From a virus (Duplodnaviria > Caudoviricetes), in the IMG/VR virus record IMGVR_UViG_3300022407_003733, positions 1-35,602 of that record: a stretch of 35,602 bases of DNA. One strand, 5' to 3'. Of the stretch, positions 1 to 35,602 are shown piece after piece. Under the pieces are notes generated by a model that saw only the letters and a program-made list of their open reading frames with translations, did no database searches and had not been told where the DNA came from. Position 1 is the stretch's first letter. Every line of letters starts with the position of its first letter. Position numbers and translations under genes: made by a program.

Positions 1-459
1 AAGAAGAAAGGCGCGGGGCTCCTTCTCAGCGCGAGCCAGCGCAGACAGCGTCATCGGACCAACCTTGCCGTCAACTTCTACGTCAAGGGCCATCTGCAGG
101 ATGCGGGCGCAGCCAGTAGTGCCTCGGTTGAAGGCGGTATCTCGAAGGGCCGCTTCCAAAAAAGGACTTCGAGCCCAGTTGCCTGCTGTATCTGTGACCT
201 TCAGAATGTGCTCGGCAGCTTCCTGCTCAGCCTGCACAAACTTTTTGCCAGCGATGAGGGACGCGAGGCGGGCCGCAGCCTCGGGGTGATACCGGTCATT
301 GATGCCCGCAACCTCGAAGGTTCCACCACCGTCACCAGCGGGCAGTCGGTAGACAACAAGGCGTCCGCTACGGTCACGGCGAGCTTCCACATCAAGGATG
401 TGTTTGCCGATTGCAAGCGAGTGTTCTGGTCTCAGTTTGGCTGATGGGGGAGTACTCAT
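1..459 (-). CDS. Endolysin, GH108-like lysozyme with peptidoglycan-binding motif (3' end truncated by the window)
   Basis: Translated by hand from ATG 459: MSTPPSAK...ILDVEARRD...GDGGGTFEVAGINDRY...LRDTAFNRG...ARILQMALDVEVDGKVGPMTLSAL. The D-x-A-F-N-x-G and LQ.AL...DG..GP.T motifs fit GH108 plus a PG-binding domain. The frame is open to base 1, and the start overlaps the upstream stop (ATGA). Confidence 0.8.
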   Translation of the reverse strand, partial: MSTPPSAKLRPEHSLAIGKHILDVEARRDRSGRLVVYRLPAGDGGGTFEVAGINDRYHPEAAARLASLIAGKKFVQAEQEAAEHILKVTDTAGNWARSPFLEAALRDTAFNRGTTGCARILQMALDVEVDGKVGPMTLSALARAEKEPRAFLL

Positions 460-686
460 TGGGCGAGGGCGCGTAGTCGGTTGCGGTCAGCTAGGATTTC
501 CAAATGGTCTTGCAGGTTGACCCAAACCTCATCCGTCAGTGGGACGTAGCTCTGATTTGCCCGAAGGAACAATCGTGGCGGGGCTGACGAGGGCATAGAG
601 GCGGGAGAGTCTCGCGTGTCGTGATTCCAACTGCAACAGCCGGGCACGGTCAACAGAAGTAGAAGCACTGTAGCGAAAAATTTCAT
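456..686 (-). CDS. Lipoprotein, probable outer-membrane spanin (Rz1-like)
   Basis: MKFFATVLLLLLTVPGC is a signal peptide with a lipobox-like Cys, followed by a Pro-rich segment. It overlaps 529-810 in another frame and lies next to the endolysin. Confidence 0.55.
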   Translation of the reverse strand: MKFFATVLLLLLTVPGCCSWNHDTRDSPASMPSSAPPRLFLRANQSYVPLTDEVWVNLQDHLEILADRNRLRALAQ

Positions 687-810
687 CGTCAAGATCGTTG
701 AGTTCGACAGCTAATTTCCACGCTAACCAGATCGGAAAAATCTTAGCCGCCTCAGCTGCAGCAAGCAGGAAGGCGGACAAGGATGACGTAAGCGCGGAGA
801 ACGAGATCAC
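529..810 (-). CDS. Membrane-anchored protein, probable inner-membrane spanin (Rz-like)
   Basis: Hydrophobic N-terminus then a helical charged segment. It partly overlaps the lipoprotein gene, and its GTG start overlaps the upstream stop. Confidence 0.45.
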   Translation of the reverse strand: MISFSALTSSLSAFLLAAAEAAKIFPIWLAWKLAVELNDLDDEIFRYSASTSVDRARLLQLESRHARLSRLYALVSPATIVPSGKSELRPTDG

Positions 811-977
811 TTCGCGTCAGCGGCTTTGATAAGTCCGTAACCGCCAGCGATGAGGGCGACGAGTTCGCCCATGTCACCGGGGGTGCCAGTTTTCAGAAAG
901 CTGAGGGCTGCATTGGCGATAGCGGCAATGATAGTGATGACGCCGAGGACGGTAGTTTTGGAGATGAGAGAGGGCAT
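807..977 (-). CDS. Small two-TM membrane protein, holin candidate
   Basis: MPSLISKTTVLGVITIIAAIANAALSF...LVALIAGGYGLIKAADAK has two hydrophobic segments and sits in the lysis cassette. ATG 977 is preferred over the track start. Confidence 0.55.
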   Translation of the reverse strand: MPSLISKTTVLGVITIIAAIANAALSFLKTGTPGDMGELVALIAGGYGLIKAADAK

Positions 978-981
978 GGCG

Positions 982-1209
982 TCAAAGCTTGACATTCGGC
1001 TCTTTTTTGTCAACCGCCTTCTTTCGCCGGATAGAGAGGGCCAGATTCCAAATAGTCAAGAATCCAACAAGGTTACCAGCTACCAAAGAACTGACGCGGA
1101 GCCATGATTCAATATCCTGCATAGAGACGATGAAAGCGAGGAGGTTAAAAGTCCCTCCAAGGATAGCAGCTAGCGTGCTTGGTAGCGTGTCAGGAGTAGG
1201 GGGCGTCAT
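982..1209 (-). CDS. Small membrane protein, holin/antiholin candidate
   Basis: 75 aa with two hydrophobic stretches and a basic C-terminus (RRKK), adjacent to the lysis genes. Confidence 0.5.
   Translation of the reverse strand: MTPPTPDTLPSTLAAILGGTFNLLAFIVSMQDIESWLRVSSLVAGNLVGFLTIWNLALSIRRKKAVDKKEPNVKL
985..1013 (-). promoter_or_regulatory. Sigma70-like promoter for the lysis genes
   Basis: Minus strand TTGACA-N17-AAGCTT, then 7 nt to ATG 977. The -35 is perfect and the -10 is weak. Confidence 0.4.
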
Positions 1210-1622
1210 GGCAGCTGAGCGGTTTGAGATACGTTCAGTGTGACAGGTGCGGTGGTGATGATAGAATAGGCGGATTGGACTCGGACTTCAAACGTGAGAG
1301 GGACCACTCGCTGAGCAGCGAACTGGCCTGACAATCCAGACAGCGTGAAGCTGACATCGGAGAACCGATACCGAGTAGCGATGCCCCGCCCGACAATGGT
1401 CGGGGAAGTGGCGTATACTAGGGGATCACGAGAGCCGGGGCCAGCATACGCAGCAATCCTCACAATAGCTCCGGCTGGGAGCGGCCCAACACGTCCATCC
1501 ATTGAGAACGAAACGTCGATCGTCAAGCTATCACCGCGACGAGCGGCAAGGCTGCGAATAGGGACTCGGGCTCGTGGAGACGACGCCAGAATACGGTCAT
1601 TGAGGACAACGTGTAAATTCAT
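1206..1622 (-). CDS. Hypothetical virion-associated beta-rich protein
   Basis: 138 aa with an alternating beta-strand pattern (RRGDSLTIDVSF...LTFEVRV). It is coupled to neighbouring genes in the late block. Confidence 0.5.
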   Translation of the reverse strand: MNLHVVLNDRILASSPRARVPIRSLAARRGDSLTIDVSFSMDGRVGPLPAGAIVRIAAYAGPGSRDPLVYATSPTIVGRGIATRYRFSDVSFTLSGLSGQFAAQRVVPLTFEVRVQSAYSIITTAPVTLNVSQTAQLP

Positions 1623-1858
1623 TAGTCGAGACCGGCAGAGCCAATTTTAATCTCGACCTGACTGACGAAGCTCTTACCTTTGCCTTTTTCGCCTTCAGGT
1701 CCGGCATCTTCACCCATCTCGCAATCGCAGCCTTCCAGACTGATGAGGGTTAGGCGGCCGCCAGCGTCAAGCCGGAGTTCTGCCATGGCCTCAAAGGTGT
1801 CACCTTCCTTCGTGCCCTCTGGGATTTCAAAACCTTCAGGAGTTGGGAGGCTGGTCAT
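1622..1858 (-). CDS. Small acidic hypothetical protein
   Basis: 78 aa, ATG start, stop overlapping the next start. Confidence 0.55.
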   Translation of the reverse strand: MTSLPTPEGFEIPEGTKEGDTFEAMAELRLDAGGRLTLISLEGCDCEMGEDAGPEGEKGKGKSFVSQVEIKIGSAGLD

Positions 1859-1885
1859 CGCTGTAGGAGGGGGTGCTGTAGGGGT

Positions 1886-1951
1886 AAAAAAAAAATGAGA
1901 TCAGGGGAGGGAGGTAGGCGTAAAAGGCCAGTCCTCCCTCCCCGTCACTCA
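1886..1951 (-). terminator. Intrinsic terminator after the major capsid gene
   Basis: GGGGAGGGAGG (1904-1914) pairs with CCTCCCTCCCC (1933-1943), extendable by TGAG/CTCA. A10 at 1886-1895 gives a U-tract on the minus strand. Confidence 0.7.
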
Positions 1952-1956
1952 GTAGG

Positions 1957-3258
1957 TTACGGAGCGATCGGAGCAGGATCGCTGGTGGCGTCACAGGCCA
2001 GACCAGCAACGCTCGGGGCGCAGCGGCGGAAGCGGAACACTGTGGCGAGGTCGGGAGCCTGTGGCTTGGCGGCCACGCTCATCACACCGCGGAAGAAACC
2101 AATCGTCCCGTCAGGGTTGGTGGTTTCGTGCGGAATGTTGAGCCAACGGAAGTCACCCATGTAGTTCAGCGTCGAGAAGGCCGTGCCACCGCCGGGAGCG
2201 GTGATCGCCTTCGGCACTTGGAACTCAAGGGCCTCGCGAACGAAGACGTAGGCTTCTTCAACATCCGCGATTTCATACTCGGAGTTGAGGACGAAGCGAC
2301 GTCCGTTGGTGGTTTCTTCCGGGGCGAAGGGAAGGATTTCAGTCCACTGGTAGGCGGTGGGGCTGGAGGCGGGAACTTCGGTGACATTGAACCGGCGAGG
2401 GAACATGTCCACGAGATAGAACCAACCCTTGTAGGAGCGTTCGACACCCAGAGGGGCGAGCAGCTCGTTGACGCGGGAGTTGTTGTAGCGGAAGTCATCG
2501 CGCAGGTTGAGCCCGCCGATGCCACGGAACAGAAACTCCTGAGCTTCAGGGCTGAGCACCACAGCGTAGATTGGGCGACCGTTCTCCATGCCCCAAGGTT
2601 CAGCGCCCTCACGGACGAGCTTGAGGTAGACGCGGTCGAGGATGCCCTGCGAGAGGTGTCGCATTGCGGCGACGGTGCCGACAACAGGCGTAGCCCAAGT
2701 GGCAGCTCCATCCACGCTGGTGAGCGAAGAGGTGACGACGACCTTGTGCTCAGCCAAGTCAGCGTAGACCGCGCGGTAGTAGGTTTCCCACGCCCATTTG
2801 GTGTTGTCCTTGAGGATGTTGAACATCGCCGTGAGCTGGTCCTTGCGCTTCGCAGCAAAGCGAAGGTCATTGACGCAGATTTTCGGGCTTTGCACAGCAG
2901 CCTGCTTGAGGCCGTAGGAGCGAACCGTCTGACCGAAGCTGATTTTAGCGGCGGTCGGGAGACAGCTTGCCAACGTCTGGGGATCAGGGCTCAGCGAGCC
3001 GTCACCTCCAGCATTGTTGAAATACTGCTGGGTGTTGACGTCGGTCCACGTCAGACCGTTGGCAGGAAGCGAACGCTCCCAAGTGAGGACGTTGATGACG
3101 TCGCCCATTTCGTCAGGGAAGGCACCTCGCTGAGCGAGGTTGAGCCACGCGGACGTGTTGAGCGACTTGGTGTAGATGTCAGGACCGATGCGACCAGCCT
3201 CGCTGACGAGGATAGAGTTGACCGTATCGAGCTGGGATTCAGAGAGAGTAGCAGGCAT
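1957..3258 (-). CDS. Major capsid protein (probable)
   Basis: 433 aa from ATG 3258, in the order portal-scaffold-this gene, with its own promoter and terminator. Assigned by synteny, size and composition, not by a diagnostic motif. Confidence 0.75.
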   Translation of the reverse strand: MPATLSESQLDTVNSILVSEAGRIGPDIYTKSLNTSAWLNLAQRGAFPDEMGDVINVLTWERSLPANGLTWTDVNTQQYFNNAGGDGSLSPDPQTLASCLPTAAKISFGQTVRSYGLKQAAVQSPKICVNDLRFAAKRKDQLTAMFNILKDNTKWAWETYYRAVYADLAEHKVVVTSSLTSVDGAATWATPVVGTVAAMRHLSQGILDRVYLKLVREGAEPWGMENGRPIYAVVLSPEAQEFLFRGIGGLNLRDDFRYNNSRVNELLAPLGVERSYKGWFYLVDMFPRRFNVTEVPASSPTAYQWTEILPFAPEETTNGRRFVLNSEYEIADVEEAYVFVREALEFQVPKAITAPGGGTAFSTLNYMGDFRWLNIPHETTNPDGTIGFFRGVMSVAAKPQAPDLATVFRFRRCAPSVAGLACDATSDPAPIAP

Positions 3259-3379
3259 AAAAGTAGGGGGTAGAGAGGGGGTGGGATTGACTGACAGATG
3301 AACTCCCCGAGCCAAGGGAAGGTAGGCTCATAGACTCTAACGGTGAACGGTTTTGGAGATACCGAGCGAACTCGCCGTC

Positions 3380-3407
3380 AAACTATGACGAGCCCCCTAT
3401 CAGTCAA
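3380..3407 (-). promoter_or_regulatory. Sigma70-like promoter for the capsid gene
   Basis: Minus strand TTGACT-N16-TAGTTT in the scaffold-capsid intergenic gap. Confidence 0.5.
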
Positions 3408-3415
3408 GGAAAATC

Positions 3416-4564
3416 TTATCGCCCTCCAAGTCCCTGTTCAATGGCGTCAAGGAACGATCCCGGTTTAGGGCCGGAGGCAGGCGCACTACCACCTGCAGTA
3501 GGGGCCGCCCCCTTGAAAGCACCAATCTGTCGCTCCAGCTCAGCGATCCGAACATCTTTCTCACGCAGAGCCTTGGAAAGACGAGGCAGCGCAGCCCCGG
3601 CGTAGGCACCGTAGGCACGAAGCCCGGAATCAGCGGAACTGAAATCTACGGTATCTGCCTCAGCGCGAATGGCTTTGGCAGTCGCTTCGTCTGCCAAGAA
3701 GGGTAGCTTGCGGGCCATCAACTCCCACATCTGGTCGGCGGCTTCTTTCTGTTTGTGCAGCTCCGCGACCGACTGGCGACGCTGAGTGTCTGCACGCTCT
3801 CGGTCAAACCGCTGAAGGGTCTCGGCCGCGTTCTCTTCAAGCGAGGTCTTGGTGTTGACGATGGCGTCAAACTCCTCAGCAGTCCGGTAGAGCTTCAAAC
3901 GATCGGGCTCCAGCATCGGTTCCGCCAATCGAGCGAGCTTCTTGACGCGCTCTTTGCGATTGTCTTCCACAACAGCCGAATTGAGGGCCTCGATGTCCAG
4001 CTCGTAGGTATCTGCGAGGTCTTCCACCGTCGCTCGAACCGTGTCGAGCGGTTGGATGACGCGCTTCTGATACTCCTCTGTAGCTTCAAGTTTGACTCCG
4101 GTCAGTTCACGCTCGTAGCTTTCGAGCTTCTCACGCAGCGAGGTGGCTTCGGCTTCAGCAGCTTTCAGCTTGTTGACCGCTTCAGGCGGGGCTTGAGATG
4201 TGGAAGCCTCTTCAAATTTCCGCTTCCAATCCTTGATCTCAGACTTCAGTTCCTTCCAGCGTTGACCAGCTTTTTCAGTTAGCCCATCTGGAACCTTGTC
4301 ATCTGCTTCGTCAGGTTTGACGCTCGAAGCGTCTGGGTCAGCAGGCGCGGCTTCCTTCTCAAGGAAAGAAGCCATGTCGTCTTTATCAGAGTCCGCTGGT
4401 AGAGGGCTGGCCGGATTGGTAGAAGGGTCAGCCGGTGGAGTCGGGTTGGAAGGATCAGGCGCAGGTGGTTCAGCAAACAAGTCGTCAACCGCCCCAAGGC
4501 GGTCAATGATTGTGTCTCGGACAGGAGCTTCAGGAGCAGTTGGGTTGGCGGGGTCGACGAGCAT
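3416..4564 (-). CDS. Capsid scaffolding protein (probable)
   Basis: Pro/Asp-rich disordered N-terminus, long coiled coil and short C-terminal helix (SFLDAIEQGL), directly upstream of the capsid gene. Confidence 0.65.
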   Translation of the reverse strand: MLVDPANPTAPEAPVRDTIIDRLGAVDDLFAEPPAPDPSNPTPPADPSTNPASPLPADSDKDDMASFLEKEAAPADPDASSVKPDEADDKVPDGLTEKAGQRWKELKSEIKDWKRKFEEASTSQAPPEAVNKLKAAEAEATSLREKLESYERELTGVKLEATEEYQKRVIQPLDTVRATVEDLADTYELDIEALNSAVVEDNRKERVKKLARLAEPMLEPDRLKLYRTAEEFDAIVNTKTSLEENAAETLQRFDRERADTQRRQSVAELHKQKEAADQMWELMARKLPFLADEATAKAIRAEADTVDFSSADSGLRAYGAYAGAALPRLSKALREKDVRIAELERQIGAFKGAAPTAGGSAPASGPKPGSFLDAIEQGLGGR

Positions 4565-4597
4565 ATTGGGGGTGGGTGATGTGGGGGTTGATCGCGG

Positions 4598-4945
4598 TTA
4601 CTGAGCGGAGTCAGGTTTGGGGGAGTTAGCGGCCCATTTCCAAGGACCGGTTTGTTCAAGTTCAGAGGCTTTCTGAATTTTGGAGAATGCCCCCTCATTG
4701 AACCCGGGGAGGTCTTGTAGCGCCCGCAGGCACGCCTCCCAACCAGCGTGGTATTGGTGGCAGAGGGCTCCGGCGCTGGGGTCAGATGTCGTCAAGGATT
4801 TGGGCGCATTCATGTAACGCAACACCGCAAAAGCCCCAACCATAAAAGGCTGGCGCAAAGCAATGCCGAGGAGGTCACGATGGCTGTCGGACCTTGACCA
4901 CTCAGTGAGTGTGGTCGGGATAGGTGCTTGGGTAGTGGAGGGCAT
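4598..4945 (-). CDS. Hypothetical protein between portal and scaffold
   Basis: 115 aa, ATG start, fills the gap with short spacers. This is a common position for a small podovirus head gene. Confidence 0.65.
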   Translation of the reverse strand: MPSTTQAPIPTTLTEWSRSDSHRDLLGIALRQPFMVGAFAVLRYMNAPKSLTTSDPSAGALCHQYHAGWEACLRALQDLPGFNEGAFSKIQKASELEQTGPWKWAANSPKPDSAQ

Positions 4946-4950
4946 GGAAA

Positions 4951-7224
4951 TTACACACCGAGGCGGCGGAGCTTGGCGGCCTCTTTGGCATCATAGATGG
5001 CCTGCTTTTGAGCAAACTCAGCTTGGCGCATCTGTAGTTTTTGTTCGTGCTCCTCCTTCTTCATTTGAAGTTTGAGGTTCTGTTCGATGAGCTTGCGCTC
5101 CATCTCGGGAGGGAGGGATTGGTCCTGCGTAGGCTGCGCCTGCTGGCCCTCTTGGGCTTCACTAGCCGCTTTCTCCTCAGCTTTGCGGGCTTCGGCCTTT
5201 AGTTTTTCCTGACCATTCCAAATCATCTCTCCGTATTGCTGGAGTTGCTGACGGTAAACAGCGACCATGTCAGAAGTAGCTGGATCGACTCCACCCATCT
5301 CGACGTGCTGTGTCGCATGAGCGTGGATCATCACCATCGGCTGAACAGCCTCACCCAGCGGGGTGTCCCCGGCTTCGATCGCGTCAAAGAATTGACGCAA
5401 GCGGGCGTCATGGTGTTTCAAATGGATTAAGTGCAGCTCGTTGGACTGAACCTGAATGTCCTCCCCACCGATGAGGTGCGAGTTTTCCAACACGGCGAGT
5501 TTGTCGTCAATGGTTGGGCGTGGCTCATTGGACTCAGGGACGTAGCGGTCAGCCAGTTCATAGCCAACGCGAGCTGCGATTCGATCGCGCAGTAAGTTAT
5601 GGCGTCCGACGTCGTCAAAGGCCGGGGCTTCCTTGGCGAGTTCGTTGAGAATGAGCTGGCGAGCTTCAGGTGAACCACCGCCGACGGCGCGGTTGACGGA
5701 GCACCGGTCAAAGTCAATGACGCCAAATGCCTCTGGCGGGATACCCTCTTCAAGTAAGCGGTCACGGAGTTCAATGACAAGGTCTCCGCCGGGGAGATCA
5801 GGGCCATAGGCCGGGTTGAACACGCGGCGAGCAACTTCGCGCAAGAGATTCTGGAAGGGCTCGTAGAAGAGGTTCAAGCTCGTGATGCTGAGCTTGCTCA
5901 TGCGGGCGACATACGCCTCAACCTCGAATCGGGTGCGCTCCTTGTCGTCAGCAAACATCCCCACCGAACTGTATTGGCCCGACTTGCTCTGTAGCAACGA
6001 AGACATGTCATTGATGACGGGCATCGCGTTGTTGGCGAGATTTGGGATCGTGCGTTCGATGACTTTGTTTCCGGGCGTCAAGATAGAGTAGGGGCCGTAG
6101 TAGGTCAGTGACAGATCGGCGAGAGCCTGCTCATCGGCGGGCTGAATCATCACGGAGCTGGACAACATTGCCGAGTCAATCACCTGATTCCTCAAGCGGT
6201 TAGACACTTGAATGTGCGGGTAGATTTTATACCCGAGGCCGCGGATGCTGTGGACGTATCCGTTGGACCCGATACCAAACATGAAGATGTGGAATGGAGG
6301 CCGGTTGGAAGGATACTTGTCCTCCTTCTTGTAGATGAACTTGTCCGGGGTGCCGATGTCAAGAAACTGGTAGTGTGACCACATGCCAGAAAACTCCTTG
6401 ACCCAGAGATGTCCGATTGGGATTTCATTGCCCACACAATCGAAGTAGAGGTCGTTGTTCTTCAAACGCTCCTGAACCTGTTCCCAGTCCATGACGCGGC
6501 GATCGCCGCTAGCTCCGACAGACTTAACAAGGGCGTCGCGAACAGCCTGCACATCCCAGCCAAGCTCAGCCGCTTGCGTGGGGTTCTTGATGTATGCATA
6601 GAGTTGAGATGGGCGGTAGCGTTGAATACTGCCAGCGAGCTCCATAGCGCCGGGGTCAGCAAGCGTGTGGCGTGGGAAGAAAAAGTCGCCGAGCTTGGCC
6701 ACATGCCAGCGCCAATCGAGATGGTCTGGGTAGTAGCATACCGAGACCCCATCTGCGATGAAGTGGTGGCAGCAATAGAGGAACTTGTGGAAGAAGCTGC
6801 TCCACTTGCGGAGCATGCTCGTGAAAATCTTGCTGATCCGGGCCTCATATTCGAGGCGTTGTGGTGCAGGAAAAGAATTGGGTCGCAGACGGAAGCGAAG
6901 GAACTCGTCAGTATTAGAGAAGAGGTCCACATAGCCGCTCATACTGAACTCCAGCAGCGCACCAGCTTCGTCAAAGTTGAGGTTTGACCGCCCGCCCTGA
7001 CCCGTTTCGATAAGATCTTCATCCCGATAAGGGCGCTGACCGTCGAACATCGCTTGGAACTGCGCCCTCCCGCGACTCGACTCAGCGTCGTCGTCGATCA
7101 TCTTGCGGAGAGCCGCGTGAGCAGACTTAGCGTCAGCCATGCGGCGATCGGGGATGCGCCCCTCAGTGGAAGCGGTGAGTAGACCGTCATCAGTCTGCTG
7201 GAATTCAAGGAGGGCTTTTTGCAT
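4951..7224 (-). CDS. Portal protein (probable)
   Basis: 757 aa, mostly helical, with a Gln-rich coiled-coil C-terminus like P22-type portals. It lies between terminase and scaffold/capsid. Confidence 0.75.
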   Translation of the reverse strand: MQKALLEFQQTDDGLLTASTEGRIPDRRMADAKSAHAALRKMIDDDAESSRGRAQFQAMFDGQRPYRDEDLIETGQGGRSNLNFDEAGALLEFSMSGYVDLFSNTDEFLRFRLRPNSFPAPQRLEYEARISKIFTSMLRKWSSFFHKFLYCCHHFIADGVSVCYYPDHLDWRWHVAKLGDFFFPRHTLADPGAMELAGSIQRYRPSQLYAYIKNPTQAAELGWDVQAVRDALVKSVGASGDRRVMDWEQVQERLKNNDLYFDCVGNEIPIGHLWVKEFSGMWSHYQFLDIGTPDKFIYKKEDKYPSNRPPFHIFMFGIGSNGYVHSIRGLGYKIYPHIQVSNRLRNQVIDSAMLSSSVMIQPADEQALADLSLTYYGPYSILTPGNKVIERTIPNLANNAMPVINDMSSLLQSKSGQYSSVGMFADDKERTRFEVEAYVARMSKLSITSLNLFYEPFQNLLREVARRVFNPAYGPDLPGGDLVIELRDRLLEEGIPPEAFGVIDFDRCSVNRAVGGGSPEARQLILNELAKEAPAFDDVGRHNLLRDRIAARVGYELADRYVPESNEPRPTIDDKLAVLENSHLIGGEDIQVQSNELHLIHLKHHDARLRQFFDAIEAGDTPLGEAVQPMVMIHAHATQHVEMGGVDPATSDMVAVYRQQLQQYGEMIWNGQEKLKAEARKAEEKAASEAQEGQQAQPTQDQSLPPEMERKLIEQNLKLQMKKEEHEQKLQMRQAEFAQKQAIYDAKEAAKLRRLGV

Positions 7225-7229
7225 GGGAG

Positions 7230-8009
7230 TCAGGATTTGGCTCGACGGACAACCCGCGGAGAGGCGGCAGCAATAACCTCGGTCTTGGGCTCCGTGTCAA
7301 CCTTGACGACTTCGGGGCTGACTTCGGGGCTGACTTCGGGGGTGACAACCTCAGTGACTTCAACTGGGGGTAGGTAGGTCCGGTCACGGGGAGTCTCCGT
7401 CAACGGGACCAGTGTAACAGCCCGGCCCCAAGTCCGCGGGATCACCACCTCGACGGGGGGAGGGGCGTCAACTGCAGTGTCAGAACAGTAAAATAGAGAG
7501 GACTCCCGATGAAAAGGAATTAGTTGGCTGCCGTGAGCAAGGTGGACAGGAGGGGAGATGCCTCGGAAGCAAGGGCACTCCCAAGCCCGTAGGCGCTTGA
7601 AGGCTCCTGACCGGTAGACTCCGGTGGTGTGCAGATTCTGCGCCCCGATAAGGAGCGAGGTGGCAAACCGCAGACTATCTTCAATTCGGCTCAGCCAACC
7701 CGGACCCCCTACGATCGCGGCACCGGGGTCAAGCCAAAGAGTGTCAGGATGTGGGTTGCGGAAGTAAGTCACCCACAAAAAGTTGTGTGGGTGAGCCATC
7801 AACGACATTGACGCCGACGACAGCGTCACTCCCCCGAACTTGGTTTTAAGGCGTGCATCAGCGGAGAACTTTTCCGCTACGGGCAGGCACTCGGCAGCCG
7901 TCAGGATGTAAAGCTGGTGGCCCTCCCCGGGGGTTGAAGTGCCCAACATCTTGAGCAACGCGGGTAGATGGGGGATGGTGTCAGGGGAGACGGGGATGGT
8001 CAGTCGCAT
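7230..8009 (-). CDS. Hypothetical protein, possibly a divergent GT-A glycosyltransferase-like fold with a Pro/Glu-rich tail
   Basis: MRLTIPVS...QLYILT...TLWLDPGAAIV..GWLSRIE follows a GT-A-like pattern but has no clean DxD. The C-terminus has VSPE repeats. Confidence 0.4.
   Translation of the reverse strand: MRLTIPVSPDTIPHLPALLKMLGTSTPGEGHQLYILTAAECLPVAEKFSADARLKTKFGGVTLSSASMSLMAHPHNFLWVTYFRNPHPDTLWLDPGAAIVGGPGWLSRIEDSLRFATSLLIGAQNLHTTGVYRSGAFKRLRAWECPCFRGISPPVHLAHGSQLIPFHRESSLFYCSDTAVDAPPPVEVVIPRTWGRAVTLVPLTETPRDRTYLPPVEVTEVVTPEVSPEVSPEVVKVDTEPKTEVIAAASPRVVRRAKS
7309..7345. repeat. 12-bp tandem repeat, about 3 copies (ACTTCGGGGCTG)
   Basis: Encodes VTPE-VSPE-VSPE on the minus strand. Confidence 0.85.
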
Positions 8010-9073
8010 AGGTCCGACAGGTAGCTGCTGATGGGTGGGAGGAATTTCCGAAGTTTTATTTTACGAGCAGCCGCGCGTAGCGCAAGCGAAGGTTTTCGGA
8101 ACAGTCGGCGAGCGATAGCTTCGTCAGCCCATTCAGGGAAGCTCCTGAAGTTTTCTTCCAAAATGAAGCGGCGAGCATACTCTCGGTTAGACATCGTCAA
8201 GTCAGGCGCATACTTGCAGTAGTAGAAACAGGCGTCGTCGATCGTGTCAAACCGCCGAGTAGCTCGGCCGGAAACCGTCACCCGCCACCCTCCCGGAGGA
8301 GTGGGCCAGTTGGCGTAGACTGCATCCAAGATACCCTCAGCCTGAGCTTGCACGGCGCTGCCCCCAATGATTGGAAAACTCGAAGGAATCTCAGCCCAGT
8401 TGGTGAAGCAAGCATTTGACTCCGGCCGAACGTAGATGTTGTCGGGATTGCTGAGGCTGACCTCCGCGATCGTAGGCACGCGGGCTCCCTCGGCGACGGC
8501 CATCACGGGATTGTGGTTTCCAATGCAGAGGCAGGCGCTCAAGCAAGTGTTAAGAGTTGACCCGCCCCAGTCATCCGGGAGCCTGTGATCGACGGTCACT
8601 CCTTCAGGGATGAGGGGTTGAAAAGCGGTGTGCTCCTCAGAACTGCCAATAAAGATCAGGCTGTGCCGGTGCAGGGATGCCATCAATGCCCCCCAAGGAA
8701 ACAGCGGGTTCTGTTGCAGGAGCGACCGGGATAGCACGACATGAGTCCCCGTTGCAGCTAGCCGTTCAAACCACGGCTTGGCGGCGTAGAGTCCGCAGTA
8801 ATAGCTCATTTTCGTGAGCATGGCCCTCCCTTCCTGCTTGGATGAGTAGGGGCGCAAATCGAGCCCATACTGCTGTAGTGGAGGGAGCCCACGCTGGACG
8901 CTGCGAATCCACGGCATGCGGCCCGAGATCGCCTTGATGCTGTCAAAGTAGTCGCGTGCGGCTGGTTCCCTGAGCGGAAAGTAGACGTGGTGGGGGCCGC
9001 CGGGAATGTGGGCAAGAATACCCATCGCATAAAACGCCTCATGTAGGCGACTGGCTGGGGATACGACTTTCAT
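8000..9073 (-). CDS. GT9 (heptosyltransferase)-like glycosyltransferase with a C-terminal extension
   Basis: LIFIGSSEE and ACLCIGNHNPVMAVAEGARVPTIA resemble the GT9 C-terminal pattern (IGNDS..mh.A.a...Pt). Confidence 0.55.
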   Translation of the reverse strand: MKVVSPASRLHEAFYAMGILAHIPGGPHHVYFPLREPAARDYFDSIKAISGRMPWIRSVQRGLPPLQQYGLDLRPYSSKQEGRAMLTKMSYYCGLYAAKPWFERLAATGTHVVLSRSLLQQNPLFPWGALMASLHRHSLIFIGSSEEHTAFQPLIPEGVTVDHRLPDDWGGSTLNTCLSACLCIGNHNPVMAVAEGARVPTIAEVSLSNPDNIYVRPESNACFTNWAEIPSSFPIIGGSAVQAQAEGILDAVYANWPTPPGGWRVTVSGRATRRFDTIDDACFYYCKYAPDLTMSNREYARRFILEENFRSFPEWADEAIARRLFRKPSLALRAAARKIKLRKFLPPISSYLSDLCD

Positions 9074-9074
9074 A

Positions 9075-10844
9075 TCAGAAGAACCTACGGGCGCGACCAG
9101 CTACATCAAGGCGCTTGAGCGCCTTCTTCAGCGAGGAAACCTGCTTGCCAGAAGCCGGGCGAGTGGCAGGACGTTCTACGGAGGAAAACCCCATGCGGGA
9201 ACGACAGAGGTCTATGAGAATGAAAGCAGCATCAGCCAAGTCGGGGCTGAACCCAACACGGTCCTTCATGTCAATCTTGCGCTCAGCCCGGAGCAGCAGC
9301 TTACCCCCACCCTTGACGGTATCATATTTGCGCGAGACCATTTCGCGGATCGTGGAAGCGTCAAGCCCGCTGAGCTGTTTAGCCCGGAGCAGCTCCTTGC
9401 CTGCGAACCACAGCTCAGAGACACGGTCATGGTATCTCTCATAGGAGGGGGACTTGTCAGATGATGAGACCGGCACGTCTGAAGCGCGTCCGCTGAAGTT
9501 GACCCGGAGGAACTCAGGCCCCCACAGCACAGCGAGCACGTCAGCAAAAGGAGCCCCGCCAGCCGTGGCGTCGAGGGCAAAGTTGCGGAGGGTTACCCCA
9601 CGCTTGACGCACTCGTCGCGGACTTGTCGGCAGATTTGGTGGGTGCGGGGGTCTATTTTGTTGGTGACATCTTCCGAAATGAGCAGGACCTCGTCAAAGT
9701 TGAGGTGCCTCACACCACCAAACGTCTTGCCAACTGTCCCAAAACGCAGAACACACCGGTCTCCACCAGCGGTGAAAGCTACGTCGAGGGCAGCAACCCG
9801 GCTCTTAGGACTGTCGTGAGACCACACGGGCGAGGAAGTCCCCCCACCGCGCTCAATTTCGACGTCAGAGTAGATGCTGTCCTCCGCTCCAATCGGGCAC
9901 CAGAATCCTTTCACCATTCGATAGTAGGCAACGGACTTCTCACCCAGCTTGGCGGCTTCATCGAGGTCATCCTGCTTCGCAAGGAACGCGTATTTAATGA
10001 ACCCGAGCGTGATGTTGGGGCTGCGCTCCGCGTCGAACCGAATGAACTGGCCATGCTTGGTGCGCCACGAGTAATCCATTTCGGTGACCGACGACCACCC
10101 GTCGAACGGCTCGGAGAAGCGGCCGTGAGGGTCGTAGTGCGAGTTGGGGTTCCCAATGCCAACCATCTTGAAGTCCTCATTGCGGGCGAGGTTAGAGAAG
10201 GCAGTCGTCAAGATGCTGTCTGCGAGCTCAGGCAACTCGTCAGCCACCAGTCGAAGACGCGGTGCCTTGAAACCCATGAACTTGTTCTGCGCATCACGTT
10301 CCTTCTTGCGGTCAGAGGCGACGAGGGTCAGACCAAACTTGTCAGATTGGATACCGTCAGCCTCAAACCGGATCACACCTTGCGAAGAGACCAGCTTACC
10401 GGGCAGCCCGGGGATCGCTTGGAAATAATCCTCAACCGTGGACCAGATACGCTTGCGGCTGTCCTTGAGGCTGGTGGAGGTGTAGAGAACCTGCGTCGCG
10501 TGTGGGGCGCACAGCCACTCAATGAGCCCCCATACTGCGAAGAAGTCAGTCTTACCTGAGCTCGCGCAACCCCCGACTGACAGATACTTGTTGGCACAAA
10601 TAGCTTCGAGCATCTCCTCCGCCCACGGGTGCCAGACGAAGTGCTTGCTGGAGGATGGCTGGTTCCAGAGAAGGTCTACCGCCCTGCGAAAGTGGTGAGG
10701 CTTGCCGGGAGAATCGGGAGCTCCTTCACGATAGCAGAGAAGCTCGATGTCGAGGTCGCTGACTTCAGGGCCCCAGATCAATCCATAGACCTCCCTCTCG
10801 GAAGGAATTGAAGTTCGTGAATGTTTTTTCTTGACTGAGGCCAT
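9075..10844 (-). CDS. terL: Terminase large subunit
   Basis: Walker A GCASSGKT, Walker B LVADE, coupling motif GIGNP, and nuclease-domain motifs ALDVA..GGD and SPDLADA. Confidence 0.9.
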   Translation of the reverse strand: MASVKKKHSRTSIPSEREVYGLIWGPEVSDLDIELLCYREGAPDSPGKPHHFRRAVDLLWNQPSSSKHFVWHPWAEEMLEAICANKYLSVGGCASSGKTDFFAVWGLIEWLCAPHATQVLYTSTSLKDSRKRIWSTVEDYFQAIPGLPGKLVSSQGVIRFEADGIQSDKFGLTLVASDRKKERDAQNKFMGFKAPRLRLVADELPELADSILTTAFSNLARNEDFKMVGIGNPNSHYDPHGRFSEPFDGWSSVTEMDYSWRTKHGQFIRFDAERSPNITLGFIKYAFLAKQDDLDEAAKLGEKSVAYYRMVKGFWCPIGAEDSIYSDVEIERGGGTSSPVWSHDSPKSRVAALDVAFTAGGDRCVLRFGTVGKTFGGVRHLNFDEVLLISEDVTNKIDPRTHQICRQVRDECVKRGVTLRNFALDATAGGAPFADVLAVLWGPEFLRVNFSGRASDVPVSSSDKSPSYERYHDRVSELWFAGKELLRAKQLSGLDASTIREMVSRKYDTVKGGGKLLLRAERKIDMKDRVGFSPDLADAAFILIDLCRSRMGFSSVERPATRPASGKQVSSLKKALKRLDVAGRARRFF

Positions 10845-10879
10845 AGTTGTTGTTTTTTACGACTCTGCCACATTACTGC

Positions 10880-11752
10880 ATGACCAAAACCAAGTCAACC
10901 AAACCAAAAACCGCCACCTCGACAGTTCAGGCATATCTGAAAAGTCACAGATTTGAGGGGCTCTCCATCCACCACATCCGCACGGTGCGCAAGCACATGG
11001 GCGTTTTCATGAAATACTTCAAGGAAGCGCCGCTGGAAGAAGTCACCCCAGAAGAAGTGCTCTGCTCCATACCCAAAAACTGGGGGCAGACCTCGAAGGC
11101 CAACTATATTCGAGCGGTCAAGACTCTCGCTAACTGGGCGCGGGATAATGACTACCTACCCTACGACCGCCGCACATTTGCCGAGCGTATCAGGAAGCCG
11201 AAGGAGGTTCCGTTGGAGCCCGAGTTCTTCACGACTGAAGAAATGCGCCGCCTACTGACTGTGGCAGGTATGCTGGTTGGGGGAGAAGAAGAGTTCCTGA
11301 TGTCCCTAATTATTCTTGGGGGCTTCGCCGGACTACGCTCCAGCGAGATCGGACGTTTGAGGTGGGTAGACATCGACCTCCCTCACAAAGCCGTGAGGCT
11401 GACGCCGAAGATCACAAAGACGTCGTCTCGGCGCATTGCACTGCTTCCCGACAACGGGGCTGCGTGGCTGGAACACGTCAAGGATAAGTCGGGATTTGTC
11501 GTTCCCCAACACCTTATCCCAAATTTGAACCGCTACATCGGCACACTCGCCAAAGAAGCTGGTGTGGAGTGGAAGAACAACGCCCTCCGCCACTCATACG
11601 TCACCTATGCCATGGCACAGGAGCGTGATGCGTGGAAAGTAGCCGAGCAAGTGGGCAACTCACCCCGTGTTTTGCAAGCCCACTACAAAGGGCTTGTGCT
11701 CCTCCCAGACGCAGTTGAGTGGTTTGGTATCACCCCTGACAACACCCTATGA
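10880..11752 (+). CDS. int: Tyrosine recombinase/integrase
   Basis: AGLRSSEI (R), TKT (K), NALRHSY, VGNS and HYKG (catalytic Y), with a SAM-like core-binding region. ATG 10880 is preferred. Confidence 0.9.
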   Translation: MTKTKSTKPKTATSTVQAYLKSHRFEGLSIHHIRTVRKHMGVFMKYFKEAPLEEVTPEEVLCSIPKNWGQTSKANYIRAVKTLANWARDNDYLPYDRRTFAERIRKPKEVPLEPEFFTTEEMRRLLTVAGMLVGGEEEFLMSLIILGGFAGLRSSEIGRLRWVDIDLPHKAVRLTPKITKTSSRRIALLPDNGAAWLEHVKDKSGFVVPQHLIPNLNRYIGTLAKEAGVEWKNNALRHSYVTYAMAQERDAWKVAEQVGNSPRVLQAHYKGLVLLPDAVEWFGITPDNTL

Positions 11753-12231
11753 AAACCATCATCGCAGTAGACCCCGGCCTTAGCGGCGGAATCGTAATCG
11801 GAGCCGAGGACGAGGTGTCTCCTCACGCAGTCACTTCCATGCCTGACACGGAAGCGGATGTCGTAGAACTCTTGCGGGAAGCCGTGAACTCCAACTATGA
11901 CGAGGGTTCCCTTGTCCTCGTCATTGAGAAGCTGCCCCTCTTCGTCTCAGTCCCCGGAGGCCGCGTCAGCGGAGCCAGCATGGCAAAGCTCCACCGCAAT
12001 GCGGGGCTCTTGACGGGGGCAGCATTGGCGCTGTCCATTCGCATCGTCGAAGTTGATCCCCACTCATGGCAGAAACACTTCCGCCTTGGAACCAAATCCT
12101 CTGCCGGTGGCTACACCGCTTGGAAGAACGTGCTCAAGGGGGAGGCGCAGAAGCGTTTCCCAACCATCAAAGTCACTCACGCAATATCTGATTCACTCCT
12201 GATTTGGGAGTTCGCAAAAACATTAAAATGA
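11749..12231 (+). CDS. RuvC-like Holliday junction resolvase
   Basis: IIAVDPGLSGGI, LVIEK, P..WQK and DSLLI give the RNase H-fold acidic residues. Confidence 0.8.
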   Translation: MKTIIAVDPGLSGGIVIGAEDEVSPHAVTSMPDTEADVVELLREAVNSNYDEGSLVLVIEKLPLFVSVPGGRVSGASMAKLHRNAGLLTGAALALSIRIVEVDPHSWQKHFRLGTKSSAGGYTAWKNVLKGEAQKRFPTIKVTHAISDSLLIWEFAKTLK

Positions 12232-14918
12232 AGAAACCATACCCACAGCAAGAAGCACATATTGAAGTGCTCGCCAACGTCATCAGCCGCCATAACGCGG
12301 CCCTTGACTCATCAAAGACAGGAACAGGCAAAACCTTGTGCGCAGCCGAAGTGGCAAAGCGTCTGGGGCTCAGTGTGTTTGTCATCGCACCCAAAGCCAC
12401 GCTGGTGAACTGGTCCCGTGTTCTCAAGGAGCAGGGTGCTGGAGTCGTCGGCATCATCAACTACGAGAAGCTCCGCACAGGGAAGTCGGGCTTCGGGGAT
12501 TGGAAGAAAGGGTCGTTCTTTTACAACCTTCCCCCGAAGACGTTGGTGGTGTTTGACGAGGTGCATGCCTGCAAGGGGCACTACACACAGAACGCGAAGA
12601 TGCTCATCGCATCCAAGGCGCTGCCGACGCTTATGCTCAGCGCGACCGCCTGCGAGAACCCTGTGGAATTGCGGGCCATGGGCTACCTGCTCGGGCTGCA
12701 TTTCCTGAAAGACTTCTACGGGTGGGCTACACGATTTGGAGCCACGTCCAACGCTTGGGGAGCCCTTGAATTTATCAAGCGCCCCGGAAGTGATGCACAT
12801 CTCGATCGACTGCGCCGACTTATTTACCCGTCACACGGGAGCATGTTGACGAGAGAAGACTTGGCTGAGTTCTTCCCTAATGGCCAGATCATCTACGACC
12901 CCATTTCCTTCGGCAGCGCAGGGGAGATCAAGAAGTTGCTCGATGAGTGCAGCGACGAGCTGCAGGCCATCTTCGATAAAGAGGACGAAGAGAAGGTAAC
13001 CTTGAAGGGCAACCCAGCCGAGGCCGTCGTCAAGCTGACGAGAGCTCGCCAGAAGGTTGAGCTCCTAAAAATGCCTGAAATCCGCCAGATGGTGCATGAC
13101 CGTCTTGAAGAAGGGAAGTCTGTAGTGGTGTTCCTGAACTTCAATCAGAGTGTGCGCTACCTTTGCGACCTGCTGGAATCAGATGGGGTCACCGCTGGGA
13201 AGATTTGGGGCGAAGAGCCCCGCATCGCAAAGCGCCAGCAAGTGATTGATGCGTTCCAAGAGGACGAGGTTCATGTCCTAATCTGCAATATCGGAGCGGG
13301 TGGGACCGGCGTGAACCTGCACCACACTGACTCGGCCGTCCGACCACGCGAGTCTCTCATCTCCCCGTGCTACAATGCGAAAGTAATGGACCAAGTCTTC
13401 GGACGCATTGACCGAGCAGGAGCAAAATCTGACCCGATCAACCGCGTTCTCGTGGCGGCCGGGTCTGTCGAAGAAAAAGTTTTAGAATCTGTGCAAATCA
13501 AGATTGACAACATGAACCGGCTGCACAAGAAGTCGTTTATTACCACTATGCCAAGAACACCAACATACCCAACTCCCTCCAAAGAGGGTTCCATTGAAAT
13601 CGACGCCACTGTCGTCGAATCCCCAGCCGAAGCTGCTGTTGTCTCACCAGCGCCCGCAGTTGAAATCCCCAAAGTGAAGCGAGAGCGCAAGCCGAAAAAG
13701 GCTCCGGTCGAAGCAGAAGTAGTCGTCGCCCCTCCAGCACCCGAGGCGACCACTCCAGAAGTGTCCCCAACGCCTCCCACAGGTGAGGATGCTGTGAAAA
13801 AAAGTGGTGAACGAGGGCACGCTCCGTTCTCACCCTCACAACTTGACCCCCTATCAATCTGCCCGGGCTACATAGGTGGCTCGTCCAGCGCATCAGGCAT
13901 GATGGCCGCAGAGCAGGGCACTCGATGCCACGCTGCTTGCGAGACTGGGGACACGACCGGACTCACCGACGAGGAAAAGATGCTCGTCGAAATGGTGATG
14001 GGCTACGAGGCCGATGTTGCGGACGGGGCAATCGAAGTGAAGCGCGAAATCTGTGTCGAGGTTTTCGATCAGTGGGGCTTCCTCGACACCCTCGCCATCA
14101 AGAAGGGCGGCAAGGCTGACATCGTTGATTTCAAGTTCGGCATCATGCCCGTCCGTGAAGCGGAGAAGAACATCCAGATGAAAGCCTACACCTATGGTGT
14201 GTGGGTCATGTTCCCAAGCATCAAGGAAATCACTGTCCACCTCGTGCAGCCGAAGCTCGACTCTATCTCTTACCACACATGGGACAGAGATCGTGACATG
14301 GAGAAACTCGGTGAGGAGATCAAGCACGTCATTGAGCGTGCCAAGCTGGCCCGCACTGACTTCTTCTCGGCAGATGTGGAGAAGTTGTTCACTCCACTAT
14401 GCGAAGCCTGCGACTTCTGCGGCAATCGTGCCCGCTGCCGTCCGCTGGCCCGCAAGCTCGTCAAAATCACGTCGAAATATGATCCCGTGTTTGAAGTTCT
14501 TGACGACCCAATCATGCGCCCCGGCGAGATTCGTGACCCGAAGACAATGGGCCTCCTGCTCCGAGCAGCTAAGATCGCTGCAAAATGGGCTGAAGATGTT
14601 CAGACAGCAGCACTCGAACAAGCCCTCACAGAGGGGATTGTCCCCGAAGATTTCCGCCTCGTTGAAGTCAATAAGCCGCGCCGCGTGAACAATCCGCTGC
14701 TGGCCTACGAGGCACTCAAAGATAAGGTGGCATGGGAAGACATGCTCGCCTGCGCTACCGGTATCAGTATCGGCAAGCTCGAAGAAATTTTCACCGAATC
14801 AGCCCCTCGGGGCGAGAAGGCGAAATACAAGGCTCTGCTCACGGATCGTCTCCAAGATGCCGGAGCCTTGGTGTCCGAGGGGGTCTACCACAAACTGGAC
14901 CCCATCAGGACAAAGTAA
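12228..14918 (+). CDS. SF2 (SNF2-like) helicase fused to a Cas4-like/DUF2800 PD-(D/E)xK nuclease
   Basis: N-half has TGTGKT, FDEVH, SAT and QVFGRIDR. C-half has SPSQ...CPG, GTRCH, GFLD, IVDFKFG, QMKAY and CDFC....C. A Pro/Ala/Glu linker joins them. ATG 12228 overlaps the upstream stop. Confidence 0.85.
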   Translation: MKKPYPQQEAHIEVLANVISRHNAALDSSKTGTGKTLCAAEVAKRLGLSVFVIAPKATLVNWSRVLKEQGAGVVGIINYEKLRTGKSGFGDWKKGSFFYNLPPKTLVVFDEVHACKGHYTQNAKMLIASKALPTLMLSATACENPVELRAMGYLLGLHFLKDFYGWATRFGATSNAWGALEFIKRPGSDAHLDRLRRLIYPSHGSMLTREDLAEFFPNGQIIYDPISFGSAGEIKKLLDECSDELQAIFDKEDEEKVTLKGNPAEAVVKLTRARQKVELLKMPEIRQMVHDRLEEGKSVVVFLNFNQSVRYLCDLLESDGVTAGKIWGEEPRIAKRQQVIDAFQEDEVHVLICNIGAGGTGVNLHHTDSAVRPRESLISPCYNAKVMDQVFGRIDRAGAKSDPINRVLVAAGSVEEKVLESVQIKIDNMNRLHKKSFITTMPRTPTYPTPSKEGSIEIDATVVESPAEAAVVSPAPAVEIPKVKRERKPKKAPVEAEVVVAPPAPEATTPEVSPTPPTGEDAVKKSGERGHAPFSPSQLDPLSICPGYIGGSSSASGMMAAEQGTRCHAACETGDTTGLTDEEKMLVEMVMGYEADVADGAIEVKREICVEVFDQWGFLDTLAIKKGGKADIVDFKFGIMPVREAEKNIQMKAYTYGVWVMFPSIKEITVHLVQPKLDSISYHTWDRDRDMEKLGEEIKHVIERAKLARTDFFSADVEKLFTPLCEACDFCGNRARCRPLARKLVKITSKYDPVFEVLDDPIMRPGEIRDPKTMGLLLRAAKIAAKWAEDVQTAALEQALTEGIVPEDFRLVEVNKPRRVNNPLLAYEALKDKVAWEDMLACATGISIGKLEEIFTESAPRGEKAKYKALLTDRLQDAGALVSEGVYHKLDPIRTK

Positions 14919-14949
14919 AGAAACCACAAACCTATAGAAACTAAAAGCT

Positions 14950-15756
14950 ATGCCCGTTACATCATTCGCCCGCCGTTCATCCACCCCAGTCACAACCGAG
15001 GAAGTTCCAGCCCCCGCTGAGCGCCTCGCCTCGACTCATGTCACTCCAGTCGCAGCGGACCCCGTCCGCACAACAACACCTGCTGTCGTGGCTCCTGCCG
15101 CGCTTAGCACCAGTGTTGCTGCGGCTTCTGACTTGGATGTTCAAGGTGACGTCAACCTCTCTGACCTCCGCCTTCCACGGCTTAATCTCGTGCAGCGCAC
15201 GGGAGACCTGCCGGACAAGTTCGGCTTCGGAGAGTTCATCCTCAATAAAACCTGCCTGATTCCTCGTCCGCTTGAGTTCATCGCTCTCTCGCTCAAGAAG
15301 CAGCTTCAGGAGAAGCGCCCCTATGGCGACGCCGAACGCGGAGCTGTCTATGACAGTGCCGAAGAGGTTCGCGCAGCAGGAGGCACCATCGGCTTTGGAG
15401 ATTACCAGTTCTCTGAGCTGGCCCACATCTTCATGCTCATCAAGAAGGACGCTTCCCTCGACACAATGGAAGACGCCGAAGCGGTGCGCGACCTGTTCAT
15501 GTATGAGATCGCTGGGGACCTCTGGGCCCCTGTGATCTACAGCGTGGGCCGGAGTGCATACACCAGTCTCGGTAAAGCTCTCCTGACTGCTCGCCAGTTT
15601 ACGCTCCGCAAGGGGCTCTACACAGGCAAGTGGAGTTTGACGTCAAGTGTCAACAAAGGCGCGAAGGGGACTTGGGTCACACCAGTCCCAACCTTCCGTG
15701 GCCGCTTGTCTGACGCTGACGCAGAAATCGCCAACGCTATCCGTCGCGGCGAATAA
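14950..15756 (+). CDS. Probable ssDNA-binding/annealing protein
   Basis: 268 aa between nuclease and polymerase, with DLRLPRLNLVQ and aromatic beta-strands (KGTWVTP). A terminator follows. Assigned mainly by synteny. Confidence 0.5.
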   Translation: MPVTSFARRSSTPVTTEEVPAPAERLASTHVTPVAADPVRTTTPAVVAPAALSTSVAAASDLDVQGDVNLSDLRLPRLNLVQRTGDLPDKFGFGEFILNKTCLIPRPLEFIALSLKKQLQEKRPYGDAERGAVYDSAEEVRAAGGTIGFGDYQFSELAHIFMLIKKDASLDTMEDAEAVRDLFMYEIAGDLWAPVIYSVGRSAYTSLGKALLTARQFTLRKGLYTGKWSLTSSVNKGAKGTWVTPVPTFRGRLSDADAEIANAIRRGE

Positions 15757-15766
15757 CCCAACTGAG

Positions 15767-15803
15767 GGCCCCTCTGTCACTTGTGGCGGAGGGGCTTTCT
15801 CTT
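15767..15803 (+). terminator. Intrinsic terminator
   Basis: GCCCCTCTGTCAC-TT-GTGGCGGAGGGGC stem with G.U pairs, followed by TTTCTCTT. Confidence 0.6.
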
Positions 15804-15840
15804 CATCAAATAACCCCCACCCACCTACTTAACAAAACCC

Positions 15841-16269
15841 ATGACACCTGACCAAAACCAGACCATCAGCCCCTCAGAAGAGTCGGCTGAAACCTCCCTC
15901 CCTTCCACGCACTTTCAGACCGTGGTCACCCTCGAAGACCAAACCAGCGTTGGGCTCGTCATCATGGAAAAACCGGATGGAGACATCCAGTTCTACCTCG
16001 ATCGACAACTCGGACCAGCGCAGTTCGGCCCAGCTCAAATCGTTGAGGTGCTGGTTCAACTCAACTCACTCAACAACACCCTCAACAAATATGTCAACGA
16101 CCGCATCCAAGAAGCCAAAGAAACCGCTGAAAAAGAAACCCAGCCCGAGCTCTCCCTCGATAACCAACCTGACAGCCTTTCTACGGAGTCTGTCGCCTGT
16201 GGAGCCGAAACCTACTGTGGTGGACTCGGCTCTGATGAAGTCGCTGCACACGCTGGCCAGCCGGAATAA
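15841..16269 (+). CDS. Acidic hypothetical protein
   Basis: 142 aa, ATG after an A/C-rich leader. Confidence 0.6.
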   Translation: MTPDQNQTISPSEESAETSLPSTHFQTVVTLEDQTSVGLVIMEKPDGDIQFYLDRQLGPAQFGPAQIVEVLVQLNSLNNTLNKYVNDRIQEAKETAEKETQPELSLDNQPDSLSTESVACGAETYCGGLGSDEVAAHAGQPE

Positions 16270-16290
16270 TATCTCAATCGCCCTTCGCGT

Positions 16291-16695
16291 ATGCCCAAAA
16301 GACCCATCAAAGGCAAAGCTGTGGCGACTGGAATGACTGATCCGAAGGGTGAAGCGGGTAAACTAAAGTGCCCGCTTCACATACTCCCGCCGTTTGCTAT
16401 GATGCAGACGGCGTGGGTGCTGGCCCTCGGAGCCATTAAATATGGCCCGTGGAACTGGCGAGGGAACAAGGTCGAGACAATGACCTATGTCGGAGCGATC
16501 ATGCGCCACCTACTCGCGTATGCCTCCGGCGAGGACAACGACCCTGAATCTGGGAAGTCCCACCTCGCGCACATCTCAGCCGGGTGCTCTATCCTCATGG
16601 ATGCCAACCACGTCGGGAACCTGATCGACAACCGTCCCCATCAGATGTTCCCGAAGACCAAAACAAAAACCGGCGTGCTCGACCAAGCCGCCTAA
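16291..16695 (+). CDS. dATP/dGTP diphosphohydrolase-domain protein (DUF5664-like)
   Basis: GAIKYGPWNWR...AIMRHLLAY..GEDNDPESGKSHLAH is the family signature. Confidence 0.85.
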   Translation: MPKRPIKGKAVATGMTDPKGEAGKLKCPLHILPPFAMMQTAWVLALGAIKYGPWNWRGNKVETMTYVGAIMRHLLAYASGEDNDPESGKSHLAHISAGCSILMDANHVGNLIDNRPHQMFPKTKTKTGVLDQAA

Positions 16696-16710
16696 CATGC
16701 AATGACCCCA

Positions 16711-16737
16711 AGGGCGGAAGGTGACTCCTTCCGCCCT
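16711..16737 (+). other. Intergenic hairpin upstream of the polymerase
   Basis: AGGGCGGAAGG-TGACT-CCTTCCGCCCT is a perfect 11-bp stem with no U-tract. Confidence 0.6.
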
Positions 16738-16754
16738 AACCATCAAGAACCTAA

Positions 16755-18539
16755 ATGAAAACAGCGGCGCTCGACTTTGAAACCTACTACGACGACACAT
16801 TTGGCATCACACTTCAGGGAACGAGGAACTATATCTTCGACTCTCGATTTGATGCCTACATGGTGACGATTAAAACTGACACCGGCATTGAGTATGCTGG
16901 ACCACCCGTGCTTTTTGACTGGTCACAGATCAGTGGCGAAGGCTGGCAGTGGATTCACCACAACGCGAGCTTTGACGAGCTCGTCCTGAAACGCCTCCGC
17001 AAGGACGGTATCATCCCAACTACCGCAGAACCGGAGATCACGCACTGCACGGCGGACCTCTGCGCCTATCTTGGGGGACCGCGTAACCTTGCAGGAGCCT
17101 CCAAGTTCTACCTCAAGCAGGAGGTGTCAAAGGACACTCGAACCGCGATGAAGGGGCAGAAATGGTCTTCTATGACCCCTGAATTCCGCGAAGAAGTCAC
17201 GAAGTATGCCGCGCGCGACGCGGAACTTACCCTCGACCTATGGCAAATGCTCAGCAGTCAGTGGCCTGACAGCGAGCGGCTGCTCTCCCGTCATACTCGG
17301 GCCATCGCGTGGGATGGACTTCCGATCGACATACCGCGACTTGACGAGGCTATCCCCGAATTGGAGCGCCGTAACTGGGAGGCGGGCACTCGCATCCCAT
17401 GGTATCACACGGGGGACGAGAAGCCACTCAGCCCAAAGGCTCTGGCCGAGGAATGCCGCAAGGTGGGCATCGAACCACCCCCCAGCCTCGCCAAAGACTC
17501 CGCAGACTGCGCCGCATGGGAGGACAAATATGGTGACATCTTCCCATGGGTAGCCGCCATGCGGGAATTCAGACGCACCAACACCCTACTGGAACGCCTG
17601 AAAGCCATGAGGGCCCGTGTGACCCCCGCCGGAGACATGAACTTCGGACTACTCTACTTCGGGGCTTCCGTAACGGGCCGCTGGTCTGGCGCTGATGGCG
17701 TCAACGTCCAGAATCTCCCGTCGAAGCCGATGTTTGGCGTGGACTTTCGCAGTTTAATCAAAGCCCCGCCGGGATATGTCTTCATCAACGCCGACCTCAG
17801 CCAGATCGAGCCCCGCTGTTTGGCTTGGTTGGTAGGCAATGAGCCACTCCTACAGAAGCTCCGCGATGGAATGGCGATCTACGAGGCTCACGCACGCACC
17901 TCTATGGGGTGGGAAGGCGGGAAGCTCAAACACGAGGATGCCCACCTCTACGCCCTCGCCAAAGCCCGTGTGCTCTCGCTGGGCTACGGGGCTGGTGCTG
18001 AGAAGTTTGTCATCATGGCAGCCAACTACGGCATCAAGCTCAGCCTCCCTGAAGCTGATGCCGTCGTCACGGCGTTCCGCGCTAGCGAACCGCTGGTATG
18101 CGGGCGCAATGGTCTGTGGAATCAACTGCAGCAAGGCATGGTGAAGTCAGCCGCAAAGCGGGAGGACTACCATGTTGAGCTACCCTCAGGCCGTCTCCTG
18201 CGATACATGCGCCCGAGCCAGCTTGGCGGGCTATCAGCGGAGACAATCTCCGGCCGGGGGATCATGCGCAAGAAGTGGTGGGGAGGAAGTTTGACAGAGA
18301 ACCTCGTGCAGGCGACCGCCCGCGACGTGTTCGCCTACTTCATTCCGACCATCGAGTATGAGTTGGGACTCCCAATTTTGTTTCACGTCCACGATGAGTT
18401 GACGTGCCTCGTCAAGGAAGACAAGGCAGAGGATGCGCTCCGCGATATACTGCAAGTTATGCGAACCCCGCCCCCATTCATGCCGGGGTTGCCATTAGAC
18501 GCAGAAGGCAAGATCGTTGAAACCTACCCAAACAAGTGA
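16755..18539 (+). CDS. polA: Family A DNA polymerase with 3'-5' exonuclease
   Basis: ExoI ALDFET, ExoII HNASFD, ExoIII YAARDA, TGRWSG, motif A DLSQIEPR, motif B AKARVLSLGYG and motif C VHDE. Confidence 0.95.
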   Translation: MKTAALDFETYYDDTFGITLQGTRNYIFDSRFDAYMVTIKTDTGIEYAGPPVLFDWSQISGEGWQWIHHNASFDELVLKRLRKDGIIPTTAEPEITHCTADLCAYLGGPRNLAGASKFYLKQEVSKDTRTAMKGQKWSSMTPEFREEVTKYAARDAELTLDLWQMLSSQWPDSERLLSRHTRAIAWDGLPIDIPRLDEAIPELERRNWEAGTRIPWYHTGDEKPLSPKALAEECRKVGIEPPPSLAKDSADCAAWEDKYGDIFPWVAAMREFRRTNTLLERLKAMRARVTPAGDMNFGLLYFGASVTGRWSGADGVNVQNLPSKPMFGVDFRSLIKAPPGYVFINADLSQIEPRCLAWLVGNEPLLQKLRDGMAIYEAHARTSMGWEGGKLKHEDAHLYALAKARVLSLGYGAGAEKFVIMAANYGIKLSLPEADAVVTAFRASEPLVCGRNGLWNQLQQGMVKSAAKREDYHVELPSGRLLRYMRPSQLGGLSAETISGRGIMRKKWWGGSLTENLVQATARDVFAYFIPTIEYELGLPILFHVHDELTCLVKEDKAEDALRDILQVMRTPPPFMPGLPLDAEGKIVETYPNK

Positions 18540-20719
18540 TGACCCCCTACTTTTCCCTCCCCAATCTGGCTGCAACCGACGTCCGGCTCGAAGAGCCCTC
18601 TGAGTGGCCACCAGAACTCGAAGGTTCACTCTCATTCCCCACGAAGGAGGAATTCCGTTCGTGGTGCGTGCAGCCGACAACCGACCACATCTTCTACTCC
18701 CTAGCAGAAGGGGTGTCCCCGCGCATCCGCGTCAACATTCATGATAACCCCGCCCATGTTCTCCACGGTTTCGTGGCTGACTATGACGGGGCAGGCATCG
18801 TCCTAGCAGACCTCATCACCCGTTGCCGGGCCCTACCCGAGCGCATCAGGCCAACGTGGGTCACAGAGACCTACTCCAACAAAGCCCGTGTCATCTGGGA
18901 GTTTACGGAGCCCGTGCAGCTCACCGGTGATCGCAAGATGGACGACAAGTTCATCCGCCTGCTGGGCAAAGAACTCCGCGTGGAGAAGCTGGCCCCCGGT
19001 CTGGATGAAGCGAGCTACGACACCAAGATGTATTGGGAGTTTGGGCGTAGCTGGGTGATGGTTGGCGGCAAGGTTGCCCGCGAGGTTACTTTCTCAAACT
19101 GGCTTTCCGTTATCGAGAAGGTGAAGTTTGAAGGAGCCGACCATGGCGAGTCAGTCATCCCGATCGAAGCCGTAGCAGCAGCACTGGAGAAGCGGTATCC
19201 AGCCTTCCGCGCACGGTGGGTGGGGGAATTCGTTCCCGGAGCCCGCGGCCCGCTCTTCTGGATTGAGGACGGCATCGAGCGAAGCGGCTGCGTTGTCACC
19301 GACATCGGTGTGCGTTCATTCTCCACCCGCTCCTCCAAGGGGCTGATGACATGGGGAGACCTTCTCGGCGGGGAGTTCGTCAAAGAGTTCCAGCAGAAGC
19401 GCCTGTCAGACGCCGCCGGAGAAGCCTACTACGAAACAGGGACAGGAACCTACTGTATCTACATCGCTGACGAGTGGAGGAGATACTCGAAGGAGGATTT
19501 GTTGATGCGGCTCAAAGTCGCCGGAATCAGCCACCGCCTCAAGCAGGGCAAGACCGCCACCGAAGCGGAGCAAGTCCTGACGATGATTCAGGAAACACGC
19601 CGAGTCGATGGGCAGGGACCGTTCCTCTTCAATGAAAACCCCGTCGTCACCTTCAACGGGTTCAAGATGCTCAATACCGCCTGCCTCAACGGCGTTATGA
19701 AGCCAGCCTCCGACAGCGACCCCGCCAAGTGGCCGTGGCTATACGAGTTCTTCGAGAACCTTTTTGAAGACGTAGAGCAGGAAGGTTGCCATCCGCGCGA
19801 CTTCTTCTTCGCATGGCTCCAGCGGTTCTGGCGTAGCGGCCTGAACTGCGAGCCCCGCCTCGGGCAGCTAGCCGTCCTCGCAGGCAAGCCAAGCAGGGGG
19901 AAGAGCTTCCTCGGCATCGCCGTCCTGCGCAAGATCATGGGAGGCGCGGTAGACGCCAGCAATTACCTGCTGGAGGGCAAGGGATTCAACCGCGAGCTCG
20001 GGGCCAGCCCGATCTGGAACGTGGATGACTCCAAAAGCACCGCGAGCTTCAACGACCACAAGCGGTTCTCGGAGATGTTGAAGAAGCACGCCGCCTCACC
20101 GGAGCTGGTGTTCCACCCGAAATACATGGACGCTGTGACGCTGCCGTGGTTTGGGCGCATCTTCATCACCTGCAATGACGACAGCGACTCACTCTCCATC
20201 CTGCCAACCCTTGACGGCTCCATCCTCGATAAGCTGCACCTATTCCGCTGCCACCCAACATGGAAGGCGGAGTTCGGCACCTTGAAGGAAAATGACGAGA
20301 TGCTCTCCCGAGAACTCCCCCATTTCCTCGCGTGGCTCGACGCATGGGAACCACCAGCCGGAGTCGTGGACCGCAAAAACCCTCGCTACGGCGTTGTGAG
20401 CTACCATCACCCAGCACTGGTGGAGAGCGCCCGAGACTCCAGCCCCGACCACCGGTTCGTGGAAATCTTGGAGGCGTGGCGGGAGTCACAGCTCGACATC
20501 CATGAGAAGGGCAAGCCGACCATCTGGGTAGGCTCCTGCACCGACCTCATTCGGATTATCAACAGCGATCAGAGCCTCGTCCCGCTGATGCGGAGCTACA
20601 GTCCGGTCGCAGTAGGGCGCATTCTCGCCAAGATCAGCGAATACTACAAGCCGCTGATTAGGACCACGAAGGCGTGCGGAATCACCCGCTACACCATCGA
20701 CTACTCTCTGACGCCCTAG
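18536..20719 (+). CDS. Primase-helicase (AEP-like N-terminus, SF3-like P-loop C-terminus)
   Basis: N-terminal FVADYD and TYSNKAR. C-terminal GKPSRGKS, WNVDD and FITCN. Confidence 0.75.
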   Translation: MMTPYFSLPNLAATDVRLEEPSEWPPELEGSLSFPTKEEFRSWCVQPTTDHIFYSLAEGVSPRIRVNIHDNPAHVLHGFVADYDGAGIVLADLITRCRALPERIRPTWVTETYSNKARVIWEFTEPVQLTGDRKMDDKFIRLLGKELRVEKLAPGLDEASYDTKMYWEFGRSWVMVGGKVAREVTFSNWLSVIEKVKFEGADHGESVIPIEAVAAALEKRYPAFRARWVGEFVPGARGPLFWIEDGIERSGCVVTDIGVRSFSTRSSKGLMTWGDLLGGEFVKEFQQKRLSDAAGEAYYETGTGTYCIYIADEWRRYSKEDLLMRLKVAGISHRLKQGKTATEAEQVLTMIQETRRVDGQGPFLFNENPVVTFNGFKMLNTACLNGVMKPASDSDPAKWPWLYEFFENLFEDVEQEGCHPRDFFFAWLQRFWRSGLNCEPRLGQLAVLAGKPSRGKSFLGIAVLRKIMGGAVDASNYLLEGKGFNRELGASPIWNVDDSKSTASFNDHKRFSEMLKKHAASPELVFHPKYMDAVTLPWFGRIFITCNDDSDSLSILPTLDGSILDKLHLFRCHPTWKAEFGTLKENDEMLSRELPHFLAWLDAWEPPAGVVDRKNPRYGVVSYHHPALVESARDSSPDHRFVEILEAWRESQLDIHEKGKPTIWVGSCTDLIRIINSDQSLVPLMRSYSPVAVGRILAKISEYYKPLIRTTKACGITRYTIDYSLTP

Positions 20720-20765
20720 TCAAGCGTCAGCAATAGGGCTCGCCGCCGCGACCACCCCATGGCCC

Positions 20766-20793
20766 TTGCACAAGGGTCATGGGGTTTTATATT
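20766..20793 (+). promoter_or_regulatory. Sigma70-like promoter, probably giving a leaderless transcript
   Basis: TTGCAC-N16-TATATT, then 7 nt to the in-frame ATG 20801. Confidence 0.55.
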
Positions 20794-20800
20794 GGCCCCT

Positions 20801-21247
20801 ATGGGAACCCAACCATGTAGCTCCTGCAAAGAGCACTTTGCCACATCTAAATCGAACCCAAGCGGAAAGCTATGCGGACGCTGTCGAGGGAGGCAGGAGC
20901 GCCAGAAGAGTCGGGGGAGCATCGAGATCAAAGCCCGAAACATGGCCACCAAAGCCAGAAGCAGGGCGAGAGCCAAAAAAATGCCCTGCGAGATCGACGC
21001 GCTGTGGATTGTCACCACATGGTATGAGCAACACGGCAGGTGCTACTTCAGCGGCAGGACCATGACCCTGAACCCGGGGCCACAAAATGTGAGCCTTGAC
21101 CGCCTGAGCTCAGCGAAGGGGTATACCCGGAAGAATACCGTGCTCGTAGCTCTGCGGGTGAACTCCATGAAGAGCGATCTACCCGTATCAGAGTTCTTGG
21201 ACTGGTGCGCGTCAATTACGACGCACGGTCAAAGAGGCGTTCGATAG
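20801..21247 (+). CDS. His-Me finger (HNH-like) endonuclease with N-terminal Zn ribbon
   Basis: CxxC...CxxC followed by GRCYFSG...SLDR..SAKGYTRKN......VNSMKSD. Confidence 0.7.
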   Translation: MGTQPCSSCKEHFATSKSNPSGKLCGRCRGRQERQKSRGSIEIKARNMATKARSRARAKKMPCEIDALWIVTTWYEQHGRCYFSGRTMTLNPGPQNVSLDRLSSAKGYTRKNTVLVALRVNSMKSDLPVSEFLDWCASITTHGQRGVR

Positions 21248-22685
21248 GCAGAGGCGCGTCAGAGTCAGGAGGCGGGCAAGAAGCGCGCTGCAGCCAGTCC
21301 ATGCTGCGCTGATACCGGGGCAGGGACTCAAGAACCGTGAGGTGCTCAGGCAGGAGATGGGTCTGCCAACCCGGATTCGAGGAAGCATTGAGGCACTCAT
21401 GGGGCAGATGGTAGGCTCCGACCAGCTTCTCGCACACGTCGTCAAGGGATTCAGGGCTGAAGGGTTGGAGGAGGTCAATCATGCCAGCCCACCAAGGCAG
21501 CGCCCACTTATGCTGGAACTGAGGATCAACGATCCGGCGGAAGAAGTCGTCAAAAGAGATCGAAGAAGACCGAGGCTCGTCAAAGACAGGGCAGTGACCG
21601 GTCTCACCACCCACTTTGAGCCCCCAATGGTAGAGCGAGCAGATGATCTCACGGGGGTCGCGGTAGAACATCACCGTCTTCCAGCCGTTTTTGAGAGCGA
21701 GCTCGATGTCCCCGGAGGTGACGTTGACATGATGCTGATGGAGGTAGTGGTATCCGACACCAGACGAAGTCAGGATGTCCTCCAGCTCGGACTTGCTCCA
21801 GTCACGGGCCTCCCCGCCGGGCTTACTGACCCATGAATCATGGCGTTCGTAGCCGCGGAGCACTCCTTTGAAGGCGACGTTGCAGTAGACCCCGCCAGAC
21901 TTACCGTAGTGGATGAAGAAAACCTTCTTCGGGTGGCCGCAAACCTCGCGCAGGACCGGAAGCAACGCCCCCGGGAGGCGCTGAATCACCGCGCGGCGCA
22001 GAGGAAGCACTTTAGCGCGCATCCACGGGTCTATCTCCAGAGCGTCAGTCATGTGGCAATGGATGGAGGAGGTAGGGCGACTGCCCACACCACCACGCCA
22101 GAAGCCGTAGTTGTGGTCGAGGGAGAAGTATGATGTGCGGAAGATCGCCGGAGCCAAGGACAGACACGTCTGTTCGTAGAAAGCAGCCTCCTGAGAGGGG
22201 GACAGGTAGGAGGAACGCCACCAAGCAGGGAAACTCTTGGAGGAGGTCCACAAAAAACCAGCATTGAAGAGGCCATAGCGCAGCGCGGTGGTCCCCATGT
22301 CCCTCGTTTCAGCCATGTTGAGGCTCAGAAGGAGCTCGTAATCGCCAAGAGGGAGTGTGACGCCCGTCAAGAAGACCAGATCAGCGTCAAAGAACAGAGT
22401 GTTGTCCTGCTTCTGAAGGGCCGCCTCCATAGCAGACATCTTCAGAAGGATGGCATCAGGCCGATGGAACCCATTATGGGTGGCCACGGTGTCCGGCATC
22501 GGCATCTCACAAGGGACAGCCACCACCGAAGGGTGAATCAAGGCTACCCGGGAGGCAATCTCGGCCGGACAGGCAACGTAGATGGGGGTGTCAGGGTAGT
22601 GGTGCAGGAAGGACAGGATAGCGAGGGTCGCTTCAGGCAGGACTTCGACGGTTGTGACAGTTGAACCGGATGAGATACGGGGCAT
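21216..22685 (-). CDS. Glycosyltransferase (GT-A, DxD) fused to a PAPS-dependent sulfotransferase
   Basis: N-half has LFFDADLVFL, FNAGFLW and YEQTCL. C-half has FFIHYGKSGG (5'-PSB loop) and FYRDPREIICSLY (3'-PB motif). ATG 22685 is preferred. Confidence 0.8.
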   Translation of the reverse strand: MPRISSGSTVTTVEVLPEATLAILSFLHHYPDTPIYVACPAEIASRVALIHPSVVAVPCEMPMPDTVATHNGFHRPDAILLKMSAMEAALQKQDNTLFFDADLVFLTGVTLPLGDYELLLSLNMAETRDMGTTALRYGLFNAGFLWTSSKSFPAWWRSSYLSPSQEAAFYEQTCLSLAPAIFRTSYFSLDHNYGFWRGGVGSRPTSSIHCHMTDALEIDPWMRAKVLPLRRAVIQRLPGALLPVLREVCGHPKKVFFIHYGKSGGVYCNVAFKGVLRGYERHDSWVSKPGGEARDWSKSELEDILTSSGVGYHYLHQHHVNVTSGDIELALKNGWKTVMFYRDPREIICSLYHWGLKVGGETGHCPVFDEPRSSSISFDDFFRRIVDPQFQHKWALPWWAGMIDLLQPFSPESLDDVCEKLVGAYHLPHECLNASSNPGWQTHLLPEHLTVLESLPRYQRSMDWLQRASCPPPDSDAPLPIERLFDRAS

Positions 22686-22739
22686 CGGAGAGGAATAGCA
22701 GCCCTGCAACCCAGCAGCAAGGAAGAACGCATCAAAATT

Positions 22740-23110
22740 ACAGGTGGGGGTAAATCCTGAGGACTTAAAACGCTGAGGCTGAGAGAACTATGACGAATTT
22801 GGTGGGAGATGTAGGGGTAAAAAAAGGGGGTATTTCTCTCCCCTACCTCTGTAAATCGTTGAACCTCAGTGAGTTACGTCAGTTTGGTAGGGGTGTAGGA
22901 GATAATTGGAATCAAATATAAAACTCCCGGGAAACAATAAAACAACACAGGGGCATGCACATACCCCCTATATTATACTCTATTATTAAAGAAGTATAGT
23001 GAACCCCTACATCTCCTACCAGCACCCATTCTACCAGCCTGCAATAAGGCTTGGAGTTGTAGGTGGGGGATGAAAAAAGGGGTGTTTTCTACCCCTACAC
23101 CCCTACTGAA
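22740..23110. other. Non-coding region with GTAGG(GG) iterated motifs and an AT-rich core, possible replication origin
   Basis: Inverted pairs at 22805-22818/23003-23016 (14 bp) and 22887-22899/23094-23106 (13 bp) surround an AT-rich stretch at about 22900-23000. Confidence 0.45.
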
Positions 23111-23113
23111 ATA

Positions 23114-23170
23114 GGGGTTGGGTTGGGATTTGGGTTGGGATTTGGGTTGCTGGGGGTTTGGGTTGGGGGG
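23114..23170 (+). repeat. G-tract repeat (TTGGGTTGGGAT)x2.7 plus further G runs
   Basis: Read directly: at least nine runs of three or more G with short T/A loops. Confidence 0.85.
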
Positions 23171-23184
23171 TTGGAGAAGCCTTC

Positions 23185-23212
23185 TTGCACCCTCCTCCCT
23201 CCCACGCATAGT
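23185..23212 (+). promoter_or_regulatory. Sigma70-like promoter for cysC, probably leaderless
   Basis: TTGCAC-N16-CATAGT, then 5 nt to ATG 23218. Confidence 0.45.
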
Positions 23213-23217
23213 CCTTC

Positions 23218-23796
23218 ATGCCCTCCAACACCGCCCGCCACGCTCGGGAACTTCTACTCGGACAACAAAGCCTAGTTGTCTGGCTCTATGGATTGTCAGG
23301 GGCTGGTAAGTCTACTCTTGCCTCCCTGCTCATTGAAGACCTGCACTCCTCAGGGGTCCTGACGGCTCCTCTTGATGGTGACGTCTTGAGGACTGGCCTG
23401 ACTCGTGGTCTTGGGTTCTCCCTCGACGACCGGACCGAGAACCTCCGCCGTGCTGCTGAAGCCGCCTCCTTGATTGCTGATACCGGGGCGGTCGTGGTCT
23501 GCAGTTTCATCACCCCCCTCCGCGATCACCGCCGCATGGTCCGCGATATTGTTGGGGCTGACAGATTCCTTGACGTCTATGTCCGCTGCCCTTTCGAAGT
23601 CTGCGCCTCCCGAGATGTGAAGGGGCTCTATCGCCACTCTCCCCCCGACTTCACTGGCCGGGACTCCCTCTTTGAGGAGCCCCTCGAAGTTCCCTCCCTG
23701 ATCATCGACACCAACTTGGTCCCGATTGATGTTGCCTCTCTGGCTTTGCTCTCTGCAACCCTGTCGCGGGGCACTGTTCACCTGAGTAGCCCCTGA
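23218..23796 (+). CDS. cysC: Adenylyl-sulfate (APS) kinase
   Basis: WLYGLSGAGKSTLA, LDGDVLR.GL...LGFS..DR.EN.RR, SFITP and RDVKGLY...FTG.D..FEEP. Confidence 0.95.
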   Translation: MPSNTARHARELLLGQQSLVVWLYGLSGAGKSTLASLLIEDLHSSGVLTAPLDGDVLRTGLTRGLGFSLDDRTENLRRAAEAASLIADTGAVVVCSFITPLRDHRRMVRDIVGADRFLDVYVRCPFEVCASRDVKGLYRHSPPDFTGRDSLFEEPLEVPSLIIDTNLVPIDVASLALLSATLSRGTVHLSSP

Positions 23797-24156
23797 GATT
23801 TTGGCCAAAATTCTGCGAGCCCCTAACCGATAGATTCACCGGCTCACGCGGCCCCCACACTACCCACCCGTGGGGGTGTCCACCGCGCACATCGTTGAGA
23901 ATCAACGACATACGCCGTGGCAGACTGAGGCTCTGGTAGCCTACTTCTCAGGTCACTTTTGGAAATCTTACTCTGTAAAGTGCTGGGACTAAACGATTTA
24001 GCCCTTAATGCAACAAAGTTGCACTATGCGCACGCCTCGCGTGGAACATGAGGAACATTCTGTTCCCCTGACCTGCGACGTCAACCCTTGACGCCTCGCG
24101 CGCTGCAATCTCTTCGAGATTGGAACCTGAGGTTCTAATCCCTCATCCCCTCATCC

Positions 24157-24196
24157 CCTTAGAACCTGATGTTCTAAGCCATACTACGAAGTAGAA
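24157..24196 (+). repeat. 40-bp perfect direct repeat, copy 1
   Basis: CCTTAGAACCTGATGTTCTAAGCCATACTACGAAGTAGAA, identical to 24870-24909. Confidence 0.95.
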
Positions 24197-24205
24197 GGTC
24201 ACAAA

Positions 24206-24230
24206 ACCCTTTGCTTCGGAAGGTTATGTT
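24206..24230 (+). promoter_or_regulatory. Early-promoter-like motif B, copy 1
   Basis: ACCCTTTGCTTCG is shared with 25422 and 27387, and is followed by TATGTT. Confidence 0.4.
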
Positions 24231-24270
24231 GTCGGCAATGAAGCTGACACAACCCAAACCAAACACGAAA

Positions 24271-24792
24271 ATGAAAAACACATCCGCCACCTCCGCCACC
24301 TCCGCCACCACCGACACCACCGCCACCATCGAAGATGGTAACAAGCACCTCGTGGCCTTCGGCAAGGCTGCTGAAGCCTATGGCAAAGCCACAGGGTCTT
24401 TCAAGTCGAAAACCGTCCAGACGGTTCTCGCACTCCGCACCGAGGGCTACGATGACAAAGTCATCACCGCCGCACTCCGTGCCATCGTCGAAAAATTCGG
24501 CGTCTCCCGTCAACACCTCAACCGTGTGCTCACTGCACCTGCCGCCGAAGGCGGCGCTGGCATGGAGGCAGAGAGAAAACACGAGAAATCCGGTGCCAAG
24601 TCCGTGAAGTCTGAACTCGGTGCCGTCGCCGCCAAAGGCGGCGTGAGCGTCAAGATCGCCGACCCTGTGAGCCTCTTCGCCGCTTTGCTCGTCGAATTCG
24701 AAGGTAAACACGCGAAGATCATGGTGCTGGCGGAGAAGCTCAACGAGCTCGCCTCGCAGGGCATGGAGAAAGCAGCTAAAGCTGCTAAGTAA
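24271..24792 (+). CDS. Basic Ala/Lys-rich protein with a helix-turn-helix-like motif
   Basis: LRAIVEKFGVSRQHLNRVL fits an HTH pattern. ATG follows an A/C-rich leader and the gene has its own terminator. Confidence 0.65.
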   Translation: MKNTSATSATSATTDTTATIEDGNKHLVAFGKAAEAYGKATGSFKSKTVQTVLALRTEGYDDKVITAALRAIVEKFGVSRQHLNRVLTAPAAEGGAGMEAERKHEKSGAKSVKSELGAVAAKGGVSVKIADPVSLFAALLVEFEGKHAKIMVLAEKLNELASQGMEKAAKAAK

Positions 24793-24814
24793 GCGCGGCG
24801 CAACGCCACCCACG

Positions 24815-24843
24815 GGGCATCTCTTCGGAGATGCCCTTTTTTT
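24815..24843 (+). terminator. Intrinsic terminator with cUUCGg loop
   Basis: GGGCATCTC-TTCG-GAGATGCCC followed by T7. Confidence 0.92.
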
Positions 24844-24869
24844 GTGCCCTGATCTCAAGACAGGGTGAG

Positions 24870-24909
24870 CCTTAGAACCTGATGTTCTAAGCCATACTAC
24901 GAAGTAGAA
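24870..24909 (+). repeat. 40-bp perfect direct repeat, copy 2
   Basis: Identical to 24157-24196. Confidence 0.95.
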
Positions 24910-24916
24910 CCCCGCA

Positions 24917-24958
24917 ACCCACCCACCTATGACACCCACCCACCCACCTATGACACCC
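24917..24958 (+). repeat. 21-bp perfect tandem duplication containing the start codon
   Basis: (ACCCACCCACCTATGACACCC)x2. Confidence 0.9.
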
Positions 24959-25381
24959 GCCAATCCCCCGCCCACCGTGCGTTGCTCCTGTGGAGCCGAA
25001 ACCATCCTCGACCATTGCCCCTTCTGTGGGTCTCAGTCGCTCTCCCCCAGCCGTTGCCGCCCCATGAATGCCACTGCCGCAGCGGCTTCAACCGTCGCCG
25101 ACCTCGCCCCCCGCGCATGGGAACTGCTCACGAACCGCGGCTATGCCAGCCGCGCGGCCCGCCGCATCATTCAACGCCGCCTGCGTGCGGCAGGTTACAG
25201 GTTCTACATCGCCTTGCCCGACGAGGGCCCGGCGCGATGGGGCATCCTGTCCCCCGGCGCGGGAATTCCCCGGCCTGAGGACGAGTTCTACTACGTTGGG
25301 GTGAGCCTCAACCACTGCGCCCATCAGATGGGCAACGACAACGCCGCCATCGGCTGGAAAGACTTCTGGAACTGGGACTGA
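24929..25381 (+). CDS. Hypothetical protein with N-terminal Zn-ribbon (CxC...CxxC)
   Basis: The stop codon abuts palindrome copy 4. The start is uncertain (24929, 24950 or a later ATG). Confidence 0.55.
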   Translation: MTPTHPPMTPANPPPTVRCSCGAETILDHCPFCGSQSLSPSRCRPMNATAAAASTVADLAPRAWELLTNRGYASRAARRIIQRRLRAAGYRFYIALPDEGPARWGILSPGAGIPRPEDEFYYVGVSLNHCAHQMGNDNAAIGWKDFWNWD

Positions 25382-25419
25382 GCCTTGGAACCTATGTTCT
25401 AAGCTCCTCCCGCGCTGCG

Positions 25420-25447
25420 TTGACCCTTTGCTTCGCAGTAGTATTTC
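25420..25447 (+). promoter_or_regulatory. Early-promoter-like motif B, copy 2
   Basis: TTGACC-N16-TATTTC. Bases 25422-25443 are identical to 27387-27408. Confidence 0.5.
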
Positions 25448-25491
25448 GATGGATGAACCATCACCCCGACAACCCCACCAACAGCACCCCC

Positions 25492-25803
25492 ATGCAAACG
25501 ACCGCCCACTACACCGCCGGACCGAAGGTCAACATCCTGACCATCGTCCGCGATGAACCCCGCAGAATCATCGCCAGCCTCGTCGTCAATGACGAGGAAG
25601 AAGCCCGTGAGATCGCCGCTGAGGTCGGCTCGAAGTTCTCGACCGACCCTCGCGCAACCTCCCCCTCGCCCGAAGCCATCGCAGCATGGCGTCAACTCCG
25701 CAAAGGTGCCCGCCGCAGGTCATACCCGACCCGCATCACCGACAACCGCGCGGCATACCGCCGCAAACAACTGGGGCTCCCGCCCCTGCAGCAGACGCAT
25801 TGA
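25492..25803 (+). CDS. Hypothetical protein
   Basis: ATG after a C/A-rich leader (alternative ATG 25453). The stop abuts palindrome copy 5. Confidence 0.6.
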   Translation: MQTTAHYTAGPKVNILTIVRDEPRRIIASLVVNDEEEAREIAAEVGSKFSTDPRATSPSPEAIAAWRQLRKGARRRSYPTRITDNRAAYRRKQLGLPPLQQTH

Positions 25804-25853
25804 CCCTTAGAACCTCAGGTTCCAACCCCACAACCCAGCAACCCAACAACCGC

Positions 25854-26045
25854 ATGACTATCGAACGTATCTCCGACCTCACCGGTCGTCGCCACACCCG
25901 TGAAGTTGACGTCACCGAAGCCCAGCTCAAATGCTGGGCCGAGGGCACCCTCATCCAAAACGTCATGCCCCACCTGTCGGCTGACGACAGGGAGTTCATC
26001 ATGTCAGGCATTACCCCCGAGGAGTGGGAAACCCTCACCGACTAA
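25854..26045 (+). CDS. Small conserved phage hypothetical protein
   Basis: LIQNVMPHLSADDREFIMSGITPEEW resembles a recurrent small phage protein family (from memory). ATG 25854 follows an A/C leader. Confidence 0.75.
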   Translation: MTIERISDLTGRRHTREVDVTEAQLKCWAEGTLIQNVMPHLSADDREFIMSGITPEEWETLTD

Positions 26046-26151
26046 CCCAATCCCTTAGAACCTCGCCCGAGACTTCATGGAATTTGCCCATGAGTAACCC
26101 CTTTCCCCGCGTATAGCGGGGCGAAACCCAAACCCAAACCCAAACGACAAC

Positions 26152-26682
26152 ATGAAACCGAAATCCAAATCCAAATCCAAATCCAAGTCCATCTCCACGC
26201 TCCCCCTCGTCCTCCCTACGCCGCCTTCAGGAGCGGCGGCCATCAAGGCCGTGACCCCACCCATCAAGCAGGCTGACCTGATCGAAGCTCTCGTCGCTCG
26301 ATCTCGCCAGAAGTACCTCCAAGACAATAAGGAGGCTGACGAGAAAGAGAAAGAGGCGGAGGCCATATACGCGTCCGCCCTCCTCGATTTGTATCGGGAG
26401 ACCCCGGCTCATTTCACCGGGTCCTCCAACCCCCACTACGGGATCGGGCAGCTCGTCTTGCAGCTCGTCTCTGCTCCCCCTGCCATCAAGAAGCTCCACT
26501 CCGCGTGCCGCATCACCCGCCCCCCTTACTGGGACGAGAAGCGCGTCCGCGCTGAGATCAAGGAGGGGCTCAATGGGCAGGCGTCCCGCGTCGCTGCCAT
26601 GCTGGGGGACACCCACGTCGTCGGCCTCCTCGACGATACCCTTGACGCCTTGAAAAACGCTGCCGAGAAACTCGCTGCTTAG
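26152..26682 (+). CDS. Hypothetical protein
   Basis: 176 aa with a KS-repeat N-terminus. The TAG stop lies inside palindrome copy 6. Confidence 0.7.
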   Translation: MKPKSKSKSKSKSISTLPLVLPTPPSGAAAIKAVTPPIKQADLIEALVARSRQKYLQDNKEADEKEKEAEAIYASALLDLYRETPAHFTGSSNPHYGIGQLVLQLVSAPPAIKKLHSACRITRPPYWDEKRVRAEIKEGLNGQASRVAAMLGDTHVVGLLDDTLDALKNAAEKLAA

Positions 26683-26723
26683 AACCTGAGGTTCTAAGCC
26701 CTGAAACCCAAACGACAACGATA

Positions 26724-27371
26724 ATGAAACCAAATCCATCCATCAAACCACTCAGCCCGTCCCAAGCGACGGAGCACCCACGTTACTCCGCTGCCGTCAC
26801 CCAAGCGGCGGCCCACTTCCTGTCCACCGTGCCTGAAAAGCTCGACGGGCGGAAGCTCCTTGCCGCCCTCTGCTTCGGGTCGAAGGCGGACATCGCAAAG
26901 GTGGGCATCCGCCTCTGGGACAGCATTCCCGATGCCCGTGATGCCTCCCGCCGTATCGACATCCTCGCCCGCCACATGCTGGCGGTGGAGGAACACAACG
27001 CCACGGAGGCCGCCGCTTGCGACTGCCCCTTGGAGTTTGCCATCAAGGCGTCCGGCCTCTCGATGCCTCCGAAGGAGGTGCTCGACGCCATCCGCGAGAT
27101 AGCTGCCATCAAAGGCAACAGCAAAGTGGAGGTCGCCTTTGACGATGTGCTCCTCGACGACTCGCTCGTGGATGACTCGCTCGTGGATGACTCGCTCGTG
27201 GATGACGACCACGGCCTCCCGATGGAGTGCTTCATCGCGCTCCAGAAAGCCTTGCCCGGAATCCGCGTGGTGCAGGGCAAGGTGGTCTCGTGCCGGAAGA
27301 TTCCGGTGGTCATAGCACAGGAGATTCTCGACCTGACCCTCGCCGAAGCTAAGAGAGTCGGTCTCGTGTGA
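26724..27371 (+). CDS. Hypothetical protein with DDSLV tandem repeat
   Basis: 215 aa, ATG 25 nt after palindrome copy 6. Confidence 0.7.
   Translation: MKPNPSIKPLSPSQATEHPRYSAAVTQAAAHFLSTVPEKLDGRKLLAALCFGSKADIAKVGIRLWDSIPDARDASRRIDILARHMLAVEEHNATEAAACDCPLEFAIKASGLSMPPKEVLDAIREIAAIKGNSKVEVAFDDVLLDDSLVDDSLVDDSLVDDDHGLPMECFIALQKALPGIRVVQGKVVSCRKIPVVIAQEILDLTLAEAKRVGLV
27156..27206 (+). repeat. 15-bp in-frame tandem repeat, 3.4 copies
   Basis: GAYGACTCGCTCGTG x3, encoding DDSLV. Confidence 0.9.
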
Positions 27372-27386
27372 TGCCCTCACACGTTG

Positions 27387-27410
27387 GACCCTTTGCTTCG
27401 CAGTAGTAAT
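27387..27410 (+). promoter_or_regulatory. Early-promoter-like motif B, copy 3
   Basis: GACCCTTTGCTTCGCAGTAGTAAT, directly upstream of the structured intergenic segment. Confidence 0.5.
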
Positions 27411-27560
27411 GGTGACGGCGGTGAATGACCTGCCGCCGTCACCAACCCACCAATTTCCCTCGTGTTGGGAATAGGGTGGGTCGGGGTGTGGATGACCTGT
27501 TATGTCTCCGCGTCCCGACCCTAACACCCTGATTCCCCCACACCCCAAAGCCTTTCGGCT
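27411..27560 (+). ncRNA. Candidate structured non-coding RNA or leader
   Basis: An 11-bp perfect hairpin (27411-27443), a long interrupted stem with G.U pairs (about 27462-27543) and a small AGCC-TTTC-GGCT hairpin, all in a 266-bp intergenic gap. Confidence 0.5.
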
Positions 27561-27637
27561 CGGTGCTTAGAACCTGAGGTTCCAAGCCCTGCCGATACCC
27601 AAAAACAAAAACCCAACACCCAAACGACAACAACAAC

Positions 27638-29230
27638 ATGGCTACCATCCCACAACTCGACCCGTCCAAAGCAACCCGCGATGAAATGCGGACTTGGATT
27701 TCGGCCTCCGCCCGCACCATCGCCACTCACCAGAGCGGCTCGCCCACCATCACCTCGCTCCGTGAGGTGATGAAGTCCGTCGGCTTCGCCTCCCTCTCCG
27801 CCGTCATCGCGGAGGGCACCATGGAATCCCTCCGCACCTGCGTCACCAAGATGCACGATGTGGCCAAGGGGCACGGCCTGCTGGACTCGGCGACCGCCGT
27901 CTCCCACACACCGCCCCCGCCTCCGCCTCCGACGCCGCTGCCTGCTCCGCCGGAGCGCATCACCCTCATCCTCGACGAGGTTGACGGCCTTGACGAGGCT
28001 TCCCGCCTCGCTGACGTGGCTGCCGACCTCGCTCGTCGTGCTGCTGATGCCGCCGCTGCCGCTCGTGCCGCCGCTGCCGCTCCCCGCCCCACTGCTGGTA
28101 TGTCGGCCGCCGATCTCGAACGTCTCGACAAGGTTGAGGTGATGGCTTCCGCAACCCTTGACGCCCTGCGCGGCGAGGCTTCCAAGATCACCGACCTTCA
28201 GGAGAAGTTCGCCCCGCTCACCGCCGTGCTCGATGCCATCAAGGCATCCTCGGGCGGCCCACCCACCCTGCCACCCGCTGCCATCGCCTCCATCAAGGCT
28301 GCGATCTCGGGCGACAGGCTCTTGACGGAGGTGATGCCGTTCTTCACGCCGGGCATCCAGCAGGGCAACCAGATTCCCTGCGTTGCCAGCCCGCCCAGCT
28401 TCGGCAAGACGTTCATGTCGGACGAAATCAGTCGTCTCTACGACGGCAGCTTTTTCCACCCGTTCAAGGACTCCCTTGACGAGGTTGACAGCCTCGTGGG
28501 CACCCTGATGCCCCGCTCGGACGGCACCTTCGCCGTCATCGACGGCCCGCTGGTCAGCGCCGCCCGCCTTGCCAGCACCGGCGTCAACACCCTCTTTGTG
28601 GGGGATGAAATCTTCAACGCCAGTAAGAAGACGCTGGAGTGGATGCAGTCCTTCCTCTCGCCGCGTCTCGTGGAGTTCGTCAACCCTGACGACGGCACCA
28701 CCGGTCTCCGGCGCTGCTTCGTCATCCAGACCAAGCACAGCTTGGAGGACGGCACGTTCGAGGTCATCAAGGCACCAGAGGAGTGCTTGCACTTCCTCTT
28801 CCTCGGCAACCTGCGCACCAACCCACCGGAGGCTCTCATGTCCCGCTGCCGCCTGATGCGCTTCGACTACGACCCAGTGTGGGCTGCTGAGACGGCGCTC
28901 CAACGCCTTGAGGGCTACTCCGGCGGCTTGTTCTCCGGCAAGGACGCTCAGGATTGGGCAAAGCGTTGGGCTCAGGCCATGACCTCCTCCCGCGAGGCTT
29001 ACTCCAAGATGGAGGTCAGCCGCCCGCTGTGCTTCCGCTTCCTCATCGGGGCTGTCACCCACGTTGTCCGCCAGCCGGGTGCCTCACTCAGCATGCTCTC
29101 CGAGTATGTGGCCAAGTGGGCTCCCCATCAGATCGCCGTGCAGAATGCGGCGACCCAAGACACGGACGCTACCTCCTCCGCCCTCGTCAAGAAGATCGTC
29201 GGCTCCTGCTTCCCCGGCTCCGTCAAGTAA
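27638..29230 (+). CDS. AAA+ ATPase, MoxR/CobS/dynein-related type, with a long N-terminal extension
   Basis: Walker A SPPSFGKT, LVG, DGPL, Walker B FVGDEIFN, sensor-1 FLGN and arginine finger EALMSRC. Confidence 0.8.
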   Translation: MATIPQLDPSKATRDEMRTWISASARTIATHQSGSPTITSLREVMKSVGFASLSAVIAEGTMESLRTCVTKMHDVAKGHGLLDSATAVSHTPPPPPPPTPLPAPPERITLILDEVDGLDEASRLADVAADLARRAADAAAAARAAAAAPRPTAGMSAADLERLDKVEVMASATLDALRGEASKITDLQEKFAPLTAVLDAIKASSGGPPTLPPAAIASIKAAISGDRLLTEVMPFFTPGIQQGNQIPCVASPPSFGKTFMSDEISRLYDGSFFHPFKDSLDEVDSLVGTLMPRSDGTFAVIDGPLVSAARLASTGVNTLFVGDEIFNASKKTLEWMQSFLSPRLVEFVNPDDGTTGLRRCFVIQTKHSLEDGTFEVIKAPEECLHFLFLGNLRTNPPEALMSRCRLMRFDYDPVWAAETALQRLEGYSGGLFSGKDAQDWAKRWAQAMTSSREAYSKMEVSRPLCFRFLIGAVTHVVRQPGASLSMLSEYVAKWAPHQIAVQNAATQDTDATSSALVKKIVGSCFPGSVK

Positions 29231-29305
29231 ACCCCCTTCGGGGGAGGGCTTGGAACTTCAGGTTCTAAGCCCTCCTCCCCTCAACCCCTTAATCCCTGCA
29301 ACAGT

Positions 29306-30412
29306 ATGACACCAACACCAACACCACCCACACAGATCACCACCCCTGAGTCCGACCGTGCTTACCGCTTCTCACGACGGCGTGAAACCCGCAAGCCTGA
29401 CGGCACTGTCCGTCAACGTGCTGGCTGCCTCGCCCACCTGTCCGTAAAGACGTCCTCCCCCGTTACCTACATGCTGAACCCCAAGTGCGCAGCGCGGACC
29501 GCCTCATGGCAGTGGAAAGCTGTAGGTGTAGGCTCACGCCACATCATTGAGGTGAACCCCGACTGTGCGACCGTGTTCTTCGCCGAGGATAAAAACAATT
29601 CCAAGCGTCGCATCGAGCTCGTCAAGGCGGTCATCGCTCACGAGACCTGTCACGGGCTCTACACCTCCCGAGCTCCCGATCTCCCTCGCACTTGCCATAG
29701 CGTCAAGGTTCCGTTCCGGTTGCTCAACCTCTTCGAGGACTGCCGCATCGAACACAAGTATGTGAAGGATCGCGGGAAGGAGTTCAAGTTCCGCTGGCGG
29801 GCATTCGATGACAACATGGTCAAGGCTGGTGGAGACATCAGCTCCCCGATGACGTGGATATACACCATGAAGACTCGTGAGCCCATCTTGTTCAAGGCGG
29901 CGTCGTCCGTCATGGCAGGATATAAGTGGACGGGTGAAGACAGTGTGTCCTTGCCCTCTACCTCCTATGCCCACCCGCTCAAGAAGGTAGAGGGGCGGTT
30001 GGTCTACGTCCCCTCCCTCATCAACATCTTTTACAGAGCGATCATTGACGCCGCTACCACTGAGGATGTGGTCCCCATCGCCCGCTACTGGACGGACATC
30101 TTCGGCAGGGAGTCAGCCTCCGACCTCCCTCCCATCATCATTGACACGGTGCCATCAGATATTGGGGGTGTTGACGAACCCGCTGGAGCTGATGAGGGGG
30201 AGTCGTCCGACGCCGATCGAACGACTCGCGAGGTTGACCACCGAGCTCTCGAAGAACTCGGTGGCGGCGACCCCACTGACAAGCGGGCGATGCTGACCCC
30301 CGACAAGGTGATGCACCACAACACCGACAAGTTTGTGAAGCAGCCTCCACGCGCTGGCTTCATCCCCCTCCTCCGCTACTGCGTTGGATTTGAAGGCGAC
30401 ACTTCCGTCTAA
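29306..30412 (+). CDS. HExxH metallopeptidase-like protein (CobT N-terminal-like)
   Basis: IAHETCHGLYT...LLNLFEDCRIE, with an acidic C-terminal linker. It lies between the AAA+ and vWA genes. Confidence 0.75.
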   Translation: MTPTPTPPTQITTPESDRAYRFSRRRETRKPDGTVRQRAGCLAHLSVKTSSPVTYMLNPKCAARTASWQWKAVGVGSRHIIEVNPDCATVFFAEDKNNSKRRIELVKAVIAHETCHGLYTSRAPDLPRTCHSVKVPFRLLNLFEDCRIEHKYVKDRGKEFKFRWRAFDDNMVKAGGDISSPMTWIYTMKTREPILFKAASSVMAGYKWTGEDSVSLPSTSYAHPLKKVEGRLVYVPSLINIFYRAIIDAATTEDVVPIARYWTDIFGRESASDLPPIIIDTVPSDIGGVDEPAGADEGESSDADRTTREVDHRALEELGGGDPTDKRAMLTPDKVMHHNTDKFVKQPPRAGFIPLLRYCVGFEGDTSV

Positions 30413-30433
30413 CACCCCACCCACTACAACGAT

Positions 30434-31177
30434 ATGCCTAAACTCACTCCAATACTCTCTTCCTCATACTGGAAACCCACTCTCGCCCAGCGCGTCACCA
30501 ACGGATTCGCTACCGTCATGGAGCAAGCTGAGCCTGCCTCCGCTGATCCCGCACCCTCCGGCTCACGCCTCAACCACCGCGCCATCTTCACCCACAACTA
30601 CGGCTCCGCATTCCTGCAACCGTCAGCCGTTGACGGGACTCGCCGCATCCTCCTCATCGTGGACTTTAGCGGCTCCATGTCAGGCATGTGGTGCAGCCAA
30701 GGCGGCTCCGAGTTTGTCTGGGGGCTGATGCAGTTTGCCCGACAAGGCGGGTGCCACCTCAAGGTCGTGCTCACTGGGCATGATAAAGGTCCCGCTGAGC
30801 TTCCCGTTGACACCCCCTTCGAGGTGTTTGCCAGCCTAGCCCCCACGTTCGCGCAGGAAGCATTCGCTGCCACCATGCTCCGTCCACTCGTCGGTGAGAT
30901 GATGGAGGAGTCGGACATCACCATCTGCTGGACGGACGGGCAGTTGACTGACGGCTACGTTGACGCCGTCCGCTGGCGTGAGAAGAACATCAACGTCATC
31001 GGTGCTTGCATCGGGAAGGACTCTGATCGAGCCCACCACCCCACCGGAGGCATCGTCCCACTGCGGGAGGCGATGCAAGGATACTTCCACGCTGCCTTCC
31101 TCGACACCGACGCGGCTCGCATCTCGACGCAGATGGCAACATGGATTGCTTCCTGCCCACTGCGTGACCTCCAGTAA
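30434..31177 (+). CDS. von Willebrand factor A (vWA) domain protein
   Basis: MIDAS LLIVDFSGSM and CWTDG, preceded by GSRLNHRA (typical G.l...r lead-in). Confidence 0.85.
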   Translation: MPKLTPILSSSYWKPTLAQRVTNGFATVMEQAEPASADPAPSGSRLNHRAIFTHNYGSAFLQPSAVDGTRRILLIVDFSGSMSGMWCSQGGSEFVWGLMQFARQGGCHLKVVLTGHDKGPAELPVDTPFEVFASLAPTFAQEAFAATMLRPLVGEMMEESDITICWTDGQLTDGYVDAVRWREKNINVIGACIGKDSDRAHHPTGGIVPLREAMQGYFHAAFLDTDAARISTQMATWIASCPLRDLQ

Positions 31178-31269
31178 CAACCCTTCGGAGGGCTTAGAAC
31201 TTCAGGTTCCAAGCCCTCCGCCCCACCCACCCCGTGAAAGTCTTCATCATACCCGCTTCACTCTGCATC

Positions 31270-31563
31270 ATGACCACCAAACAGATACCCCTCGACCGAG
31301 CTAAGGTTACGTTGATCGACAAGAGCAATCCGCTATCCCATATCGCCTGCCTCCTGTGGCAGGACAAGACTCACCACATTGACGACTTCGACCTCAGCCC
31401 ACTGGGTAATGTTGTCGCCGTGCAGGATGACCTGCTCGCCTTCCCGCCTCGCGGATGGGTGACCCTTGATGGTAACTGTCGCCGCCGCACAAGCAGCTAC
31501 GTCAAACTCCTCCCCGCCAGACAGCGCCGTAAACGTGACACCCTGCCAAATGAAATCGCCTGA
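31270..31563 (+). CDS. Hypothetical protein
   Basis: Co-oriented with the block. ATG 31270 is preferred. Confidence 0.5.
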   Translation: MTTKQIPLDRAKVTLIDKSNPLSHIACLLWQDKTHHIDDFDLSPLGNVVAVQDDLLAFPPRGWVTLDGNCRRRTSSYVKLLPARQRRKRDTLPNEIA

Positions 31564-31900
31564 ACAACTCTACTATTGTGAAGACGAGCCCGGCACCAAA
31601 TACCGGATACTCAAACCCGGTGAACGCACTGGTGAGCACGCCCTCTGCTGGCATAAGTCAGCCACCATCAAGGGAGGTTTGCTTCCAGCAAAGATACCTG
31701 CTTCGGCGGACATGGTCGTCCATGAGGATGATGGGAACCACTACTTCACCGTGTCCCATGTTCTCGTCCCACATGAAGCGGCCTCCCGCTTGCTCGACCT
31801 CTGGTTCGGCAAGTATCACACCACCTGCGAAGACGGCGAAGAGGCCGCCGCTTGGCAGCAACTCAAGGAAGTCCTCTACCCCACAACAGAACTCGAATAA
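31550..31900 (+). CDS. Hypothetical protein
   Basis: ATG 31550 overlaps the upstream gene end. Confidence 0.55.
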   Translation: MKSPEQLYYCEDEPGTKYRILKPGERTGEHALCWHKSATIKGGLLPAKIPASADMVVHEDDGNHYFTVSHVLVPHEAASRLLDLWFGKYHTTCEDGEEAAAWQQLKEVLYPTTELE

Positions 31901-31934
31901 TAACCAACAGCTAATCACCCCCACCACAACAACA

Positions 31935-32237
31935 ATGAAACGCATCCTCACCACCCCCGTCATCTCTGAACCCACCATCTTCGCCAAAGACCTTCCGGCG
32001 TGCCCCATCATTGGAGCCGTCAACCGTCAAGGTCTACAGGTAAAGGGCTTCATCCAACGAGTTGATCCCCGTGATGACCACTCCCATCATATCAACTGCT
32101 TCCCCAACATCACCAAAGGCAGTCGATATAACCCCAGCCTGTTCGGCGGCTCCCTCGCCCAAGCCCTCTCCCACCCCGATCTGGACTACTTCCTCTTTGA
32201 CACGGAGAAGGAACTTTTTGAATGGTTGGTCAAATAA
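31935..32237 (+). CDS. Hypothetical protein
   Basis: ATG 31935 after an ACAACAACA leader. Confidence 0.65.
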   Translation: MKRILTTPVISEPTIFAKDLPACPIIGAVNRQGLQVKGFIQRVDPRDDHSHHINCFPNITKGSRYNPSLFGGSLAQALSHPDLDYFLFDTEKELFEWLVK

Positions 32238-32301
32238 CCCATCACACGGGGGGCCGCGCATCCATAACCAACGCGGAACACACCTAACCAAAAACAAAAA
32301 T

Positions 32302-33201
32302 ATGAAAACCAAACTACACGCCTACCACTTCAACTGCGGAGACCTCTCCCAAAGTCAAGCCTACCTCAAGCTGCGTGATGAACGCATGAAGAGCGAGTCC
32401 CGCAGACACGACCGCATCAACTTCGTTCACACCGACACAAGCCCTAGCGGGTGCAGGTTCAGCCACCTGACCGAGCTCTCTTCTGAGGGAGCCACTACCA
32501 CCTACGAGGTTGACCTCGACCTCAAGCACCTGTTCGACGATCAGTGGAACACCAGCGATACTGAGGGGCACACCGGCTACCGAGTCTTCGACTGGGTGGA
32601 ATACTACTCCCCCCACAACAAGAGTAATATCTGGGGTCACTGGCTGGAGGTCACCGATGAAATGGTGGCGGCCCGAGACAACACCAATGTCTGCCGTTAT
32701 TGCGGGGCTCAGTATGGCACCTGTCACGAGGGCCACCTGACCGCACCCCGAGCTAACCCTAAGTTCTGCAAGAAGTGCCTCGGCTCCCCATACCTCAAGG
32801 AGAGTGAGCTCTGGATGTTGCGGCTGACCCCCGTGAGCCAAAAATATAGCCGCCCGCATGACGAGCTGTCGCAGGAAGACCTCGACTGGTTGAAGCCCCG
32901 CTACGTCGAAGCCCAGCTTCGCGGTAATGAGGAGCGCCGTGAGGAGCGGCTGAAGAAGCAGCGTGCTGACTTGGAGAAACAGCAGCAGCTTGACGACATG
33001 AAGTTTGACGGCATGACCCGCCTGCTCGGCGCAGACATCGAGTTGGATAACGTCATCTTCCACGACCACGTCCCTGTGTTCAAGTTCGGCTGGCGCAATG
33101 GGCTATCTCCTTCTGTGGTAGAGGCGATGCAGTTAAAGCTGCGCGAGATTGAGTTCCCCCATCCAACCGAGTTCGTAATCAGCGACGCCGAACGCCTATG
33201 A
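32302..33201 (+). CDS. Hypothetical protein with Zn-finger (CRYCG...FCKKC) and coiled coil
   Basis: ATG 32302 after an A-rich leader, 299 aa. Confidence 0.75.
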   Translation: MKTKLHAYHFNCGDLSQSQAYLKLRDERMKSESRRHDRINFVHTDTSPSGCRFSHLTELSSEGATTTYEVDLDLKHLFDDQWNTSDTEGHTGYRVFDWVEYYSPHNKSNIWGHWLEVTDEMVAARDNTNVCRYCGAQYGTCHEGHLTAPRANPKFCKKCLGSPYLKESELWMLRLTPVSQKYSRPHDELSQEDLDWLKPRYVEAQLRGNEERREERLKKQRADLEKQQQLDDMKFDGMTRLLGADIELDNVIFHDHVPVFKFGWRNGLSPSVVEAMQLKLREIEFPHPTEFVISDAERL

Positions 33202-33359
33202 AACTATACCGCTACCAAGTAAGATGGTCGCCCTACGCAACCGCGGTCCGGGCAAAAAATAAGAAAGAGGCAGACAGGGAAATCCGCCGCCAGTATCCTC
33301 ATGCGACGGGGAATTTCTTCACTATTTTCTAAGCCCTCCCCCTTAACCCAACAACAACT

Positions 33360-33971
33360 ATGACAATGACACCCCTGACCGACGTAACCCGAACGAACAT
33401 GGCCTCCACCCTTCGCCAGTGGGGTATTGAGAACACCCACCGTGAGGTCTTTGACGCCCTCCATGAGGAGGCGGTAGAGGCGGTTGACACTGCCTGCCAA
33501 GCCTATGTCATCGGGTATGACGACCTTGATCCCGACGATCGGGAGTTTCTGATCCTCGCCTACAAGGATGGGTTCTGGGAGCCAACCCATAAGCTGGAGC
33601 GTGACGAGCTCAAAGCTCATGTTGACGGCCTGTCTGCCTGCCTGTCTGACATGATCTTCTCCGCTCCGTCCGCCCCCGACGGGCGCTTCCCTGAGATGTT
33701 TGTGCCGCGAGTCCCCACGCTAAGCACCAGCCACATGACAAGGGAAGATGCTGACAGGCTACACCACCACTACCAACCTTCGGCAATGCTCAGTTCATCT
33801 GACGGAGCCCTCCTGCATATCCACAACTGTTCCGACCCTGAAGCGGAGTATGCTGAGTTCAGTGAGGCGTTCCGCAACATCATCCTACGGCTGGTCGAAG
33901 CTGGTTATAGCTACGTTAGATTTGACAGTTGCCACGAGCCTATTGCATCCTTCCCCACCTTTGACTGGTGA
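33360..33971 (+). CDS. Hypothetical protein with DUF5983-like C-terminal domain
   Basis: LSTSHMT...YVRFD...PIASFPTFDW resembles that mobile-element domain (from memory). Confidence 0.6.
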   Translation: MTMTPLTDVTRTNMASTLRQWGIENTHREVFDALHEEAVEAVDTACQAYVIGYDDLDPDDREFLILAYKDGFWEPTHKLERDELKAHVDGLSACLSDMIFSAPSAPDGRFPEMFVPRVPTLSTSHMTREDADRLHHHYQPSAMLSSSDGALLHIHNCSDPEAEYAEFSEAFRNIILRLVEAGYSYVRFDSCHEPIASFPTFDW

Positions 33972-33998
33972 TAGCCAGCCCACACCCCACACCCCACA

Positions 33999-34202
33999 AT
34001 GAACACCAACAACACCCCCGAAACAAAACACCGTGGCGGAAGCCGGTCAATCCCCGACGACGCTAAACTTGCCAAAGTCACCCACGTTGCCCGCATCTTA
34101 CGCAGTGGATACGGCATGGACATCGCCTGCAAGAGGGCGAAGACAAGCTCCAACACCGTTCGCAAATGGTCGCGGGAACTCGGCGTCAAATTCGACTACT
34201 AA
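33999..34202 (+). CDS. Small HTH-like DNA-binding protein
   Basis: GYGMDIACKRAKTSSNTVRKW fits an HTH pattern, 67 aa. Confidence 0.6.
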   Translation: MNTNNTPETKHRGGSRSIPDDAKLAKVTHVARILRSGYGMDIACKRAKTSSNTVRKWSRELGVKFDY

Positions 34203-34237
34203 ACTTATATGCCTGTCACCGCTAAACTCTGCCCACG

Positions 34238-34771
34238 ATGCAACTTCCGAACAACCCGATAACCCGCCTAAACCCTGAAGTCCTTCCTCGCGATTGGTCA
34301 ACCTTGCCCGGCGCTGGCGGACTCGTTTATCAAGCCGACGTCGCTGTCTCCAAGGCGTCAACTCTCCGCGCGAAGGTGCTCCTGTTCAAAGACCTGCCCC
34401 ACCTTCACGGCTTTTGGAAGACCGCTCTCGACCGCCCCACTCCCCACCCCGATACCCTAGCCTTGTGCAATCCGCTGACAACGACGGTGCGCTTCTGCAA
34501 GGTAAAGGGCAAGCCACAGCGCCCTCCCGAAGTGCGCCTCGACCCGCGCTACTTCTGTGTCCTCGGCTTCGCTCAAGGACATCTGACTCCCGAATACATC
34601 GTCCACGAATCCATCCACGCAGGGTTTGCTTACAGCCGCCGAGTGCGCGGCGGTCATCGCTGGCTTGACGATGATGTTGAGGGGGAGGAGCGCATCTGTT
34701 ACCCAGCCGGACGGGTCGCCGACGCCATCATTAGACGATTTCATAAGGGAGGTTTTTTCCATGCCGCATGA
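34238..34771 (+). CDS. HExxH-motif (zincin-like) protein
   Basis: YIVHESIHAG followed by EERICY. Confidence 0.6.
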   Translation: MQLPNNPITRLNPEVLPRDWSTLPGAGGLVYQADVAVSKASTLRAKVLLFKDLPHLHGFWKTALDRPTPHPDTLALCNPLTTTVRFCKVKGKPQRPPEVRLDPRYFCVLGFAQGHLTPEYIVHESIHAGFAYSRRVRGGHRWLDDDVEGEERICYPAGRVADAIIRRFHKGGFFHAA

Positions 34772-35141
34772 ACCCTACGCTACCGGAGCACGGGTCTTCC
34801 TCGTTGACGGGCCCATCACTCTCGGCGTCATACTTCCTTCCCCCGAAGGCACCGCCGCACAATACAGGGCTGTGAAGTTGGATGGTGAAGAGGAGCCGGT
34901 AATCCTCCACACAAGGCGACTGACCCCCGCAACCCTGACCCCCGGCCGCCGCGTGTTCCGCCACACTGGCGGCCCGCATCGTTTCGGTTTTATTCCCACG
35001 CTCGGCCGCACACCCCCGACATTTTCCAAAGCCCGCATGAACGCGGACGAGGAATCTATTGTGGTCCGGTGGGATAATAACGAACTGGAAGTTGTGGTTA
35101 AAGACCACTTGACGCCAATCATCTACGAGGCTAGCTCGTGA
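34761..35141 (+). CDS. Hypothetical protein, two SH3/KOW-like halves
   Basis: GARV...VKLDG and PGRRV...VRWDN form repeated patterns. ATG 34761. Confidence 0.5.
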   Translation: MPHEPYATGARVFLVDGPITLGVILPSPEGTAAQYRAVKLDGEEEPVILHTRRLTPATLTPGRRVFRHTGGPHRFGFIPTLGRTPPTFSKARMNADEESIVVRWDNNELEVVVKDHLTPIIYEASS

Positions 35142-35151
35142 CCCTCGTCTG

Positions 35152-35370
35152 ATGAAGACTCCCATCCACATCCTCAACCGCATCTACCCGAACGGCTTTA
35201 CATGGCACGTCTGGAAACACCAGCGCACCGGAGAGCTCCGCTCCCAGCACCGCCCGAATGGTGGTGAGTCGCTACCCCCCGGCCGCGACTGGGAGATTGT
35301 CCGCTCCTTGCCACACAACCCCAAGCTGTGTCAGCGTAGACTAGCTAACAAACTCTTCGACAACCTATAA
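35152..35370 (+). CDS. Hypothetical protein
   Basis: 72 aa, co-oriented with the block. Confidence 0.5.
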   Translation: MKTPIHILNRIYPNGFTWHVWKHQRTGELRSQHRPNGGESLPPGRDWEIVRSLPHNPKLCQRRLANKLFDNL

Positions 35371-35388
35371 CAAACCACTACTCAAAAA

Positions 35389-35602
35389 ATGAAAGAAAAC
35401 ACCCTCAAAGAACTCGCAGACATCGGAGCCAAAGCCTCCCGCTCTGCCAATGGATGCAAACTCTACGGGAGCCTCACGGTTGACCCAAACAAATCGGCCT
35501 ACGTTAGCGATGCCCCCTTCCGCGAAGCCTTTGCCAAGGCTGTCCGAGATGCGGTGCTTGCGAATGTAGATGCGTTACCAGACCCGCTCGACATCGACGA
35601 CG
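35389..35602 (+). CDS. Hypothetical protein (truncated by the window end)
   Basis: ATG 35389, MKENTLKELADIGAK..., open to the end of the window. Confidence 0.55.
   Translation, partial: MKENTLKELADIGAKASRSANGCKLYGSLTVDPNKSAYVSDAPFREAFAKAVRDAVLANVDALPDPLDIDD

Follow-up and report, generated by a model that had tools for sequence, protein, structure and literature searches.

A palindrome array at early-gene boundaries of a freshwater phage and its relatives as a candidate operator or roadblock system

The window analysed here is a whole 35,602-nt stretch of phage DNA (W). Its source is a freshwater phage, and the clade consists of Verrucomicrobia-type phages. We compared W with the relatives A (G001), B (G003), C (G002) and D, and with the more distant G005 and G010. 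The early region carries, among other genes, a first early gene with its own terminator-like hairpin, an AAA gene and a vWA-like gene, and copies of a palindrome lie at the gene boundaries (Table 1). No cultured relative turned up, the AAA protein being without a match and the terminase matching below 30%. Literature searches yielded no report of these phages or of the element.

Table 1. Features of the palindrome array and associated genes in the window
Feature	Position	Strand	Remarks
Tyrosine recombinase, short (290 aa)	10880..11752	+	R-K-R-Y invariant; Asn at both His positions
Bare GGAAC-N5-GTTCC core	24052..24066	.	Family membership doubtful
Dyad copy 1	24118..24140	.	Pattern match
Dyad copy 2	24157..24179	.	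40 nt same as copy 3, including right flank
Repeated motif ACCCTTTGCTTC	24206..24217	+	Second repeated motif; promoter-like; also at 25423 and 27388
First early gene	24271..24792	+	Start codon uncertain; product predicted all-helical, candidate HTH binder; sites on both sides
Intrinsic-terminator-like hairpin and T run	24814..24847	+	Ends first early gene
Dyad copy 3	24870..24892	.	Past the first early gene's terminator
Dyad copy 4	25383..25404	.	4-nt core, one base shorter
Dyad copy 5	25805..25827	.	Pattern match
Left half dyad	26053..26064	.	71-nt deletion scar relative to G001
Dyad copy 6	26677..26699	.	Perfect 11-1-11; TAG stop of upstream gene inside
Conserved long hairpin, non-coding	27462..27543	+	Just 5' of copy 7; internal control
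Dyad copy 7	27565..27587	.	5' of AAA gene; position kept in B, C and D
Dyad copy 8	29248..29270	.	3' of AAA gene; different dyad at same boundary in G005 and G010
Dyad copy 9	31192..31214	.	3' of vWA-like gene
Decayed right half site	33325..33336	.	Full sites at same boundary in B and D

A search of W for GCTTRGAAC-N5-GTTCYAAGC with up to three mismatches returned eight matches (copies 1 to 3 and 5 to 9), compared with a mean of 0.01 and a maximum of 1 in shuffled sequences. The original prediction had counted nine 23-bp copies; the ninth (copy 4) is 22 bp long because of its shorter core. A profile built from the eight copies scored copies at 33–45 and the top site in positions 1 to 24,000 at 0.2, in agreement with the claim that this stretch holds no full copy, and both half sites and the bare core were present as described. 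The perfect dyad reported at copy 6 was also found, with a symmetry of 11-1-11. An 11-7-11 geometry had been read from the flanks; AGGG/CCCT occurs in only a few copies, and the left flank is unconserved beyond 2 nt (46 copies).

Altogether 45 phage copies in seven records mark early-gene boundaries. One more, in contig L209, was dropped as a phage copy, the contig looking bacterial, and enters only the 46-copy analyses. The dyad measures about 21–24 bp overall (TTRGAAC...GTTCYAA) and has no extrahelical bases (45–46 copies). Conserved arm sequence stops 7–9 bp from a near-palindromic spacer that varies between copies within one genome; counted between the TTRGAA arms, the spacer is 7 nt long in 41 of the 45 copies, 6 nt in two and 8 nt in two. 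The core occurs in both orientations. The 45 copies are confined to the early region, and a start codon follows nearly every one at a distance of 20–100 nt. The predicted position just after stop codons applies to five of the seven W sites with an upstream early gene, which are within 18 nt of the stop; the other two are farther away, at 78 nt (past a terminator) and 194 nt (past the conserved hairpin). At the left half dyad, A has a full site; the W allele lacks 71 nt, the deletion running from the centre of the palindrome as far as 5 nt of microhomology within the small ORF that follows (runs X1, X2 and X3).

At the variable arm position, A..T was found in 16 copies, A..C in 15, G..T in 13 and G..C in one (45 copies, seven records; Fisher p 0.008, the copies not being independent). 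At least one TTAGAA half is therefore kept in 44 of 45 copies, and A·C is tolerated on the mRNA strand, where it is as frequent (15) as G·U (13). G·U mismatches on either strand, which the original prediction had described, were confirmed over 45–46 copies. The 31-bp stem of the neighbouring hairpin displayed only G·U or compensatory changes, except for two gapped positions in one of four sequences. This RNA-like variation next to palindromes that accept A·C supports the earlier preference for a double-stranded site over a one-strand hairpin, and the palindromes appear to behave as double-stranded DNA sites.

Comparison of relatives disclosed that the site sequence switches between lineages. 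In G005 and G010 the W word is absent, and GTTGCA-N2..4-YGYAAC dyads occupy matching boundaries instead, with 19 and 14 copies, respectively, where 0.43 and 0.13 are expected by chance. These dyads are spread genome-wide, three in each genome falling inside the late gene for a giant virion protein of 4,200–4,450 aa. A closer contrast is offered by B and C, which are 90–95% identical over long blocks: the site core reads CCA..TGG in eight of nine B sites and CCT..AGG in all nine C sites. Two orthologous sites agree in their left 14 nt and differ in three central bases alone, and B's new core is built with four different centres. Among the tblastn rows compared, the genes shared by B and C are 77–99% identical, compared with 39% for the first early gene, in which a helix is altered (TPQYLNRIF versus xRQHLNRVL). 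Two other low rows (38% over 48 aa and 56% over 90 aa) were set aside as ORFs judged shadow or non-coding. In this one genome pair the site core thus co-varies with the first early gene allele, a tentative hint at the binder; the search found no loci with divergent first-gene alleles beyond B.

All 31 close homologues examined keep the QHLNRVL motif of the first early gene product unchanged, and several HTH Pfam models match the same stretch, all below cut-off, which faintly suggests an HTH protein. Fold searches gave no clear match, and neither sequence searches of the PDB nor Foldseek returned anything. A resemblance to the RepB' primase helix bundle (Z 8.0, rmsd 2.7, 68 aligned) was rejected when it was lost with a better model (best Z 6.8). 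The first early genes of G005 and W share the same three top Atlas clusters, a lead only, and profile comparison of the G005 gene with the family of the W gene was not significant. The first early gene has sites on both sides and its own terminator, an arrangement typical of regulators that control their own expression.

Gene content between the sites is highly variable. Homology between B and C begins at one of the sites, and these genomes have two small genes in swapped order. Some homology edges fall at sites, others inside genes or in site-free DNA. One small mobile gene is surrounded by site-free DNA in D and has no upstream site in C, and the sole inversion seen falls at an unrelated 7-mer. 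Variable gene content together with the edges at sites makes exchange at the repeats plausible, and the repeats likely also act as homology patches for gene exchange resembling that at the PeSLs of T4-type phages.

We give somewhat better than an even chance to the explanation that the palindromes are double-stranded DNA sites for a dimeric phage protein, most plausibly the first-gene product, and form an operator or roadblock array on early transcription. A dimer of this phage-encoded, predicted HTH protein would bind the palindromes; bound between genes, it would act as operator or roadblock and shut down or meter transcription of the early region. As a by-product, small early genes would probably be gained, lost and reordered in PeSL-like fashion, with the repeats providing short stretches of homology. 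Among the models originally offered, the multi-operator system fits best, although the sites are symmetric, unlike the stoperators to which it had been likened. The variation in spacer length (6–8 nt) would be poorly tolerated by a rigid dimer and counts against the binder model. The distance from the promoter-like motif to the dyad is not fixed, and a sigma70 promoter search gave four hits compared with 2.8 in shuffles, no excess.

Could the repeats instead be RNA hairpins that process or stabilise transcripts or stall ribosomes, or DNA hairpins extruded between genes? Every copy is foldable (RNA, −4.4 to −13.2 kcal/mol), the copies adjoin stop codons, spacer length varies, and stems extend into the flanks by a mean of 2.5 pairs compared with 1.49 ± 0.15 in flank shuffles (46 copies including L209). 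In two D copies both inner arms carry symmetrical changes, which along with the longer stems is compatible with a hairpin or cruciform, and REP-like repeats of unrelated bacteria have an identical 21-mer as their hairpin. However, 15 of the 45 copies have A·C on the mRNA strand and just one is G–C, the arm sequence is fixed without covariation, the late gene that holds dyads in G005 and G010 is transcribed the opposite way, and no RNA-polymerase motif was found in the giant virion protein, making this reading quite improbable and weakening the transcript-processing model of the original prediction. No Y1 transposase/RAYT (PF01797) was found in either of two near-complete phages, while two of three look-alike bacterial genomes have it; the Oscillospiraceae and Saccharibacteria look-alikes, with different flanks and variable centres, were treated as convergent. 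An Rfam search yielded just two sub-threshold miRNA-like hairpin matches. Hairpin promoters for an N4-type virion RNA polymerase gained no support: neither Pfam nor PHROG gave a polymerase match in two giant proteins, and a short motif scan of five gave two stray matches, none conserved, although a diverged enzyme might escape such scans. A single RNA run had few contigs over the region, and these are uninformative on RNA ends. Recruitment of a LexA-like host regulator is very improbable: GAAC..GTTC resembles the Firmicutes LexA box (GAAC-N4-GTTC) and one copy lies in the bacterial-looking L209, but near-identical phages differ in the motif, as do the clades, and no Verrucomicrobia record was among the matches listed (at least 129 genome loci; about 160 estimated). 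Alternatively, a phage protein on the sites may coat, protect or anchor the first-injected DNA or meter its entry, a non-transcriptional role left open in the report on Cluster O repeats (PMC4351075). The sites are unphased with promoters, the dyads of G005 and G010 are genome-wide, and the array start coincides with a rise in contig depth (about 1.5–2.2-fold over about 15 kb) that hints at a long terminal repeat, although contig depth is not copy number. The confinement of all 45 clade copies to the early region, mostly just upstream of start codons, opposes such a role, which we consider unlikely.

The short, arm-less tyrosine recombinase is the rival binder; it would excise, reinsert or convert early cassettes, or circularise the genome via a terminal repeat. 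Core sites of tyrosine recombinases have a 6–8-bp spacer, and the palindromes share this feature of lox/dif/FRT-type sites if TTRGAA is taken as the arm (45 copies). All 22 homologues compared retain the catalytic R, K, R and Y, and the 290-aa form occurs in array-bearing records, with longer frames in two array-less relatives. Cores within a genome change in concert, and the B recombinase is at 67–69% to those of W and D, versus 87% between W and D; given this divergence and a C recombinase outside the contig, the B/C contrast leaves the enzyme a candidate binder. The B/C homology edge and gene-order swap, and the deletion beginning at a site centre, also agree with it. On the other hand, the conserved arms reach just 7–9 bp, and the 11–13-bp conserved arms and asymmetric, matching spacer of lox/dif/FRT-type sites were not found. 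W, A, B, C and D show no early-gene inversion despite cores in both orientations, and no site-to-site joint occurs in the contigs of five runs, which drop rare variants. The dyads inside the giant virion gene argue against cassette excision, and both the inversion and the mobile gene noted above bypass the sites. The recombinase scored 25 bits with the IntI model (TIGR02249; cut-off 265). With attC structure likewise wanting, the integron-like shuffling array of the original prediction agrees with neither IntI nor attC; action of the recombinase on the sites is, in our judgment, unlikely. Ten more distant near-complete phages, two with a longer related integrase and eight without, had no dispersed array, which does not discriminate between binders because the array test missed one of six positive genomes and the ten phages have no early module. 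More doubtful still is the scenario of a clade whose integrase was trimmed to a Cre/Xer-like enzyme: acting on dyads dispersed over a long terminal repeat, it would rewrite all the site cores together and shuffle early-gene cassettes, as a phage-encoded, non-integron system with lineage-specific sites.

Known systems share parts of this organisation, the closest being the dyads of Cluster O mycobacteriophages, stoperators and T4 PeSLs. Integron attC sites are about 57–141 bp long, with RYYYAAC/GTTRRRY boxes and a bulged bottom-strand hairpin. The W palindromes resemble them in lying right after stop codons, in their AAC...GTT triplets and in the tyrosine recombinase of the genome; they differ in being 23 bp long, with neither the boxes nor extrahelical bases, and in a recombinase that does not belong to IntI and is encoded 12 kb away. 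In T4-type PeSL cassettes, too, small variable early genes lie between repeated intergenic elements, which serve there as points of exchange, as is plausible for the W palindromes; PeSLs are composite promoter/stem-loop/Shine-Dalgarno units (PMC2839356; PMC4122927), whereas W has a bare dyad that forms no composite unit of sigma70 promoter and stem-loop. PeSLs are further associated with minicircles. Cluster A stoperators (PMC6550527; PMC9283540) are many sites for one phage protein across early genes, and from lineage to lineage their motif changes along with the repressor, which the one B/C pair may parallel. They occur in temperate phages and are asymmetric, transcription-oriented and monomer-bound, whereas the W dyads are symmetric and occur in both orientations.

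Cluster O mycobacteriophages have multi-copy 17-bp dyads with no assigned function (PMC4351075). Both arrays repeat a single dyad many times, in either orientation and with a short centre that varies; according to the same paper, the Cluster O dyads occur within as well as between genes, for the most part not at promoters, and are predicted to bind a dimeric phage protein. The sequence and host group differ, and the W-clade sites hug early-gene boundaries and co-vary, in one pair, with a candidate binder. Gene content also varies between W-clade sites, in contrast to the few or no rearrangements at repeats in that account of Cluster O (PMC4351075).

Dyad arrays of phages were already known, the Cluster O repeats among them, without an assigned binder or function. 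The present clade offers natural allele pairs, in which a protein allele and the whole site set changed together in near-identical genomes, and a sister clade (G005 and G010) with another word in the same slots, making the binder directly testable without phage culture. A first-gene product that binds the sites would represent a new family of small regulators whose specificity can switch; should the recombinase be the binder, the array would be a new diversity-generating system.

The phage DNA of the window, a 35.6-kb tailed-phage fragment, carries late genes and terminase on its minus strand, followed by a tyrosine recombinase, a resolvase, a helicase-nuclease, DNA polymerase A and a primase-like gene, and then by the early region from ~24.1 kb. 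Such DNA occurs in freshwater and lake metagenomes. Where the recombinase has named homologues in cellular organisms, most belong to Verrucomicrobia, from which we infer this host group; no cultured relative and no literature on this phage group were found.

The predicted nine-copy array of a palindrome between early genes was recovered, with eight copies at 23 bp (≤3 mismatches, chance mean 0.01) and a ninth with a 4-nt core. As anticipated, sites lie just after stop codons (≤18 nt from the stop in five of the seven with an upstream early gene), and the next start codon follows 26–87 nt on, usually behind an A/C-rich leader. The proposed 11-7-11 geometry does not hold in general: wide flanks are not a general feature of the copies, and the perfect copy has 11-1-11 symmetry. 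The half site noted at 26053 is present and is a deletion scar: relative A (G001) has a full site at the same place, and the window allele, carried by three runs, lacks the 71 nt between the centre of that site and a 5-nt microhomology within the following ORF.

Among the 51 viral loci listed, four records contain arrays, namely A (at 99.5% to the window), G003 (B), G002 (C) and G004 (D). Further copies come from L342 and from two small metagenome contigs. The boundaries at which sites recur are those on either side of the AAA gene, the one behind the vWA-like gene and the one ahead of the DUF5983 gene, and all sites are confined to the early region. Core gene order is kept, with no inverted early gene in the relatives compared. 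Small genes between the first early gene and the AAA gene form a strongly variable zone: full-length homologues in B, C or D exist for one of five window genes there, and a second shares its C-terminal part, versus 9 of 12 downstream. The originally proposed check for reordering exactly at the palindromes gave a mixed picture: B/C homology restarts precisely where a site lies, and the order of two small genes is swapped between B and C, but one of the two has no upstream site in C and lies in a site-free stretch of D. Gene exchange through the repeats is thus plausible, though not obligatory.

The motif itself turns over between lineages. B and C are 90–95% identical, yet CCA..TGG occurs in eight of nine B sites and CCT..AGG in all nine C sites. 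As B reaches its new core via four centres (ATT, AAT, ACGT, ACAT), selection for a new half site seems a likelier cause of the switch than copying. The more distant relatives G005 and G010 (AAA ~50%, capsid 56–57% to the window) have zero copies of the window's word and carry 19 and 14 dyads of the type GTTGCA-N2..4-YGYAAC (chance 0.43 and 0.13), at boundaries of the same kinds, among them the one immediately behind the AAA stop. Their positions suggest the same kind of element; if so, recombination between dyads would delete late genes, as three in each genome lie inside the giant late gene.

Contig depth, a weak measure, was ~1.5–2.2-fold higher over ~15 kb of early region in three runs, a hint that the array opens a long direct terminal repeat of ~15 kb that would start near the first palindromes. 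The promoter-phasing test gave no fixed phasing of sites to the promoter-like second motif.

Coordinates of features in the window and its relatives
Feature	Coordinates	Observation
Higher contig depth	window 24167 (24.17 kb) to ~G001:13000	
Non-coding block upstream of early region	window 23773-23941	74-84% conserved in B, C, D, L235; possible terminus, packaging or origin signal
Second motif ACCCTTTGCTTC	window 24206, 25423, 27388	then TA-rich hexamer and hairpin; promoter-like, fits no spacing known to us; seen in C, L235 and L342 but not in B
Hairpin, non-coding	window 27462-27543	~31 bp; G·U and two compensatory changes across window, B, C, D; no Rfam match above threshold; candidate structured RNA
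116-aa gene	window 25453-25803	C-terminal part resembles a 58-69-aa gene that stands alone in B, C and D, hence likely fusion
AAA, HEXXH-containing and vWA-like triad	window 27638-31177	conserved to G005, G010; absent from 10 more distant phages
Inverted segment	window 23026-23986; inverted in G001	inverted at 7-bp CCAGCAC; one record only, so may be artefact
Adenylylsulphate kinase gene	window 23218-23796	inside inverted segment; Pfam E 8e-46; lacks a counterpart in B, C and D
Giant late protein	G001:15523-29766 (L336); G003:14275-25968 (L337)	~3,900-4,750 aa (3,897-4,747); ends conserved, middle variable; weak ART-PolyVal match in G001; no RNA-polymerase signature seen in searches
Replacement around first early gene in B	G003:59900-61519 and 1-260	short-tandem-repeat-rich module; one repeat contains half-site-like CTAGAAC
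Decayed site in B	G003:60038	
Sites of L342	L342:5060-5900	TAAAAC left-arm variant in 3/4 sites; another genome-specific concerted change
REP-like repeat, Oscillospiraceae MAGs	L080-L208 (this and the next row)	21-mer is hairpin of an abundant repeat
REP-like repeat, G..C form of 21-mer		Saccharibacteria MAGs, one with 13 Y1-transposase matches

A one-strand hairpin is expected to lose A·C and gain G-C. At the variable arm position, the 45 phage copies (bacterial-looking contig L209 left out) are A..T in 16, A..C in 15, G..T in 13 and G..C in 1, a pattern that retains one or both of the preferred half sites and runs counter to a one-strand hairpin; its p=0.008 overstates the case because orthologous copies share states. 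On the plus strand, the conserved hairpin in the table, an internal control, shows RNA-like variation by G·U and compensatory pairing. Against a double-stranded site, some copies form stems longer than expected, spacers of 6 or 8 nt exist and two D copies have symmetric inner changes. The G005/G010 dyads occur in both transcription directions; if they are the same kind of element, this would be unexpected of an mRNA signal. The double-stranded site favoured by the original prediction remains preferred.

The candidate binder of such a site is the product of the first early gene (24271..24792), which has sites on both flanks and its own terminator. Shared genes of B and C score 77–99%, versus 39% for this gene, and its putative recognition helix is altered between them. 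The QHLNRVL helix is invariant in 31/31 close homologues; HTH Pfam matches on this stretch were all sub-cut-off. The protein model is all-helical (mean pLDDT 77), with no clear match in fold searches. In the same slot, G005 encodes a similarly sized protein whose search gave the same three Atlas clusters (0.87–0.88), but direct profile comparison with the first-gene family was not significant. The tyrosine recombinase (10880..11752) remains a rival binder: the catalytic residues R, K, R and Y do not vary among its homologues, B's copy is also diverged (67–69% to the window and D, versus 87% between those two), and C's recombinase lies outside its contig. Against it, the enzyme is not IntI, the sole inversion seen is at a 7-mer with no relation to the repeat, and contigs of five runs show no site-to-site joint, though contigs drop rare variants.

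The array shows the defining properties of none of integrons, stoperators, PeSLs and REP/RAYT, and the integron-like model loses ground on this count. Unrelated bacteria carry the palindrome's 21-mer in REP-like repeats as well, there with different flanks; Y1 transposases were present in two of three of these bacterial genomes and in neither of two phages tested. The element is of one kind with the dyads of Cluster O (PMC4351075) and probably shares with PeSLs their exchange side effect (PMC2839356; PMC4122927). The palindromes are real and conserved and are most likely a protein-bound double-stranded DNA array, for which the first-gene protein is the candidate binder; in our reading, the array would work like a symmetric version of stoperators (PMC6550527; PMC9283540).
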